Of a stretch of 64,000 nt of DNA, positions 1 through 64,000 are shown piece after piece. Origin of the DNA: a virus; IMG/VR virus record IMGVR_UViG_3300036823_000301, positions 10,424-74,423 of that record. One strand, 5' to 3'. The notes under the pieces are model-generated. The model did no database searches. It had not been told where the DNA came from and worked only from the letters and a program-made list of their open reading frames with translations. How positions within the stretch are numbered: position 1 is the first letter of the stretch; every line of letters starts with the position of its first letter. The translations under genes and the position numbers were made by a program.

Positions 1-92
1 GCGTGACCTTGGAGTCGGTTATCGCTTACGGCCTGATCACACGCTGATTGCGCTGTATCCCCCTGGCAAATCCTTGACCGACGCTGTCAAAC

Positions 93-278
93 ATGCCCCG
101 TGACGATGAGACAGTTGAACTGGTGCTGGACGTCCTGGGGGAGACTGATCTCGGCTGGAGCGTCAGCGATGGTGATGATACAGTTGTCTGGTTGCCCAAA
201 TCGCTGGTAGAGCGAATAGGTGATACTTCTGTATTTGTTCTTCCTGGCTGGCTCGCGAAGGACAGGGGGTTCGTGTGA
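93..278 (+). CDS. Hypothetical phage protein
   Basis: First of a chain of coupled small ORFs (GTGA overlap with the next ORF); VWLPKSLVE motif typical of small phage proteins. Confidence 0.65.
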   Translation: MPRDDETVELVLDVLGETDLGWSVSDGDDTVVWLPKSLVERIGDTSVFVLPGWLAKDRGFV

Positions 279-484
279 TATCAGAGCGGAATCATATCGG
301 TAGTAAGATATTCCGAGCGCTGGCAGAAACATCGCCGGTGATCGAGATCGGAGGTACCGACGTGTTCCAACATCTAGGTATTGGAGATGATGTTGTACTG
401 TCGATCGATGATCTTGAGAACATCACCTACAAGGTCATTGATCGAACAAAGACTCATATTGTGCTTCGTCTCGCTGGCCCGTGA
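275..484 (+). CDS. Hypothetical protein
   Basis: 4-nt overlaps at both ends. Confidence 0.55.
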   Translation: MISERNHIGSKIFRALAETSPVIEIGGTDVFQHLGIGDDVVLSIDDLENITYKVIDRTKTHIVLRLAGP

Positions 485-705
485 ATCATCGTGTCATAAG
501 ATCACGCAAACTGAAAGGTAGAGAACCGGCTAGCTGGTGTTGCCAGTTAGCGTGTGGGCATCATGTTGAAGTTGTCCAGAAAGGTTGGCCCAGAGAGCTG
601 GAATGCCCCCTGTGCCCGCCATCCGGACCAGAGTTTGATTTGCGGCAGATACCAATGTTTCCAGAGCTAGGTAGGGGTAACGATGACCATCGCGGCAAAA
701 GTTAA
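481..705 (+). CDS. Hypothetical zinc-ribbon-like protein
   Basis: LACGH...CPLC motif; coupled to the upstream ORF. Confidence 0.55.
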   Translation: MNHRVIRSRKLKGREPASWCCQLACGHHVEVVQKGWPRELECPLCPPSGPEFDLRQIPMFPELGRGNDDHRGKS

Positions 706-982
706 TTACGTAGGAAGTCAGTCTCAGTACCGTAAACACACTTGTCATTGGCCGGGTTGTGAGATCGCTGTCCCCCCTGCCATGTGGGGCTGTCGGATGC
801 ATTGGTTTTCGTTACCGACGATTCTACGGAATCAGATTTGGGCTGCTTACCGTCCGGGCCAAGAGATCACTGGTAAACCATCCCGTGAATACGTCACTGT
901 GGCAGTTAATGTTCGTGACTGGATAATCAATAATACGAAAAGGCTATCTAATGAGCGTGATTTATACACACTTGACGTATGA
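683..982 (+). CDS. Cys/His zinc-finger-like phage protein
   Basis: HTCHWPGC...WGCRMHWFSLP...IWAAYRPGQE. Confidence 0.7.
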   Translation: MTIAAKVNYVGSQSQYRKHTCHWPGCEIAVPPAMWGCRMHWFSLPTILRNQIWAAYRPGQEITGKPSREYVTVAVNVRDWIINNTKRLSNERDLYTLDV

Positions 983-1151
983 ACAGTTTAAGAATCTCGA
1001 AGATCAGATGAAAGAATTCCATGAAACGTCTCATAAGACGACTGGTGGATTTTATCATAAGTCAATACGACTGCGAGTCACAGACGACCTCATTATGGAA
1101 TTTCACGGCCCATTGGTAGGAGGTTACGGACATGACGAAGAGCCACAATAA
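951..1151 (+). CDS. Hypothetical protein
   Basis: ORF in a same-strand overlapping chain. Confidence 0.6.
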   Translation: MSVIYTHLTYEQFKNLEDQMKEFHETSHKTTGGFYHKSIRLRVTDDLIMEFHGPLVGGYGHDEEPQ

Positions 1152-1410
1152 TCAAAATGACGACGTGTTGGCCAAAGTGATTGTAAGCATCGACCATTCG
1201 GTCGAACCGATAGACGATCGCATTGGATTCGTTAGTGTCTCTATGGCCACGATGTGTCAGTGCCCGCAATGTTGTGAGCGGGATGCCGTGCTGATCGTGG
1301 CCGCCGTGATGGGGTTGGCTCATGCCGGGGGCGTGGAATTTACCCAGATACTGAATCAAGCCCAAGCTATGCTCGCCTCTGAACGACCTCCGAATATGCT
1401 GGTGCATTGA
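1132..1410 (+). CDS. Hypothetical protein
   Basis: AGGAGG RBS upstream; fills the gap before nrdA. Confidence 0.55.
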   Translation: MTKSHNNQNDDVLAKVIVSIDHSVEPIDDRIGFVSVSMATMCQCPQCCERDAVLIVAAVMGLAHAGGVEFTQILNQAQAMLASERPPNMLVH

Positions 1411-1451
1411 CGACGCGGATTTGTTCAGCTTGAGAAAAATGGGAGTCTCTT

Positions 1452-3281
1452 GTGATTGATCCAGCAGATATTGAAATCGATCTGTCACGTGACGCGATTA
1501 TCACCCCATTAGGTCATCTGACTTTACATGACCGCTATATGGTTAACGGGGAGACGTCGCCGCAGCAGGCATTTGCCCGTGTCTGTGCCGCTTTTGGTGA
1601 TGATCTCGAACATGCTCAACGACTCTATGAATACGCCAGCAAACAGTGGTTCGGGTTTGCTACCCCTGTTCTCGCCAACGGCGGGACGCGACGTGGTCTA
1701 CCGATTAGTTGCTTCTTGAATGATGTAGAAGATTCGCGCGGTGGAATACTTCAACACTATACCGAAAATGGTTGGCTGAGTTCGGTCGGTGGTGGTATCG
1801 GCGCCTATGTTGGAGGCATCCGATCGAACGGGCAGAAGACGCGCTATGGTAGCGAATCCAGTGGGCTGATTCCGTTTATCAAGCCAATGGATTCTATTAT
1901 CCTAGCCTTCGCACAAGGCTCGACCCGTCGGGGATCTTACGCAGCCTATGTGGACATCGATCACCCGGAAGTCGAAGAATTCATCGTCATGCGCAAGCCG
2001 CAAGGCGGCGATTCTAATCGTAAGACACTGAATCTCCACCACGGTTTGATGGTGTCTGACGCATTTATGGCAATCATCGACCGGTGCACGGCCGATCGTG
2101 ACGCGGACGATTCCTGGCCCCTGGTTGACCCCCACACGAATCAGGTCGTCAAGACGATTTCAGCGCGCGCTTTGTGGCGGAGTATTCTGGAAACGCGCAT
2201 CGAAACAGGGGAGCCGTATCTGATCTTTTCGGGAGCTGTCAATCGCGCCTTCCCCCCTGAACAGACCGCGTTAGGGTTGCGGTGTAAGAATAGCAATCTT
2301 TGTACCGAAATAACTTTGGCTACTGGTCAGGATATTTATGGGCGCAAGCGCACCGCGGTTTGTTGCCTTTCCAGTTTGAATTTGGCGACATATGCGCAAT
2401 GGGGTGGCAAACCCTGCGAGCAATTGGTCGAAGACATGCTCCGCATGCTGGATAATGTGCTGACGTCCTTCATAACGCTAGCTCCCCCTGAACTAGGTGA
2501 TGCTGTCTACAGTGCAAGTCGGGAACGCTCAGTTGGCCTGGGTGTCATGGGCTGGCACACCTTCTTACAAGACCAGAGCATGCCGTTCGATTCAGATCGA
2601 GCAACCTTCTGGAATGATGTCATCTTCAGACGCTTGCGTGCATATGCTGACAAAGCCAATGCGAAGCTGGCAATTGAGCGCGGCCCCTGCCCTGATTCGC
2701 TTGAGGGGGGGCAGGGGGATAAGCGGTTTATGCATGTTTTGGCGATCGCCCCAAACGCGACCAGCTCAATTATCTGCGGAGAGGTCTCCCCCGGCATAGA
2801 GCCGTCAGCTGCCAACGCATTCACATCGAAAACCCTATCAGGTAGTGGTTTTGTCAAAAATAAATTACTACAAAAGCTCTTAGCTGGCATCGACCAAGAC
2901 ACCGACGAAGTATGGTCGAATATTGTTACCCGGCGTGGATCAGTTCAGCACCTAGATTTCCTTACGTCTGAACAAAAACTAATTTTCCGGACCGCTATGG
3001 AGATTGATCAGCTAGCCATTATCAAATTGGCCGCGCAACGCACTCCATATATTTGCCAAGCAGCTTCAACAAATCTGTTTTTTGCTGGCAATGCAAACGT
3101 CAAAGACGTGCATTTCGCCCATCTAGCTGCCTGGAAATTCGGATTGAAATCGCTCTACTACTGCCGTAGCAAGAGTGTGCGATCTGCGGAAATCCTCTCC
3201 CATGCCGTCGTCCTAAAGCCGATCGAAATGTCGGATATCGAGGCGGTTATGAATTCGGATTGCGTTGCTTGTCAGGGCTGA
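1452..3281 (+). CDS. nrdA: Ribonucleoside-diphosphate reductase alpha subunit (class I, short form without ATP cone)
   Basis: ATPVLAN, PISCFL, GEPY, SNLCTEI (radical Cys), AIAPNATSS, LKSLYY and C-terminal CVACQG motifs. Confidence 0.97.
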   Translation: MIDPADIEIDLSRDAIITPLGHLTLHDRYMVNGETSPQQAFARVCAAFGDDLEHAQRLYEYASKQWFGFATPVLANGGTRRGLPISCFLNDVEDSRGGILQHYTENGWLSSVGGGIGAYVGGIRSNGQKTRYGSESSGLIPFIKPMDSIILAFAQGSTRRGSYAAYVDIDHPEVEEFIVMRKPQGGDSNRKTLNLHHGLMVSDAFMAIIDRCTADRDADDSWPLVDPHTNQVVKTISARALWRSILETRIETGEPYLIFSGAVNRAFPPEQTALGLRCKNSNLCTEITLATGQDIYGRKRTAVCCLSSLNLATYAQWGGKPCEQLVEDMLRMLDNVLTSFITLAPPELGDAVYSASRERSVGLGVMGWHTFLQDQSMPFDSDRATFWNDVIFRRLRAYADKANAKLAIERGPCPDSLEGGQGDKRFMHVLAIAPNATSSIICGEVSPGIEPSAANAFTSKTLSGSGFVKNKLLQKLLAGIDQDTDEVWSNIVTRRGSVQHLDFLTSEQKLIFRTAMEIDQLAIIKLAAQRTPYICQAASTNLFFAGNANVKDVHFAHLAAWKFGLKSLYYCRSKSVRSAEILSHAVVLKPIEMSDIEAVMNSDCVACQG

Positions 3282-3291
3282 GGAGTCGCAA

Positions 3292-4257
3292 ATGAGTTTG
3301 CTAGATAGCCGCGAATATTATAAACCATTCCACTATGGCTGGGCGTTTGATGGGTATCAGCTTCAGAAGAAAATTGAATGGTTGCCTGAAGAGGTGCCGC
3401 TACTGAACGACGTGAAGGATTGGAATCTGCGGCTGTCACCCCCTGAACGTAATCTTCTGACGCAAATCTTCCGGTTTTTCACGCAGACAGACGCCGACAT
3501 TGCAAGCGGATACTATGAGCGGTTCCTGCCGAAATTTGGGCATCCCGAGATACGTATGATGATGGGTGCGTTTGCCTCGATGGAAGCGACTCATATGCAC
3601 GCCTATTCGATGTTGCTCGACACCGTTGGTATGCCTGAGTCAGAATATCGTGCATTTCACTCTTATAAAGAAATGCGTGCTAAGCATGAATTCATGTTCC
3701 GGAACCGACAAAACCCTGATCCAATTCGGAATCTAGCGATTGATCTGGCAGTCTTTTCTGCTTTCGGTGAAGGCATGCAGCTATTTTCGTCGTTTGCGAT
3801 TCTTCAGAATTTTGCCCGTTACGGCAAAATGCAGGGCATGAATTCGATCATCACCTATTCGATTCGCGATGAGAGTTTACACGTCGAATATATGATTAAG
3901 CTATTCAGAGCGTTGCTTGACGAAAATCCGCATCTCTCAGGACAGAACCTCTATCCCGAGATAGCGCACATCGCCCAGGAGATGGTCGAGCTAGAGGATC
4001 ACTTTATTGACCTTGCGTTTGAGCAGGGGGGAATCGAAGGTTTATCGCCGGAGGACGTAAAGCTCCATATCCGCCATATCGCGGACCGCCGGATGGAACA
4101 GCTTGGCTACCATCCGATCTATGGACAACGTGTCACCCCCCTGTCCTGGATCGATCACATCGTCAACGGTGCAGAACACGTCAACTTTTTCGAACAACGC
4201 TCGACAGATTATGCCAAATCGAGCTTGAGTGGTGACTGGGGAGATATCGGCTTCTAA
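3292..4257 (+). CDS. nrdB: Ribonucleoside-diphosphate reductase beta subunit
   Basis: YKPFHYGWA, FFTQTD, EATHMHAYS, EGMQLFSSF, RDESLH and NFFE motifs. Start moved to ATG 3292, after AGGAG. Confidence 0.96.
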   Translation: MSLLDSREYYKPFHYGWAFDGYQLQKKIEWLPEEVPLLNDVKDWNLRLSPPERNLLTQIFRFFTQTDADIASGYYERFLPKFGHPEIRMMMGAFASMEATHMHAYSMLLDTVGMPESEYRAFHSYKEMRAKHEFMFRNRQNPDPIRNLAIDLAVFSAFGEGMQLFSSFAILQNFARYGKMQGMNSIITYSIRDESLHVEYMIKLFRALLDENPHLSGQNLYPEIAHIAQEMVELEDHFIDLAFEQGGIEGLSPEDVKLHIRHIADRRMEQLGYHPIYGQRVTPLSWIDHIVNGAEHVNFFEQRSTDYAKSSLSGDWGDIGF

Positions 4258-4274
4258 TAGATGGAGAGTATCAG

Positions 4275-5129
4275 ATGACAACAACTGTAAGAGTTATAGC
4301 AGACAGCTATTACGATCACGGTGTTCGCCTCACAACATTACAATTGAAATACCCGCGCTTCATTCATCCGGAATTTTTGACTCATCGTGTGTTTTCAAGA
4401 AACGCGAGCTCTTCGCGGGCAACCCCTGTTGAGCGTATCATCGAATCGCTTGAGCGCGATCCAGTACGTCCATGTGAATGGGGTAAAAACAGACCTGGTA
4501 TGCAGGCACATGAAATTTTCGACCCTCTCGAAGTTTTTGAATTGGAGAGTTTATGGATAGACGCCATGGCCGAGATGGTTCGTGTGGCCAAGAATATGGT
4601 AGCTCGTGGTGTACACAAATCCATCGTGAATCGACTATTGGAGCCATGGTCCCATATCAATGTGATTGTGACATCGACAGAGTGGTCAAACTTTGAAGAA
4701 TTGCGTTGCCATCCAGACGCCGCACCGGAAATGCAAGAATTGGCTCAAGCCATTCGTGATGAGATGGTGTTAAGTGGCCCACAAATTCTACATGCTGGTG
4801 AATGGCATATTCCATATGTCAACTTGATTGAACGCAGTCAGCTGAATCTACAGGCACAGTTGAAAATAAGTGTGGCTCGCTGCGCACGTGTGTCGTTTTT
4901 GACACACGAAGGCAAAGTACCTCAAACTGCTAAGGATTTGGAGCTTTACGATCGTTTGGTTGGTGCGAAGCCGCTGCATGCCAGCCCATCCGAACATCAA
5001 GCTACCCCTGATCCGACGAATGCTCACTGTTCCGAGCATGGTAATTTTCGTGGCTGGCGGCAATTCCGCAAAATTCTGGAGAAAGATTCGACACTTTTAG
5101 CTTTACAGCAGACCGCCATAGCAGTATGA
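4275..5129 (+). CDS. thyX: FAD-dependent thymidylate synthase
   Basis: THRVFSRNASSSR ThyX motif; NRLLEPW; SVARCARVS; HASPSEHQA. Confidence 0.93.
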   Translation: MTTTVRVIADSYYDHGVRLTTLQLKYPRFIHPEFLTHRVFSRNASSSRATPVERIIESLERDPVRPCEWGKNRPGMQAHEIFDPLEVFELESLWIDAMAEMVRVAKNMVARGVHKSIVNRLLEPWSHINVIVTSTEWSNFEELRCHPDAAPEMQELAQAIRDEMVLSGPQILHAGEWHIPYVNLIERSQLNLQAQLKISVARCARVSFLTHEGKVPQTAKDLELYDRLVGAKPLHASPSEHQATPDPTNAHCSEHGNFRGWRQFRKILEKDSTLLALQQTAIAV

Positions 5130-5130
5130 A
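5102..5130 (+). promoter_or_regulatory. Putative sigma70-like promoter for the Y RNA array (TTTACA-N17-TATGAA)
   Basis: The -10 box ends ~5 nt before the 5' stem of the first RNA. A similar TTTACA-N17/18-TAnnAA occurs at 8242 and 16285. Confidence 0.5.
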
Positions 5131-5134
5131 GTCT

Positions 5135-5268
5135 GTGTCGAGTCGGATGAGGTTGATTATCCTTTTGGCGGACGAGGTCGAAGGTTCGAGTCCTTCTCCT
5201 AGGGTAAATCCTAGGGTAGCTCAGCTGGTAGAGCGCGCGTATATCAACTTTGAATTTTTACTCGACAC
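5135..5268 (+). ncRNA. yrlA: YrlA-type Y RNA with circularly permuted tRNA-like domain
   Basis: Closing stem GTGTCGAGT/ACTCGACAC. Inside, in order: T arm GAAGG-TTCGAGT-CCTTC (5180-5196), loop-closed acceptor-like stem (5197-5216), D arm TA-GCTC-AGCTGGTA-GAGC (5217-5234). Lies directly upstream of a Ro60 gene. Confidence 0.92.
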
Positions 5269-5283
5269 TGAAGTTTGTTTGTT

Positions 5284-5350
5284 GGTGACAGTCGGATGAG
5301 TTCGTTTATCGCTAGGATGATCGCGAATTCATAAAATACTTACTGTCGCT
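5284..5350 (+). ncRNA. Minimal Y-RNA-like RNA 2 (no tRNA domain)
   Basis: Outer stem GGTGACAGT/ACTGTCGCT; same AGTCGGATGAG, TTATC and TTACT motifs as RNA 1; inner stem ATGAGTTCGT/GCGAATTCAT. Confidence 0.8.
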
Positions 5351-5357
5351 CTAAATC

Positions 5358-5434
5358 GTGATGCTAGTCGGGTAGTGTCGTTTATCAGTTATCAACTGAT
5401 CCAACGTGTGACATTAAAGACTTACTAGCATCAC
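5358..5434 (+). ncRNA. Y-RNA-like RNA 3 (apical hairpin)
   Basis: Perfect 11-bp outer stem GTGATGCTAGT/ACTAGCATCAC; AGTCGG, TTATC and CTTACT motifs; inner stem TAGTGTCGT/GTGACATTA; apical hairpin ATCAGTT-ATC-AACTGAT. Confidence 0.8.
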
Positions 5435-5439
5435 TTTAC

Positions 5440-5478
5440 AACGGCCCGGACAACTAGCCCCTCTGTCCGGGCCGTTTT
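5440..5478 (+). terminator. Intrinsic terminator/attenuator between the Y RNA array and Ro60
   Basis: 13-bp perfect inverted repeat AACGGCCCGGACA/TGTCCGGGCCGTT ending in TTTT. Confidence 0.7.
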
Positions 5479-5500
5479 GATTCTATCGAAGGAATAGAAG

Positions 5501-7138
5501 ATGACCAACGTGTATGTGAAGAACCGTAAGTCCGTTCTGACACCGCAGAACCAGCCGATTCCAGGCCGTGAAGCTGAAATGGTGCCGAATAATGCCGGCG
5601 GCTACAGCTTTGAGCTGGATGATTGGGAACGTTTGAATCGCTTTTTGATTCTGGGTAGTGAAAAAGGTACTTATTATGTAGGCCAAGAAAAACTTAAAGA
5701 GCAAAATGCGACCTGTGTGATTCGCTGCATCAAAGCGGATGGTGTGCGCGTTGCTGATGCCGCTGCGATGATCAATATCTCTAATCGCACGCCGAAGGTT
5801 GACCAGCAGCTGTTTGTTCTGGCTTTGTGCTTAAAGCATGGGGACATCGCTACCCGACGTCGTGTAGCGGAGCTGGTGCCATCAGTTGTCAGAATTGGTA
5901 TGCATTTGCTGCATTTCGCGGCGATGGTGGATTCGCTTGGTGGCTGGGGAAACCTCAAAAAGCGGATCTTTGCTGACTGGTTTCTAAACAAGTCGCCGGA
6001 TGATGTGGCATTTCAGATCCTGAAGTACCGGAATCGGGATGGGTGGACCATGCGCGATATCCTGCGTCTGGCGCATCCTAAACCAGAATTTTCCGGCCAT
6101 ATGGCGTTGTTTGCATGGGTCACCGGTAAGCTGACAAATCTTGACCATCTACCCCGAATCATCGCTGATTATCTTGATGTGACGACAGGCACCTTCGAGA
6201 CCCCTGTTCAGCAAGCGCTGGCTGGCATTGCCAGGGGGCTACCACGTGAGTGCCTACCAACGGAGGCACTAGCGGATAAGGCCGTCTGGAGCCGGTTGCT
6301 AAGGCTCACGCCGCCACATGCCTTAATCCGGAATCTCGCAACGATCACGGCCAATGGCACCATTGTCGCCGGGAATGCTGACGCGTGCTATGTGGTCGAA
6401 CGTTTGGAAGATGCCGGGTCTTTGGCGCGGGCACGGGTGCACCCATTCGCGCTCCTATTGGCGGCGCTCATCTATAGGCAAGGACACGGATTCAAAGGCA
6501 CGTTGAGCTGGCTCCCCCTGCCATCTGTTGTGGGTGCATTAGACAATGCTTACGACGCTGCCTTCGCCACGATCCTGCCGACGAACAAGCGGATCTTGAT
6601 CGGAGTGGATACATCAAGATCGATGAGCGGTTCTTGCACAGGGACTCCGATCGACTGTGCCACGGCAGCGGCTGCGATGGCGATCACGTTGGCCAGAAAC
6701 GAACCTGCGGCAACTGTCGTGCGGTTTGATACCTGTGTCAGATCTATCCTACCGGTGACTCTTCGTACCGGAATCAGCGATTTAAGATCGACGTCAGGGG
6801 GAGGCACCGACATATCCGCTCCAATCCGTTGGGCCTCTGGCGACAAGAGTGTATCAACGTCACGTTGGGGCCAGCGTGACGAGGGCTTAATGAGCGAAGT
6901 GAGGATATTCGACGCTTTCATCATATTGACTGATAATGAGACATGGGCTGGATCTGGTCATCCTTCACAGGCCCTGGTGGAATACCGTAAGAAAGTCAAT
7001 CCACAAGCCAAGCTAATTTGCTGTTCGATGGCCGCGAACCATGCCAACATTGTTGACCCGGAAGATGGTGGATCGTTCGGCACCGCCGGGCTTGATGCCC
7101 ATTTACCAAATTTGGTCAGAGACTTTTTGAGCTCTTGA
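5501..7138 (+). CDS. rsr: Ro60/Rsr (TROVE + vWA) ribonucleoprotein
   Basis: NNAGGYSF, RLNRFLILGSEKGTYY, KYRNRDGWTMRDILRLAHPKP, ALIRNL, RARVHP, MIDAS DTSRSM, GGTD and TDNETW motifs. Confidence 0.96.
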   Translation: MTNVYVKNRKSVLTPQNQPIPGREAEMVPNNAGGYSFELDDWERLNRFLILGSEKGTYYVGQEKLKEQNATCVIRCIKADGVRVADAAAMINISNRTPKVDQQLFVLALCLKHGDIATRRRVAELVPSVVRIGMHLLHFAAMVDSLGGWGNLKKRIFADWFLNKSPDDVAFQILKYRNRDGWTMRDILRLAHPKPEFSGHMALFAWVTGKLTNLDHLPRIIADYLDVTTGTFETPVQQALAGIARGLPRECLPTEALADKAVWSRLLRLTPPHALIRNLATITANGTIVAGNADACYVVERLEDAGSLARARVHPFALLLAALIYRQGHGFKGTLSWLPLPSVVGALDNAYDAAFATILPTNKRILIGVDTSRSMSGSCTGTPIDCATAAAAMAITLARNEPAATVVRFDTCVRSILPVTLRTGISDLRSTSGGGTDISAPIRWASGDKSVSTSRWGQRDEGLMSEVRIFDAFIILTDNETWAGSGHPSQALVEYRKKVNPQAKLICCSMAANHANIVDPEDGGSFGTAGLDAHLPNLVRDFLSS

Positions 7139-7368
7139 TGATAACTAACCCAGTGAAAACCTTAAAGGTTTTCGAAATTGAATGGCGATCACGGGCTTAT
7201 CTTATGGCTATCAATGCGAGAGATTTGAGCAAACAGGCATTGCAAAATGCTAAAAACGTCGCTAGCCTTGAACTTGCCGGTGCGTTGCGCCAGCGCGTTA
7301 TCGATGACCTGGATGATTTGTTGAAAATTAACAAATCAAAATCGAAGAGAGGACGGGATGATGGTTGA
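7135..7368 (+). CDS. Hypothetical protein
   Basis: Overlap-coupled to rsr and to the next ORF. Confidence 0.55.
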   Translation: MMITNPVKTLKVFEIEWRSRAYLMAINARDLSKQALQNAKNVASLELAGALRQRVIDDLDDLLKINKSKSKRGRDDG

Positions 7369-7987
7369 TGGCATTGAAGCGTTGGCTGTAGCTGATAATT
7401 TTGTAACCAAGCGGAGTAGGGTTAAAAACCCTAAGAACATTGTTGCAACACAACACCTTTTCCCAAAAGATTTAATATTTAAGATAATGATGAAACGAAA
7501 TGGTGTGATGTATGGCTGGAAAACAGCTTATGTGGCCGCATCTCAAGTAGATGGTTTTCAGAAGGTCACCTTAGCGGAGATAAGGCTCTGGTTATACACC
7601 AAAAAGATTCCGCGGTGGGCTATAGATCAAGTTGATCAAATGACTTTTCAAAAAATTGACAGAATAGCTCCACAAGCTTGGACAGTCCTGGAGCAGCACT
7701 TCTTGGAAACTATCTATCGGGAAGATCCAGGTCGCCCCGATAAGTTGCTTTCGGAGATGTGCACACGTAAATTCAGGAGGACCATCACTACGAATGCAAT
7801 CAAGGGTGCATTGTACCGTTTGCGGGAAGCGTATATTCTACCACGTGATGAGAAAAGGATAAGGCACAGTGGGCAATTCAGTGATGATACCGAGCTTGAG
7901 CTTGACCGAGATCGACAGCATTCTCAGTTCTCCAGGCGGGGGGGACAATCTGAAAGTCTTGGGCTCGATGCGGATCAACGTGCATGA
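7358..7987 (+). CDS. Putative DNA-binding protein, weak GcrA-like HTH in C-terminal half
   Basis: WTVLEQHFLETIY...ITTNAIKGALYRL resembles GcrA WT..R...L..LW...VTRNAVIGKVHRL; by-eye similarity only. Confidence 0.45.
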   Translation: MMVDGIEALAVADNFVTKRSRVKNPKNIVATQHLFPKDLIFKIMMKRNGVMYGWKTAYVAASQVDGFQKVTLAEIRLWLYTKKIPRWAIDQVDQMTFQKIDRIAPQAWTVLEQHFLETIYREDPGRPDKLLSEMCTRKFRRTITTNAIKGALYRLREAYILPRDEKRIRHSGQFSDDTELELDRDRQHSQFSRRGGQSESLGLDADQRA

Positions 7988-8240
7988 CGAGACAAACTTA
8001 CCGAATTCGTTAATGGAATATGATCCACTTTCGAGCGGTATATTGCAAGTGACAAAGTCTGCCACCGATGTTGCCGCGTTGGAGAGTGAAATAGCACGTT
8101 TGACCAGCCTCGTTGTCAAGCTCGAAGCTGATAAGGTGCAAACCACACCATTAGCCACGGCGCCTCAGGGAAAAGCGCCGATCCCCCTGTCCGCCCTCCG
8201 CAACCAACACCAGAAAATTGGCCTGTTCGTCCTAGATTAA
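7869..8240 (+). CDS. Hypothetical protein (start uncertain)
   Basis: 123-aa ORF with a coiled-coil-like segment; overlaps the previous ORF by 119 nt. Confidence 0.45.
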   Translation: MGNSVMIPSLSLTEIDSILSSPGGGDNLKVLGSMRINVHDETNLPNSLMEYDPLSSGILQVTKSATDVAALESEIARLTSLVVKLEADKVQTTPLATAPQGKAPIPLSALRNQHQKIGLFVLD

Positions 8241-8250
8241 CTTTACAGAT

Positions 8251-8294
8251 GGACCGGTGCTGATGTAGTAATACCCATGCATCAGCACTGGTCC
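8251..8294. promoter_or_regulatory. 17-bp hairpin / inverted repeat immediately before the helicase start, overlapping a TTTACA-N18-TAGTAA promoter-like sequence
   Basis: GGACCGGTGCTGATGTA (8251-8267) pairs with TGCATCAGCACTGGTCC (8278-8294), with two G-U pairs. Confidence 0.6.
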
Positions 8295-8299
8295 CTATA

Positions 8300-9376
8300 A
8301 TGGTCGAATTCAGTCAAGATCAACTCACTGTCTACGACGGTGTCAAAAACTTCCTGGATAGCTCTACCCCAGGTCATGTTGTATATGAAGGACTTGCTGG
8401 AACAGGTAAGTCAACATTAATGGCGAGATTGGCTGGAGAATATGATCAAGCTGTATTGTGCTCTTATACAGCTAAAGCAGCATCGGGCTTACGTGCGAAG
8501 ACTGGTCTTGAGGTTTTCACAATTCATCAGATCATTTATGACTTTAAAGGGCTCATTGATTCTGATGAAAATCCAAATAAGAAACGGCCAGTATTTTCGA
8601 CCAAACATATGACAGGGGCGCTGGAAAATGCCCTGCTATTTATCGATGAAGTGTCAATGGTTGGCTCTAAAATTGGTCGCGATCTGGCAGACACTGGCGC
8701 GCGCATTGTGGCCTGCGGAGATCCAGGTCAGCTTCCGCCAGTTATGGATAATCAATATTTTACACAATCCGATTACACGCTGCATGAGGTACATAGGCAG
8801 GCTTGGGATTCACCAATCATCAGGCAGGCTCACAGCATTCGAAATTTTGGCACATACGAATCCGATGGCGATGTCATCGTAACCGCAGACATGAATGATG
8901 ATTTGCTCGGTCAACATGACATTGCACTTTGCTGGAAAAACAAGACCAGAAACTGGCTCAATAAACGAACCCGTGGGCTCTATGGACGTCCTGCTGGCTA
9001 CATGCTCGCTGGAGAGCCTGTGATGTGTTTGAAAAACGATCACTGGCGTAAAATCTACAACGGAGCCATGTATAATATCACGCAGGATTACCATCCTGGC
9101 GATGATTTACACATTCGAGATGAGTTGAACCGCTACATTGTAGTAGCTTGTCCGACAATCGAAGGTATCGATCCAGATTATGAGAATTTTCGATACTTAG
9201 ACGACGCCCGTCCCTTCGCACCCGGTTACGCCTGCACGGTGCATAAGGCGCAGGGAAGCGAATGGGGTCGCGTGCTGCTTATTGACGAATATCGGCAAAC
9301 TGATGGCCGTAACGCTTATCTTTATACGGGCCTAACACGCGCTATAAGCGCTGCAACTGTGATAAAGCGGTGGTGA
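8300..9376 (+). CDS. RecD/Dda-like superfamily 1B helicase
   Basis: GLAGTGKS, YTAKAA, TIH, IDEVSMV, GDPGQLPPV, HRQ, YACTVHKAQGSEW and YTGLTRA motifs. Confidence 0.93.
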   Translation: MVEFSQDQLTVYDGVKNFLDSSTPGHVVYEGLAGTGKSTLMARLAGEYDQAVLCSYTAKAASGLRAKTGLEVFTIHQIIYDFKGLIDSDENPNKKRPVFSTKHMTGALENALLFIDEVSMVGSKIGRDLADTGARIVACGDPGQLPPVMDNQYFTQSDYTLHEVHRQAWDSPIIRQAHSIRNFGTYESDGDVIVTADMNDDLLGQHDIALCWKNKTRNWLNKRTRGLYGRPAGYMLAGEPVMCLKNDHWRKIYNGAMYNITQDYHPGDDLHIRDELNRYIVVACPTIEGIDPDYENFRYLDDARPFAPGYACTVHKAQGSEWGRVLLIDEYRQTDGRNAYLYTGLTRAISAATVIKRW

Positions 9377-9416
9377 TGACGGAAATGTCCGACGCGGTGT
9401 TTGTGTGTTCTGAACG

Positions 9417-9599
9417 GTGGTAAGTATGCAGAAGGAATTCACGAAATTTTATGATTGTCAGACAATTGAAGATGAATTTCGTTGTCAACTCAATCAGTTA
9501 GTGTTACGGTTTGGGTGGATTTACCCATCTGATTTGGCTTATATTCTTCAAGAAGTCCAAGAAAATTTATTGGATGCAGTTTGGACCGGAAAACGGTAA
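9417..9599 (+). CDS. Hypothetical protein
   Basis: Short ORF in a same-strand chain. Confidence 0.4.
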   Translation: MVSMQKEFTKFYDCQTIEDEFRCQLNQLVLRFGWIYPSDLAYILQEVQENLLDAVWTGKR

Positions 9600-9831
9600 T
9601 GTCAGACAAACTACGGAGTCACCAATGTCCGAAATACTACCCGAAATTACTGTAAAGCAGAAGGGGTTATATGTTAGCATGATCTTCGTCTGCCAAACTA
9701 TTGAAGAGGCCGACGCGCTTTATGCTGAATTGAAGTATCGGATAACGAATAAAGATAAATCACAACTGAAGGTCATGATTGATGCTGATAACACGGAGAT
9801 CGTCTCTGACGGGAGAGCGGCGGACGCTTGA
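9511..9831 (+). CDS. Hypothetical protein (true start probably MSEILP, ~9624)
   Basis: GGAG RBS precedes the internal ATG. Confidence 0.5.
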   Translation: MGGFTHLIWLIFFKKSKKIYWMQFGPENGNVRQTTESPMSEILPEITVKQKGLYVSMIFVCQTIEEADALYAELKYRITNKDKSQLKVMIDADNTEIVSDGRAADA

Positions 9832-9991
9832 CCTGCCGGTCACTGTTGAACAGCTATCGGCTTATATGGCTGGTGCTCTTGTTCAAGAAGCCTTCCCCAA
9901 CCTAGACGTCGATTCGCGTGAATTCATCCTCTCGGGAGTAACTCCAGAAGAGTGGGCGGCTCAATTCGTACCAGCGGAGGGCGGTGAATGA
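9779..9991 (+). CDS. Conserved small phage protein
   Basis: LVQEAFPNLDVDSREFILSGVTPEEW, a motif recurrent in phage hypotheticals. Confidence 0.75.
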   Translation: MMLITRRSSLTGERRTLDLPVTVEQLSAYMAGALVQEAFPNLDVDSREFILSGVTPEEWAAQFVPAEGGE

Positions 9992-10185
9992 CGCGAACAT
10001 TTCATCCACTTGGTCGCATTGGCGGCCTTGCGGACGCTGTTGCAAGCGGCGCGCGCGGCGTGCTGAAGGATATGGTGATCACCCCTGGTGAAGATGCTTA
10101 TACATACCAGGGGACGACTGAAGCAGTCAATTTACTGAAGGAAGCTCTCGCGGATCTGGATCACTACTTCGAAGGTTGGCGGTAA
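9988..10185 (+). CDS. Hypothetical protein
   Basis: ATGA overlap with the previous ORF. Confidence 0.55.
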   Translation: MTRTFHPLGRIGGLADAVASGARGVLKDMVITPGEDAYTYQGTTEAVNLLKEALADLDHYFEGWR

Positions 10186-10242
10186 CCACAAATGAAGTAT
10201 CGGAACGTATTGGCACGGATGTCTGGCTGAAAGACTCTGACA

Positions 10243-10692
10243 ATGAAATTGACCAAACTCCTGAGTTGGGATGAGTATAAGAAACTGGGCGACGATGCTG
10301 TCGCCCAGGGTTTCTACCGTAATGACCGACGAATCTTCACGCCCGGTATGGGTTGGCCAAACCCATGGTATTATGACCATACAGGGGAACGGGAACGTCA
10401 TGGTCTGCACGTAATGTTCAAAGTTGGGGACAGGGGGAATGGTGAATTTTTGTCAAAGCATTACTGGCGGGACTGGGCGGACAAGCGAGATCCATTGACC
10501 GTTGTCTGCCCGAATGGTGCCACCTGGGAGATTGACCGCAAGTCGAGCAACGGTACCGGTTGGATTGTCACCGGTGACTGGCCAAACCTCACTTGTACGC
10601 CGTCGATTGTCGTGCCGGGTTATCACGGCTTTCTGCGTGACGGTGAATTCACGGCCGATCTTGAAGGTCGCGGCGCCGACTGGACTGTGTAG
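10243..10692 (+). CDS. Hypothetical protein, DUF6527-like C-terminus
   Basis: CPNG...W.VTGD.PNLTCTPSI....YHGFLRDGEF. Confidence 0.6.
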   Translation: MKLTKLLSWDEYKKLGDDAVAQGFYRNDRRIFTPGMGWPNPWYYDHTGERERHGLHVMFKVGDRGNGEFLSKHYWRDWADKRDPLTVVCPNGATWEIDRKSSNGTGWIVTGDWPNLTCTPSIVVPGYHGFLRDGEFTADLEGRGADWTV

Positions 10693-12650
10693 TGGCACAC
10701 GTCAAAGATTACAACCAGATGCCGCTGCTTACCCCTGACAGCACCTGGATGGCTCCAACTGAATTACCGAACCTAACCGGTGTTAAGAATCTAGCATTTG
10801 ATGTTGAAACTAACGATCCCCAGCTTCGTCAGCTGGGTCCGGGCGTACGCCGTGGTGCTTATGTTGTTGGCATGTCGCTGGGCACCGATGATGGACGACG
10901 ATGGTATTTACCGATTTGCCATCAAGGCGGTGGAAATCTTGATGAACGTATTGTCTGGCGTTGGGCACGGTCGGAATTAAACGCGTTCTGTGGTAATCTC
11001 GTCGGCGCGAATCTGGTCTATGACCTAGATTTCGCGGCTGAACAGGGGGTAACGTTTCCGAACGTTCATCGCTTCCATGACGTGCAAATTGCCGAACCTC
11101 TGATTGATGAATGGCGGGATCGTTACAATCTCGACAGTCTGGCGTCTGACTATCTCGGGGACAACAAGCGTGAAAGCTTGCTCAGAGAGGCCGCCGAAGC
11201 CTACGGCTTCGGCGATTCGATGGGGGACATCAAGGGCAATTTGTGGCGCCTGCCGGCAGGCTATGTCGGCGATTATGGTGAGGGCGATGCGGACCTCCCT
11301 CTACGCATCCTCCCCCTGCAACTAGCTAAGCTCGAAGAGCAGGGTCTGACGGAGCTGTTCGACCTGGAATCAAGACTGCTTCCGGTGCTGCTTGGCATGC
11401 GCCGACGCGGCGTTGCTGTGTCGATCGAACAAACGGAAGAAGTGCGAGAACGTCTCGTCCGCGAACGCGCGGAAATAATGGGACGCTTGAAGCGTCTTGC
11501 AGGTCCGAAGGCTGAACTACGTGCGTCAGAATCGTTTGCGGAAGCCTTGAAGAACAGGGGGTTGGATGTTCCTTTGACCCCAAAGACGCGAAAACCACAG
11601 ATTCAAAAGGCGTGGCTGCAAAGCCACGCTGGGGATGAGCTCGTTGACCTGATTATTGGGGGCAGAGCTGTTGACACTATCATTAATACATTTATTGATG
11701 GTCACATCTTAAGTCATTCCATAAATGGACGCATTCACTGCGAATTTAATCAGCTAAAACGTGAGAGCGATGGTGGTGGTATATCAGGCACCATCGCTCG
11801 TCTGAGCTCATCTTCACCAAATCTTCAAAATTTGCCAAAAAGAGATCAATCTTTTGGTGCTTTGATTAGGAGTATCTTCAGACCTGAAACTGGTGAACGT
11901 TGGGGCAGCTGCGATTTAAGCCAGATCGAATTCCGCCTACTTGTACATTATGCGCAGGGACAGCTATCAGATGAAACCCGTCAGCGCTACTGCGACGATC
12001 CGGCGACAGATTTTCATCAATATGTTGGCACGCTGCTGGGTGTCAACATGCAGGACAAGTCCAAGCGGAGCCAAGTCAAGTCCACGAATTTTTGCAAGAT
12101 TTATGGTGGCGGCGCAGCGAAAATCGCCACAGTCGCTGGGTGCTCGCTGGACGAGGCCACAGTCTTTATGGGCCAGCACGAGGCTGCGTTCCCATTCGTC
12201 AAACAGACGACGGATCTGGCGACCCGGCGGGCCGGTTCGCGCGGTTATGTCACAACGATTTATGGCCGTAGACAGCGGTTCCCCCTGTTCGAACCGGTGA
12301 ACAATCGCCAGAAAGTCTATCCACCCCTACCCTATGAACAGGCCCGTGAAAAATATGGCCACCGCATCACACGGTATCAGACTTATGCCGCACTAAACCG
12401 CGTGTTACAGGGGAGTGCTGCGGATATGATGAAAAAAGCTATGGTAGACATCCACGAAAGTGGCGTTACCGAAGTCTTGGGCTCGATGCTGATCACCGTA
12501 CACGACGAGCTGAACGCATCGATGCCGGATACACCTGTGGGGTTGGAAGCCATGCATGAGGTTCAGCGTATGATGCAAAATGCTATCGGATTGCGTGTGC
12601 CCGTGCTTTCAGAGTTGAAAATTGCTAATAACTGGGGTGAGTGTGCATGA
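10692..12650 (+). CDS. polA: DNA polymerase family A with 3'-5' exonuclease
   Basis: ExoI FDVET, ExoII NLVYD, SSSPNLQNLP, motif A DLSQIEFR, motif B K..NF..IYG, QGSAAD, motif C VHDEL. Confidence 0.96.
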   Translation: MAHVKDYNQMPLLTPDSTWMAPTELPNLTGVKNLAFDVETNDPQLRQLGPGVRRGAYVVGMSLGTDDGRRWYLPICHQGGGNLDERIVWRWARSELNAFCGNLVGANLVYDLDFAAEQGVTFPNVHRFHDVQIAEPLIDEWRDRYNLDSLASDYLGDNKRESLLREAAEAYGFGDSMGDIKGNLWRLPAGYVGDYGEGDADLPLRILPLQLAKLEEQGLTELFDLESRLLPVLLGMRRRGVAVSIEQTEEVRERLVRERAEIMGRLKRLAGPKAELRASESFAEALKNRGLDVPLTPKTRKPQIQKAWLQSHAGDELVDLIIGGRAVDTIINTFIDGHILSHSINGRIHCEFNQLKRESDGGGISGTIARLSSSSPNLQNLPKRDQSFGALIRSIFRPETGERWGSCDLSQIEFRLLVHYAQGQLSDETRQRYCDDPATDFHQYVGTLLGVNMQDKSKRSQVKSTNFCKIYGGGAAKIATVAGCSLDEATVFMGQHEAAFPFVKQTTDLATRRAGSRGYVTTIYGRRQRFPLFEPVNNRQKVYPPLPYEQAREKYGHRITRYQTYAALNRVLQGSAADMMKKAMVDIHESGVTEVLGSMLITVHDELNASMPDTPVGLEAMHEVQRMMQNAIGLRVPVLSELKIANNWGECA

Positions 12651-12718
12651 CCATTCGTGATGGAGAATACTTAAACTAAATCCGCCGCACCCGTTACGCT
12701 GGAAAGGTTAGAAACTGC

Positions 12719-13732
12719 ATGGCGTTCCGAGTCCCGAACCTTGCCCCAGCTTACTTGACCGATTCGGGGGCAGCATATTGCGGCGACTCGATTGAACTTC
12801 TGGCGCAGCTTCCCGACAACAGCATCAATCTCGTTTTCACGTCGCCGCCCTTCGCGTTGCAGCGGCAGAAGGCATACGGGAACAAGGACCAGATGGAGTA
12901 TGTTGACTGGCTGGCGGCCTTCGCCCGCGAAGTCCATCGCGTCTTGAAAGATGACGGTAGTTTCGTGTTGGACCTCGGCGGATCATACGAGAAAGGAACC
13001 CCGGCACGGAGCCTGTATAATTTCAGGGTTCTTATAAAATTCTGTGATGACCTGGGCTTTTTTCTGGCCGAGGATTTCTACTGGTTCAATCCATCGAAGC
13101 TTCCCAGCCCCATCGAATGGGTCAACAAGCGCAAACTGCGGGCGAAGGATGCCGTGAACACCGTATGGTGGTTCAGCAAAACCGCGTGGCCGAAGGCCGA
13201 TATCACGAAGGTTCTGGCCCCCTACAGCGACCGCATGAAGAAATTGCTGATCGATCCTGACGCTTTTTACACACCAAAATTGCGGCCATCAGGCCACGAC
13301 ATTGGCAGGGGCTTCGCTAAAGACAATGGCGGAGCCATCCCGTCGAACCTGCTGCGGATACCCAATACTGAGTCGAACGGCCTGTATCTCGACGGATGCA
13401 AGGCCGTCGGGGAGAAGCAGCACCCGGCCCGCTTCCCGGCAAAGCTGCCGGAATTCTTTATCCGCATGCTGACCGAACCGGGTGACGTCGTTCTGGACAT
13501 CTTTGCCGGATCGAACACTACCGGTCAGGTTGCAGAAGCGGAAAACCGACAATGGCTAGCGTTCGAACTGTCCCGCGACTACGTGGCGACGTCCGCCTTC
13601 CGGTTCCTCGGAGGCAACGACGCGCACGACGAGATGCACCAGTTGTACGACCGCATCGAAAAAGGTGAATCCGTCGATCTAAACAGCTACATCTCTCAGG
13701 GCGGCTTTATGCCAACTGCCGCAGATGAATGA
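12719..13732 (+). CDS. Orphan DNA methyltransferase, beta-class N4-cytosine type (M.PvuII-like)
   Basis: TSPPFALQRQKAYGN, KLPSPIEWVNKRK, HPARFP and LDIFAGSNTTG; catalytic motif precedes the SAM motif; no cognate restriction enzyme. Confidence 0.9.
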   Translation: MAFRVPNLAPAYLTDSGAAYCGDSIELLAQLPDNSINLVFTSPPFALQRQKAYGNKDQMEYVDWLAAFAREVHRVLKDDGSFVLDLGGSYEKGTPARSLYNFRVLIKFCDDLGFFLAEDFYWFNPSKLPSPIEWVNKRKLRAKDAVNTVWWFSKTAWPKADITKVLAPYSDRMKKLLIDPDAFYTPKLRPSGHDIGRGFAKDNGGAIPSNLLRIPNTESNGLYLDGCKAVGEKQHPARFPAKLPEFFIRMLTEPGDVVLDIFAGSNTTGQVAEAENRQWLAFELSRDYVATSAFRFLGGNDAHDEMHQLYDRIEKGESVDLNSYISQGGFMPTAADE

Positions 13733-13914
13733 GGGAAACGGCGGCCAAGGAACCTCTAATGGAATTTGAAGAGTGGATTAAAACTGCCCGTGCTTATGCT
13801 ATAAGCTGGTATGGCTCCGATATCGAACTAGGCTCGGATGATGATATGGCGGATTATTTTGTTGAAGAATATGATGCAAAAGATGCGGTCGATGATGTCA
13901 TGATTTTTGGATGA
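13729..13914 (+). CDS. Hypothetical acidic protein
   Basis: ATGA-coupled short ORF. Confidence 0.5.
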   Translation: MRETAAKEPLMEFEEWIKTARAYAISWYGSDIELGSDDDMADYFVEEYDAKDAVDDVMIFG

Positions 13915-13920
13915 ATTAGA

Positions 13921-14160
13921 ATGCTGAATGATAATTACAAAATTATCAATATATTGCACCAGCTTGTTGACAATCTAAAACCGATCCTCGACAATCTTGA
14001 CACGAAAACGGTACCATCCATTCGGGTCACCTTGACTGAAGATAGTGGGCGAGCGGTCGTGTTGGTGGCTGGTATAGAATTTGAACGGCCGACTAAAACC
14101 GAGGGCCTTGCAGCCCATATCATAACGGATTCACCGAAATCGATTAAAACATTGGAGTAG
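13921..14160 (+). CDS. Hypothetical protein
   Basis: ORF in chain. Confidence 0.5.
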   Translation: MLNDNYKIINILHQLVDNLKPILDNLDTKTVPSIRVTLTEDSGRAVVLVAGIEFERPTKTEGLAAHIITDSPKSIKTLE

Positions 14161-14163
14161 GAA

Positions 14164-14361
14164 ATGAAAACGTGTATATCGTGTTGTCACGTGGTAGGGA
14201 TTAGCTGTCACTATCCGCTATTGCTATCGCCAGTAACCGGTGAAAAAACCGCGGTATTATGTGCTAATGCCCGCGAGGTGGGTGGGTTTTGCGGCCCTGA
14301 AGGGCGATTTTGGTTCGGAAAAATGTTAGCGGTGCCGGACCTGCCGTCAAGTGACCAGTGA
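14164..14361 (+). CDS. Cys-rich hypothetical phage protein
   Basis: CISCCH...SPVTG...C...R....CGPEGRFW. Confidence 0.65.
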   Translation: MKTCISCCHVVGISCHYPLLLSPVTGEKTAVLCANAREVGGFCGPEGRFWFGKMLAVPDLPSSDQ

Positions 14362-14767
14362 ACGTGGGCTCTGGCGAACGCTGCGGGCAAATCTAAGTCC
14401 GTATGGCCGGCTGGTGCGGATTGAATCGAAAACTGAGGCTGGTATATCAGATGTGCTTTACTGTATTCAGGGGCACACCGGTTGGCTTGAGCTCAAAGAG
14501 TTGGAAGATTGGCCAAAACGGGCGTCCACCCCTGTCCGCATTCACCATCTGATGCTCGAACAGGTCACGTTCTTGGAATCATGGCAGGCTTCCGGCGGAA
14601 AAGCCCATCTTTTGCTACAAGTTAACCGTAACTATCTGTTATTAACTGCTGGATTGGCGCGCGCAATCTATATCGGTGCGACACGTGCAGAACTAGAAGC
14701 GCAGGCTATTGTGATGGGGTATCATCACCTACCGACAATAGCTCTCGTGCGGGCACTTATAAGTTGA
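14351..14767 (+). CDS. PD-(D/E)XK nuclease, VRR-NUC/Holliday junction resolvase-like
   Basis: RIES...GISDV...WLELK...EQVTFL...SGG. Confidence 0.8.
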   Translation: MTSERGLWRTLRANLSPYGRLVRIESKTEAGISDVLYCIQGHTGWLELKELEDWPKRASTPVRIHHLMLEQVTFLESWQASGGKAHLLLQVNRNYLLLTAGLARAIYIGATRAELEAQAIVMGYHHLPTIALVRALIS

Positions 14768-15114
14768 AAACTGTAATGACACTTGGCGAATTAATTTGGA
14801 CGTGGCGACAACGTCAAGGTTTTTCTTTGGTTGAGGCTGCGAATAGGTTTGGTGTCGCAAAAGGGCGCTGGGTCGGCTTTGAAGCAGATCGGTTTGATCC
14901 CCCTGACCTCATCTGTCAGCAGACGACAGACCTGAATCCGACAATTACCGAAGAGCTTCGTGTGTGGCGGCGGCGATCCGGGCTCGGGAGCAGGGGAGCG
15001 GCTAAAGCTTTTGGCAAAAGTCATGTGTCGCTCTTGCGCCTGGAACGGGCCGGAAGCCAGGAGCTGCTCGAATGGTATCTGACGCCATCACACCATATAA
15101 AGCTTTACAATTAG
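14764..15114 (+). CDS. Tandem XRE-type HTH protein
   Basis: Two repeats of WR.R.G.....AA..FG.......FE/LE. Confidence 0.75.
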   Translation: MKTVMTLGELIWTWRQRQGFSLVEAANRFGVAKGRWVGFEADRFDPPDLICQQTTDLNPTITEELRVWRRRSGLGSRGAAKAFGKSHVSLLRLERAGSQELLEWYLTPSHHIKLYN

Positions 15115-15138
15115 ACTTATCTAGGTTAATGCTAAGGC

Positions 15139-15351
15139 ATGTCAAATACTGATGAAGAAATATGCCCAGTGGCAGCAGCGGTCACCCGTGATATCATGAA
15201 ACGGGCTACGCTAGGCCAATTGAAATACGGCACCAATTTGATGCGGCCGGATTTAACACATCGTCAGTGGCTGCAACATCTATATGAAGAACTGCTCGAC
15301 GGTGCGAACTACATCAAGCGCGTGATGATCGATTTGGATAATGCATCATAG
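15139..15351 (+). CDS. Small all-alpha phage protein, possible MazG-like nucleotide pyrophosphohydrolase
   Basis: GQLKYGTNL.R.DL...WLQHLYEELLDGANY. Confidence 0.6.
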   Translation: MSNTDEEICPVAAAVTRDIMKRATLGQLKYGTNLMRPDLTHRQWLQHLYEELLDGANYIKRVMIDLDNAS

Positions 15352-15365
15352 GGCAGCCGTATTTT

Positions 15366-15935
15366 ATGAACTGGCAAGACAGACTTGACAACTATCATCA
15401 AGTTACCGGATTCCCGCAGGGACTCTTCATTGCTGGTGATGGTCGTGTTGTTGGGACCTGGATTTTAGGCAACAACTATCAGGTTAAGTCCGGCTACTAC
15501 GGGGGCTACCCCAATACCTACTTGCGGCGTGTTCGCGCGTTGTTCCCGGACATTTCGCGGACGCTTCACCTATTTAGCGGTCAGGTCGATCTTGAAGCCT
15601 TCCCCGGCGATACGGTAGACATTAATCCAACATTGAATCCAACTTTCGTGGACGATGCCCAGACGCTGACAGGGGTGCCGCTGGAAAATTACGATTTGAT
15701 TCTAGCAGATCCACCCTATAGCATCGAAGATTCTGAGCGATATCAGAACAGTATGATCAAACGAAATGTGGTGATGCGAAATCTTCAACGCTGTCGGCCA
15801 GGAACTTATGTGGGGGTGCTCGATCAGGTGCTATGGCAGTGGCGGAAAGAAGCGTTCGCGCTCCAGGCAGTTATTGGTATTGTTCGATCAACAAATCACC
15901 GATTTAGGGTTTTATCAATTTTTCAACGTCTTTGA
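15366..15935 (+). CDS. Small SAM-dependent amino-methyltransferase (DPPY)
   Basis: LHLFSG (motif I), VDINP, DLILADPPYS (motif IV); little room for a target-recognition domain. Confidence 0.75.
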   Translation: MNWQDRLDNYHQVTGFPQGLFIAGDGRVVGTWILGNNYQVKSGYYGGYPNTYLRRVRALFPDISRTLHLFSGQVDLEAFPGDTVDINPTLNPTFVDDAQTLTGVPLENYDLILADPPYSIEDSERYQNSMIKRNVVMRNLQRCRPGTYVGVLDQVLWQWRKEAFALQAVIGIVRSTNHRFRVLSIFQRL

Positions 15936-16272
15936 TCAACGACCAATAATAGTATCGAGCTATTTTTCCGACGTCATGGCCGACGATGGATTCGAGGCAG
16001 ACTAGAGCGACAATACAGTGTCCTACGGATGCCCTGCCCTCGTTGCACCATGCACAGCTGACTTTGATGTTTTCGCGCGCATCTCTGCCCTTCAACGAAG
16101 TCGGTAAAATGTGATCTATGGTGGCTCTACCCCACGACTTTGTCGTAAATCTGCGCTGACACCATGCGCAATGTGTGCAGCTATTTCGTAATTTTTTATG
16201 CCACAGACCTTTCAATAAGCGGGACCCGCGACATGTGCCAGTTTGTTGGTCCACATACCAAATCTCCGTCAT
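15904..16272 (-). CDS. HNH endonuclease
   Basis: CAWC...TIDHILPTSLKG....NIKVSCAWCNEGR. Start taken at MTEIW (the ORF track extends to 16347). Confidence 0.8.
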   Translation of the reverse strand: MTEIWYVDQQTGTCRGSRLLKGLWHKKLRNSCTHCAWCQRRFTTKSWGRATIDHILPTSLKGRDARENIKVSCAWCNEGRASVGHCIVALVCLESIVGHDVGKIARYYYWSLIKDVEKLIKP

Positions 16273-16362
16273 GTCATTTCCTTGTTTACAAATGACCAGA
16301 TAGCGCTTACTAAAATCACATCGACTCGCTGATGAGTTGGTTTTCAAAAACGGAGTGTAAAA

Positions 16363-17805
16363 ATGATCTCTTTGACCTATCCGGCGTCTGCCAACGGCAC
16401 TACGGCTGGTCCGTCAGGCATAGCGATCAATGATACAAACAGCACAAGTTGGGTAATCACTGGCCCCAGCAACGAGATTGAGCGGCTCTCGCCTACTACT
16501 GGTGGCGTCCTCGACGCGTCCACATCGAATGTGGACGCCCTTACCTTAGTGAATGGGGTGATCTGGCAGCAAGCACACCCTAGCTGGGCACCGACGACGG
16601 CCTATTGGTTCAAGTGGACTGGAAGCGGTTGGAGCGCCGGCCAGACCGCTTCCCCGTTAGCTGGCGTGCCAAGCACCGACGGCAGCTACATTGGCACGCC
16701 GCCTGCTGGCACGCTCGGCACCAACGTCACGGACCAGCTCCTGGTCGATAATCAGGGGAATGTCTGGGGGTTGGTGAATGGGCAAGTAACCGAAAACGGT
16801 GTGATTGATAAGACCACCGACGGCGTCCAGGCACTAGAAATTCACAATGGCGTTCTCTGGCAGGAAGCAGTCCCAAGCTGGGGTAATGGCAACGACTACT
16901 TCTTCCAGTGGACGGGGAAGACCTGGGGGACGGGCACCCTCGTGTCCCCCCTGCCCGAGCCGGAAGTTTGGGTGGGCGGCGGCAACAACAACGCATCCAA
17001 TCCAACTGACTGGTTACAGGGACACGTCCCGCAAGCAAGTGAAGGTCTCGCGGATATTCTCAGCGGCACCATCAATGTGCACGGCAACGATATGGTCAAC
17101 GACACCTTGCATATTGCGGGTCCCGAAGATTTTATTGGCCCGACGTCAGCCACGACCATCAATCTCTTCGCGCAGCCCGCGTTCAATATGACCGTTGGTC
17201 AGGGGGCATCTGCGATTACAATCAATATTGAGAATCAGTCGCGGTGGACAGGGGGTATCAACACGAATCCATTCGCGACCGACAGCGTCGTGAATGGTCC
17301 AGGCGTCTGGCAGAACACAAATTCATCCATCGAGCGTGGGCTCGCGGTCAACGCGCCAGTCGCCAGTGTCGGTGGGATCTTCGACTTGGCTGGTAATCAT
17401 GGTGGGACGCCAACCTTGGAATTCATGCAGAGTGTTGTTGGCCAGACGGTCTACGTGGAAGGTGGTTCCTACGCCAACGTCCCCAGCGCGCTGAAAATTG
17501 ACGACCCCAAGGATTTCCAATCGTCAATCCAGCTGGGATTTGGCTCCATCGATCTGAAAGGCATTCTGGCTTCGATGTACCAGTTCGATGGTAAGACCTT
17601 GACCCTCTATAATGCAGCCAATCAGAAGGTAGAGACGCTGAATCTAGCACTGGACACCAATCCGACGGCTCATAGCGGCGGTTTTGGAGCCACCCATCTG
17701 GGGGTATTCCAAGTTGGCTCGGACGTGGTTATCGCTGGCAATAGCCAGAACTACAATTCCTACACACCGGCAGCGGGATCGATCGCTCTGCCAATACATG
17801 CCTGA
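16363..17805 (+). CDS. Surface/adhesin-like protein with two Trp-rich modules and a beta-rich C-terminal region
   Basis: Two copies of D..(G)..W....G...D..T..V.AL...NGV.WQ.A.PSW....Y.F.WTG..W; GGAG RBS. Confidence 0.75.
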   Translation: MISLTYPASANGTTAGPSGIAINDTNSTSWVITGPSNEIERLSPTTGGVLDASTSNVDALTLVNGVIWQQAHPSWAPTTAYWFKWTGSGWSAGQTASPLAGVPSTDGSYIGTPPAGTLGTNVTDQLLVDNQGNVWGLVNGQVTENGVIDKTTDGVQALEIHNGVLWQEAVPSWGNGNDYFFQWTGKTWGTGTLVSPLPEPEVWVGGGNNNASNPTDWLQGHVPQASEGLADILSGTINVHGNDMVNDTLHIAGPEDFIGPTSATTINLFAQPAFNMTVGQGASAITINIENQSRWTGGINTNPFATDSVVNGPGVWQNTNSSIERGLAVNAPVASVGGIFDLAGNHGGTPTLEFMQSVVGQTVYVEGGSYANVPSALKIDDPKDFQSSIQLGFGSIDLKGILASMYQFDGKTLTLYNAANQKVETLNLALDTNPTAHSGGFGATHLGVFQVGSDVVIAGNSQNYNSYTPAAGSIALPIHA

Positions 17806-17899
17806 AAATGTTTCGTAAGTGACGTTTTTGCCTTAGCAGCGACTACACGTGTTAGGTATATTTAATCCTGTCACGTAAACAGCGCAGAAATGGTCTTCT

Positions 17900-18265
17900 A
17901 TGGTTAAGGTCCTAATCGTAGAAGACCTACACATCAGTAGGAAATTGGTTATCCGCATGCTTTATGGCAGCGGCTATGATGTCACAGAAGCCGATAGTGG
18001 GGTTCAGGCCCTGTTGCTGTATGAGCAGGGTCACCGCTTTGATGTCGTGATCACGGATATTGCGATGCCAGGTGGAATTGATGGCATCGATCTAGCAGAG
18101 GCTGTACGTCAGATCGACAGTAAGGCACGAATCATATTTATATCGGGATATGCAGGCGTAGATTGGACGATTTTAGAAGAGCTTAATGCAAGTTTTATTG
18201 GTAAACCATTTCGACGTAAGGAATTACTGGATCATTTACGTCTAAAATTGCAAGGATCACAATGA
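17900..18265 (+). CDS. Single-domain response regulator (CheY-like receiver)
   Basis: VLIVED, VVITDIAMPG (phosphoacceptor D), IFISGY and FIGKPF motifs. Confidence 0.92.
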   Translation: MVKVLIVEDLHISRKLVIRMLYGSGYDVTEADSGVQALLLYEQGHRFDVVITDIAMPGGIDGIDLAEAVRQIDSKARIIFISGYAGVDWTILEELNASFIGKPFRRKELLDHLRLKLQGSQ

Positions 18266-18459
18266 TAGAATTTTCTCAAGAACACTCCGATGCTATCGAA
18301 GCGATGAAAAATCAATTGCTCATCGTGCTCATAAAACGTTTAGGAGGAAAAATCAAAATACCAGTGGCAGAAATTGATGGGACTGGACAGGATCTATTGT
18401 TAATGCGGCTAGACCAAGAGCAGCATCGATTCGAATTCGTCGTGAAAAAGAAGAATTGA
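18262..18459 (+). CDS. Hypothetical protein
   Basis: ATGA-coupled; last clear + strand gene before the convergence point. Confidence 0.6.
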   Translation: MIEFSQEHSDAIEAMKNQLLIVLIKRLGGKIKIPVAEIDGTGQDLLLMRLDQEQHRFEFVVKKKN

Positions 18460-18721
18460 TGCGGCTTATAACTATCTTTGATTACCTATCACTTCCAGGA
18501 CTGCTTGAATTTTTTCAGGATGCTCTTGTATTTATAAGCGCATGGCTCTGTCGAAAAGCGCACGTGCGTCGCATGATAAAGAATCTCGTGGCGCTGCGTG
18601 ATGACCTAACGAACCTCAAATCGTGAGATCGCACATGGAACCGCAAATGTATGAGAGTCCGCTAACAGCGATCAATACTAGACTCACTGAGATAAACGAT
18701 CGGTTAGATGCGCACGACGCG

Positions 18722-19147
18722 CTACTTAACCGATTGCGCGATAACTTTAACGATCTCATTTCCGTAATGAGAGACGATAGCCGACACGACAGCGGAGGCT
18801 GCACATAAGATGCCAGCGGCAACCTTCCAACTACCTTTCCAGGTTTGGATCGTGACCTCATGACTGTCTACACGTTTCTGCAATTCTTCAAGATCACCGT
18901 CGATGTGTCCAATTTGTTCTTGAAGTTTGCTGAAACGTTCGTGCAATGTTTTGCGAAATTCAATAAAAGTTGCATTTAATTCAGTGCTAGAGGCCAAGCC
19001 GCGATCACTGCGTTCGAGGATTTTTTGTAGGTCGGAAGCAGTTTGCAAATTGGTCGCGGCCTGTTGCTGTGAAAAGGCTCGCAATTCACCGATCACGGTC
19101 GATATTTCGCTGAGATCTGAATTGCGAAACATGGAGCCTATTGTCAA
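18722..19147 (-). CDS. Coiled-coil protein with C-terminal TM helix (lysis-cassette associated)
   Basis: Heptad-rich body followed by WKVAAGILCAASAVVSAIV. Confidence 0.7.
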   Translation of the reverse strand: MTIGSMFRNSDLSEISTVIGELRAFSQQQAATNLQTASDLQKILERSDRGLASSTELNATFIEFRKTLHERFSKLQEQIGHIDGDLEELQKRVDSHEVTIQTWKGSWKVAAGILCAASAVVSAIVSHYGNEIVKVIAQSVK

Positions 19148-19177
19148 TCTAAGTTACCTAGTCCCCATGACACAATT

Positions 19178-19342
19178 TTAATAGAATCGGTGCCCCAGTA
19201 AGGCTAAAATTAAAAAGATGACAACTACGGTTATGATGATACCACCAAAGGGTGCTCCACCATAGTAGCCGGCATTGTAGCCATAGAATCCGCCGCCGCA
19301 GAGCACGAAAATAAGAACGATTATGAGGATGAGGCTAAGCAT
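19178..19342 (-). CDS. Small two-TM Gly/Tyr-rich membrane protein (DUF3309-like), 54 aa; not in the ORF track
   Basis: Manual translation MLSLILIIVLIFVLCGGGFYGYNAGYYGGAPFGGIIITVVVIFLILALLGHRFY*; overlaps the stop of the upstream gene. Confidence 0.75.
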   Translation of the reverse strand: MLSLILIIVLIFVLCGGGFYGYNAGYYGGAPFGGIIITVVVIFLILALLGHRFY

Positions 19343-20117
19343 GCCGGTGTCCTGTCATTTTCATAGATGACATAAGAGATTCAAGATCTGCGACGCTCAT
19401 GCCAAGTGGTGTTTTACCGGTAGTATTGACCCAGTTTGGGTCCACCAGACCGTAAGCTTCTTCCGTTTGTTTTTGGAAGAATTCCCACGTCATCTGATAC
19501 TTCTGGCCCCAGCTGATCAGATTGACATACTGAGCATCATAACCGGCAAGGATGACAGCATGACCACCGAGACTGGTCGCCTTCGGATCATACTGCCATA
19601 TGGCAGGGGGGTCGGCATTATCTGGCATCACATTACTTGCCACATCGAAGCCGATGTAACAAACTCCGCATGAATTGATAGTGCGCTTGATGTCATCCGC
19701 GTTACGTACGTCTACTTCGATCCAGGCGGCCAGCTTGTCCGGGCCGTATACCCCTGGCACCCCCTGAATCATCCAATCCGTGAGCACAGTCTGCTCATCG
19801 CCCCCCTGATCTGTGTTCGGGTCCTTGGGGTCGTAAGCACAAAATGATTCATAGATCTGAAGGACATCGGCATCAGGGTTAGTCAATATTTGCCCGCTGG
19901 CACCAAAAGACCACACTTGAATAGCGTGGTAAACTGCGGAGCACGTGCAACAACCCAGGGAATCATTCAACATTACGCCGAGGGCGGCCGGCATTTTGGC
20001 TAAATAGTTGACCGAGACAGGGGGAGGCGGTAGTTGTTGCCCCCCGATGAGCGCACTCATGTGCGGAATTCGTGGGTCAAATCGCCGTGGCTTACGCCCG
20101 GTCTTAAATTTCGGCAT
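19335..20117 (-). CDS. Papain-like (C1-fold) cysteine peptidase
   Basis: NDSLGCCTCSA (Cys), GGHAVILAGYD (His), ISWG. Confidence 0.75.
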   Translation of the reverse strand: MPKFKTGRKPRRFDPRIPHMSALIGGQQLPPPPVSVNYLAKMPAALGVMLNDSLGCCTCSAVYHAIQVWSFGASGQILTNPDADVLQIYESFCAYDPKDPNTDQGGDEQTVLTDWMIQGVPGVYGPDKLAAWIEVDVRNADDIKRTINSCGVCYIGFDVASNVMPDNADPPAIWQYDPKATSLGGHAVILAGYDAQYVNLISWGQKYQMTWEFFQKQTEEAYGLVDPNWVNTTGKTPLGMSVADLESLMSSMKMTGHRHA

Positions 20118-20928
20118 CTTCAGCCTCCGTCAGCGTAATGAGCCCCGAACAGGGGTCTTCTGGGTGGACGCCCAGCAAATTCATACCGAACTTGTAAAGC
20201 TTGTTGTAGCCAAGTGGGCGCAACACTTCCGCGAGCTCATCGACGGGAGTCTTCACCCATTCTATAAACAGCATTGGTTTACAACGCTTAATTGTCGATT
20301 TGGCCCCACTGACAACCGCATTTTCCATCCCTTCGACATCGATTTTCATGAGATCGACGCGCGGTAGGTCCAATTCATCGAGCGGGACGACATCCATCAG
20401 ATATCCCCCTGTTTCCGTCCGATCAACAGCGGCTCCAAGGTACTGATGTTCGGTCCGACGGGGATGCAGCCACAGCTCCAAGCCGCCAAAGTTTTGGCAC
20501 ACCGCTGGGTCGAGATCCGGCACGCGGATTTGCCCACGAATATCGCCTACGGCGATATTGAAGGCCATCGCATTGAGACAGTTGTTGAGCACAAGATTGC
20601 CGCACAGCGCGTAGTAGGACCAGCGCTGAGCTTCGAACGCGAACACCCGCCCCCACCCTGTCATAGAACGCGCCCAGGCCACTGTGTGCGGCCCGATGTT
20701 TGCGCCGATGTCCAGTGCCACTACGCCGTCACCATGAGCCTGACGGCGCACAGCAAGCAGCTTGGCGATCATGTCGCGCTCGGGAGCCTCATAGTTGGCG
20801 GTATCCAACAGCTCCAAGCCAAGACCATAGGTCTGTTGAAGTTCTTCGTCGGCATGCCAATCGAATCGATTGACAAGCATCGACCCCTGGTCAGTGCTGA
20901 CCAGGACAAAAGGCGACCTGGAGGGCAT
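20104..20928 (-). CDS. FkbM-family methyltransferase
   Basis: LDIGANIGPHT, AFEAQ, KIDVEGME, P.LFIE. Start placed at ATG 20928 (TGATG coupling). Confidence 0.9.
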   Translation of the reverse strand: MPSRSPFVLVSTDQGSMLVNRFDWHADEELQQTYGLGLELLDTANYEAPERDMIAKLLAVRRQAHGDGVVALDIGANIGPHTVAWARSMTGWGRVFAFEAQRWSYYALCGNLVLNNCLNAMAFNIAVGDIRGQIRVPDLDPAVCQNFGGLELWLHPRRTEHQYLGAAVDRTETGGYLMDVVPLDELDLPRVDLMKIDVEGMENAVVSGAKSTIKRCKPMLFIEWVKTPVDELAEVLRPLGYNKLYKFGMNLLGVHPEDPCSGLITLTEAEDAEI

Positions 20929-21383
20929 CAGGTTTTGCTGGAAACGAGCGACGTGATGGGTGCTGTGGTGATATAGCGCATGCCGTAACTGGCGCCGAGC
21001 ACGATCAAACCATCGATCAAACTTGTCGTGGCTTCGCTCCAGCCGAGGCCATAACGACTCACCAGCCAGCCGAGCACAGCCGCTCCAAGCACACCCCAAG
21101 GCGTCTTGGACGCGATCAACGCCTTGCCGGTCAATTGCGTAGCAAGATCCGGATCAATGGCTTTGAATTTTTCAATCAGATCCGTCAGAGAACGTGCATC
21201 ACTAACTGCGATGTCAACAAGTGAAGTGTTATATCTAGCCACGATAACCAACTCCTGTCGGGATGTAATGTTCGTCCGGATACCAGGAACCGGCAAAGAG
21301 TTTTTCCTGGTCGGAAACGGAAATACGTTGGACATGATCCATATCCACAAAATGACCTGGAGTGGATTCGCCCCAGTCACCAC
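20928..21383 (-). CDS. Putative holin (start uncertain)
   Basis: SKTPW followed by two hydrophobic helices and RYITTAPI; adjacent to the endolysin. Confidence 0.6.
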   Translation of the reverse strand: MVTGANPLQVILWIWIMSNVFPFPTRKNSLPVPGIRTNITSRQELVIVARYNTSLVDIAVSDARSLTDLIEKFKAIDPDLATQLTGKALIASKTPWGVLGAAVLGWLVSRYGLGWSEATTSLIDGLIVLGASYGMRYITTAPITSLVSSKT

Positions 21384-21783
21384 CCCACACTAAACCATGC
21401 TTTCGCGCAAGATCCCCTAGCAATCGAAAATTACCTTGCCAAGACGGCTGTCCATAATCGTCAAAGACAATATCGCAGCCGAGGCCGTAGTGATGCACGC
21501 CGACATTTTTGAGTTGGGTTGAACCCTGGCTAAATAGATATTGTTGACGTTGTGGGCTGCGATAGGTTTCGAACACCATCAATGAGTAACCAAGTCCTGA
21601 AGCATCAGAAATAATACTGTCCACCGCCGCACGGGTGACTGGCTCCAAATAGGTCGTGTCAGATACACGCGTAGTGTTCTGGAAATACTTAGATTTTAAC
21701 AAGAAATCTGTATAGAAATTTCCATTCGCGGTGGGCGCTGCCTTCACTTGTTCAATTGTACGATACATTATTAAACCTTTCAA
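21235..21783 (-). CDS. Endolysin, M15-family zinc peptidase
   Basis: ETYRS..RQ..L, HHYGLGCD, WGGDW and D.DHVQ motifs. Confidence 0.88.
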   Translation of the reverse strand: MKGLIMYRTIEQVKAAPTANGNFYTDFLLKSKYFQNTTRVSDTTYLEPVTRAAVDSIISDASGLGYSLMVFETYRSPQRQQYLFSQGSTQLKNVGVHHYGLGCDIVFDDYGQPSWQGNFRLLGDLARKHGLVWGGDWGESTPGHFVDMDHVQRISVSDQEKLFAGSWYPDEHYIPTGVGYRG

Positions 21784-21786
21784 TAT

Positions 21787-22260
21787 TTAGATATATGCGT
21801 AGGCGGCGATGCGGTGGCCTCCCGTATCTGCGGTCCAAGTGATCGCATTTGTCGTCGGCCCGATGGTGACTGTATGACCGGGGGGGATCTCCATAGAGGT
21901 CGATCCCCCTGTGTCTTGCGCGACACCAACAGGATCGACCCAGATACTCTCGACTGAACCAATCCCCTGCCCAATCGGGCTTAAAGGATTACAGATGACG
22001 ACTGTAATACCTGGTATGACCACAGACTGCTGCAAACTCTGTGGCACTGTGGAGGCAACCAGAACCAGATTTCCGGTAACGCTAATCGGTGTAATAGTGC
22101 GGCCCATCACCGGCAATGCGTGCGTACTGTCCACCGGCCAGCCATTTGATCTGGGCACTGTCTGTGGAATGACATTACCGGATGTATCCATCATCCAATC
22201 GGCCGCGCGCTGCACGCCGCTACCGTCTACAATGTCAACAATTGCTGGCATATCAGCCAT
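21787..22260 (-). CDS. Hypothetical beta-rich virion protein
   Basis: GAGG RBS; position in the late operon. Confidence 0.6.
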   Translation of the reverse strand: MADMPAIVDIVDGSGVQRAADWMMDTSGNVIPQTVPRSNGWPVDSTHALPVMGRTITPISVTGNLVLVASTVPQSLQQSVVIPGITVVICNPLSPIGQGIGSVESIWVDPVGVAQDTGGSTSMEIPPGHTVTIGPTTNAITWTADTGGHRIAAYAYI

Positions 22261-22270
22261 TTGAACCTCG

Positions 22271-22687
22271 TTAGCCCCAGATCATCGTCATCCAGGAATT
22301 TTGTGGTTTACCAAAATCGATTGACGGCACATAGGTCCAAGTTGTCGAGCTGCCAAAGCCGGCGACAGGGGGATCGAGGATGGGCCATATGGCAAATACC
22401 CGATCGATGTAAATCCAGCACTGATATTCGATTGGCAGCGTGCCGAATGGGGTCACATCGACCTTGACAAGGTAACTGCGTCCAGCTTGCCCCCCGGATA
22501 AGCTGAATTCCACCAGATCCCCAGCAACATTGAGCGCATTGATCGTGAGCTCTCCTGCCCCACTCGGTTGCACCCAAGCCTCGACTTGCTGAAGACTGAC
22601 TCCCAGGAGATCTTCCGAGATGTCCAAGCCATAAGTGCGTGTGGACCCAGGCTCTTTTCCTGGCCAACGGAGACAGCGGGAGCTCAT
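22271..22687 (-). CDS. Ig-like fibre adaptor protein
   Basis: WPGKEP...YGLD...LSGGQAGRSY.V...T pattern of phage fibre-tail adaptors. Confidence 0.65.
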   Translation of the reverse strand: MSSRCLRWPGKEPGSTRTYGLDISEDLLGVSLQQVEAWVQPSGAGELTINALNVAGDLVEFSLSGGQAGRSYLVKVDVTPFGTLPIEYQCWIYIDRVFAIWPILDPPVAGFGSSTTWTYVPSIDFGKPQNSWMTMIWG

Positions 22688-22690
22688 AGG

Positions 22691-23281
22691 TTACTCCACC
22701 ACAACAGCCGCTACCGGAGTCGGTAGGGTGGTTGCTCCGAATGGGTTGCCGTCAGCGATTAGATAAAGAGTGGAAACATGGCTGGCGATCGCACTGGCCA
22801 CTTGTAGATATTGAGAAATCGTAAACAAATGCCACGAACCGGCAGAATCCAGCATCGGATAGGTCAACGTTCCACCTGGAAACATCCCTGTCGCCGCGAC
22901 CGCTGTGACGACTGCATTGAGCCGACTTTGAGTCTGTGGATCGATTGGAAACAGAGTGGGGTCGAGATTGATGGCACCGCTGATGCTAATCGTCAGACCA
23001 GCACTGGACGCGATCACCGCAGCCTGAGAAATGCTCAAGACAGGGGGAGTCGGGGTGTACGGGACCAGATTGCCGTCCTGATCGACGCCCCAATTTTGCA
23101 AATTTTGACGACCAGACCATTGAGTCGGAGTCAACTGCACAAGAGATGCCCAGTTCGGTAAATTTCCATAAGCAAAAGCGTCTGTATCATACCAACCAAC
23201 GACGGGCGAGATCGGCGTGATGCGTGTGTCAATTTCTGCGTATTGTGGCATATCAGCTTCCAATGGCCAAGATGACAACAC
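22691..23281 (-). CDS. Tail fibre assembly protein (DUF4376-like C-terminus); likely start MPQYAE ~23251
   Basis: GWYDTD N-terminal motif and FPIDP..Q..L; directly after the tail fibre gene. Confidence 0.75.
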   Translation of the reverse strand: MLSSWPLEADMPQYAEIDTRITPISPVVGWYDTDAFAYGNLPNWASLVQLTPTQWSGRQNLQNWGVDQDGNLVPYTPTPPVLSISQAAVIASSAGLTISISGAINLDPTLFPIDPQTQSRLNAVVTAVAATGMFPGGTLTYPMLDSAGSWHLFTISQYLQVASAIASHVSTLYLIADGNPFGATTLPTPVAAVVVE

Positions 23282-24914
23282 CCATGGTGGCAGCTACTTG
23301 ATAGGCTGTGGTTACCTGCACTTGAGAAGTAGAAAATGGCTCAACACAAATGCTACCGGGGTTGTTCGCTTGCGGTGGACTGTTTCCCAGAAAACTCACG
23401 ATTGCACCCAGATTGTTATTAGGAAACGCAACCGGAAGATTGATTAGTGTTGAAACTAATCCACCACCAGCCGGCACTGATGCCGATACCCATTGATGGA
23501 TCAGGCCGGATGGTTGACGTTCCCAGCCAAAATTAATCGCAGAAAATGTTGTGGTCCAATCGCTTATAATCGGGCATTGATTAATATCACCCTTATTCAA
23601 GGCGCCTACGGCAGATCGGACTTTGCCGCCAGATGTGATATCGCTGCTGGCAGTTACGACACCCGTAATCGCGGCACCATTCAAGATAGTGACACCGCCG
23701 GCAATGCCAACATTACCGCCTAATGTGGTTCCAGCGCCCGTGAGATCGATGTTGACAGCGCCTGTTGTCAAAGACCATAGGAATGGCCGGAAACTGTTTG
23801 GAACCCCAGTCGAATTGCCATTGGCAGTTTGTAGTAAATAACCGAATTGTCCGTCGTTACGAAAACCTATACCATAGCCAGCATCAATAGCGCGAAAATT
23901 GAAACCACCGGAATCAAATCCGTTTGATGTCATACCAGTTGTTGAACTGACGGAGGCCAGCGTGGTTATGTTGCCAGATGCGGCGATTCCCCCCTGTACA
24001 ACGATATTCCCCCCAAAATTGACACCAGCGCCGGTATCATCGATACGCACCGCACCGGTTGTGAAAATCCAGTAGAACGGCCGGAGCGTGGTATATTGGC
24101 CAAATTGATTGCCGGAGGCGGTCTGGAGTAAGTAGCCACCGACCCCATCATTACGAAAACCAGCGCCAAAATTGCCAGCGATCGCCCGCAAATTGAGACC
24201 ACCAGCATCGACCCCTGTGGTCAGGTAGCCGGTCCCCGCGCTCACTCCTGCCGTTGCGACCAGAGAGTTTGCTGTCGCACTGGTGGCTACTGTAATCGAG
24301 GATTGGAATGCCGCAGATGTGGCGAATATTTGTGATTGAGTCCACGTGTTCGCTTTTAGATTCAGCGGCCCAGTGACAGTAGACATTAGCTCATAACTGA
24401 TGCCATCAAATAATATGATCGCAAGTGAATTTGCAATTAATTGATTGTTTGACAAAATTGAACCATCAGGATTGATGATTCGAATAGCGCCGAGCGCATT
24501 CACATTTAACGTCGCCGTGCCAGTGTTGCTGTTAGCAATTTTGACAATAATTGGCGTGCCGCTTAAACCAGACAGGAGCCCGGTGTATTGAGGTAGATTG
24601 ATAACAAGATTATTCACATTTCCAGTATCTTGAGCGAAAAACCGACTCTGTGTATGAAACAGCGCTAAAAAGTTCTGCTCGATTGTTTGAATCGTGCCGT
24701 CGTCAATAACGTCAACATCAAGCACATCTGAGATCGCTTGTGCAATCGCAGCAGTTATGATCGAGCTTTGACGCCAAACCTTATTCAACTGATCGGCAAA
24801 AGCCGTGCCCTGGCTGAACCCTACAGGCAGCCAGTTAGAGGCGAGAAAGTCGCTTTGACTGACAACGTTAGCGTCGGCAGAGCCGGCGAAAGGAGCGAAG
24901 TCCTGCTGTGGCAT
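23253..24914 (-). CDS. Tail fibre protein
   Basis: N-terminal DF.PFA....ANV.SQ...QLNKVWRQSS baseplate anchor; two G.GFRNDG..GYLLQT..RPF repeats; C-terminal GW...PSGLIHQW...LPVAFPN domain. Confidence 0.88.
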   Translation of the reverse strand: MPQQDFAPFAGSADANVVSQSDFLASNWLPVGFSQGTAFADQLNKVWRQSSIITAAIAQAISDVLDVDVIDDGTIQTIEQNFLALFHTQSRFFAQDTGNVNNLVINLPQYTGLLSGLSGTPIIVKIANSNTGTATLNVNALGAIRIINPDGSILSNNQLIANSLAIILFDGISYELMSTVTGPLNLKANTWTQSQIFATSAAFQSSITVATSATANSLVATAGVSAGTGYLTTGVDAGGLNLRAIAGNFGAGFRNDGVGGYLLQTASGNQFGQYTTLRPFYWIFTTGAVRIDDTGAGVNFGGNIVVQGGIAASGNITTLASVSSTTGMTSNGFDSGGFNFRAIDAGYGIGFRNDGQFGYLLQTANGNSTGVPNSFRPFLWSLTTGAVNIDLTGAGTTLGGNVGIAGGVTILNGAAITGVVTASSDITSGGKVRSAVGALNKGDINQCPIISDWTTTFSAINFGWERQPSGLIHQWVSASVPAGGGLVSTLINLPVAFPNNNLGAIVSFLGNSPPQANNPGSICVEPFSTSQVQVTTAYQVAATMGVVILAIGS

Positions 24915-24923
24915 TATTAATCC

Positions 24924-25460
24924 TTACGGTGACACTTTTTGAAATTGTGTGCCGTCATAAATTAATTGTATTATGCCCCCGGCAGCGATTGCTGAATTAC
25001 CAAGCGCACTTAATGTGTTGGTCGTTACGGCGGCCCCACCTAAGCTATTGACATTAATGGTAGTTGCGCCCGTATTAGTCGCCGCTACTTTAACACGAAG
25101 CGGCATCCCAATCATCTGTGACAAACTAGAAGGTGGTGGACTCAGAGTTACGACGATGGTGTTGGTCGTTCCAGCGTCCACAACGTATAGGTTAGGTTCC
25201 CGTAGAGCGGCAACAAAGTTATGCTCGATCGTCGTAATCGAGCCGTCGTCAATGACGTCTACTTGGCTAATATCCACAATAGTCTGTGCAATCATCGAAG
25301 CGATGATGCTCGCCTGTCGCCAGACTTTGTTGAATTGTGCCGAGCTGGAAATACCTGACGAGAAACCAGAGTTAATAAATGTCGCTGTTGCATACTCAAG
25401 TTGTGAAATGACGTTGGCACCTGACTCCGTCGCAAAGGTTTTGAAATCATTTTCTGACAT
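24924..25460 (-). CDS. Short paralogue of the tail fibre (anchor + one domain)
   Basis: MSENDFKTFA...ANVISQ...QFNKVWRQAS aligns with the N-terminal ~180 aa of the next gene. Confidence 0.8.
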   Translation of the reverse strand: MSENDFKTFATESGANVISQLEYATATFINSGFSSGISSSAQFNKVWRQASIIASMIAQTIVDISQVDVIDDGSITTIEHNFVAALREPNLYVVDAGTTNTIVVTLSPPPSSLSQMIGMPLRVKVAATNTGATTINVNSLGGAAVTTNTLSALGNSAIAAGGIIQLIYDGTQFQKVSP

Positions 25461-25651
25461 TATTCATCATCCTCGCTTATAAGACCGCGTTTAATGAAAA
25501 CGCCACGCAGACACGAATAAATTTTCCACCATGTCCGCCAACGCTGCATATGTTCGACCTGTCGAATGAGATCCGCATGACCCTTTATAGCTGACAAGAC
25601 CTTGTTCTTGAAGTGATCTTCGGCGTCCGTCACATCGACAGAATCGCACAA
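25460..25651 (-). CDS. Small hypothetical protein
   Basis: Overlaps both neighbours; composition unlike structural genes. Confidence 0.4.
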   Translation of the reverse strand: MCDSVDVTDAEDHFKNKVLSAIKGHADLIRQVEHMQRWRTWWKIYSCLRGVFIKRGLISEDDE

Positions 25652-28116
25652 GAGAGCGCAGGAACGGTAACAGAAGCCGTCAGGCCGCCTGTAACGGCTA
25701 CGGAAGTGACTGTGCCAGGAGTGTTTTGGACAGGGGAGCCAGTGGGGGTTGCCGTTGCGCTTCCCAGACTAGAGCTCGTGGGATAAGACCAATATGCGGC
25801 GGTGCCATTACCGGTTGAATTCACAGGCCAATGTGAGAGTGCGATCTGACCTGTGACCGCCGACCCCCCTGGATTAACGATTGCAACTCCAAATTTCGTG
25901 CCTGATTTAACACCCCACGCGATCAAACTTCCCCCTGTCCCAGTCGAAGAAGAACCAACCATCGTACCGGGTGTTGGAATTGAAGAAATCAAACGTTGTA
26001 TGGTGTAGTATTGAGGATACACATTGAAACTGCTATCGATTAGCTGATATGCGGCACCCGCATCATCCATAATATCCCAAAGACCCATCCACGCTGGATT
26101 CCTTGTTGCGGTAGAAGCGAAACCCATCGTTGCCGATACCAAAAGTGCCGCACCGGCTGATGTTCCAGCACGGAGATCGGAGAATGACGCCCCGCATTCG
26201 TTGTTATATTCACCAAGAAATACGGGAGCAGTTGCTAAATAGGTGCCGTTAAGATTACCTTGTGCTGTTGGCACTAAAGTTTGATAAGTCGGAGTCTGTA
26301 TGTTGCCGGTTGTACTCTTATTGCCTGCACACATTTGCGCATTTGTCGGTGTAGCTTCTTGACCTTGACAGTAAAAATATTGATGAAAATTCAAATAAGC
26401 TAAGCTAGTAATAGTGTTCGCATTGATAAAACCGGTGTCGAATCCGCTTGGATTATAACCCGCGCTAACCGGTCCGCCAACTTTAAAACTTGCGTTGGTT
26501 TGACGGTATCCAGCACTCCCAGCGGCAAATTGTGCAGTGTAGTTTCCAGGTAAATTCGGTTCGTTGTTAACTTCCCAGTAGTTGCATGGGATCGTGCCGT
26601 TGGCTACCCAGAAATCTGATACTGCTTTGAATTGAGCTTGCGTCGTATAATTGCTGCCTATGATAAGTGTACAGGTGCTCGGGAACATCGCGCTAGCTTG
26701 TGTCGCGAAGGCCGACAAATTGCTGGCGGCAGGTTGACTATCTGACCATCCACTGTGCAGCCGGAACAGGGGGAGATTGAGTGCTCGCACTAAGTTTCGA
26801 AACGTCGCGTTGCTAAGATAGGCCCAGTTATTGTTCGCTAGGCCGATGCCAGATACCCCGAAAATCTGTGGCTGAATCGTGATGTTCGACCCACCAGCCG
26901 GATTAGTTAGATTCGTGAAATCGACATTGACGAAATTGCCGGTCACAGAGGGGCCGACAGACGGTCCGGAGGACCCGACGATGCTGAAAGTCGTCGGCCC
27001 CAGTGGGCTACCAACAGCTCCGGCGAGCGTTGCTGTGACTCCCAGACTGTAAGTTCGTGCCGCTGTCGTCTGCGAGGTGACAATTGTCGCTTGATCAGAG
27101 TTGACGGCAAAGAACGCCGCATCCGTCCCCGATAGAGTCAGGGCTCCCCCTGTCCCAGGAAATTTGTTGGCTGGTGTCGTACCAATGGTAACCGTCCCCA
27201 CGGTGATCGGGGACGTCCCTACCGAGAATGTCAGGGGGGACAGTGCTGCTGAGTTGAGGCTGACCTGATTCGGATTTGTGATCTGAAAAACGTTTGAGGT
27301 TGCCGTTACTGTGGTCGCGTTGGCGTCCCTTACTGCGACCACAGCATTCGAGATGACGGTTGCCTCTGATGGGTGGATGAATGAGAATGAGGTCGTGTTG
27401 ACATTAGATCCGGCCGGCAAAGCGAGCCATGTGCCGCTTCCGTTGTCCATGTATTGCAGCGTCGGTGCCGTTGCATAGTTGAAAATCGATCCTGTGATCG
27501 TCCACGCGACACTGATAACTTGGCTCACAACAGATCCGACAGATAAGGCTGGACCGACAACAACCGGACTTACGGAAACAGACCAGCCAGTCCCATTCCA
27601 ACTCCACCATCCCGGTGTGCCACTGGCGTTGCCAAGCACGCTCTCATAATATACGCGATGATTATGATAATAGAGTTGTATGACTTGTGCCGTGGTAGCG
27701 TCAGCCGTGCCATTGCGAAGCACTTGGCCCGCAAGACTGATTGTCCAAATGTCTAGCGTTGCCCCTGCCGTAGCTGCTGTGCCCGCAGTTTGGCTCGCAA
27801 AGACGATAGGGCCTACCGAATTGACTGAAAATCCTTCAACCGTTTCGGTAATTGGGCACTGAATTGCTGTCCACACCGAGCCATTCCATGTCCACCATCC
27901 AGGAGATCCGAAGCTGCTGCCGTTTGCGGCTGAGTGGTAAATGGTGTGGTTGTGATACCACAGGCATAAACAGGCCGATGTTGTGGAATCCGCTGAACCA
28001 TTGTGACTGACCAATCCGCCGCTGGTGAGTTCCCAGATGTCCAGCGACCCCCCTGCTACCGGCACTGCGCCGGCAGTTGGGCTCGCATAAATAACTTGCG
28101 AAAGTGATTCAGACAT
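25630..28116 (-). CDS. Virion glycoside hydrolase (clan GH-A, GH39/GH79-like) with two Trp-rich modules and Ig/cadherin-like domains
   Basis: WEVNNEP (acid/base), KVGGP, NFHQY, FLGEYN (nucleophile), C-terminal VTVPALS beta-sandwich. Confidence 0.78.
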   Translation of the reverse strand: MSESLSQVIYASPTAGAVPVAGGSLDIWELTSGGLVSHNGSADSTTSACLCLWYHNHTIYHSAANGSSFGSPGWWTWNGSVWTAIQCPITETVEGFSVNSVGPIVFASQTAGTAATAGATLDIWTISLAGQVLRNGTADATTAQVIQLYYHNHRVYYESVLGNASGTPGWWSWNGTGWSVSVSPVVVGPALSVGSVVSQVISVAWTITGSIFNYATAPTLQYMDNGSGTWLALPAGSNVNTTSFSFIHPSEATVISNAVVAVRDANATTVTATSNVFQITNPNQVSLNSAALSPLTFSVGTSPITVGTVTIGTTPANKFPGTGGALTLSGTDAAFFAVNSDQATIVTSQTTAARTYSLGVTATLAGAVGSPLGPTTFSIVGSSGPSVGPSVTGNFVNVDFTNLTNPAGGSNITIQPQIFGVSGIGLANNNWAYLSNATFRNLVRALNLPLFRLHSGWSDSQPAASNLSAFATQASAMFPSTCTLIIGSNYTTQAQFKAVSDFWVANGTIPCNYWEVNNEPNLPGNYTAQFAAGSAGYRQTNASFKVGGPVSAGYNPSGFDTGFINANTITSLAYLNFHQYFYCQGQEATPTNAQMCAGNKSTTGNIQTPTYQTLVPTAQGNLNGTYLATAPVFLGEYNNECGASFSDLRAGTSAGAALLVSATMGFASTATRNPAWMGLWDIMDDAGAAYQLIDSSFNVYPQYYTIQRLISSIPTPGTMVGSSSTGTGGSLIAWGVKSGTKFGVAIVNPGGSAVTGQIALSHWPVNSTGNGTAAYWSYPTSSSLGSATATPTGSPVQNTPGTVTSVAVTGGLTASVTVPALSCAILSM

Positions 28117-31100
28117 TAAACACCAGTATCGTTGGATGATAGCACGACAACGGATCGTGCTGGAATATTTAAAGAACCATCTGTAAGGTTAGCTATCGGA
28201 TGCGATGCATAAAGGGGTGGATTGCTGTTCGCTGGTGACATCTCCCAATAGTTGAAAGTTGACCCAGTTAGCCCTTGCACGGTAAAAGAAGATGCAACGG
28301 CGGACGTATCATAGTTTGTGATCCAAACAGACCAATTAGTTGAGGTTCCATAAGGCACAGATGCAAACACTAGAAAATTTGCTGGTAAACCACTCCCGAG
28401 AGTGACTGTGTGTTGAGTTCCAGGCATTGTACGTCCGAGCTTACCAAGCACATACCCCTGTGGATAGATCGTATTACCATCGTTAGACACAATTTTGAAA
28501 TTGTTATTCTGGTCTTGTTCCCAAATGGCGCTTCCCCATGCACGTGATCCAGCACTTTTCAGTGCCAAACCAGTATACAAAGATACAAAAAGAGCACCAT
28601 CGCTTGTAGCGAGCATGGGTTCAGTGCCATTGTAATCAATATTATATTCACTCATAAATAATTGAGAAGAAGGGAAAAATTGAGCAATCACCTGTAGATC
28701 AGAATTCTGTCGGGTCACCGTTTTAGCTAGCATGCTAGCAGCATCGTTTACGGTATAGCCCCCTGTTAAATAGCAGTGCCAATCGATAAAATCAGGTTTG
28801 TTGCTGTTACTTGCCAAAGCAGACAAAAATCCATTGCTGCTAGCATCTCCAGCATCAGCATACACTGGACCACCGACCCAATAGTTCGGATTAATTTTTT
28901 TCAACGCTGTGTAGCAGGTATTGAAGTTGCTTATCCAAGCTGATGCGGTAATTCCCGGCTCATTATAAATTTGCCAGATGAAGCACTCTACACCTTTACT
29001 TTTGAAAAGGTTTGCAATCGCTGTGCAATCAGATGCTGTTGCAGCATAATTAGTTTCTGATCCACCAAGTGTAAATGCATTGAGCATGTGGCCCGGTGTC
29101 GTGTCTGTAGGACCAGTCCCCTGCACCCAATACGCAGATGATCCAGTGAAATAATTCACCGTGCCAGATGTGTCTGTTCCATTGGCTGCGGCCGTCCAGC
29201 TCGGTGTACTGCCGGTTGCGTTATTTCGGAAAAGACGAAACCCAAGCTGGCGATATTTCGCTTGGAAATTAGAATTCAAAAACGGTAAAAAATCATTCGA
29301 GGAACCGGCAAAGTCGCCGCCTTCAGTTCCCACACCCCATAGATACGGACTGATTGTGCTCACAGTCGATGTTTGAACAGCAATTCCTTTCGCAACGGCT
29401 GTTCCACCGACAATGGTTGCACCAGCGCTTGCGGTGACAGATTTCGCAGATGTCAGGGGGGAACCGCTTGCCCCTGTCATTTTGCCAATAATATTGAAAC
29501 TATACGTGCCCGCTCCAATTGTGGCATTAGCCAACGTCAGGTTCGTGCCAGAGACACCAAACAGGTTCGCATTTGTGCCTGAAAGCGTGAGTCCGCCGGA
29601 CAGATCCGGGACGAACGTTCCCCCTGTCGTAGCCACAGTAATAGGACTGACGACGGTTCCAACAGCAGAGTTCGCGGCAAAAGTTGTGGTAGGTAACGTG
29701 ATGCTAGTCAACGTTACTGAGGCTGGATTCTCGATCACTAAAGTTACGGAACCTGTCGCGGTCGCTGTGTTCGCTGAATCCTGAATATGTATAACAAAAC
29801 TAGATGAGGCCGCGGCAACAAGTGGATGTGTAAATGAAAAAGTAGTTGCGGTAACTATGGGAGACGGAATATTAGTAAATGATCCGCTGTTATCAGCATA
29901 TTGTAGTGTCGTAGGTGCCACGGTGTAGTTTGTCAGTGTCCCGGACACTACAAACGTTTGATTGATGATCTGCGTGTTAACGGTCGATACCGACAACGAA
30001 GGTCCTGGAGGCCGTGGATCGACGGTGCCAAAATCGTCCCAGTTCGTACCATCCCATGTCCACCAATTACCCGGCGTGGGAAAATCACTATCGACTACCT
30101 GCTGGTACATGACGTTGTTGTACCACAGCAACAGCGTCACGCTGGATGACGTGCCGGCAGCAGCACCATTCAAAAGAATAACACCCCCAACGACGGTCCA
30201 GATCCCACCACTGTTGTCTATGATTTGCGAGGCTGATGGAATTGTGGTTCCGCTCGCGGATGCCCCTGCCGCTTGAGCGATCATCGAGCTGAATGTGTGG
30301 GTCAGGGGGGACCCTACTGCACCGGCTTGGGTCGCTGTGACAGTGTCTGAGTAGGTTCCAGGTAACAAGGCTGATGCTGTCGTCAATGTCGTACCGCTCA
30401 GCGTAAACTGTGCTGTGTTGGTATGATTTAATGTGCCAGTGAACGATCCGGTTGGGCTCGTTGTGACAGAAATTGTGCCAACAGTCGCACCAGATTGATT
30501 CGCGTTGAAAGACGTCGCAGACAAATTAATTACGCTTAATGTAATCGTAGCCTGTGCGGTCAACGTGTTGAGCGTCGAAGACAGCGGGGAATTCGTGGCC
30601 CCTTGGAGGGTCGCTGTGATGGTGTCGGTGTAGGTTCCGACGGCCAACGCAACCGCCGTCGTCAATGTTGTGCCAGTTAGCGTAAATTGGGCGCTGTTGG
30701 TGTGTGACAAGATGCCAGTAAAGGCTCCCACAGGAGTTGTGTTGACAGTGAGGCTACCGATCGAAGCACCGGCGACGTTCGCGGTAAAATTCGTATTGGA
30801 CAGTGTGATGGAATTTAAGGTGACAGTCGGAGCTGGCCCTTGTGTGATTCCGGTCTGTGATAGTGCATAAACACAAAACGTTCCGTCTGTTGTCTCATTT
30901 AGCGGCGGCGCGGTTGAAACCCAAGTTGTACCATTCCAGAAGCTCCACCCTGGTGTCCCCCCTGTCCCTCCGGAACCAGGGAGATTTCCGGGAGCAGTGG
31001 CAGCATTGAAATTGGCACCATCCCACGAAAACCAATTTCCGCTTGAGGAATCTTGCGCGTAAACAACACCGTTGTAGAGATCGATCGCGCCGGTCCCACC

Positions 31101-31664
31101 GGCGCCAGGGACGTCGTTGCCGTTTTCAACAACATTCCCTGAAGTGTCGATCGACCAGACATTTCCTGACGAATCCGTAAAAGAGCCAGAGCCGGGGGTC
31201 GCATAGGTTCCACTCCCAGTGCCGGAACCCGGCAAGTTTCCCGGTGCAGTCGCTGAATCAAAGGACGACCCATTCCAAGTGAACCAGTTCCCGCTGGCAC
31301 CGTCCTCCGCGTAGACCTGCCCATTGTAGAGATCGATCGCTCCGGTGCCATCACCACCGGGAATCGCTGTACCGTTTTCCAGCACATTGCCATTGGTATC
31401 AATCGACCAAATGTTGCCCGAGCCATCCACAAATTGGCCGACACCGGGCGTGGCGTACGTACCTTGCCCGGTGTTTGTTGTCATTTCAAGTTGGTAGACG
31501 AAATGATTGTGGTAAGCGAGGATCAGGACCCCACTTGTTGCCCCTGTCACCACGACGCCGTTTTTCGTTGCGGCCCCGGATGAATTGATCTCCCACGAAT
31601 CAAAAGGACCTAATATTGGTGCCGCAGTTCCTGGTGTCTGCGAAGCTAAAATGACCCCGCTCAT
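28116..31664 (-). CDS. Virion glycoside hydrolase (clan GH-A) paralogue with four Trp-rich modules and three cadherin-like domains
   Basis: WQIYNEP, VGGP, DFIDWHCY, FMSEYN, IPARSVVVL; colinear with the C-terminal part of the 828-aa gene. Confidence 0.78.
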   Translation of the reverse strand: MSGVILASQTPGTAAPILGPFDSWEINSSGAATKNGVVVTGATSGVLILAYHNHFVYQLEMTTNTGQGTYATPGVGQFVDGSGNIWSIDTNGNVLENGTAIPGGDGTGAIDLYNGQVYAEDGASGNWFTWNGSSFDSATAPGNLPGSGTGSGTYATPGSGSFTDSSGNVWSIDTSGNVVENGNDVPGAGGTGAIDLYNGVVYAQDSSSGNWFSWDGANFNAATAPGNLPGSGGTGGTPGWSFWNGTTWVSTAPPLNETTDGTFCVYALSQTGITQGPAPTVTLNSITLSNTNFTANVAGASIGSLTVNTTPVGAFTGILSHTNSAQFTLTGTTLTTAVALAVGTYTDTITATLQGATNSPLSSTLNTLTAQATITLSVINLSATSFNANQSGATVGTISVTTSPTGSFTGTLNHTNTAQFTLSGTTLTTASALLPGTYSDTVTATQAGAVGSPLTHTFSSMIAQAAGASASGTTIPSASQIIDNSGGIWTVVGGVILLNGAAAGTSSSVTLLLWYNNVMYQQVVDSDFPTPGNWWTWDGTNWDDFGTVDPRPPGPSLSVSTVNTQIINQTFVVSGTLTNYTVAPTTLQYADNSGSFTNIPSPIVTATTFSFTHPLVAAASSSFVIHIQDSANTATATGSVTLVIENPASVTLTSITLPTTTFAANSAVGTVVSPITVATTGGTFVPDLSGGLTLSGTNANLFGVSGTNLTLANATIGAGTYSFNIIGKMTGASGSPLTSAKSVTASAGATIVGGTAVAKGIAVQTSTVSTISPYLWGVGTEGGDFAGSSNDFLPFLNSNFQAKYRQLGFRLFRNNATGSTPSWTAAANGTDTSGTVNYFTGSSAYWVQGTGPTDTTPGHMLNAFTLGGSETNYAATASDCTAIANLFKSKGVECFIWQIYNEPGITASAWISNFNTCYTALKKINPNYWVGGPVYADAGDASSNGFLSALASNSNKPDFIDWHCYLTGGYTVNDAASMLAKTVTRQNSDLQVIAQFFPSSQLFMSEYNIDYNGTEPMLATSDGALFVSLYTGLALKSAGSRAWGSAIWEQDQNNNFKIVSNDGNTIYPQGYVLGKLGRTMPGTQHTVTLGSGLPANFLVFASVPYGTSTNWSVWITNYDTSAVASSFTVQGLTGSTFNYWEMSPANSNPPLYASHPIANLTDGSLNIPARSVVVLSSNDTGV

Positions 31665-31843
31665 GAAGCGAACCAGTCCTCCGTTGTCTTACTAACCGGA
31701 CCGCTTAGATGCCGGCGTAGATAGATCCGCTTTTCAGTGGATTTGGCCAACCATTGCCAGCCACTACCAGCATAAAGGATATCACGGCTTTTCAGCCACT
31801 CTTCTTCCGTCAGACAGCGGCTATCGTAAACAGATTTTTCCAT
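31661..31843 (-). CDS. Small hypothetical protein
   Basis: ATGA-coupled to the downstream gene. Confidence 0.4.
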   Translation of the reverse strand: MEKSVYDSRCLTEEEWLKSRDILYAGSGWQWLAKSTEKRIYLRRHLSGPVSKTTEDWFAS

Positions 31844-31856
31844 CTGGTCGCTTATA

Positions 31857-32963
31857 TCAGGTTTGTCTGATTACTTGTGTGCCTTCTGACGATTCGAGGA
31901 TCGTGACAGATGCAGCGCCTGTGCCTGCAATACGGCTTGTCCCCTGTTGCGTATGAGCCGCCGTGGTCGTCGCTGCTGTAACATTACCGGTGCCAGCAAG
32001 CGCGGCTTGCCCAACCTGTTGGTGGCCTGGAATGATCGCGCTGACCTTAACCGAAACTGCGCCCGGAATCACAGCGCTTGCATTGGCTCCAGATGCCTGG
32101 GCCACAACAACGGCCGAACCTCGCAGCGTTGCCGTCCCAGCGGCCGGCGTATGTGGTGCACCGATAATCGTACCCTGTGCTGAGATATTGATCATCGCGA
32201 ACTGCGGCAGGTTCCCCCTGACAATGAGCGAACCAGAGCCTTGAATCGTCGCAAAGCTGTTATTGCTCGGAACAACAACCGGAAGGCTTTGAATCTGCGA
32301 TGGGTCAACACCCCACGCGCCGATGTCGAGCCCGCTGATAAACGAGGTCTCGACATCGAGTCCGAACAGGGGAGCTGTCTCGTAGCTGGTCACGTAGATG
32401 TTGAGCCGCACACCTTCCGGCTTAAACGGCACATAGTTACCTGTGATCATATAAAATATGAGGCGAGGTGGATATTGACCGGAAATTCCGATATCCATAG
32501 TCATGTCATAATTATCGATGATGCCAAAGATTGTAGACGGATATGGATTTAGAATTGTTTGCAGCGCCTGCTGCATTTGTGTAATCGTACCATTCCATTG
32601 ATTGGCAACAATTTTAGCACGTAGGAGTTGACGATAAGTTTCATCGTCAAAACTGGTCAGCCCTTCAGATGGCGTAAACGGCCCGAACCACACCCCCTGA
32701 TCAAAGCCGAGGCCAGGGATGTCGAATGAAAAAAAGACATCTGGTAGTGGTACTTCAATTTGTCGGGACCGGCCAATCCACAAACCATCAATATCAAGCT
32801 GAACACCAACAGCTTCATCGAGATCGAATTGCTGTGGAAGACCTTCGAGAAATCGCTGCAATGAGACAAGCGGCGCCGTCAGTAGCGAGACTGTTGCTTC
32901 GAATTTCGGTTTGCCGCGATGTTCTCCGGCTAAGAGACTAATGTAATCCTGAATTGTTCTCAA
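31857..32963 (-). CDS. Baseplate wedge protein (DUF2612) with C-terminal repeat extension
   Basis: FDLDEAVGVQLDI.G.WIGRSR, DDETYR.LLRAKI.ANQWNGT, KPEGV; then ~140 extra aa of A.I.G.G repeats. Confidence 0.9.
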   Translation of the reverse strand: MRTIQDYISLLAGEHRGKPKFEATVSLLTAPLVSLQRFLEGLPQQFDLDEAVGVQLDIDGLWIGRSRQIEVPLPDVFFSFDIPGLGFDQGVWFGPFTPSEGLTSFDDETYRQLLRAKIVANQWNGTITQMQQALQTILNPYPSTIFGIIDNYDMTMDIGISGQYPPRLIFYMITGNYVPFKPEGVRLNIYVTSYETAPLFGLDVETSFISGLDIGAWGVDPSQIQSLPVVVPSNNSFATIQGSGSLIVRGNLPQFAMINISAQGTIIGAPHTPAAGTATLRGSAVVVAQASGANASAVIPGAVSVKVSAIIPGHQQVGQAALAGTGNVTAATTTAAHTQQGTSRIAGTGAASVTILESSEGTQVIRQT

Positions 32964-32966
32964 ATT

Positions 32967-34409
32967 CTATGCCACGTTCAAGGTAACGTTTGTCGCTGAA
33001 ATCGTTGCTGCTTCGTTGAATGCCAAAATCACATCTGCTTGCGACGCAAGCAGCGTCACTGTTGCTGAGTTCGAATGCGTGGCAGCGCTCGATCCATTAT
33101 AGCCGCGAACGACAACCCACACGGCGGTCCCCTGTCCCCCTGTCACAAGCATAGTCTCACTGTCTATTTGGATCAAATACGGCGAGAGCAGGGGAAACCC
33201 GATACTGTCAGACAGATCAATCGTATTGATGGTCGTGTTGCTGATTGCTCCACTTAATGTGGTCGATTCGACACGTGACATCAGCACGCTGATGAGTTCG
33301 AAACTGGTCGGATCTGCTGGAGCTGTCAAAATTGCGAACGGACCCATCAGGTTAGCTGGCACGAACACACGACTCATCAGCACCGACTGACCAATCGATA
33401 GCGAATTGATATAATTAACCACAGAATTGATAATATTATTACCAATAATTGACGTGTAACCTGTTAAATTATGAAGATTTATGGTTACTGTGATCGTCAC
33501 CTCAATAGGGCGCCAGAAATTAATCGTATGTTGCACCCCACTGGAATCAATAACGTTTTGGGAGGTGCTACCATAAGTACCTGCCCCAGGCGTTTTCTTC
33601 AATGCTATCGTATTCGCAATTGTCTGGGCATCTCCACCATCGACAACTAACGAAATCGAATGTGAGGGAAGTCCATTCGAATCCGTCGTATCGGTATCGT
33701 TTTCGTAGGGCTGTAAACGCGCCACGCCGGTAATTGACGAAACCGCGCCAACGATCCCATCGAGCACAGTCAAACTTGGCAGCATCGTTGAAACCGTCTG
33801 CCGCTTGGTCAACGTCGGATCACTCTCAACTGGTTGGCCTAGCAAAGCATCAGCTGGATTGTTTACACTCTGCCAGCCACTGATTGGCGTCAAAATTTTG
33901 ACGACAGTGTTAGCGGTGGCGGCGACCGCACCAGAGGTTTCACAAACCGCAGTAACAGTAATCTGGCCTTCGTTTGGAATCGTAGCCGTTGGCAGATCCC
34001 ATCGATAGGTGCCATCCCCCACTACTGCATTGATTATTGGCGTTCCGGTGACGCCAATAATGATCACATCAACCATGGAATTCGTCGGAACCAGACGGCT
34101 GATACCATTGATCTTGACAACGCTGGAGAGGCCGGTCCCTTGCGCAGATTGTGGCGAAAACGAATTATAGGCCGCTGTGGCCATGGTATTAGCATCGTTA
34201 TAGGCCGCAGCAAGCAGTCCGATCAGTTCACCATCTTGGCTATCGCTGCCGAGATAGACGTCAGAACCGTAGATTGCCTGATAGCCTTCGGTGAAATAGT
34301 TAAGAATATCAGGAAAGGTCGGGATATGAATTCCCGTCGAATCTATGGTGCAAACCGGCGGAGTCGGAAGATTTATAGTTACAATTGACGGTGTCGTAGT
34401 GCCGCTCAT
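32967..34409 (-). CDS. Baseplate J/gp47-like wedge protein with inserted domain
   Basis: IYG.DVYL..DSQDG, GW.SV.N, ESD..L..RQ, YENDT...D.NGLP.HSI..VV.GG, KKTPG. Confidence 0.92.
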   Translation of the reverse strand: MSGTTTPSIVTINLPTPPVCTIDSTGIHIPTFPDILNYFTEGYQAIYGSDVYLGSDSQDGELIGLLAAAYNDANTMATAAYNSFSPQSAQGTGLSSVVKINGISRLVPTNSMVDVIIIGVTGTPIINAVVGDGTYRWDLPTATIPNEGQITVTAVCETSGAVAATANTVVKILTPISGWQSVNNPADALLGQPVESDPTLTKRQTVSTMLPSLTVLDGIVGAVSSITGVARLQPYENDTDTTDSNGLPSHSISLVVDGGDAQTIANTIALKKTPGAGTYGSTSQNVIDSSGVQHTINFWRPIEVTITVTINLHNLTGYTSIIGNNIINSVVNYINSLSIGQSVLMSRVFVPANLMGPFAILTAPADPTSFELISVLMSRVESTTLSGAISNTTINTIDLSDSIGFPLLSPYLIQIDSETMLVTGGQGTAVWVVVRGYNGSSAATHSNSATVTLLASQADVILAFNEAATISATNVTLNVA

Positions 34410-37400
34410 TACGCGATAACCTTATTTTTGGTATGACGGCGACCAATGACAATAGTACGCCACGGAGCGAGCGGTTCAGGGTGCGGTGCACGCTTAATGT
34501 TAACCGCGACAAAGACATGACCTTCGCCAGAGATGCTTGGTGTGTCGTGTTCCGGATACACCAAGGCGTCAATCCGGATTCGAACAAGGCCATTAATATT
34601 CGCTCGCGCAACGCCGACAGGCGCGACAAGGGTTGCCACACCGCCTGTCCCGGTAATGGTCGCGCTGGTCGAAATATCGTGCACCGCTTCCACGATGATA
34701 CTTCCAGATCCAGCAATTGCCATCGGTGCGGTCAAGATGGACGATCCGACGAAAAGCGCTACTGAGCCACTCCCTTGAATTGTGGCGGAGGCGAACGGTG
34801 TGTGGGTGGCTGTGGCCAACGCCCCCCCTGTTCCCATCAAGTTCGGCTGGGCTTCCAGCACAGTGACTTCGACCAAAGTCACTGTGCTTAAAGGGGCGAT
34901 TCCGATGGCTGCTTGCGGTGTGTGAGTCGCCTGGACGACAATGCCCACGATTCCTGTTATCTGCGGAACAGCCACCTTATAGGCCAGTGCCGCAGTCGTT
35001 ATCGCGGCCGTACCAGGTAGTGTAATGCTCCCAGCCAACGAGGGCGCGATACCAGCCAACACCGAGCCGGCGCCAGCCAACGCCAATGGCGCGCCAGCAA
35101 AAAGAACAAATTGTGAAGCACTGAGACTACCTGCCGGCGCAATAGCCACCGGGTTCGTCGCATTAACAATCAAGGCAGTCGCGGCAGCGGAGCCTGCAAC
35201 AGCAATTGTTGCAGCAGCCTGGGGTGTGTGAATCGCGCTCGCAGCGACATTGACGACACCCGCGCTCGAAGCGGTTGGCTGAACGATGAGTAGAGCTGTG
35301 CTATTGGCCCCCCCTGTCGCTCCGATACTGATAACGGCGGAATCCAGCACGCTGGCAAAGGGCACGAAAATTGTACCGGCACCAGATAGGATCGTGTTCT
35401 GTGGAGGCACCCGATCGGCGCCGACCATAACGCTACCAGCGCCAGTAATCGGCGAACTAATCGTGTCTGCTTGTGGCGTGTGAGTCGATGTGGCACTTGC
35501 CACACCATTTCCAGATATCGTCAATGCGGCCTGGGTATCGATAAGGATCGGACTGGATGCCGCTTGCCCAGTCCCAACAACCGTTACCGACCCCCCCGCA
35601 CTGTTGGCAGCGGTAACCGTGACGTTGGCTGTGCCGGAAACAGGGGGGGCAGCTGTGGGTGTGTGGGAAGCCGTGCTGCTGACCCCCCCTGACCCCCCCA
35701 GCGTTGATGTAGTAATGGGAAGAAGGATTGCGTTCGGTAAGACTGTGCCAACACCGCTGGCTTGGACCGCAGCCTGCGGTGTATGGGTGGCGTTGAGTGT
35801 GACAGTTGCTGCACCCGCTGGTCCGGCAACTGCTTGTGCGATGAACAGAGTCGATAAACTAAGAGAACCGCTGCCAGCGAACACCGCTGAGCCCGGTGAT
35901 ATATGCAAACCATCAACTGCAACACCGCTGACCGGCCCAAGCGAGACCACCGCTTGGGGTGTATGGGTGGCGTTGCCGATAAGTTGGCCGGAGCCTGCGA
36001 GCGTGGGCGCTGCCGGCGCGGTGTGGCTTGAATCAGAAACGGCTTGCCCACTACCAGACAAGACCGCTTGCGGACCGGCTATGTAGCCGGTCGTAGCTGT
36101 GGCATTTCCGGTAAGCGCTATATTGGCGACGGCGGCCGGATTGTGGGTCGCATTAACGGTGACACTAGCAACAGCTACCGTTGAAGCTGTGACAGCTTCA
36201 AGCAATGCAGCACGCGCGACGGCCGTCCCGAGAGCAGCTTGTGCAAGCTGACCGTGCTCAATCGCACGTGCAACCGGGGTAACAAGACCGGTTCCGGTGA
36301 TAGCAGCAGAAGTCTGCTGCACCAACACAAGTTCCCAAGGGCCTATATCGCAAGCTGTACCTTGTGGCCGAGACGTCCCGGCAACGTCGTCGGTTACCGG
36401 CATACTAGTTGTTGTAGCGGGTCCCGCGTTTAATGCGTCAGCCGTCCGGAGTATGCGAAAGTCAGTTGCGGGATTGACAAACTGATTCGTTGTGATTTTT
36501 GAAAAAAGATTACCACCACCGTCAACAGCGTGCTGGCTGCTGAACCAAGAATTCGACGTATTTGAGAAAATGCAATGATCAATATTATTCGTGGCACCGG
36601 AGCTGCCAATCGGTGGGGATGTATCGGAGAATCCGAAAAACATCGAATTCTTGACAATATTAGCCGTGCCAGAGCTATTGTTATTGTTGAACCCAGCAGC
36701 AGTATTGTTGCCAGAAACCGTATTCAAAAATAAACAGTTATAGACACTGATTGGTGTGGCGCTGTCGCCATTAAACCCTTGCAAACACCAACCGAATTCA
36801 TTGTTGGCACCCCGATTGATGAAAGTGCAATTGGCTACGTTGCCGCCGGAATGGCCCACCATACCACCGGCAGATGTCTGCACGTAGCCGTCATAGAGGC
36901 AGTCATAGAGGTTAACGGCGCCGTTCGGGCCGCCGTCCATGATGGTCGAGCCTGACCCTGAATTCGGGTCCTGGAACTGAACACCGATGATCGTGCTATT
37001 GGATGGTAGCCGAAGATAATTCGTCGCGCCTGTACCTGTTGCAGGCAGTGTAAAACTGACGCCGGCAGCGGCATTGAATGCCAATGGTGTCGATTGACCA
37101 GCTAATGTATCACGATAGCTTTCACCCTGCGCACATTGAACCGTTACCGTATTAGTTGGGGATGTGCCAAAATAGTTTGATAAGTCGAGATACTGTGTCC
37201 CGCTAGTCGTAGTGATCGTGCCGTTGTTCCAAAGACTGGCAACGACAGCTTGAGTCAGGTCAGCTTCTGAAAATGACGCTCCCCAAGCCAGAAGCGATGT
37301 GAAATCTATCGAGGACAGATATTTCCAAACGCAGGACCCATCCGTGATGCTGGACCCTGTTGTCGTTGGACCACCCGAAGCTGCGGACGTGCCAGCCGTG

Positions 37401-37510
37401 ACCAATTGATAAGCATTACCAGAATTTGAAATTCTGGTGCCGATTGTCGTATAGGCGTGGGAGGTCGCCCACGCCGATAGATTGTAATGAATCTGTGACG
37501 TAATGGTCAT
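34409..37510 (-). CDS. Fibre protein: W/Y-rich N-terminus, beta-helix (pectin-lyase-like) domain, ~25-aa Ala/Gly/Thr repeats
   Basis: NCTF..N beta-helix rungs ending DDVAGTSRPQG...DIGPWE; many THTPQA..(A)xxxGxGxV repeats. Confidence 0.75.
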   Translation of the reverse strand: MTITSQIHYNLSAWATSHAYTTIGTRISNSGNAYQLVTAGTSAASGGPTTTGSSITDGSCVWKYLSSIDFTSLLAWGASFSEADLTQAVVASLWNNGTITTTSGTQYLDLSNYFGTSPTNTVTVQCAQGESYRDTLAGQSTPLAFNAAAGVSFTLPATGTGATNYLRLPSNSTIIGVQFQDPNSGSGSTIMDGGPNGAVNLYDCLYDGYVQTSAGGMVGHSGGNVANCTFINRGANNEFGWCLQGFNGDSATPISVYNCLFLNTVSGNNTAAGFNNNNSSGTANIVKNSMFFGFSDTSPPIGSSGATNNIDHCIFSNTSNSWFSSQHAVDGGGNLFSKITTNQFVNPATDFRILRTADALNAGPATTTSMPVTDDVAGTSRPQGTACDIGPWELVLVQQTSAAITGTGLVTPVARAIEHGQLAQAALGTAVARAALLEAVTASTVAVASVTVNATHNPAAVANIALTGNATATTGYIAGPQAVLSGSGQAVSDSSHTAPAAPTLAGSGQLIGNATHTPQAVVSLGPVSGVAVDGLHISPGSAVFAGSGSLSLSTLFIAQAVAGPAGAATVTLNATHTPQAAVQASGVGTVLPNAILLPITTSTLGGSGGVSSTASHTPTAAPPVSGTANVTVTAANSAGGSVTVVGTGQAASSPILIDTQAALTISGNGVASATSTHTPQADTISSPITGAGSVMVGADRVPPQNTILSGAGTIFVPFASVLDSAVISIGATGGANSTALLIVQPTASSAGVVNVAASAIHTPQAAATIAVAGSAAATALIVNATNPVAIAPAGSLSASQFVLFAGAPLALAGAGSVLAGIAPSLAGSITLPGTAAITTAALAYKVAVPQITGIVGIVVQATHTPQAAIGIAPLSTVTLVEVTVLEAQPNLMGTGGALATATHTPFASATIQGSGSVALFVGSSILTAPMAIAGSGSIIVEAVHDISTSATITGTGGVATLVAPVGVARANINGLVRIRIDALVYPEHDTPSISGEGHVFVAVNIKRAPHPEPLAPWRTIVIGRRHTKNKVIA

Positions 37511-40500
37511 TGCGCACCTCGTGGGCTTACGCGAATGATTCGCGACCCCCCTGTTACCCTGCGCGCGCTTTGTGGATCAGTGACCCGCAATGTTGTGGAC
37601 CTTTCGGTGACCGTGCGCGGCGTTGGCGCAACAGTAACTTGTGCAATCCTTCGATCAGTTGCACGCGGGAATAGTGCCGGTAGCCGCCTAATAAGGGTAT
37701 TGGCCTCCACGACACCGACACCAGCGATTATTGGATAAGCTGCTGATAGCTGGATTGAATCTGCGGCAACGAGACCGGAGCCGTCAATAAATGTCGTTTT
37801 CAAACGTGGTGTAGCGTCGATTAAAACATCGACTTCGCCATCAATCCCTACGCTGGCGGTCAGTGCGTGCGGAATCAGCGAATCGGTTGTGACCGAGCCC
37901 TCAGCGTCGATTTCGCCAGAAGCTGCAAGACGTAAGACACTTTCAGCGGTGACTGAGCCTTCACCGGCGGCCTGACTACCATCAGGCCGCAACGCAGTCG
38001 AACCGGACAACGCAGAGCCAGATGCAGCAATCTCCCCCTGACCCGCCGCCAGATTGATGGTGCCGGTAGACGCTGCACCGGACCCGCTGATGACAATATT
38101 GGCGAACGGTGCGTGAGAGACCGCACCGTTGACGCCGCCAGATCCCACCAAAACGGCTTTGCCATTAAACAGAAGCGACGTTTGGACAGGGGGGATAGTC
38201 CCAGAGCCCGTGATTGTAGCCGCGTCACCGATCGCTGCTTCAGCAGTGACGGTGACGCTGGTCGAGCCGGAGAGTGTGGCTGTGGCGCCCGCGCTGACAA
38301 TTGTCGAGGTGACGTTACCGGTGCCGTTGATCGTGACACCGGCCTGAGCGACCTCTGTAGCACGGGCTTCAACGGCACCGGTAACGTTGACAACGGGTCG
38401 GGCTGTCGGTGTATGGGTGGCGGCGGTAACGACGCTTGCGAACCCTGTAAGGGTCGCCATGCCGGCAGGCATGTGCGTTGCCACGACCGCCCCCGCACCA
38501 GATCCGGCGAGCGCTGCGCGTCCAGCCGACAAGACGATCGCCGATGCAGCCAACTGACCTTGTGGCTGAATGGTGACACTGACTGTACCTGGAATAACAG
38601 CATTGGCGTTGGTTATGCTCCCAACGCCGCCGATTAGCGTCTGGGATTGGGTATCAATCAGGGTAGCGGGGACGTAAATCGATCCTGCGCTTACAATTGA
38701 ACAGGTAGCGAACGAGACTGGAAAAGCCGACGCTGAAGCGGCTCCCACGACAGCGATCAGAATCTGCGCCTGAGTATCGGTCAGCGTCCCGTGCGCGGCT
38801 ACATTACCGGAGCCAACAGCTACGCTAAGAACGTGCGCGATAACGGTGGCTGCTGACTCGACGCTGGTGGTGCCAGTGATCGTCGCTGCCGCAAAGGATT
38901 CCGAGGACAGCGCGCTGGCATTGAAGCTGGTTGAACCAACGATCGTGGTTGTGCCAGCAGCTAGCACAATAGCATCGACGGCAACGCTACCGGTAATCAC
39001 AACGGAGCAGGGATTGGAACCCGCTGCACCGCTTGGGTTAATCCCAACGCTGCCCGAACCGGTGATGCCGACGACACCTGTCGCGACAAGCTGAGTCGCT
39101 GTGACGGCAGCGTTACCCGACCCAGCTATCGAGCTATAAGCAAACTGTTGTGGTAACCCGTTGGCTGCAACGCTACCCAAACCGTTTAGGGTGACGGGAT
39201 TGGTTGCCCAAACCTGTTCGCCACTGCCAGCCCCCAGCCCCACGCCTACAAGTGCGGCCGTCGCGAATGATAAGGGTGTTAGTGCGTTACCACTGACTGT
39301 GGATGCGCCAACTAGTGCTGCCGCATCCAGCGCCAGAACGCTGGCGGTGGTCGTGACTGATCCAGCGGCTATGACCACCCCAGACCCAGCGGACGTGCTG
39401 GCACCAACGGATGTTATGACCGAGCTGGTGCCATTGAGTGTAGCTGTCGCGAACGATTCCGGAATCGTTGTCGCTGAAAGAGCACCGACGCCGGAGACAG
39501 TTGTTGTGGTCAGTTCATCAAGAACAGCCGCGGTTGTTACGGTAGCATTACCAGACAACGCCGCTGTTGTGGCATCAAGCGCGACTGCGGCGACGGTAAC
39601 GGAGCCGGTCCCGGCTGCCGAAGCGTAAGCAAATGATTCCGGCCCGATCGCACTGACGATGACCGAGCTCGCACCTGCAATGATGTCTCCATCAGACGCG
39701 AAAACGATTCGCGTGGCTGTGGTCGCGACATTACCGGACCCAGCTATGCTGGATGTGGAAAGCTGATCAGTAACAGCAACCACAAAGACACTGGCTGCCC
39801 CTGCCAATGACGAGCTTGCGAATGACAGGGGGGCTTGCGAGCTTGGGGTGACTGAACCCGAGCCAGCGATTAGGCTAGCATTCGCCGCAAAGATCTGAGT
39901 CGCGACCGCTGTGACATTGCCAGAGGTTGCAAACGTGGCTCCGGCAAACGATTCCGGCCCGATCGCATTGATGGAGACGCTGCCAGAGCCAGCAATCAGA
40001 TCGACATTAGGCGCGAAAACGATTTGCGTTGGAGTTGCTGTGGAACTACCGGAACCGGCGATCGTAGCAGTCGTCAGCTGATCAGTAACAGATGCAACGG
40101 CAACACTGCCCGCCCCTATGAGCGCTGCTGTCGCGAAAGACAGGGGAAGCAGCGCTGCGGCAGTGACTGATCCTGTCGCTGCCGCATTGACGACACCAAG
40201 CACAATCTCTGTGCCAGCTACTGCCACGTTGCCAGTGACAGTGAGCGTCGCAGAACCGGCCGTAGCTGGGGGTGTTGGGGTAGCTGTGACTGAGCCCGCC
40301 CCTATGAGCGCTGCTGTCGCGAAAGACAGGGGAAGCAGCGCTGCGGCAGTGACTGATCCTGTCGCTGCAATCCCGGCGGTTCCCGTCAGAACCTGGGTGA
40401 GTTTGATGAAGCCGGTTGCCCCAACACCACCGGCTGCGGTCGAACCATATCGCGTGCCACCGCCGCCACCACCCGGCCAGCCGCCGCCACCAGCCGTGCC

Positions 40501-41901
40501 AGTTGTCGAAGTACCGCCACCGCCACCAGATCCACCGCGACTGTCGCTCTTACCGACTGTGTTGGCAGCGCTTCCGGTTACAGTTGCCCCATCCGCACTC
40601 CCCCCTGTCGCCCCCGTCGCTGATGATGTTGTCGCTCCGGCCCCAGCGGCGCCCTCCCGTCCAGCCGTGCCGGCACCTGATGCGCCACCCCTGGCGGATG
40701 TTGTGCCGCCTGCACCACCCGCAGCACCAACTGTGTTGGTGTCGCCACCCGATCCGGCCGCGCCCGCTGCACCAGCCGACGCACCCGCTGCACCACTATG
40801 ACCACCATTCGCGACAACGGTTCCGGCTGCCGTGGAGGTGCCTGTAGCGGCGCCAATGACGGCAGCGATCGTGCTGCCAGCAGTGACCGCGAGGAAATTC
40901 TTCCGTGTGTAGCCCGATGATCCGCCACCCGATCCTGATGACGTGCTTGTGCCCGGTCCACCATTACCGCCACCGCCCCAAACTTCAACCGTCGCGATGT
41001 TTGATGTCCAAGTTGCAGGAATGTTGATGCTGGTGACACCACCCAGCACGAACACTTGGTCAGGGGCATTTCCCACCCAACTGATCTTGATGCCACCGTA
41101 GCCGCCGCGTCCGATGTTGGCTGAACCTGTTGGCCCAGTTCGATCGGACCCGCCACCGCCTGGATTGCCGCCGGCCGAACCATTTATTTCTAGGGTGCCG
41201 TTGTTGCCAGAACCACCAGCTCCACCACCGCCGTTGTCGTAATCATCATCGCCAGCACCGCCGGATGCTGAACCGGCGGTCGCGCCAGATCCGCCGCCAC
41301 CACCACCGCCTGGAGCTGTACCGACACCACCGACGACGCTTGCCCCTGTTCCCCCTGTTCCCCCACCGGTGCCACCGCCGTTACCACCTGCGGTTGCAGT
41401 TCCTCCGCTACCCGTTCCTCCAGATGCTGACGCGCCTCCGCCGCCACCGCCACCGGTTGTGGCACCTGTCCCGCCCCCTCCGTCGCCGCCGGTCGATCCA
41501 ATTCCGCCAGGGCCGCCTGCGCCACCACCACCACCGACGCCGTTGTTGGTGCCGTTGACACCATTGAGGCCACCGGCTCCGCCAGCAAACGTGGTTGTGC
41601 CGACGCGGGTCGTACCAGAGCCACCGCCATTGGCCAGGATGGTGGCAGTCGTATTGAACCACGTGTCACCCCCTGATTGCGCTGACGTGGTGCCAGGGGT
41701 GCCCAAGGAGAAAGGAATCGCTGTGCCGGCGGTCAGCGATTGGTTGGAAATTGTCGCATAACCGCCACCAGTACCGCCGTTGCCGGTGTTATCATCACCG
41801 GCCTCGCCTGCGCCCCAGCATTCGACCTTCGCCGCCGATGTCACGGTGAAACGGGGCGTGAACAATCCGGTACCAGAACCGATGATGTAAACGGTGGTCA
41901 A
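37507..41901 (-). CDS. Large fibre protein: two glycine-rich domains and long ~24-aa Ala/Gly/Ser/Thr repeats
   Basis: VECWGAG / VEVWGGGG...GG.G.IK glycine-rich domains; SFATA.L.G.GSV repeats. Start placed at TTG 41901 after GAGG. Confidence 0.8.
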   Translation of the reverse strand: MTTVYIIGSGTGLFTPRFTVTSAAKVECWGAGEAGDDNTGNGGTGGGYATISNQSLTAGTAIPFSLGTPGTTSAQSGGDTWFNTTATILANGGGSGTTRVGTTTFAGGAGGLNGVNGTNNGVGGGGGAGGPGGIGSTGGDGGGGTGATTGGGGGGGASASGGTGSGGTATAGGNGGGTGGGTGGTGASVVGGVGTAPGGGGGGGSGATAGSASGGAGDDDYDNGGGGAGGSGNNGTLEINGSAGGNPGGGGSDRTGPTGSANIGRGGYGGIKISWVGNAPDQVFVLGGVTSINIPATWTSNIATVEVWGGGGNGGPGTSTSSGSGGGSSGYTRKNFLAVTAGSTIAAVIGAATGTSTAAGTVVANGGHSGAAGASAGAAGAAGSGGDTNTVGAAGGAGGTTSARGGASGAGTAGREGAAGAGATTSSATGATGGSADGATVTGSAANTVGKSDSRGGSGGGGGTSTTGTAGGGGWPGGGGGGTRYGSTAAGGVGATGFIKLTQVLTGTAGIAATGSVTAAALLPLSFATAALIGAGSVTATPTPPATAGSATLTVTGNVAVAGTEIVLGVVNAAATGSVTAAALLPLSFATAALIGAGSVAVASVTDQLTTATIAGSGSSTATPTQIVFAPNVDLIAGSGSVSINAIGPESFAGATFATSGNVTAVATQIFAANASLIAGSGSVTPSSQAPLSFASSSLAGAASVFVVAVTDQLSTSSIAGSGNVATTATRIVFASDGDIIAGASSVIVSAIGPESFAYASAAGTGSVTVAAVALDATTAALSGNATVTTAAVLDELTTTTVSGVGALSATTIPESFATATLNGTSSVITSVGASTSAGSGVVIAAGSVTTTASVLALDAAALVGASTVSGNALTPLSFATAALVGVGLGAGSGEQVWATNPVTLNGLGSVAANGLPQQFAYSSIAGSGNAAVTATQLVATGVVGITGSGSVGINPSGAAGSNPCSVVITGSVAVDAIVLAAGTTTIVGSTSFNASALSSESFAAATITGTTSVESAATVIAHVLSVAVGSGNVAAHGTLTDTQAQILIAVVGAASASAFPVSFATCSIVSAGSIYVPATLIDTQSQTLIGGVGSITNANAVIPGTVSVTIQPQGQLAASAIVLSAGRAALAGSGAGAVVATHMPAGMATLTGFASVVTAATHTPTARPVVNVTGAVEARATEVAQAGVTINGTGNVTSTIVSAGATATLSGSTSVTVTAEAAIGDAATITGSGTIPPVQTSLLFNGKAVLVGSGGVNGAVSHAPFANIVISGSGAASTGTINLAAGQGEIAASGSALSGSTALRPDGSQAAGEGSVTAESVLRLAASGEIDAEGSVTTDSLIPHALTASVGIDGEVDVLIDATPRLKTTFIDGSGLVAADSIQLSAAYPIIAGVGVVEANTLIRRLPALFPRATDRRIAQVTVAPTPRTVTERSTTLRVTDPQSARRVTGGSRIIRVSPRGAQ
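40108..40368. repeat. Exact 75-bp direct repeat (40108-40182 and 40294-40368)
   Basis: GCCCGCCCCTATGAGCGCT...GATCCTGTCGCTGC twice; equals one 25-codon unit. Confidence 0.9.
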
Positions 41902-41991
41902 CGCTACCTCGCTATAGCTGCGAAGGTAACACGGCAAGCAGCCGCAAGAGCCGTTTTATCGGCCCTTACGGCTACAAGGGAATTGGCCTCG

Positions 41992-42661
41992 TTAGCTCAA
42001 AGTGATCGTCAACGCTCCGCTCGCAATGACCAGCGAGTCTCCAATTCCTAAAGTTCTCACGGTTGAAAGCAAACCGTACCAAAGATAAGAACCATTAGTG
42101 CTGGAGGCAGTATCCCAAATTGAAATACCAGATACAGAGCATGCACCGGACACCGGGCCGAAGGTCATGGCCACCGTATTGGAGGCAGAACCGGCAGGCG
42201 AGGCGGCAGGGGCAAACGACACAGTTTGCCGCGTGATACCAGACCCCAGAGCGATTTCTGAAGCTGATACCGAAGACGGCGAACCCAACGAAATATTGAC
42301 ACCCATTGCACCAGGGCGCGTTGGAGTCGCCCCGAGCAGAACCCAATCAAGCATCCTATGTGTTCGCGACAGGCCGTTAATCCTATCACCGCTCTTTCGA
42401 GCTGCTGCATATCCCTATGCAGAGCAGATCATGTCATCACCCATTGCATCAAATGGGGCCGGGCGCTTCCACTCACTTGAGTGTACTCCCTCGCGGGATG
42501 ATCGTTGCACCTTCCGTCTTGCGACGGCTTGGCTCAAAGTTAACCGTTCTGGTACTTCTTTGAGTTCACCCGGTTCTTCGATAGATTTCTCAATCTAAAG
42601 GGCCAAAACTCATTCGTTACGGAGTCTTTGCCTTTTGGGCATACGTGCTGATACCAGCCAC
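41992..42661 (-). CDS. Small fibre-associated structural protein, spliced: join(42661-42630, 42355-41992), ~131 aa
   Basis: AGGAG RBS + GTG gives MAGISTYAQKA, which joins MLDWVLLGATPTRP...GDSLVIASGALTITLS and restores the S.Y.....LD N-terminus I recall for this family. Confidence 0.82.
42356..42629 (-). ncRNA. ORF-less group I self-splicing intron (~274 nt; boundaries +/-1 nt)
   Basis: On - strand: P2 TAGATT-GAGA-AATCTA; P3 CCGGGTG/CGCCCGG; P4 CTCAAAG/CTTTGAG; P6a CCGTC-GCAA-GACGG; R GGTGCAACGATCA and S GACATGATCTG forming P7; P7.1 TCCC-GCGA-GGGA; P7.2 CACTC-AAGT-GAGTG; P8 CCCATT/AATGGG; three P9 hairpins; terminal G. Confidence 0.88.
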
Positions 42662-42754
42662 CGATTTATACTCCTAATTTAAGTTGACGGCACCATCTCC
42701 GACGCGCTCTTCTGACGATGCTCATCAATTAGAAGCGGTTGAAGATTTATATGA

Positions 42755-43906
42755 TCAAGCACGATCAAGCGCTGACCAATCTGAAATCGGCAAACCGGTC
42801 ACAACATTGACCCCTGGCGAACAGATCCGAAGATCTTTCACCATACGACCATTTGCGCGAAGATGTAAAAGACCTTTGGCAACTAGAAGAATAGTTTCAA
42901 CACTAATATCAGAGATGCACGCTGCCCCTGTATTATCCTTGTTCGGGAAACATGTCTCAGGGGTGTCATGTAACTTATGACAACTGTGACAAGGCACTCT
43001 AATCTTGTCTGCTTCAAGCGTAACTGTATTTACCCAATGTTTCGTTATATTTTCCGCGGATGCGTGAGATATCATAAGGATCTTTGGTATTGACTCCATG
43101 CCTACGGACCATTGCGGTCCCGTATCAGGGCCTATCATGAGATCGCACTGCTGACATTGAGTCAACGAACGTCTAATCGGCCAGCTCGGATCGGCTGGAT
43201 CAGGGGAGAGCGCGAGATGCAGTCCGTCATCGCTACCATTTTGACGTTGTACGTGCTCCTGAATCGTTTTCGCAATTTCGAAGTCTTTGCCCGGTGCACC
43301 GAACATGATGACTGGGGTATTGAGCTCTCTAATAAGCCTAGCAATAGCCATGGCCGAATACGGATACAACTTATCATGGCGGGAACCAGAAATACACCAC
43401 CCGATGACTCGATCGCCGACTTTTCGTTTGGTGTCAAGCGCTTTTTCTATTTCCTCATCAGTTGGATAGAATCGAGGCCCGATTGTAAAGTCGTGAGGCA
43501 CCTCACAGACATCGTGCACCATTTCGATATAGCTCTTGCCACACATTTTGCGACGCACCGACGACGGCCAATAAAACTGCGTTTGAGCAGGGATAAGTGC
43601 GAGGGTGCTCTCACAGGTGTGGCTCAAGTTGACAAATTTCGTGAATTCGCCTGACCGCCCTACGAACCAGCGCTGCCATTCCAAGATTCCCCCTTGCGGT
43701 GTGCCGATCTCCCCTGACTTCTTGACCGACAGCTTGTCAATGTAGGGATTGTTTTCAAACACGACATGATGCGGCTCTTGCGCGATAACTTCCAGGTTGT
43801 AATCCTGCGCGATCAGGGGGAACGCGGATGAGCACATCAGATTGTCACCTATGGAGCCGAGCCGCACGACACCATACCAGCCCTTCGGTTTGCGAATGAT
43901 TCCCAC
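42755..43906 (-). CDS. Glycosyltransferase family 9 (heptosyltransferase-like)
   Basis: RLGSIGD, NNPYID, K.YP, IGPDTGP and PCHSC...C...CISDI motifs. Confidence 0.85.
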   Translation of the reverse strand: MGIIRKPKGWYGVVRLGSIGDNLMCSSAFPLIAQDYNLEVIAQEPHHVVFENNPYIDKLSVKKSGEIGTPQGGILEWQRWFVGRSGEFTKFVNLSHTCESTLALIPAQTQFYWPSSVRRKMCGKSYIEMVHDVCEVPHDFTIGPRFYPTDEEIEKALDTKRKVGDRVIGWCISGSRHDKLYPYSAMAIARLIRELNTPVIMFGAPGKDFEIAKTIQEHVQRQNGSDDGLHLALSPDPADPSWPIRRSLTQCQQCDLMIGPDTGPQWSVGMESIPKILMISHASAENITKHWVNTVTLEADKIRVPCHSCHKLHDTPETCFPNKDNTGAACISDISVETILLVAKGLLHLRANGRMVKDLRICSPGVNVVTGLPISDWSALDRA

Positions 43907-43920
43907 TTAATTTGTATCTT

Positions 43921-46257
43921 TCAAGGTGATGCGAATGCGATTGACGGACCCCAGTCACTGGTTCCAGCGCTGGTGATGACTTGAACTTGCGCGAGGTAAA
44001 AATCGCCAGATACGGCGCCAGACAGCGAAAGCTGCCAAGTTGTTGAGCTCGTCTGTGTAGGACTTGAAATGAATGTAGCATAACCGGGTGATAGAGAATC
44101 AAACGTCCAACGAAAGTTGAATGTTGGAGTTCCTGTCCCAACCCATGTCCAGGCTATCAGCGGCTTTCCAGCAGTTCCTCCAGCTAAATGGACATTTGTA
44201 GGAACTGGAATGATTGTGAAAACAGGTCTTGTTGTAAATGGGCTCGTCGTAAACGGTCCGTATGTCTGCGACGTCGGTCCCGTCCCCTGTGCATTTGTTG
44301 CCTGGACCTGGAACCATACTGGGATGCTGTCAAATGACGCCGACACAAGATAATTTGTTAACGCTTGAAAATTGACGACACCCCAGCCTGTGCACGCATC
44401 CCACCCGTTGTTAACAACAGGATAGCCTGGAGATCCATTGCTACTATTATTCGTGCCACTACCGGATTGCGTACCGATATCGCGAATGGTTAATAAAAAC
44501 GGAATTGGGTCATTAACCTGAGCCCATACAGAGTTTGCATCACCAGGAGATTTTTCATAAAATAAGCCAGAACTGTTCTGTTGAAAAAGCAAATCAATGG
44601 GCGGGCTCATGTATAATAAATACACGACGTTTGCTGTTGTCGCATCCACGGTCCCATGGTTTGCGATTTGCAAACCATTATTTGCTGACGTAACGAGGCT
44701 AAAAACATTACCGTGGGTGTCAGTAATATTGACACCGGCCCCATTAGCCGCTTGCGCGTTCCACAGACCTTGTTGAATATGATATATTGTTGGATTAAGA
44801 AACCCCAACGGACGCCCCAACGCTTGCATGACTCTGGCAAGGCAACCGGCATACTGCGGTGCTGTCACACTAGTTCCACCAATCACACCGAACGCGCCGT
44901 TAACTTCGGTATTGTAACCGCTGAATGAGCTAGCATTCCCTGCTACATCAGGCATTCCACGCCCTATAAAACCAAAATCCGACTGTGCTGGCATATTTGG
45001 GACGTAGATCGTCTGATAAGTAGGTCGTGGAAAAATTCTGCTTATGCCACCCCCTGTCGCACCGATACTATTTGGGTTATCGTTCCAAACCCATTCAGTG
45101 AATGTCGGATATTGACCGGTGCCGATGCTAGCGACTGTGGTCCCACCTGTATTTAAGATCCAAGGGCTGCCACAAGGATAAGCTATCCAATTTTCCGTTG
45201 TTGATGGAAAGTAATTTGAAGATCCTTCATCACCAACAGCAGAGATGATTGTCACCCCAATAAGTGCAGCGTCCTCATGATAAGTCTCACATGCATTAAA
45301 AAAGGGAATGTATGTATTCTGTTCAAAATCTTCCGTAAAAACACTTGATATTGAAAATAGAGTTACAACAGGATCACCTGGATTGGGATGCAACATTCGT
45401 GCAAGCAACTCTGGATAATTTTCAGCTGAGCGATCAGCAAAATAAATCGCTAAAGTTTTCACACCTCCGGAAAATCCCAAGATCATAACATTATCGACGT
45501 TACCTTCTCCAGCATCTCCACTATTTGGATCAGATCCATTTGTGCTCCCATCGACAGACACGAACACTGTGCTCGTCGTCGTGCCAGCAGAAGCTAAACC
45601 CCAATTGTTCAAAGTATTTTGAATTTCTGTAGCATTCTGAAGCCAACCATAAAGACCAATAACTTGCTGATTAGCGCTTGTTGTCAATCCGCTGTAAATC
45701 CCAGATATCTGTTGTGGTGTAAATGAAACACCATTAGGTAGATCGGCTGGAGGAACTGTAGCGCGAACAGCTTTATATTCTGTATGCACACCGAGAATCG
45801 CATGCAGCATCGGATGAATATGGTCCGGAACGTGAAATCCCGTATGCGTCCGAAATTTGTAGCGGCCTAACCTTGGGTGTTCCTTTTCATAATGATGAAT
45901 TTCAGTATGAAATGCCTTTTCCAACTGATCGACCGAAGCGTTAACGACAACCATACGGCGGGAGCCGTGTGATTCACACCAACTGAAGCCAGATGCTTTA
46001 CAGAAACTCTCTATCGCTCTGATCTCATCAGGATGAGCACCATACTTCTGTTGAAAGTCCGGATCTTGCCGTGTCCGAGGTGGGCAGCCCAAGAACTCAT
46101 AAAACTCCGGAATCGGATCGTGCCCCGGCCGACGGCGAAGGTGAAACTTCACACGGATAGATTCATCTTTAGGGGCACGGCCGACATAAGTCGTCCTCGC
46201 AGGATCAGGGGGGAACCTATGCGCTGGGGCTAAAGCTTTGTATCCGATAGGGGGCAT
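43921..46257 (-). CDS. Sedolisin (S53) serine peptidase with propeptide, inserted Trp-module and C-terminal FN3 elements
   Basis: Propeptide, E...D (GEGNVD), AVGDEGS, GGTT, RGMPDVAGNA, GGTS, GWDACTGWG. Start at TAATG overlap (the ORF track starts at 46278). Confidence 0.9.
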   Translation of the reverse strand: MPPIGYKALAPAHRFPPDPARTTYVGRAPKDESIRVKFHLRRRPGHDPIPEFYEFLGCPPRTRQDPDFQQKYGAHPDEIRAIESFCKASGFSWCESHGSRRMVVVNASVDQLEKAFHTEIHHYEKEHPRLGRYKFRTHTGFHVPDHIHPMLHAILGVHTEYKAVRATVPPADLPNGVSFTPQQISGIYSGLTTSANQQVIGLYGWLQNATEIQNTLNNWGLASAGTTTSTVFVSVDGSTNGSDPNSGDAGEGNVDNVMILGFSGGVKTLAIYFADRSAENYPELLARMLHPNPGDPVVTLFSISSVFTEDFEQNTYIPFFNACETYHEDAALIGVTIISAVGDEGSSNYFPSTTENWIAYPCGSPWILNTGGTTVASIGTGQYPTFTEWVWNDNPNSIGATGGGISRIFPRPTYQTIYVPNMPAQSDFGFIGRGMPDVAGNASSFSGYNTEVNGAFGVIGGTSVTAPQYAGCLARVMQALGRPLGFLNPTIYHIQQGLWNAQAANGAGVNITDTHGNVFSLVTSANNGLQIANHGTVDATTANVVYLLYMSPPIDLLFQQNSSGLFYEKSPGDANSVWAQVNDPIPFLLTIRDIGTQSGSGTNNSSNGSPGYPVVNNGWDACTGWGVVNFQALTNYLVSASFDSIPVWFQVQATNAQGTGPTSQTYGPFTTSPFTTRPVFTIIPVPTNVHLAGGTAGKPLIAWTWVGTGTPTFNFRWTFDSLSPGYATFISSPTQTSSTTWQLSLSGAVSGDFYLAQVQVITSAGTSDWGPSIAFASP

Positions 46258-55784: not shown

Positions 55785-56252
55785 TTACGACGCTTGCGAG
55801 CCATCTCCCAAGACGCTGTCAATATAGCCTACGTTAAATACCCATTCGTTCAATCCACCCTCTTTCGCATAAGCGATATTGGGAAATTTGACGAACGCCG
55901 CAGCACGTGCAACTGTGGTGTCTCCACGTGCCAGATCCGACACAAGTATCACATTGAAGCCCCATACCGCGGAGCTCAGTGATTGAAGATCATACATTGC
56001 TTGTAACAATGAGTTCTGTGGCGACGTTTTTAGCAAACGGAGCGTGATTCGACCAGACTTATCCGCATGCAATGAATGCATCGGAGTCCCATCAGCACCT
56101 ATCGTCATCGTATCCTTGTCACCAAGGCGTTCAATGGTGATGCCCTCTTCCGCTGTGCCTGCGCCCACCCCTAAACTGAACGAGCCACCAGGGCCAGTTA
56201 TTGAAGCTAGGCAGTCTAGGAAAGAATATGTTCCGCTCGGTAAACCCGCCAC
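55785..56252 (-). CDS. Tail tube protein (DUF3277-like)
   Basis: TYSFLD, AEEGIT, MTIGADG..MHSLHADKSG, LLKTSP.N. Confidence 0.9.
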   Translation of the reverse strand: MAGLPSGTYSFLDCLASITGPGGSFSLGVGAGTAEEGITIERLGDKDTMTIGADGTPMHSLHADKSGRITLRLLKTSPQNSLLQAMYDLQSLSSAVWGFNVILVSDLARGDTTVARAAAFVKFPNIAYAKEGGLNEWVFNVGYIDSVLGDGSQAS

Positions 56253-56292
56253 GCCAAAACTCCTATCTTATTCCGCAGTTTTGCGTAATTTG

Positions 56293-57828
56293 TTAACGAT
56301 TGACCTGTATAGCTACGTTAGCAAAATGAATTGCACCTGCAAGTTTACAAGCCACCGAAATTGGTGGAGAAATTCTCTGTTCTCGCAAAGCTTGGCTTTG
56401 CGATGAAATCGGAGGGCAGTAAACATAATAGCCAGTCGTTAACGTATCACCACTATGGAGACTACCAAATTCGAATGTGCTGTTCCACACACCCGGCGCA
56501 ATCAAACCATTATTTACACCAGCTTCCATTGAAGCGGCGACGTTCGTCACCAACAAATGCGTCCCAGCGTCTGTTTGCGGAATCTTCGTATTGGTTTGAT
56601 ACATCAGGTTGAACAGGTTAACTTGAACATTATTCTGCAACCAATCAAGGCCCTGCACTTCGTCGAAGAAGTAGCCATTGATCATCGTGCCTTGCTGGAT
56701 AATCGAGGTATTGTTATTATACGCCGCATAAACATTGACGTTCTTGGCATTCAGAAACTTCGCCTGAGTTTCATTCAGAATTTCCGGGATCACCCCTGGC
56801 TCCTGCTTGAACTTGGCAGTCGTGGTTGAGTTCTGTGCCGTAAAATCGACGGTGAACATGCGGCCGTAGAACGAAGCCACCGCATAAGCATTGACTGTGG
56901 AATATTGCACAAACGTGCGCCAATAATCCAACGCTCCGAGGACGCTTGCGAGATCTTCGGTGGAATTAGTCGGAATCGCAGCCTCATTCGAGGTTATGCC
57001 ATAAACATGTCCACCCGGAAGACTTTGAATGTATCCAGCAATCGACTCATGCATCGCATCTGTAATATCTCCAATGATCGATGGAGCAAACATGAAACCA
57101 TACACGTCGCCATTATTCAATGAGGCCCCCAACAAAGCCTGAGCAGCACTCAGCGCCGTCTCCGCTGCAATCCCAGCCACCGGCACCGAAGCACCAGCCG
57201 CCAAAGTCAATCCTAACAACCCAGAGACGTCTGTCGCACCACCGACAGATGATGTCGTGGCATAGCTTACCGACGACGACACCCCTGTCGTGCCTGACGT
57301 GATAACAAATCGATTGAATGAATCGATACCAAACGTGCATGTGGTACCAGCCAAGAAACCGGTCAACGCGTTCTGAATAATCGTCGCAACGCCGTTCAGA
57401 TTCGTGATAGAGCTGAAGTTCAAACCTGAAACGTCATGACCAACGCTGTTCAAAACAATATGAAAGCTGCCATTAGAAATAGTTTGAAGCGTTGAGACCA
57501 GCGATGCCTGCGCTGCGGGGTTCAGGGGGAGACCCAGCAGCTGACCTGGGGTGGCGAATTGTGCCCAGCGACCGATGTATAAAATGGATGGTTGCGGCGC
57601 TTGACCGAAAAAAAGCGAAGCAGCCTGCCACTCCGGCATCGTGCTACCGTAGTCGTCACTCACGTCATCCATATCTGAATAAGCACGAACACGACTAACC
57701 ACGTCGATGACGCTCGACGGACCGGCTATCATCAATGCGCCGAAGTTTCTCGTACCCGCAGCCAGCGGAGAAATTGTTACGGTGACGTTAACAACGTCAG
57801 AGACCGAAAGACCTGCGCTACCCGACAT
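56293..57828 (-). CDS. Tail sheath protein (DUF3383-like)
   Basis: VVNVTV, FFGQ.PQP, KFKQEPG, G.FFDE..G.DWL, KIPQTD.G, AGAIH. Confidence 0.92.
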   Translation of the reverse strand: MSGSAGLSVSDVVNVTVTISPLAAGTRNFGALMIAGPSSVIDVVSRVRAYSDMDDVSDDYGSTMPEWQAASLFFGQAPQPSILYIGRWAQFATPGQLLGLPLNPAAQASLVSTLQTISNGSFHIVLNSVGHDVSGLNFSSITNLNGVATIIQNALTGFLAGTTCTFGIDSFNRFVITSGTTGVSSSVSYATTSSVGGATDVSGLLGLTLAAGASVPVAGIAAETALSAAQALLGASLNNGDVYGFMFAPSIIGDITDAMHESIAGYIQSLPGGHVYGITSNEAAIPTNSTEDLASVLGALDYWRTFVQYSTVNAYAVASFYGRMFTVDFTAQNSTTTAKFKQEPGVIPEILNETQAKFLNAKNVNVYAAYNNNTSIIQQGTMINGYFFDEVQGLDWLQNNVQVNLFNLMYQTNTKIPQTDAGTHLLVTNVAASMEAGVNNGLIAPGVWNSTFEFGSLHSGDTLTTGYYVYCPPISSQSQALREQRISPPISVACKLAGAIHFANVAIQVNR

Positions 57829-57845
57829 CTAGTTCGGCCCTCGCG

Positions 57846-58460
57846 TTATGAGTTAGATACAACAACTTTAGCGGTCATCAGCGGTGATTCATCGACGCTA
57901 AAATCCACTTCGGCAGACACAAGATTCTCAATGGCGTAATTCCGGTGTATCTCACGATCCAAAATCATCGATACATCGCAGTGACTGATCCATTGCATAT
58001 TTACAAGATCGGGTATGAGCCTGACTACACCTACCTCACGTAGCTTGATGGCCACGGGGACTAGAATCTCACGATTCTGGGAAATATACATCCCAGCTCG
58101 CAAAGTCGAAGCATTCGACCGACAATTTGGCCCGAAAAAGCTAGCCAATACCTCAATCGTCTCCCAGGTCACCTGGACAGTGTAACCGTCCCCGGCCCCT
58201 ACCTGATATTCGAAGGGATAGTCGTGTGTCTCTTGCTGCACGATCCCAATCGACGCCCAGTCGGTGTCAGGGGGAGGCTGGGTCGGTGGTGCGTTTGGGT
58301 TGCTGCTTGGCCGCTGCCAACGTGGGCGCACAAGCGTCCCTGGCAGCCCAGTCACACCGACAACGAGCTGTTGAAGTAAGTCATCCAACGCGGCGTCGTT
58401 GAGCGGAACAGCATTGCTCTGAAGCAGCGGACCGCCTGTAGCGCTCGTGTTTCCACTCAT
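57846..58460 (-). CDS. Neck/tail terminator protein
   Basis: N.SATGG.L, GVTGLPG.LVRPRWQ, QNR; immediately upstream of the sheath gene. Confidence 0.8.
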   Translation of the reverse strand: MSGNTSATGGPLLQSNAVPLNDAALDDLLQQLVVGVTGLPGTLVRPRWQRPSSNPNAPPTQPPPDTDWASIGIVQQETHDYPFEYQVGAGDGYTVQVTWETIEVLASFFGPNCRSNASTLRAGMYISQNREILVPVAIKLREVGVVRLIPDLVNMQWISHCDVSMILDREIHRNYAIENLVSAEVDFSVDESPLMTAKVVVSNS

Positions 58461-58481
58461 TGCACGGCCGCCGGATTTAGC

Positions 58482-58937
58482 TTACCTACCACCATTAACA
58501 GCCCCTGGCCCCGTCAGATTCTGGAGAGTGCACGTCACCCGCACATAGCCCTGGCCATAATTCGTAAAATCATCGACGTTAGACACAACGTAAGTCCGGT
58601 GATGCCACTGAATGCTGTCCGCAGCATTCACACCATCGTTGACCCGCAACTGCTCCTGCGTCCAGATATCGATCGCCCCCTGTACCCGCGAGCCATCAGG
58701 CAACATCATCAGCGACCGTTGACCAGCCGGTTGTACGACACCTGTCGTCGTAAACAGCTCCGCTGCAAACTTTGCGCGTCCATCAGCACCGATCGTCTCA
58801 ACATTTCGCGTCACAGTGAACGAATCTTCAAAGTCTGGATCACCGAGAATTTCATCGACATCAATTAATGCCATCGCTCTGCTTTCTAGCGGCCCATAAC
58901 TGCGGCGGCTTTTTCCGAATGACATAGGTGATGGCAT
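58482..58937 (-). CDS. Head closure protein (likely start MALIDV ~58874)
   Basis: DV.E.L.DPDF, GVVQP, D.I.W...Y, YG.GY. Confidence 0.78.
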   Translation of the reverse strand: MPSPMSFGKSRRSYGPLESRAMALIDVDEILGDPDFEDSFTVTRNVETIGADGRAKFAAELFTTTGVVQPAGQRSLMMLPDGSRVQGAIDIWTQEQLRVNDGVNAADSIQWHHRTYVVSNVDDFTNYGQGYVRVTCTLQNLTGPGAVNGGR

Positions 58938-59481
58938 TGCGAAGCTGGCCGGTATCGATTAATGGGGTCAAGTTACCTTGGCCCCATTTCTGAAGATCCG
59001 TTCCCTGTGTCCGTAATCGGCGAAGAATTGCTGAACCCTTTTGCGTGCGACTAAGGCGTCCTTCCACAGTGGAAGTCGCCAGCGGTGGTGGAATACCGGC
59101 ACTGATCCGCTTTTTCACGTTATTAGCAGCCTCAAGCCCAAGCGAACTCATCATCCGCTTCATACCATTCATATCACCTTCGAGCGCACGCAGACCAATC
59201 AGTCGATAGGTGTCAGTAATGCGAGCTTTCATATCGGCTATTGTTGGGCGTAAAAACGGCCGTGGTGGCACCTGAAAGCCACCCGCTCCATGCCCGGTCA
59301 ATCCGAATTCCATAGCATAGCCAATGATCGCATTCGACGCGCCTGAACCGTTTTGCGTATTGCGACCAGCATTGATGTCTGGAATGCCAACAAGCAGCCG
59401 CTGCTGCGTCATCTCAGCAACGTTTTTGATAATCTCATCTACCCTATCGACGGTAATGGTTAACGTGCCTGGAAGTGCCAC
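58861..59481 (-). CDS. Neck/tail completion protein (HK97 gp10-like)
   Basis: LVGIP, EFG...VPPRPFLRP, PPLA.ST, PLIDTGQLRNAITYV. Confidence 0.85.
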   Translation of the reverse strand: MALPGTLTITVDRVDEIIKNVAEMTQQRLLVGIPDINAGRNTQNGSGASNAIIGYAMEFGLTGHGAGGFQVPPRPFLRPTIADMKARITDTYRLIGLRALEGDMNGMKRMMSSLGLEAANNVKKRISAGIPPPLATSTVEGRLSRTQKGSAILRRLRTQGTDLQKWGQGNLTPLIDTGQLRNAITYVIRKKPPQLWAARKQSDGIN

Positions 59482-59966
59482 TAGAACGTCTCATAAGGCA
59501 GAGCATTCCCCGGAAACCAGTTACCGGGGAATGGTTGTGCGCCATTAATCTGATCCGCCCCTGCTCCCGCCATGCGCGCGAACCGGATGAACCTGCGGCC
59601 ATAACTGGTCATGTTCCACTGGCCTGCATTCACCTCCATTGCAGACGTCGCATCATAGCTGACATTGACGGCACCAACAGCTTTGCTGGTTATCGGACCA
59701 GCTGGTGTGTTTCGGCCTTTCGACACAGCTCCCTCATCTTGTGCATCAAGCACCAGAAAATGCGCTGCGAATAGCTCCTGGCCTATCGTCCACATGTCAT
59801 ACCAACGATTCGCCGGCAACATATTCCCTGCTAATGTCAAATACATCGTCACTGACGCGTTCTGATATTTTTCAATATCTTTGAACGCCGGAAAATCAGC
59901 CCGAAACTGGTCATTGCTGACAAAAGGAGAAACTGTTGCAACCATGCGCTTACGTCTTATCAGCAA
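59481..59966 (-). CDS. Head-tail adaptor (DUF4054-like; likely start MVATV)
   Basis: FRADFPAF, LFAAH.L, SK.VG.V.VSYD, WN.T.YG.RF. Confidence 0.85.
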   Translation of the reverse strand: MLIRRKRMVATVSPFVSNDQFRADFPAFKDIEKYQNASVTMYLTLAGNMLPANRWYDMWTIGQELFAAHFLVLDAQDEGAVSKGRNTPAGPITSKAVGAVNVSYDATSAMEVNAGQWNMTSYGRRFIRFARMAGAGADQINGAQPFPGNWFPGNALPYETF

Positions 59967-60417
59967 TCGTCATGAAAGCGAGTCGGGCAGCGATTTTTGA
60001 GTAATTGATTTCCTTGCTGAGGTCGTCTCCAGCCTTCCACGGACCCGCGCAGTCTTTAATCGCATCGCACGCAGACATGCCCTTGAGCTTGGCGTCGAAT
60101 AGCCGCCTCCCGATGTTACATTCTTCACTGTCATAGCTCGCGCTGATACCTCGTTTCGCTCCGATGACTTCGTCTTTCCAGGTCTTTAACCCACGTTTGA
60201 AGCGATCATTCGAACGCACGGTATGGCGCAGTCTATCCAGCATTGGTGCGGAAGACGCGCCTGATGCTGGCGACAGGGGGACGGAGGTGGCCTGTTCGTC
60301 TACGCTACTGATCTTGCCGGCGTTTTTTGACGCATAGAACACTTGCTCACCTTTTTCACTACCATAATTCTTTTTCATGGCGGCGAGAATCTCTCGTCCC
60401 TTAGCTGTCAACGGCAT
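59950..60417 (-). CDS. Conserved phage protein
   Basis: MPLT.KG..I..AM...YG..KGE.VFYASKNAG.I N-terminal motif. Confidence 0.7.
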   Translation of the reverse strand: MPLTAKGREILAAMKKNYGSEKGEQVFYASKNAGKISSVDEQATSVPLSPASGASSAPMLDRLRHTVRSNDRFKRGLKTWKDEVIGAKRGISASYDSEECNIGRRLFDAKLKGMSACDAIKDCAGPWKAGDDLSKEINYSKIAARLAFMTIADKT

Positions 60418-60453
60418 GGCTTTTACCCGTTCCTGAAAACCTACGTGAACTGT

Positions 60454-60981
60454 TTACCCCTGTATTCGAGCATCCTCTAGGCCAGATTCATCACCGCCCA
60501 TGCGATCACGTAAATCCGCAAACTGCTGCCGGCGACTTTCCGCGATCGCTTCGTTCTCGCGCTGCTTCTTGATGGCAGATTCGATGTTTCGCAGCCGCAG
60601 TTCCCGCTGCTGATGCTCCGCAAACAGTAGCGTGCCGGCACTAATCTCCACCGGTGGTGGATGATCGGTGAACGCCTGTAGATATGGGTGTTCCGCATCT
60701 TTCAATGGCACATCATAGAATCCCGGCATTCCGCAATTGGATTCCTTGGGATCGAATGTCTGTGCCGTATGATCGTCCCGATTCAATGTAAACCGGCGAA
60801 TGATCCGCACACGAACCAGATGTGGCACTATCTCCCCCTGCTCATCATTGTGAGCGTCGTCCACCGGATCGTCAGCTTTGAGAACAGTTGCCTCTACAGG
60901 CAAAATCGTGATCGGCCCATTCCGAACAGTCTTGTCCTCGACTTCAGCCTCAGTAGGTATTTCTATCTTTCGCGGTGGCAT
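60454..60981 (-). CDS. Hypothetical protein
   Basis: GAGG RBS; lies in the late operon. Confidence 0.6.
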   Translation of the reverse strand: MPPRKIEIPTEAEVEDKTVRNGPITILPVEATVLKADDPVDDAHNDEQGEIVPHLVRVRIIRRFTLNRDDHTAQTFDPKESNCGMPGFYDVPLKDAEHPYLQAFTDHPPPVEISAGTLLFAEHQQRELRLRNIESAIKKQRENEAIAESRRQQFADLRDRMGGDESGLEDARIQG

Positions 60982-62044
60982 ATGCCTCTTCCATCGTATT
61001 CAAGTTGGTTTGTAGCCGCAAATCATCTGGGTTGAATTCCAACGCCTTGTAAGAAAATTCCAGTGCTGGTCCAAACTGCCCCATGTTGTATAGGGCGACA
61101 GATGCGAGATCAAAGGGTCCTTCCTCTCTCGCATATCGTTCATTGATATAGCTAGACGAATCAGCTGGGATATTCGATGCCTTCTGGCAAAAATGGAGGA
61201 CGCCTGGATATTCTTGATGGCGCAACATAAACTGAGCCAGATCGATATAGGCTTCGCGGGACTGCGGATCTTCCAAGGTAGCCAGCATATAGCACTTATA
61301 AGCCGCTGCGGTGTTATTCAGATGCTCTTGACATTTGGCCATATAACGCAGCGATGCAGCCCGCTCAGGTAGCCACTGCGCCGCAGGTAACAAAAGATGT
61401 CGTTGGAACTGTCCAAAAGCTTCTTCATATTTTTTATGAAAATAAAGCTCACGCGCATAATAATGTGCATGTCGATCGTTCAGAGGCTCTTCCTCAACCG
61501 CCATGCAGAGCAGGGGAAGATAGCTTGCTCGGCTTTTGTTGCTGTCAGCATGGTGTTCAATCAGAACGGCATCCAAGACGGCAACTGATTCCGGCTGAGT
61601 CGGGCGTAGAATTTCATGCGCAGCGCCTCGCCACCGATGGGTGAATCGGCCTCCAATCTTATCAGCGAAATAAACCTGATCAGGTTTACCGGAAGCCTGC
61701 CAATTCCAGACGTAGCGATATTTCAATCGAGTCGTGCCTGGCACCCAAGCCGCTTCCAGTAAATTGCGCCAGCCTGGAACCAACACTTCATCCATATCGA
61801 CCTGAACACAAACCTGAATGTCTTCATGGACTGAGGCCAACGCCATGTTCTTAGCATCATCAAAACGCCATGGCCGGATCGCTGCATGACGCAATCCGCA
61901 GCGATGTTCTTTCAACATTTCAACGGTTCGGTCGGTTGAACCTGTATCCAAAACCAATATCTGATCTGCATCAGCAACGGATTCGAGCCAGCGTTCGACA
62001 AACTTCTCTTCGTTAAGTGCACATGTATAGACAGCGATTTTCAT
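60950..62044 (-). CDS. Glycosyltransferase family 2 with TPR repeats
   Basis: [28 protein letters not shown] (DxD), HE; C-terminal TPR-like helices. Confidence 0.9.
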
Positions 62045-64000
62045 CTAGCTTCCAATTGTTGAATACGATCAGCTTGTGCTTGAACTAATTCGGCTTGAGC
62101 TTTTACCGCAGCATGCAATTCCTGCACAGCCCGCCACAGCACTGGAATCATATGCGTTTCACGAATATGTTCAGTCTCATTCGGATCTTCTTCAGGTCTC
62201 GATTTCAGGTGGACCGCACAATCCATGCCGGTGTGCTTATCAAAAGCATCCCGGACTTCATTTGCGAGGAACCCAAGATGAACCCGTTTGCCAGGACGTG
62301 CAACAGGGATATCAGTCGGTTCATCAATCTCGATCATCCGTGGTTCCTGCAAAATAGCAGGATGTTTTACACCTTTTACGGTATAAAATGCTGGTTTTCC
62401 ATCCTCATCCAAGACTTGGTATTCATCATAATGATAAATTTTGTGCTTCCGTGACCCGGCCTTTTGCCAAGCCTTACCATCGCGAATTTCATGGTCGTAG
62501 TGTGGAACGCCATGTGCTTGAACTGAAACTTCTTTCATCTCACTAGAATGCACGGTCTTCTTTTTTGTTCCTTTTATCCAGTCGTGGCCACCCACGTTCA
62601 TTTTGTAGCTAACTGGATGAAGGTCGTTGACGAGATCTAGAGCGCTCCATTCGTGATGTTGAAGCTTTTTGATTGAATTCTTGATGCGTGAATCGGACGT
62701 GGAAACCGTCGATGTGACGGACCAAATCGATTGCCACCTGAAGCTTGGGTTACCACATCCTACCGTCGCATCGGGTGTTGGTGACACTAACTGCGTGTGA
62801 ATAGCAAAATTGATGGCGCCAACAAGAGACGTATTCTGACTTTGAGTAACTAATTCAACAGCCGGCGCATCCCCTGAATTACTCCAAAGGATGCCATTAG
62901 TCGAACCGCTATAATTTAGCGTAATGGCCGCTGCCGTGAAGTTCGCATTCTGCATATCCAAACCGACTGGGCAGCTCGACGTGTCCACATGTATACACGC
63001 TGACGAAAAGCTCGGACCATTAGCTTGGAAATACATTCCCCACGTCCAGTTCGCGGACGTCGTCGCGCTGTTTGCCCAAAATGCCGAACTGCCGTTCGAA
63101 CCGAGGCCGGTTACACCGACGCCCCACGCCGCTGCACTACCATTAGGGTAAGCACCAACACTATTATCAAGATTATTGCAGTCAACTTCATAACCATAAG
63201 ATGCAACCGCACCGGTTCCTTGGTTACGTTGCGTAACTGTGTTGAATGCCCAGCCATCCGACGTGCCAGAAAACATGTTGATCGCGGCGTATAGCGCGAC
63301 CTTGTCCGAAACACTGCCCCCGTGATTGGCAATGCCTGTGTTGGATGTCAACCCGAACACACCCAGCCATTCGCGACCTGCGGATCTTACGGTGGTGCCT
63401 TGCACACCGAAACCGGTGAATGTTGCCGGAGTCGGGTTTGCGACAGGGGAGATCGCTGCGGGTGAGTTAATATTCTCAAAATCGCTACCGGCAAAACTTG
63501 CCGCAGATCCGGCGGCACCTTGCGCACCCTGTGGACCGGTTGGCCCTTGAATACCTTGTGGACCAGCGTTTCCAGCGTTACCTTGCGTGCCTTGTGGCCC
63601 GGTAGGGCCTTGCAGACCGGCCGGTCCCTGCGGTCCCTGTGGCCCTACATTGCCACCGACACCCTGGGTACCTTGCGATCCCGTTGGCCCTTGTGCACCT
63701 TGGTTACCAGCCGGCCCCTGTGGCCCGGTAGGCCCAGCCCCGCCTGTGCCGGTTAACCCCTGAACACCTTGGGCGCCTTGTGGTCCGGTAGGGCCTACAG
63801 CACCTTGCTGGCCAATCGGACCGGTCGGACCGGTTGCTCCAGCTGAACCTGAGCCAGGGCCTGTGGGGCCGATAGGGCCGGTCGGACCAATCGCCCCCTG
63901 ATTACCTGTGGACCCTTGCGGACCTGCCGCCCCCTGATTACCGGTGTTGCCTTGGATGCCCTGCGCCCCTTGGGGACCTGTAGGACCAGTAGTACCGCTG
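62041..64000 (-). CDS. Collagen-like fibre with C-terminal intramolecular chaperone (peptidase S74); 5' end beyond the window
   Basis: Frame continues upstream of 63405 into Gly-X-Y repeats; [28 protein letters not shown] coiled coil. Confidence 0.88.
63510..64000 (-). repeat. Collagen Gly-X-Y repeat (GPQ/GPT/GAQ)
   Basis: 9-nt periodicity; reads GPQGAQG, GPTGP etc. Confidence 0.92.

What the first reader, a model, noticed from the sequence alone, without database searches (positions are those of the whole stretch)
5102..7138. Phage Ro60 locus with an array of three Y RNAs sharing a scaffold but carrying different apical domains
Seen: three tandem stem-loops with different, covarying outer stems share AGT-CGG(A/G)T, an inner stem, TTATC, and a 3' TTACT. 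RNA1 carries a permuted tRNA mimic (T arm, closed acceptor stem, D arm), RNA2 a short loop and RNA3 one hairpin. A promoter-like element precedes the array, and a strong hairpin separates it from rsr. Established: bacterial Rsr binds Y RNAs, YrlA RNAs mimic tRNA, and some phages encode them. Inference: one Ro60 loaded with interchangeable RNA adaptors, for example as decoys for host tRNA-targeting defences or as nuclease tethers. RNAs 2 and 3 would probably be missed by YrlA models and may define a minimal Y RNA class. No rtcB is present in the window.
Basis: partly seen in the sequence, partly recalled or inferred. Interest (0 to 1): 0.8.

Follow-up and report, generated by a model that had tools for sequence, protein, structure and literature searches.

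The report
Phage Ro60 gene with three Y RNAs
A soil phage carries the gene for the RNA-binding ring protein Ro60 preceded by three small partner-RNA (Y RNA) genes, one of them a tRNA look-alike; the features are real, but this layout proved common around Ro60 genes in phages and bacteria, so it is an ordinary example of a known system.

Summary
Observation confirmed. ORF 5501-7138 is a full-length Ro60/Rsr (TROVE + Ro60 vWA; E 1e-88 to solved Ro60). The 370-nt gap before it holds three tandem hairpin RNAs on the same strand: 5135-5268, 5285-5349 and 5358-5434. All three share the scaffold: outer stem, GUCGG(A/G)U, inner stem, UUAUC, then (U/C)UUACU. A strong hairpin follows at 5440-5476.

RNA1 is a YrlA-type tRNA mimic (T arm, closed 7-bp acceptor-like stem, D arm). 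It scores 33 bits on Rfam YrlA, below the cut-off of 69, as do the matches in the cultured mycobacteriophages checked. RNA2 and RNA3 are invisible to the YrlA model.

A covariance model of the shared scaffold, built only from other loci, finds RNA2 and RNA1 and, weakly, RNA3. It gave 129 matches in 80 independent bacterial Ro60 loci, all on the rsr strand, with 96% pairing and strong covariation. Tandem sets of 2-5 are common, including in the cultured actinophages checked.

The literature already describes two or more Y RNAs per Ro60 locus: YrlA plus hairpin-type YrlB/Yrn2, and two in Thermus phage phiLo. This scan has reported such arrays before on other DNA.

Verdict: new member of a known kind. 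The adaptor/tether reading rests on analogy. The tRNA-decoy reading is unsupported. No expression data exist.

The parts
5102..5130 (+). Weak sigma-70-like element (TTTACA, 17 nt, TATGAA) overlapping the end of the upstream thyX-like ORF (stop codon 5127-5129). It would start transcription near 5137, inside RNA1's outer stem.
   Evidence: Read from the sequence. Not called by the consensus scan. Unverified; co-transcription with the upstream RNR/thyX genes followed by processing is equally possible.
5135..5268 (+). Y RNA 1, YrlA type. Outer stem 5135-5143/5260-5268; GUCGGAUG 5142-5149; inner stem 5150-5157/5243-5250; UUAUC 5157-5161; T arm 5180-5196; closed 7-bp acceptor-like stem 5197-5216; D arm 5219-5234.
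   Evidence: Rfam YrlA RF02553 33.3 bits, E 1.6e-5, full-length alignment, below the gathering score of 69. Scaffold model R2, built without window rows: 26.2 bits, E 6e-4 over 64 kb. Consensus fold with covariation in 16 homologues. ARAGORN calls no tRNA.
5285..5349 (+). Y RNA 2, a short hairpin type (YrlB-like). Outer stem 5285-5292/5342-5349; CGGAUG 5293-5298; inner stem 5298-5304/5324-5330; UUAUC 5306-5310, which pairs with GAUGA to cap the hairpin.
   Evidence: MFE -25.9 kcal/mol, z -4.9. R2 27.5 bits, E 2.9e-4 over the whole window, the best hit in 64 kb. No Rfam match at E<=10.
5358..5434 (+). Y RNA 3, a short type with an extra apical hairpin (5384-5400). Outer stem 5360-5368/5424-5432; CGGGUA 5369-5374; inner stem 5375-5379/5410-5414; UUAUC 5382-5386. 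The most divergent of the three.
   Evidence: MFE -29.0 kcal/mol, z -4.7. R2 gives only 16.4 bits (E 0.0016 in an 801-nt search with filters off) and does not report it in the whole-window search. The second letter after CG is G; none of 61 independent bacterial modules has G there.
5440..5482 (+). 13-bp G+C-rich hairpin followed by UUUUGAUU: a terminator-like or 3'-end-protecting structure between the RNA array and rsr.
   Evidence: Fold -25.2 kcal/mol, z -5.7. The terminator scan missed it because its loop is 11 nt. It is not conserved in relatives: terminator-like hairpins in 8 of 68 loci against 5 of 73 control segments.
5489..5493 (+). Shine-Dalgarno-like AAGGA, 7 nt before the rsr ATG.
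   Evidence: Read from the sequence.
5501..7138 (+). rsr, encoding a 545-aa Ro60 orthologue (TROVE/HEAT ring plus vWA domain with the DxSxS metal site).
   Evidence: Pfam vWA_Ro60 1.2e-39 and TROVE 6.5e-23. PDB Ro60 9nen 1.2e-88, D. radiodurans Rsr 2nvo 2.1e-84, Xenopus Ro60 1yvp 5.4e-83, near full length. D370, S372 and S374 are invariant in 33 relatives.

Best explanation
The locus is a phage copy of the Ro60/Y RNA ribonucleoprotein system. Three Y RNA genes lie in tandem directly upstream of rsr on the same strand, spaced about 10-17 nt apart.

Shown:
- Each RNA has the module that, in characterised systems, binds Ro60. This is a terminal helix made of the RNA's 5' and 3' ends. It is followed by an asymmetric internal loop whose 5' strand carries G(U/C)CG(A/G)A(U/G), the local form of the published GNCGAAN0-1G and vertebrate GGUCCGA motifs. 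A second helix capped by UUAUC follows.
- This module is conserved and covaries in hundreds of Ro60-linked RNAs.

Inferred:
- The RNAs are made as one precursor, from a weak promoter or by read-through from the upstream nucleotide-metabolism genes, and are cut into separate RNAs.
- Each RNA binds the outer face of the phage Ro60 ring.
- The variable apical part decides what the particle contacts. RNA1 presents a tRNA-shaped elbow (T and D arms, closed acceptor stem). RNA2 and RNA3 present small hairpins.
- By analogy with D. radiodurans, S. Typhimurium and Thermus phage phiLo, the likeliest job is to tether or gate a host 3'-to-5' exoribonuclease such as PNPase during infection, reshaping RNA decay or quality control.
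- The hairpin at 5440-5476 ends or attenuates the RNA transcript before rsr. This feature is particular to this phage.
For: Protein identity.

RNA1 as YrlA type.

Shared module:
- My descriptor (CG, N10-11, UUAUC, two stems) gives 185 hits on the rsr strand. The opposite strand gives 11 and shuffled sequence gives 28, over 162 sequences.
- 137 of 177 non-overlapping hits lie within 1 kb upstream of rsr, against 7 inside rsr.
- Model R1 finds 126 matches at E<=0.01 in 160 loci, all on the rsr strand.
- Covariation on 80 matches: 93.5% of cells paired against 59.7% in shuffles, 16 of 16 pairs with double changes, score 0.90 against 0.25 (shuffled) and 0.11-0.16 (slid).

Independent tests:
- Model R2, which contains no window sequence, picks RNA2 and RNA1 as the only significant hits in 64 kb. 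It picks RNA3 in a local search.
- In 80 bacterial loci never used for training, R2 gives 129 matches, all on the rsr strand. 67 loci have at least 1, 43 at least 2 and 14 at least 3.
- Those matches show 96.4% pairing and a covariation score of 0.92. G, CG and UUA(U/C)C are near-invariant in unpaired positions.

The same layout occurs in cultured phages BearBQ, Farewell, Kenrey and Dandelion.

Published precedent:
- Multiple Y RNAs bound by one Rsr, and processing from one precursor: PMC4201824.
- Phage Ro60, Yrl RNA and host PNPase complexes: PMC12135203.
Against: - There is no expression or binding evidence. No RNA run holds this DNA, and the phage is uncultured.
- RNA1 is below Rfam's YrlA gathering score (33 against 69 bits).
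- RNA3 is a weak match to the independent scaffold model (16.4 bits). It has a G where no independent member has one.
- All three window RNAs lack the usual GG before UUAUC.
- The promoter is weak.
- The PNPase-tether function is pure analogy. No nuclease or RNA-repair partner is encoded nearby, and the neighbours of rsr are not conserved.
Confidence: 0.8

Rival explanations
1. RNA2 and RNA3 (and perhaps RNA1) are not stable trans-acting RNAs. They are cis elements of the rsr leader: Ro60-binding sites for feedback control, or processing or attenuation signals of one long transcript.
For: In most relatives the last module ends about 55-130 nt before rsr with no terminator between. Terminator-like hairpins occur in 8 of 68 loci against 5 of 73 controls. 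The modules therefore often lie in the rsr 5' leader. The promoter in the window is weak.
Against: In the window a strong terminator-like hairpin separates the array from rsr. In some loci the array lies downstream of rsr: 15 modules, for example five in L129. Upstream Y RNAs in M. smegmatis and D. radiodurans accumulate as discrete Rsr-bound RNAs cut from precursors (PMC4201824). The two roles do not exclude each other.
Confidence: 0.1
2. RNA3 (possibly also RNA2) is a decaying duplicate of a Y RNA gene that no longer binds Ro60.
For: RNA3 scores only 16.4 bits on the independent model. Its CGGGUA has a G not seen at that position in 61 independent modules. Its UUAUC is partly drawn into an apical hairpin.
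Against: Both stems are intact, with a fold z-score of -4.7 and 0 of 200 shuffles as good. It keeps GUCG, UUAUC and CUUACU in register with RNA1 and RNA2. One natural variant, seen in a single low-depth contig, falls in an unpaired base.
Confidence: 0.1
3. The RNAs act as decoys that soak up host tRNA-targeting defence nucleases.
For: RNA1 has tRNA-like T and D arms and a 7-bp acceptor-like stem. YrlA RNAs are recognised by tRNA enzymes: TruB, DusA and, with a 7-bp stem, RNase P (PMC4201824).
Against: RNA1 has no anticodon loop. The anticodon stem continues into the Ro-binding stalk. The acceptor stem is closed by a 6-nt loop with no CCA end, as in the solved YrlA structure (bioRxiv 10.1101/312249). 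It therefore cannot mimic substrates of anticodon- or 3'-end-cutting nucleases. RNA2 and RNA3 have no tRNA features. The same RNAs are common in bacterial chromosomes, which does not fit a phage-specific counter-defence.
Confidence: 0.07

Closest known systems
YrlA Y RNAs with Rsr/Ro60 (Rfam RF02553; S. Typhimurium, M. smegmatis, mycobacteriophages; Chen et al. 2014, PMC4201824; structure in bioRxiv 10.1101/312249)
   Same: RNA1 has the same topology: terminal helix, asymmetric loop with a GNCG-type motif, second helix, then T arm, closed acceptor-like stem and D arm. It is encoded next to rsr on the same strand. The acceptor-like stem is 7 bp, as in M. smegmatis YrlA.
   Different: It scores 33 bits against the Rfam cut-off of 69. 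The YrlA matches in the two cultured mycobacteriophages checked, Farewell and Dandelion, score about 36 bits. The 5' motif reads GUCGGAUG, not GNCGAAN0-1G. No rtcB/rtcA is linked.
Hairpin-type bacterial Y RNAs: S. Typhimurium and M. smegmatis YrlB, D. radiodurans Yrn2 (PMC4201824)
   Same: RNA2 and RNA3 are second and third Y RNAs beside the tRNA-like one. [quoted passage not shown] As in M. smegmatis, they lie between YrlA and rsr.
   Different: The published examples were found by immunoprecipitation and 'eluded bioinformatic discovery'. No Rfam model exists and none matched here. Binding is untested.
Thermus phage phiLo Ro60 with Yrl1 and Yrl2 (PMC12135203, PDB 9KOP/9L5Y)
   Same: A phage Ro60 gene with tandem Y-like RNAs immediately upstream. 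Stem, bulge, stem architecture with a CG(A/G)A motif. The proposed use is capture of host PNPase.
   Different: Three RNAs rather than two, and one is a full tRNA mimic. The phage Ro60 here was not compared with phiLo Ro60. Its closest solved relatives by sequence are 9nen, 2nvo and 1yvp.
Vertebrate Y RNAs (hY1, hY3, hY4, hY5) with Ro60
   Same: Several Y RNAs share one Ro-binding stem built from the 5' and 3' ends (GGUCCGA ... CUUGACU; here GUCGGAU ... CUUACU) and differ in the loop that recruits partners.
   Different: Vertebrate Y RNAs have no tRNA-like domain, are transcribed by Pol III as separate genes, and are not linked to the Ro60 gene.

Membership tests
Ro60 / Rsr (TROVE-vWA ring protein) | TROVE (HEAT-repeat ring) domain followed by the Ro60-type vWA domain, full length | tested here: met
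   PF05731 6.5e-23 and PF25045 1.2e-39. Near full-length alignment to solved Ro60 and Rsr chains, E 1e-88 to 5e-83.
Ro60 / Rsr (TROVE-vWA ring protein) | MIDAS-type DxSxS motif in the vWA domain | tested here: met
   D370, S372 and S374 are invariant in the 33-sequence alignment A1.
Ro60 / Rsr (TROVE-vWA ring protein) | Binds Y RNA on the outer ring surface | not testable with these tools
   Needs EMSA or RIP.
YrlA (RF02553) | Score at or above the Rfam gathering threshold (69 bits) | tested here: not met
   33.3 bits, E 1.6e-5, full-length alignment. YrlA matches in relatives, including the two cultured mycobacteriophages checked, also score 35-40 bits. The model is therefore too narrow for this clade. 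I call RNA1 'YrlA-type', not an Rfam-certified member.
YrlA (RF02553) | T arm, closed acceptor-like stem-loop and D arm in that order, mounted on a stem that replaces the anticodon arm | tested here: met
   cmscan alignment. RNAalifold consensus of 16 homologues shows compensatory changes in 6 of 7 acceptor-stem pairs and conserved GGUUCRAnUCC and GCUC...GAGC.
YrlA (RF02553) | 5' motif GNCGAAN0-1G (Chen et al. 2014) | tested here: inconclusive
   The window has GUCGGAUG, one mismatch (A to G). CGGAUG is the single commonest hexamer at this site in 144 modules. G occurs at that position in 13 of 61 independent modules. It is a tolerated variant but not the literal motif.
YrlA (RF02553) | Encoded near rsr on the same strand | tested here: met
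   233 nt upstream of rsr, + strand.
Hairpin-type Y RNAs (YrlB / Yrn2-like) | [quoted passage not shown] | tested here: met
   Folds of RNA2 and RNA3. Match to scaffold model R2 built from other loci: RNA2 27.5 bits, RNA3 16.4 bits.
Hairpin-type Y RNAs (YrlB / Yrn2-like) | Sequence homology to published YrlB or Yrn2 | not tested
   No S. Typhimurium, M. smegmatis or D. radiodurans sequence was available by name. R2 does hit four tandem modules upstream of rsr in a Mycobacterium MAG (L229).
Hairpin-type Y RNAs (YrlB / Yrn2-like) | Rsr-bound and Rsr-dependent accumulation | not testable with these tools
   Needs immunoprecipitation or a Northern blot in an rsr mutant.

The most novel reading that the evidence does not exclude
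RNA2 and RNA3 belong to a large family of minimal Y RNAs that has no catalogue entry. Its signature is: terminal helix, G(C/U)CG(A/G)A(G/U), helix ending in GG, then a near-invariant unpaired UUA(U/C)C.

The tRNA-like YrlA RNAs share the same module. Together they form tandem sets of 2-5 beside most Ro60 genes in bacteria and phages.

The near-invariant UUAYC, which the 2014 paper that defined the motifs does not mention, would then be a second recognition element common to all Y RNA types. It could contact Ro60 itself or a universal partner. It may correspond to the conserved UA kink seen in the YrlA crystal structure.
Probability: 0.45. Interest if true: 0.45.

Novelty: new member of a known kind. 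Interest (0 to 1): 0.3.

Why it matters
For this window, little changes. It adds one more uncultured soil myophage to the several hundred phage records that carry Ro60. It also shows that its Y RNA set (one tRNA mimic and two short hairpins) follows a common pattern.

The useful by-product is general. A small covariance model of the shared Ro-binding scaffold finds the non-tRNA Y RNAs that earlier homology searches missed. All 255 matches at E<=0.01 (126 with R1, 129 with R2) in 240 Ro60 loci lie on the rsr strand.

Multi-Y-RNA sets turn out to be the rule. The four cultured actinophage records inspected leave these RNAs unannotated.

That gives a practical route to annotate Y RNAs. Tractable phage-host pairs, for example mycobacteriophages on M. 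smegmatis, could be used to ask what phage Ro60 particles do during infection.

Tried and rejected
- blastn of the locus against 50,697 phage records found no match.
- A single-protein scan of IMG/VR found no relative. A profile was needed.
The roughly 80 closest Ro60 relatives (45-59% identity) could therefore not be fetched. Only three close loci were obtained: L082, L083 and L166.
- The look-up of sequencing runs listed no RNA holder, only four soil DNA runs, one of which may be the source. Expression could not be examined.
- Read laying gave DNA contigs only. It showed one T>C at 5409 in a single low-depth contig, at an unpaired base of RNA3. This is uninformative.
- The promoter scan called nothing on the + strand.
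- I tested whether a terminator between array and rsr is a family feature. It is not.
- I tested whether the genes flanking rsr (77-aa, 209-aa, thyX-like, helicase) travel with it in relatives. They do not. The 77-aa and 209-aa proteins have no Pfam or PHROG match.
- The review PMC10870794 (Sim et al. 2020) is not held. Its statements on Y RNA numbers could not be checked.
- I considered and rejected RNA1 as a true or split tRNA gene: ARAGORN finds none and the arm order is permuted.
- The R2 partial hit at 45073-45093 (13 bits, E 0.68) is taken as chance.
Full report
**What is there**

The window is 64 kb of a 74,423-bp IMG/VR virus record rated complete. It carries tail sheath, baseplate hub and wedge, tape measure, tail fibre, DNA polymerase I and a methyltransferase. 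It also carries ribonucleotide reductase and a weak ThyX. It is therefore a contractile-tailed phage. The DNA occurs in soil metagenomes.

ORF 5501-7138 (+) is a full-length Ro60/Rsr. It has the TROVE and Ro60-vWA domains. It aligns end to end with solved Ro60 and Rsr structures at E 1e-88 to 5e-83. The vWA DxSxS site is invariant in relatives.

**The three RNAs**

| RNA | Span | Outer stem | 5' loop | UUAUC | 3' end of loop |
|---|---|---|---|---|---|
| RNA1 | 5135-5268 | GUGUCGAGU / ACUCGACAC | CGGAUG | 5157-5161 | UUUACU |
| RNA2 | 5285-5349 | GUGACAGU / ACUGUCGC | CGGAUG | 5306-5310 | CUUACU |
| RNA3 | 5358-5434 | GAUGCUAGU / ACUAGCAUC | CGGGUA | 5382-5386 | CUUACU |

- RNA2 and RNA3 fold far better than shuffles (z -4.9 and -4.7, 0 of 200 shuffles as good). 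RNA1 is at z -2.2.
- A 13-bp hairpin with a U-run follows at 5440-5482 (z -5.7).
- The proposed promoter (TTTACA, 17 nt, TATGAA, 5102-5130) is weak, and the scan did not call it.
- ARAGORN finds no tRNA.

**RNA1 is a YrlA-type tRNA mimic**

- Rfam YrlA aligns over its full length. The order is T arm, closed acceptor-like stem, UA, D arm.
- The score is 33.3 bits (E 1.6e-5), below the gathering score of 69.
- The same sub-threshold scores (35-40 bits) are seen for YrlA matches in relatives, including the two cultured mycobacteriophages checked. The low score reflects the model's breadth and does not argue against RNA1 being a YrlA-type RNA.
- A 16-sequence alignment gives a consensus of outer stem, 5-bp T stem, 7-bp acceptor-like stem and D stem. 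Six of the seven acceptor-stem pairs show compensatory changes.

**RNA2 and RNA3 tested against other loci**

The YrlA model does not see them even at E<=10.

*Loci collected.* A profile of the Ro60 protein brought in 80 IMG/VR loci, 80 metagenome loci and 80 bacterial genome loci.

*Simple descriptor.* It requires CG, N10-11, UUAUC, a 7-nt outer stem and an inner stem.
- It gave 185 hits on the rsr strand, 11 on the other strand and 28 in shuffles.
- Of 177 non-overlapping hits, 137 lie within 1 kb upstream of rsr, 15 within 1 kb downstream and 7 inside it.
- 34, 23, 17, 4 and 1 loci have 1, 2, 3, 4 and 5 modules respectively.
- Short modules of 55-70 nt are the commonest class.
- 'One tRNA-like plus two short' is the commonest three-module make-up.

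*Covariance model R1.* It was built from 37 short modules.
- It found 126 matches at E<=0.01, all on the rsr strand.
- On 80 of these, 93.5% of cells pair against 59.7% in shuffles.
- All 16 pairs show double changes.
- The covariation score is 0.90, against 0.25 for shuffled and 0.11-0.16 for slid structures.

*Covariance model R2.* It was rebuilt from those 80 matches and contains no window sequence.
- In the whole 64-kb window it reports RNA2 (27.5 bits, E 2.9e-4) and RNA1 (26.2 bits, E 6e-4) as the only significant hits.
- It reports RNA3 only in a local, unfiltered search (16.4 bits, E 0.0016).
- On the 80 bacterial loci, never used in training, R2 gives 129 matches, again all on the rsr strand. 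67 loci have at least one, 43 at least two and 14 at least three.
- Those matches show 96.4% pairing and a covariation score of 0.92.
- Unpaired positions are near-invariant: G, then CG, then (A/G)A(G/U); and after the inner helix GG, then UUA(U/C)C.

*How the window's RNAs fit.* They are somewhat divergent members.
- None of the three has the usual GG before UUAUC.
- RNA3 has a G where no independent module has one.
- CGGAUG itself is the commonest hexamer at its site.

**Cultured phages**

All four cultured phages have the modules in the unannotated gap upstream of their Ro gene:
- Gordonia phage BearBQ, Mycobacterium phage Farewell and Streptomyces phage Kenrey each have two modules.
- Mycobacterium phage Dandelion has three, in the order short, YrlA, short.

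In total 357 phage records encode a Ro60 relative.

**What is particular to this phage**

- The terminator-like hairpin between array and rsr is not a family feature (8 of 68 loci against 5 of 73 controls).
- The genes around rsr are not conserved with it.
- No rtcB exists anywhere in the genome.

**Comparison with the literature**

Chen et al. 2014 (PMC4201824):
- They found YrlA near Ro60 in 254 bacteria and 22 phages.
- M. smegmatis YrlA and YrlB lie upstream of rsr and come from one precursor.
- D. radiodurans has four small RNAs upstream of rsr.
- The authors proposed that the extra Y RNAs let Ro60 form particles with a wider range of partners.
- They also said that these extra RNAs eluded bioinformatic discovery.
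- They do not mention UUAUC.

Thermus phage phiLo has two Yrl RNAs upstream of its Ro60, and these assemble with host PNPase (PMC12135203).

The solved YrlA lacks an anticodon loop and a free CCA end, and it has a conserved UA kink (bioRxiv 10.1101/312249).

The 'minimal Y RNA class' is the YrlB/Yrn2 type. The tRNA-decoy idea is hard to reconcile with an RNA that has neither an anticodon loop nor an acceptor end.

**Earlier notes of this scan**

Phage Ro60 genes with tandem Y-type RNA arrays have been reported many times on other DNA. A canonical-Ro60 case with four RNAs was judged already known (e1-5466585). A note on this same genome independently read RNA1 as YrlA (e1-6099341).

**Limits**

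- No RNA data exist for this phage, and the host is unknown.
- The alignments used for pair counts were fitted to the model, which inflates pairing somewhat. The complete strand bias, the position next to rsr and the conserved unpaired motifs do not depend on that.

**Verdict**

The features are real, and this is a genuine Ro60 / Y RNA locus with one YrlA-type and two hairpin-type Y RNA genes, RNA3 being the least certain. It is an ordinary new member of a known kind.

The likeliest function is inferred, not shown: Ro60 particles whose Y RNAs tether or gate a host exoribonuclease during infection.

Noticed in passing
window 42405-42621 (-): Group I intron, Rfam RF00028 54.7 bits (above the gathering score of 50), E 4e-11. 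It lies in the structural-gene arm of the phage.
   Followed up: no
L145 1401-2351; L129 3144-3215; L083 223-296; L163 461-1019: Y RNA arrays often adjoin or interleave with true tRNA genes. In L145, four tRNA hits lie in or directly upstream of the array, and there is a sub-threshold Deinococcus_Y_RNA match (46.8 bits, cut-off 80). L129 and L083 each have a tRNA adjoining the array. Four tRNA genes are annotated upstream in phage Farewell. This fits co-transcription and processing by the tRNA machinery, as published for D. radiodurans.
   Followed up: partly
L162 1195-1414; L163 1081-1299; L164 582-800; L165 1062-1409: GenBank records of cultured phages BearBQ, Farewell, Kenrey and Dandelion leave the Y RNA genes upstream of their 'Ro-like RNA binding protein' unannotated. 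Model R2 finds 2, 2, 2 and 3 modules there.
   Followed up: yes
L129 2585-3137: In this metagenome contig five scaffold modules lie downstream of rsr instead of upstream, followed by a tRNA. The array position relative to rsr is therefore not fixed.
   Followed up: partly
window 7135-7987 (+): The two ORFs right after rsr (77 aa and 209 aa, overlapping start and stop) have no Pfam or PHROG match. They have no counterpart next to rsr in 160 related loci.
   Followed up: partly
window 4275-5129 (+): The ORF upstream of the array is only a weak ThyX match (39.5 bits, covering profile positions 60-185 of 191). Its last codons overlap the putative promoter of the RNA array.
   Followed up: no

What the first reader, a model, noticed from the sequence alone, without database searches (positions are those of the whole stretch)
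25630..32963. Second daisy chain: donor strand of a Trp-rich module passed from the DUF2612 wedge to GH-1182 to GH-828
Seen: complete copies of the Trp-rich module begin with a leader such as ETVEGFSV (828 aa), ASASGTTI (1182 aa) or PSTDGSYI (480 aa). The DUF2612 protein ends with an orphan leader (ESSEGTQVIRQT*), and the 1182-aa protein begins with a leaderless module (MSGVILASQTPG, cf. ETVEGFSVNSVGPIVFASQTAG). Inside the 1182-aa protein a second orphan leader (ETTDGTFCVYA, ~30865-30897) is followed by cadherin-like domains rather than its module, while the 828-aa protein begins with a leaderless module (MSESLSQVIYASPTAG). Inference: the same split-domain logic with a different fold hangs two glycoside hydrolases from a second wedge protein. 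Occurring twice independently argues against accident, but the donor motif is short.
Basis: partly seen in the sequence, partly recalled or inferred. Interest (0 to 1): 0.78.

Follow-up and report, generated by a model that had tools for sequence, protein, structure and literature searches.

The report
Phage lectin-like domain split between genes
In this soil phage, a small sugar-binding-type domain is cut in two by a gene boundary: its first strand ends the baseplate wedge protein and the rest begins a glycosidase. Related phages encode both parts as one protein, so the enzyme probably clips onto the tail by rebuilding the domain, though binding has not been shown.

Summary
The DUF2612 wedge protein ends in LESSEGTQVIRQT*. 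The 1182-aa and 828-aa GH39-like proteins start with Trp-rich modules that lack the family's leader strand. 1182 carries an extra leader (aa 256-267) in front of a cadherin-like domain.

New evidence:
- In a related phage protein (P0051, 1280 aa) the wedge, the leader and the 1182-type module form one polypeptide. Our genes break in the 5-residue loop after the leader, with 195 nt inserted (7 in-frame stops, a 60-aa ORF).
- No intron was detectable in the gap. The DUF2612-stop/insert junction recurs in a second soil metagenome.
- The leader belongs to the module that follows it. Across the family, His at module column 66 always goes with an acidic leader residue (27/27; 0/65 otherwise).
- Both leaderless modules have that His, and both proposed donors have Glu or Asp at the matching position.

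Caveats:
- Physical complementation is untested. An AlphaFold read-through tether was uninformative.
- The leader looks like a short edge element, not a pilin-type core strand.
- The second link (1182 to 828) is weaker.

The closest solved precedent is the Tuc2009 BppU-BppA joint. This scan has noted similar split-domain joints in other phages, with other folds. Verdict: a real gene fission inside a domain, with plug-in attachment plausible (about 0.5 for link 1, about 0.3 for link 2).

The parts
31857..32963 (-). DUF2612 baseplate wedge gene, 368 aa. DUF2612 domain aa 7-188; divergent Ala/Gly/Ser/Thr/Val-rich repeat extension aa ~230-355.
   Evidence: Pfam PF11041 E 1.7e-47. PHROG 587. 56% identical over its whole length to the first 366 aa of the fused protein P0051.
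31869..31898 (-). Orphan leader at the wedge C-terminus: LESSEGTQVI (aa 356-365; Glu360 = leader column 9), followed by RQT and a TGA stop.
   Evidence: Second-best leader-matrix hit in the window. Shuffle P 2.5e-4. Aligns with the cis leader ISESPNNTQAV of P0051. E357, S358 and T362 are invariant in 4 homologues although the extension around them is not conserved.
31665..31859 (-). 195-nt insert that breaks the module. It is in frame with both genes but holds 7 stop codons.
   Evidence: Read-through translation. No Rfam hit of note at E<=10, while the window's real group I intron is found. Fold z -1.5. No flanking repeats. The DUF2612-stop side of the insert is identical in an independent soil metagenome contig covering 31764-31932.
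31661..31843 (-). 60-aa ORF filling the insert. Its TGA overlaps the ATG of the 1182-aa gene (ATGA). Function unknown.
   Evidence: Sequence. No Pfam or PHROG family. No usable Atlas relative; the Atlas's own model has pLDDT 0.55.
28116..31664 (-). 1182-aa GH39-like protein. Order: leaderless module M1 with two nested modules, extra leader, two cadherin-like domains, complete module M4, Ig-like domains, clan GH-A catalytic domain.
   Evidence: Weak GH39 hit (Pfam 23.5 bits against a cut-off of 26; PDB GH39 xylosidases E 5e-4 to 9e-3). NEP and EYN motifs shared with 828.
31470..31664 (-). M1a: leaderless first part of module M1 (aa 1-65; strand 2 and two hairpins; His52 = column 66).
   Evidence: 49% identical to P0051 aa 372-431, which follow that protein's own leader after 5 residues. 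HMM hit starts at model position 18.
30969..31469 (-). Two complete modules (A aa 66-143, B aa 144-232) nested in the hairpin-2/hairpin-3 loop of M1.
   Evidence: phmmer/jackhmmer domains. P0051 and P0011 have an uninterrupted M1 at this point.
30903..30968 (-). M1b: last hairpin of M1 (aa 233-254, GTPGWSFWNGTTWVSTAPP).
   Evidence: Matches GTPGWSQWNGSAWTAVANP of P0051 and the module consensus.
30864..30899 (-). Extra ('orphan') leader L' of 1182: NETTDGTFCVYA (aa 256-267; Asp260 = column 9).
   Evidence: Conserved as AETAAGTFGVYT in P0051 and TESSAGTFGVYTV* (protein end) in P0011. Followed by a cadherin-like fold, not a module.
30549..30833 (-). First cadherin-like domain of 1182 (aa 278-372).
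   Evidence: VIA-align best Z 8.6, rmsd 3.0 A, 92 aligned, protocadherin-15 EC domains. pLDDT about 80.
30009..30266 (-). Complete module M4 of 1182 with its own leader (aa 467-552).
25630..28116 (-). 828-aa glycosidase-like protein. Its start overlaps the 1182 stop (TAATG).
   Evidence: The C-terminal 443 aa are homologous to the 1182 catalytic domain (24% identity, E 7e-9).
27853..28116 (-). 828 module M1 (aa 1-88). It lacks the leader strand but keeps M-SES; His55 = column 66.
   Evidence: AlphaFold2 pLDDT about 95 without a leader. Orthologous start MSETLSQIIYAS in P0006.
27565..27852 (-). 828 module M2 with its cis leader ITETVEGFSV (aa 89-184; Glu94/His151).

Best explanation
The wedge protein (DUF2612) and the 1182-aa GH39-like enzyme are the two pieces of what related phages make as one polypeptide.

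Shown:
- The break lies in the short loop between the first element (leader, consensus T-E-S-x-[ED]-G-T-x-V) and the second strand of a ~90-residue Trp-rich module.
- The module is built from beta-meanders like two propeller blades. In other proteins it accompanies glycoside hydrolases.
- A 195-nt insert carrying a small ORF, a ribosome-binding site and a new ATG caused the break.

Inferred:
- At the moment of fission, the only interface left between the two halves was the packing of the leader against the rest of its module, including an acid-histidine contact between leader column 9 and the Y-H-N-H turn.
- The wedge's C-terminal leader (Glu360) most likely still inserts into the leaderless module at the N-terminus of 1182 (His52) and holds the enzyme on the baseplate.
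- A second joint of the same kind, between the extra leader of 1182 (Asp260) and the leaderless first module of the 828-aa enzyme (His55), is possible but less sure.

My odds: gene fission inside a domain about 0.95; link 1 works by strand re-insertion about 0.5; link 2 about 0.3.
For: (1) Fused form. P0051 aa 1-366 aligns with our DUF2612 aa 1-365 at 56% identity up to the leader. P0051 aa 372-431 aligns with 1182 from aa 5 at 49%. P0011 and P0154 also carry leader plus module on the wedge protein.

(2) The leader belongs to the module that follows it. A leader motif precedes 38% of first modules but follows only 4% of last modules. 27 of 52 N-terminal modules start with it right after Met or a signal peptide. 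Leader column 9 and module column 66 give the third-strongest DCA coupling. Their mutual information has z 9.5 with the following module against 3.7 with the preceding one.

(3) The rule, computed without the window's proteins or these relatives: His66 goes with an acidic column 9 in 27/27 cases, and a non-acidic column 9 never has His66 (0/65). Fisher P is 2.5e-16, or 1.8e-9 with one module per protein. Our split pairs obey it (E360/H52, D260/H55). The relatives carry N/L, T/K and T/S in cis, and A/N for P0051 L' with P0006.

(4) E357, S358 and T362 of the tail are invariant in four homologues, inside an otherwise divergent extension.

(5) The split is real. No intron is detectable. Seven in-frame stops lie in the insert. 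The junction on the DUF2612 side is identical in a second soil sample, and no joined form was seen.

(6) L' is as conserved as the module core (7/11 identical between 1182 and P0051). P0011 ends 3 residues after it.

(7) Context. A DUF2612 wedge protein of Pseudomonas phage K8 associates with the neighbouring tail fibre protein (PMC9887876). A solved precedent exists for a baseplate protein's C-terminal hairpin completing a sheet of an accessory sugar-binding protein (Tuc2009, PMC4742702).
Against: - No binding or multimer evidence. In the read-through tether model the wedge peptide stayed unstructured (pLDDT 33-43), though that model was too poor to count.
- In the confident model of 828 aa 1-290 the cis leader makes only a two-residue bridge, and the leaderless module reaches pLDDT about 95. 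The strand may be dispensable and bind weakly.
- A few other family members also start without a canonical leader.
- 828 and P0006 keep S-E-S/T of the leader in cis, which could clash with a donated E-T.
- The Glu/His and Asp/His agreement has only about a 0.14 chance probability, and it could simply predate the split.
- P0011's C-terminal end could be a contig break. Its contig, and the 37.8-kb contig of P0051/P0006, could not be fetched.
- Four DUF2612 loci (38-46% identity) and six more distant ones (23-38%) in viral contigs show no such modules.
Confidence: 0.5

Rival explanations
1. Vestige model. The fission is real, but the leader tails are harmless leftovers of a break at a permissive site. 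The leaderless modules fold alone. The enzymes are then held on the virion by other contacts, or are simply released as soluble enzymes at lysis. Other contacts could be whole modules of different chains packing into a shared propeller as two-blade lectins do, the nested modules A/B, or the wedge's repeat extension.
For: - AlphaFold2 models the leaderless module at pLDDT about 95, and the cis leader as only a two-residue bridge.
- Fold matches are to propeller blades and to two-blade lectins that oligomerise (RSL 7e7v/4csd, PLL 5c9o, BP39L 6gxr, fragment 2yms).
- Only 38-42% of first modules have a recognisable leader, and some proteins start without one.
- The tether model did not dock the peptide.
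- The nested A/B modules are unique to the split form.
Against: - The E-S...T core of the tail is invariant in four homologues within a divergent extension.
- L' is as conserved as the module core.
- His66 never occurs without an acidic leader residue in 103 cis cases, yet both leaderless modules here keep His66, and their proposed donors are acidic.
- Several family proteins stop 3-4 residues after a leader.
- The fold matches are weak (Z 5.2-6.5) and show no closed propeller.
Confidence: 0.4
2. Link 2 is not a donor-acceptor pair. The extra leader of 1182 is a cis element (a cap or linker of module M1 leading into the cadherin-like domain). The 828-type N-terminus is just a module variant with a shortened leader of its own (M-S-E-S/T).
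For: - MAFFT aligns MSES of 828 with the T-E-S start of complete leaders, with an 8-residue deletion after it.
- L' and about 10 residues beyond it are conserved with P0051 as one linker into the cadherin-like domain.
- L' scores -0.3 on the family leader matrix.
- Structural alignments of M1 sometimes run on through the next leader (to model residues 103-106), whereas those of M2 start at residue 100.
Against: - Trailing leaders are rare in the family (4% of last modules), and so are leaderless N-terminal modules.
- Asp260/His55 here against Ala/Asn in the relative fits the family rule.
Confidence: 0.45
3. The break is not real at the protein level. Either an intron, ribosomal bypass or read-through restores one DUF2612-1182 polypeptide, or the insert is an assembly error or a defective variant.
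For: - Both ORFs are in the same frame, and the insert is a multiple of three (195 nt).
- The phage has a genuine group I intron in another tail-region gene (42405-42621, 54.7 bits).
Against: - No Rfam intron hit in or around the gap even at E<=10, with the same library finding the other intron.
- No unusual folding (z -1.5).
- Seven in-frame stops rule out read-through, and 195 nt is far beyond known bypass lengths (own knowledge).
- The insert is filled by an ORF whose stop overlaps the next ATG behind a GGAGGA.
- The DUF2612-stop side of the junction is identical in an independent soil metagenome, and no joined form appears in three runs.
Confidence: 0.03

Closest known systems
Lactococcus phage Tuc2009 baseplate joint BppU-BppA (crystal structure; Legrand et al. 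2016, PMC4742702)
   Same: In both, a baseplate protein carries a short C-terminal extension that completes a beta-sheet of a separate accessory protein bearing a carbohydrate-binding module. [quoted passage not shown] The joint serves to hang an extra sugar-recognising unit on the baseplate.
   Different: - Siphovirus, with no sequence relationship.
- The acceptor is an Ig/titin-like sandwich at the C-terminus of BppA and the donor is a two-strand hairpin. Here the acceptor is a propeller-blade-like module at the N-terminus and the donor is one short leader.
- Here there may be two links in series, the cargo is an enzyme, and a naturally fused orthologue exists.
- Here nothing has been solved.
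Donor-strand complementation/exchange of chaperone-usher pili (Fim, Pap; own knowledge)
   Same: One subunit supplies a strand that the neighbouring subunit's domain lacks, so that proteins are chained head to tail.
   Different: - Pilins lack the C-terminal core strand of an Ig fold and cannot fold without it. Here the missing piece is an N-terminal edge element, and the module is modelled confidently without it.
- The donor here is a C-terminal tail, not an N-terminal extension.
- No chaperone or usher is evident.
Gene fission/fusion ('Rosetta stone') pairs as evidence of interaction (Marcotte et al. 1999; own knowledge)
   Same: Two adjacent proteins here are one collinear protein in a relative (P0051).
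   Different: Typical Rosetta-stone breaks fall between domains. This one falls inside a domain, one strand from its start, so the halves share a ready-made interface.
Branched tailspike complexes of Ackermannviridae (CBA120 TSP1-4; PMC8825819, abstract seen)
   Same: Several glycan-degrading proteins are hung in series from one baseplate attachment point through their N-terminal parts.
   Different: In CBA120, attachment is by dedicated anchor and assembly domains in the N-terminal part of TSP4 (abstract), not by a domain divided between two genes. Those enzymes are trimeric beta-helix tailspikes (own knowledge); these are clan GH-A-like enzymes.
Two-blade beta-propeller lectins (Ralstonia RSL, Photorhabdus PLL, Burkholderia BP39L)
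   Same: About 90-residue, Trp-rich units of two four-stranded meanders. They are among the structural matches to the module.
   Different: The matches are weak: Foldseek E 4e-3, VIA Z 5.6-5.7. There is no sequence match to any solved chain, and neither sugar binding nor ring formation has been shown.
DUF2612 wedge protein GP075 of Pseudomonas phage K8 (PMC9887876)
   Same: The same Pfam family. It lies next to the fibre gene, is reported to associate with the fibre protein GP076, and influences receptor binding.
   Different: Most DUF2612 proteins found here are short (~220 aa), with no repeat extension, leader or module.

Membership tests
DUF2612 (PF11041) baseplate wedge proteins | Match to the Pfam model above its curated cut-off | tested here: met
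   162.2 bits against a cut-off of 23.5, E 1.7e-47, aa 7-188. 360 homologues at E<=1e-5.
Gene fission/fusion (Rosetta-stone) pair | The two separate proteins are collinear parts of one protein in another genome | tested here: met
   P0051 aa 1-366 = DUF2612 aa 1-365 (56% identity). P0051 aa 372-431 = 1182 from aa 5 (49%).
Tuc2009 BppU-BppA-type joint | The baseplate protein has a short C-terminal extension beyond its conserved core | tested here: met
   About 140-aa extension ending in the leader. Typical DUF2612 proteins are ~220 aa.
Tuc2009 BppU-BppA-type joint | The extension completes a beta-sheet of the partner protein | tested here: inconclusive
   The read-through tether model left the peptide at pLDDT 33-43, but it also failed on a covalent hairpin of the same module. 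Indirect support comes from the cis homologues and the column 9/column 66 rule.
Tuc2009 BppU-BppA-type joint | The partner carries a carbohydrate-recognising unit | tested here: met
   GH39-like catalytic domain with NEP and EYN motifs. In relatives the module family co-occurs with GH5, GH16, GH39 and CBM6.
Chaperone-usher donor-strand complementation | The acceptor is an Ig-like pilin fold lacking its C-terminal core strand | tested here: not met
   The acceptor matches propeller blades, not Ig. The missing element is N-terminal. The module is modelled at pLDDT about 95 without it.
Chaperone-usher donor-strand complementation | A dedicated chaperone lends the strand before exchange | not testable with these tools
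   The only candidate, the 60-aa ORF, has no relatives and no leader-like motif.
Two-blade beta-propeller lectins (RSL/PLL type) | Clear structural match over a two-blade unit | tested here: inconclusive
   Foldseek E 3.9e-3 for RSL. VIA Z 5.7 (rmsd 2.6, 69 aligned) for PLL. Best overall Z is 6.5, below the level that separates relatives from common arrangements.
Two-blade beta-propeller lectins (RSL/PLL type) | Sugar binding at Trp-lined sites; assembly into a closed propeller | not testable with these tools
   No coordinates or multimer prediction were available. The two-module arrangement superposes on propellers only at rmsd 6-10 A.
Glycoside hydrolase family 39 (PF01229) | Match above the Pfam gathering score | tested here: inconclusive
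   1182 scores 23.5 bits against a cut-off of 26. PDB GH39 xylosidases match at E 5e-4 to 9e-3. 828 has no direct hit, but it is homologous to 1182 (E 7e-9) and shares the NEP and EYN motifs.
Group I intron in the DUF2612/1182 gap | Match to RF00028 or a significantly stable fold | tested here: not met
   No such hit at E<=10 in 31400-32100. Fold z -1.5. As a positive control, the window's other intron scores 54.7 bits.

The most novel reading that the evidence does not exclude
A soil myovirus hangs two glycosidases in series from one wedge protein by a plug made of a single short leader strand. The wedge tail plugs into the first enzyme, and an extra leader in that enzyme plugs into the second. 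The socket is a lectin-like, propeller-blade module that elsewhere is an ordinary enzyme appendage. Together with the many split Ig/FN3/lectin joints this scan has flagged in other phages, this would mean that domains split across gene boundaries are a general, exchangeable connector system for phage fibres. Fused and split forms would then interconvert in evolution.
Probability: 0.3. Interest if true: 0.8.

Novelty: new variant of a known kind. Interest (0 to 1): 0.62.

Why it matters
How accessory enzymes and receptor-binding proteins are fastened to phage baseplates decides host range, and it is what engineers must respect when swapping them.

This locus gives an unusually clean natural experiment. 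The same wedge-module junction exists as one chain in a relative and as two chains here, cut one strand into a domain. It also offers a simple residue-pair prediction (Glu360-His52, Asp260-His55) that can be tested with peptides.

If the plug works, a roughly 10-20-residue tag and a ~90-residue socket could be used to load cargo onto phage tails. Annotation pipelines could also read 'orphan' terminal strands as wiring diagrams of virions.

Separately, the module is a widespread, un-annotated candidate carbohydrate-binding family: at least 173 clusters at 50% identity, found with GH5, GH16, GH39 and CBM6.

Tried and rejected
The contigs of P0006/P0051 (37.8 kb) and P0011 (8.7 kb) could therefore not be read.
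- Scans for these contigs or for relatives gave nothing usable: viral contigs, metagenome contigs (one irrelevant 1-kb hit) and genome contigs.
- Ten more distant DUF2612 loci had no modules. L005 holds a 1606-aa module protein outside any baseplate operon.
- Neither the region (megablast) nor the module (tblastn) matched any GenBank phage.
- No solved structure matches the module profile at E<=10. There is no Pfam or PHROG family for it.
- BFVD and PDB Foldseek gave only weak propeller matches.
- AlphaFold2 read-through tether (P0152: wedge tail + 65 junk codons with stops read as Gly + 1182 aa 1-372). The peptide was not docked, but the model was poor (mean pLDDT 62.5, M1b about 40), so it is uninformative. 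A first alignment for this job was dropped because homologues' leaders aligned onto the junk linker.
- Intron, bypass and mobile-element readings of the 195-nt insert were rejected. Promoter and terminator scans were at shuffle level.
- No RNA holder is listed for this stretch, so expression and splicing could not be examined in reads.
- A regex count of N-terminal leaders mis-placed strand 2. It was replaced by a matrix scan.
I re-ran it reading the consensus from the model file instead.
- The idea that YALSQTG after L' is a remnant of strand 2 was dropped, because P0051 has YTIQSGIQTQ there.

Full report
**Setting.** The window is part of a 74.4-kb virus record from soil, judged complete. 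On the minus strand lies a baseplate and fibre operon, in this order:
- 1476-aa and 1033-aa repeat proteins;
- a gp6/J-like wedge subunit (480 aa, PHROG 6);
- the DUF2612 wedge protein (368 aa, 31857-32963);
- a 60-aa ORF (31661-31843);
- the 1182-aa protein (28116-31664);
- the 828-aa protein (25630-28116);
- tail-fibre genes.

The 1182 stop overlaps the 828 start (TAATG), and the small ORF's stop overlaps the 1182 start (ATGA).

**Observation.** Neither 'leaderless' start is an artefact of start-codon choice, because stop codons lie 8 and 24 codons upstream in frame. Three things were overlooked:
- the 60-aa ORF in the DUF2612/1182 gap;
- the first module of 1182 is discontinuous (aa 1-65 and 233-254), with two complete modules nested in its last loop;
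- 828 retains M-S-E-S, which aligns with the T-E-S start of full leaders.

**The module.**
- An exhaustive profile-free search with 828 aa 1-195 found 173 representative proteins at E<=1e-3. An iterated model finds 395 module copies in 151 proteins.
- The module has no Pfam or PHROG family and no sequence match in the PDB.
- It sits at N-termini, in the middle or at C-termini of proteins that also carry GH5, GH16, GH39 or CBM6/35 domains, some behind signal peptides. That is how a carbohydrate-binding appendage behaves.
- AlphaFold2 on 828 aa 1-290 with 48 aligned sequences gives pLDDT >90 for both modules. Each has seven strands, and the cis leader adds a two-residue bridge.
- Structure searches return only beta-propeller proteins. 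One module covers about two blades (best Z 6.5). Two-blade or Trp-rich lectins (RSL, PLL, BP39L, AAL) are among the hits. These scores are too low for membership, so I call the fold 'propeller-blade-like'.
- The catalytic domains of 1182 and 828 are homologous (24% identity, E 7e-9). They share the NEP and EYN motifs of clan GH-A, and 1182 gives weak GH39 matches.

**Is the leader part of the module, and of which one?**
- The family consensus of the leader is T-E-S-x-[E/N/Q/D]-G-T-x-V.
- Of 52 proteins whose module is N-terminal, 27 carry a strong leader directly after Met or a signal peptide. Only a handful, including 828, P0006 and 1182, start at strand 2.
- A leader motif (score >=9) lies upstream of 38% of first modules in an array, but downstream of only 4% of last modules. 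It is therefore an N-terminal element, not a C-terminal one.
- A mean-field DCA on 343 module copies recovers the expected hairpins. Its third-strongest coupling links leader column 9 to column 66, the first His of the Y-H-N-H turn.
- For 53 internal leaders, mutual information between these columns has z 9.5 with the following module and 3.7 with the preceding one.
- With the window's proteins and their close relatives excluded, His at column 66 is accompanied by Glu or Asp at column 9 in 27 of 27 cases, and a non-acidic column 9 never meets His66 (0 of 65). Fisher P is 2.5e-16, or 1.8e-9 with one module per protein. Some of this may be subfamily structure, but the difference between following and preceding modules argues for a contact.

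**The decisive comparison.**
- The closest DUF2612 relatives are not short wedge proteins but fusions. P0011 (460 aa) and P0154 (539 aa) carry extension, leader and a complete module very like the start of 1182.
- P0051 (1280 aa) goes on through a conserved extra leader into a cadherin-like domain, FN3 domains and a further module.
- BLASTP aligns P0051 aa 1-366 with our wedge protein aa 1-365 (56% identity), so that ISESPNNTQAV pairs with ILESSEGTQVI. It aligns P0051 from aa 372 with 1182 from aa 5 at 49%.
- Five residues in P0051 (LPNQA) thus correspond to RQT-stop, 195 nt, and MSGV here. Our two genes are a fission of one module in the loop after its leader.
- Within the poorly conserved extension, E357, S358 and T362 of the tail are invariant in all four proteins.
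- On a leader matrix built without window sequences, the wedge tail is the second-best site among 20,448 residues of the window's proteins. Shuffles of the extension match it at the C-terminus in 0.025% of trials.

**Is the break real?**
- The 195 nt are in frame but hold seven stops.
- Rfam finds nothing relevant there even at E<=10, although it finds the phage's true group I intron at 42405-42621 (54.7 bits).
- The region does not fold unusually (z -1.5) and has no terminal repeats.
- A 169-nt contig from an independent soil metagenome is identical across the wedge stop and the start of the insert. No joined form was seen in three runs. No RNA run is listed, so transcripts could not be examined.

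**Direct test.**
- With only single-chain AlphaFold2 available, I used the fact that both ORFs share a frame. The wedge tail, the 65 junk codons (stops read as Gly) and 1182 aa 1-372 were folded as one chain, with an alignment chosen so that no homologous leader lay on the linker.
- The peptide stayed at pLDDT 33-43 without strand. However, the model was weak (mean 62.5) and also failed to place the covalently attached last hairpin of the same module (about 40). This is no evidence either way.
No coordinates are returned, so the partner of the cis leader's bridge could not be read.

**Second link.**
- The extra leader of 1182 (NETTDGTFCVYA) is conserved in P0051 (AETAAGTFGVYT) and P0011 (TESSAGTFGVYTV, then the protein ends). 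It is as conserved as the module core.
- 828 and its relative P0006 (1535 aa, GH5) both start M-S-E-S/T-L-S-Q at strand 2.
- P0006 and P0051 share sources and a longest-contig length of 37,837 nt, so they are probably from one phage.
- Trailing leaders and leaderless starts are both rare in the family, yet they co-occur here and probably there.
- The column 9/column 66 residues are Asp/His here and Ala/Asn in the relative, which fits the rule. The chance of both of our His modules meeting an acidic donor is about 0.14.
- Against the link: 828 keeps S-E-S in cis; L' scores poorly on the family matrix (-0.3); L' may simply cap M1 or lead into the cadherin-like domain; and P0011's end may be a contig break.
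- Three other proteins in the retrieved set also end 3-4 residues after a leader-like motif (P0011, P0144, P0137). This hints at recurrence, but they may be fragments.

**Mechanism.**
- Shown: a domain-internal gene fission, with the leader on the wedge protein and the rest of the module on the enzyme. The leader is an N-terminal module element whose column 9 covaries with the Y-H-N-H turn.
- Inferred: after fission, the leader-module interface was the only ready-made contact between the halves. Re-insertion of the wedge tail into 1182 is therefore the simplest way for the enzyme to stay on the baseplate. I give this about 0.5.
- The main rival (about 0.4) is that the tail is a vestige and attachment, if any, uses other surfaces. 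Module-module packing of the kind two-blade lectins use is one option, and the nested modules unique to the split form might serve this.
- Restoration of a covalent chain is unlikely (about 0.03).

**Comparison with what is known.**
- The closest solved case is Tuc2009. There the 25-residue C-terminal hairpin of BppU completes a sheet of the accessory CBM protein BppA, and together they form a titin-like domain (PMC4742702).
- Pilus donor-strand complementation is a functional analogy only. Its defining features (Ig fold missing a C-terminal core strand, a chaperone) are not met.
- A DUF2612 wedge protein associating with the adjacent fibre is reported for phage K8 (PMC9887876).
- Full-text searches found no paper combining 'donor strand', tail fibre, baseplate and phage, and none of the listed tailspike papers mentions strand complementation.
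- Earlier notes of this scan describe split Ig, FN3, PKD and lectin joints in other phages (40 notes in at least 38 genomes hold the search words; 8 were shown). None involves this module. They are unchecked leads, but one of them pointed me to the Tuc2009 paper, which I read.

**Verdict.** This is a new variant of a known kind of joint. It has unusually good comparative evidence (a fused orthologue, a break one strand into the domain, a residue-pair rule obeyed across the break), but no physical evidence yet.

Noticed in passing
window 31661-31843 (-): 60-aa ORF exactly filling the insert between the wedge gene and the 1182-aa gene. Its stop overlaps the next ATG. It has no family and no relatives, and the Atlas model has low confidence. 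It could be an assembly helper, or just the vehicle of the fission.
   Followed up: partly
window 30903-31664 (-), 1182 aa 1-254: Domain-in-domain architecture: two complete Trp-rich modules are nested in the last loop of the first module, giving three modules (six blade-like meanders) in one block. This is absent from the fused relatives P0051 and P0011. Whether they close into a propeller could not be modelled.
   Followed up: partly
module family (828 aa 1-184 and 173 representative proteins): A widespread ~90-aa Trp-rich module without any Pfam or PHROG entry. It is found with GH5, GH16, GH39 and CBM6/35 and behind signal peptides, which makes it a candidate new carbohydrate-binding family. 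It shows an absolute rule: His in the Y-H-N-H turn goes with an acidic leader residue (27/27 against 0/65).
   Followed up: partly
window 42405-42621 (-): Group I intron detected by Rfam above its gathering score (54.7 bits, E 4e-11). This agrees with earlier notes on this genome. It was used here only as a positive control.
   Followed up: partly
proteins P0144 (131 aa), P0137 (190 aa), P0011 (460 aa): Like the wedge protein here, these unrelated module proteins end 3-4 residues after a leader-like motif. This may be further split joints, or truncated gene calls at contig ends.
   Followed up: no
window 31899-32276 (-) and proteins P0276, P0277: The wedge extension consists of ~20-aa A-x-L-x-G-x-G-x-V-type repeats, also seen in the 1033-aa and 1476-aa proteins upstream. 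More distant DUF2612 proteins carry similar repeats on one or both sides of the domain.
   Followed up: no
window 16363-17805 (+): A 480-aa protein with two complete modules (its own leaders included) at its N-terminus and an unassigned C-terminal part. It is encoded on the other strand, far from the baseplate operon, and is not part of the proposed chain.
   Followed up: no
proteins P0173, P0184, P0185, P0217, P0256, P0275: Other DUF2612 proteins (Pseudomonas and Burkholderia prophages, metagenomes) carry unrelated large domains fused to the wedge domain (FN3 arrays in P0275; an insertion within the domain in P0256). The wedge C-terminus appears to be a general docking point for exchangeable peripheral domains.
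   Followed up: no
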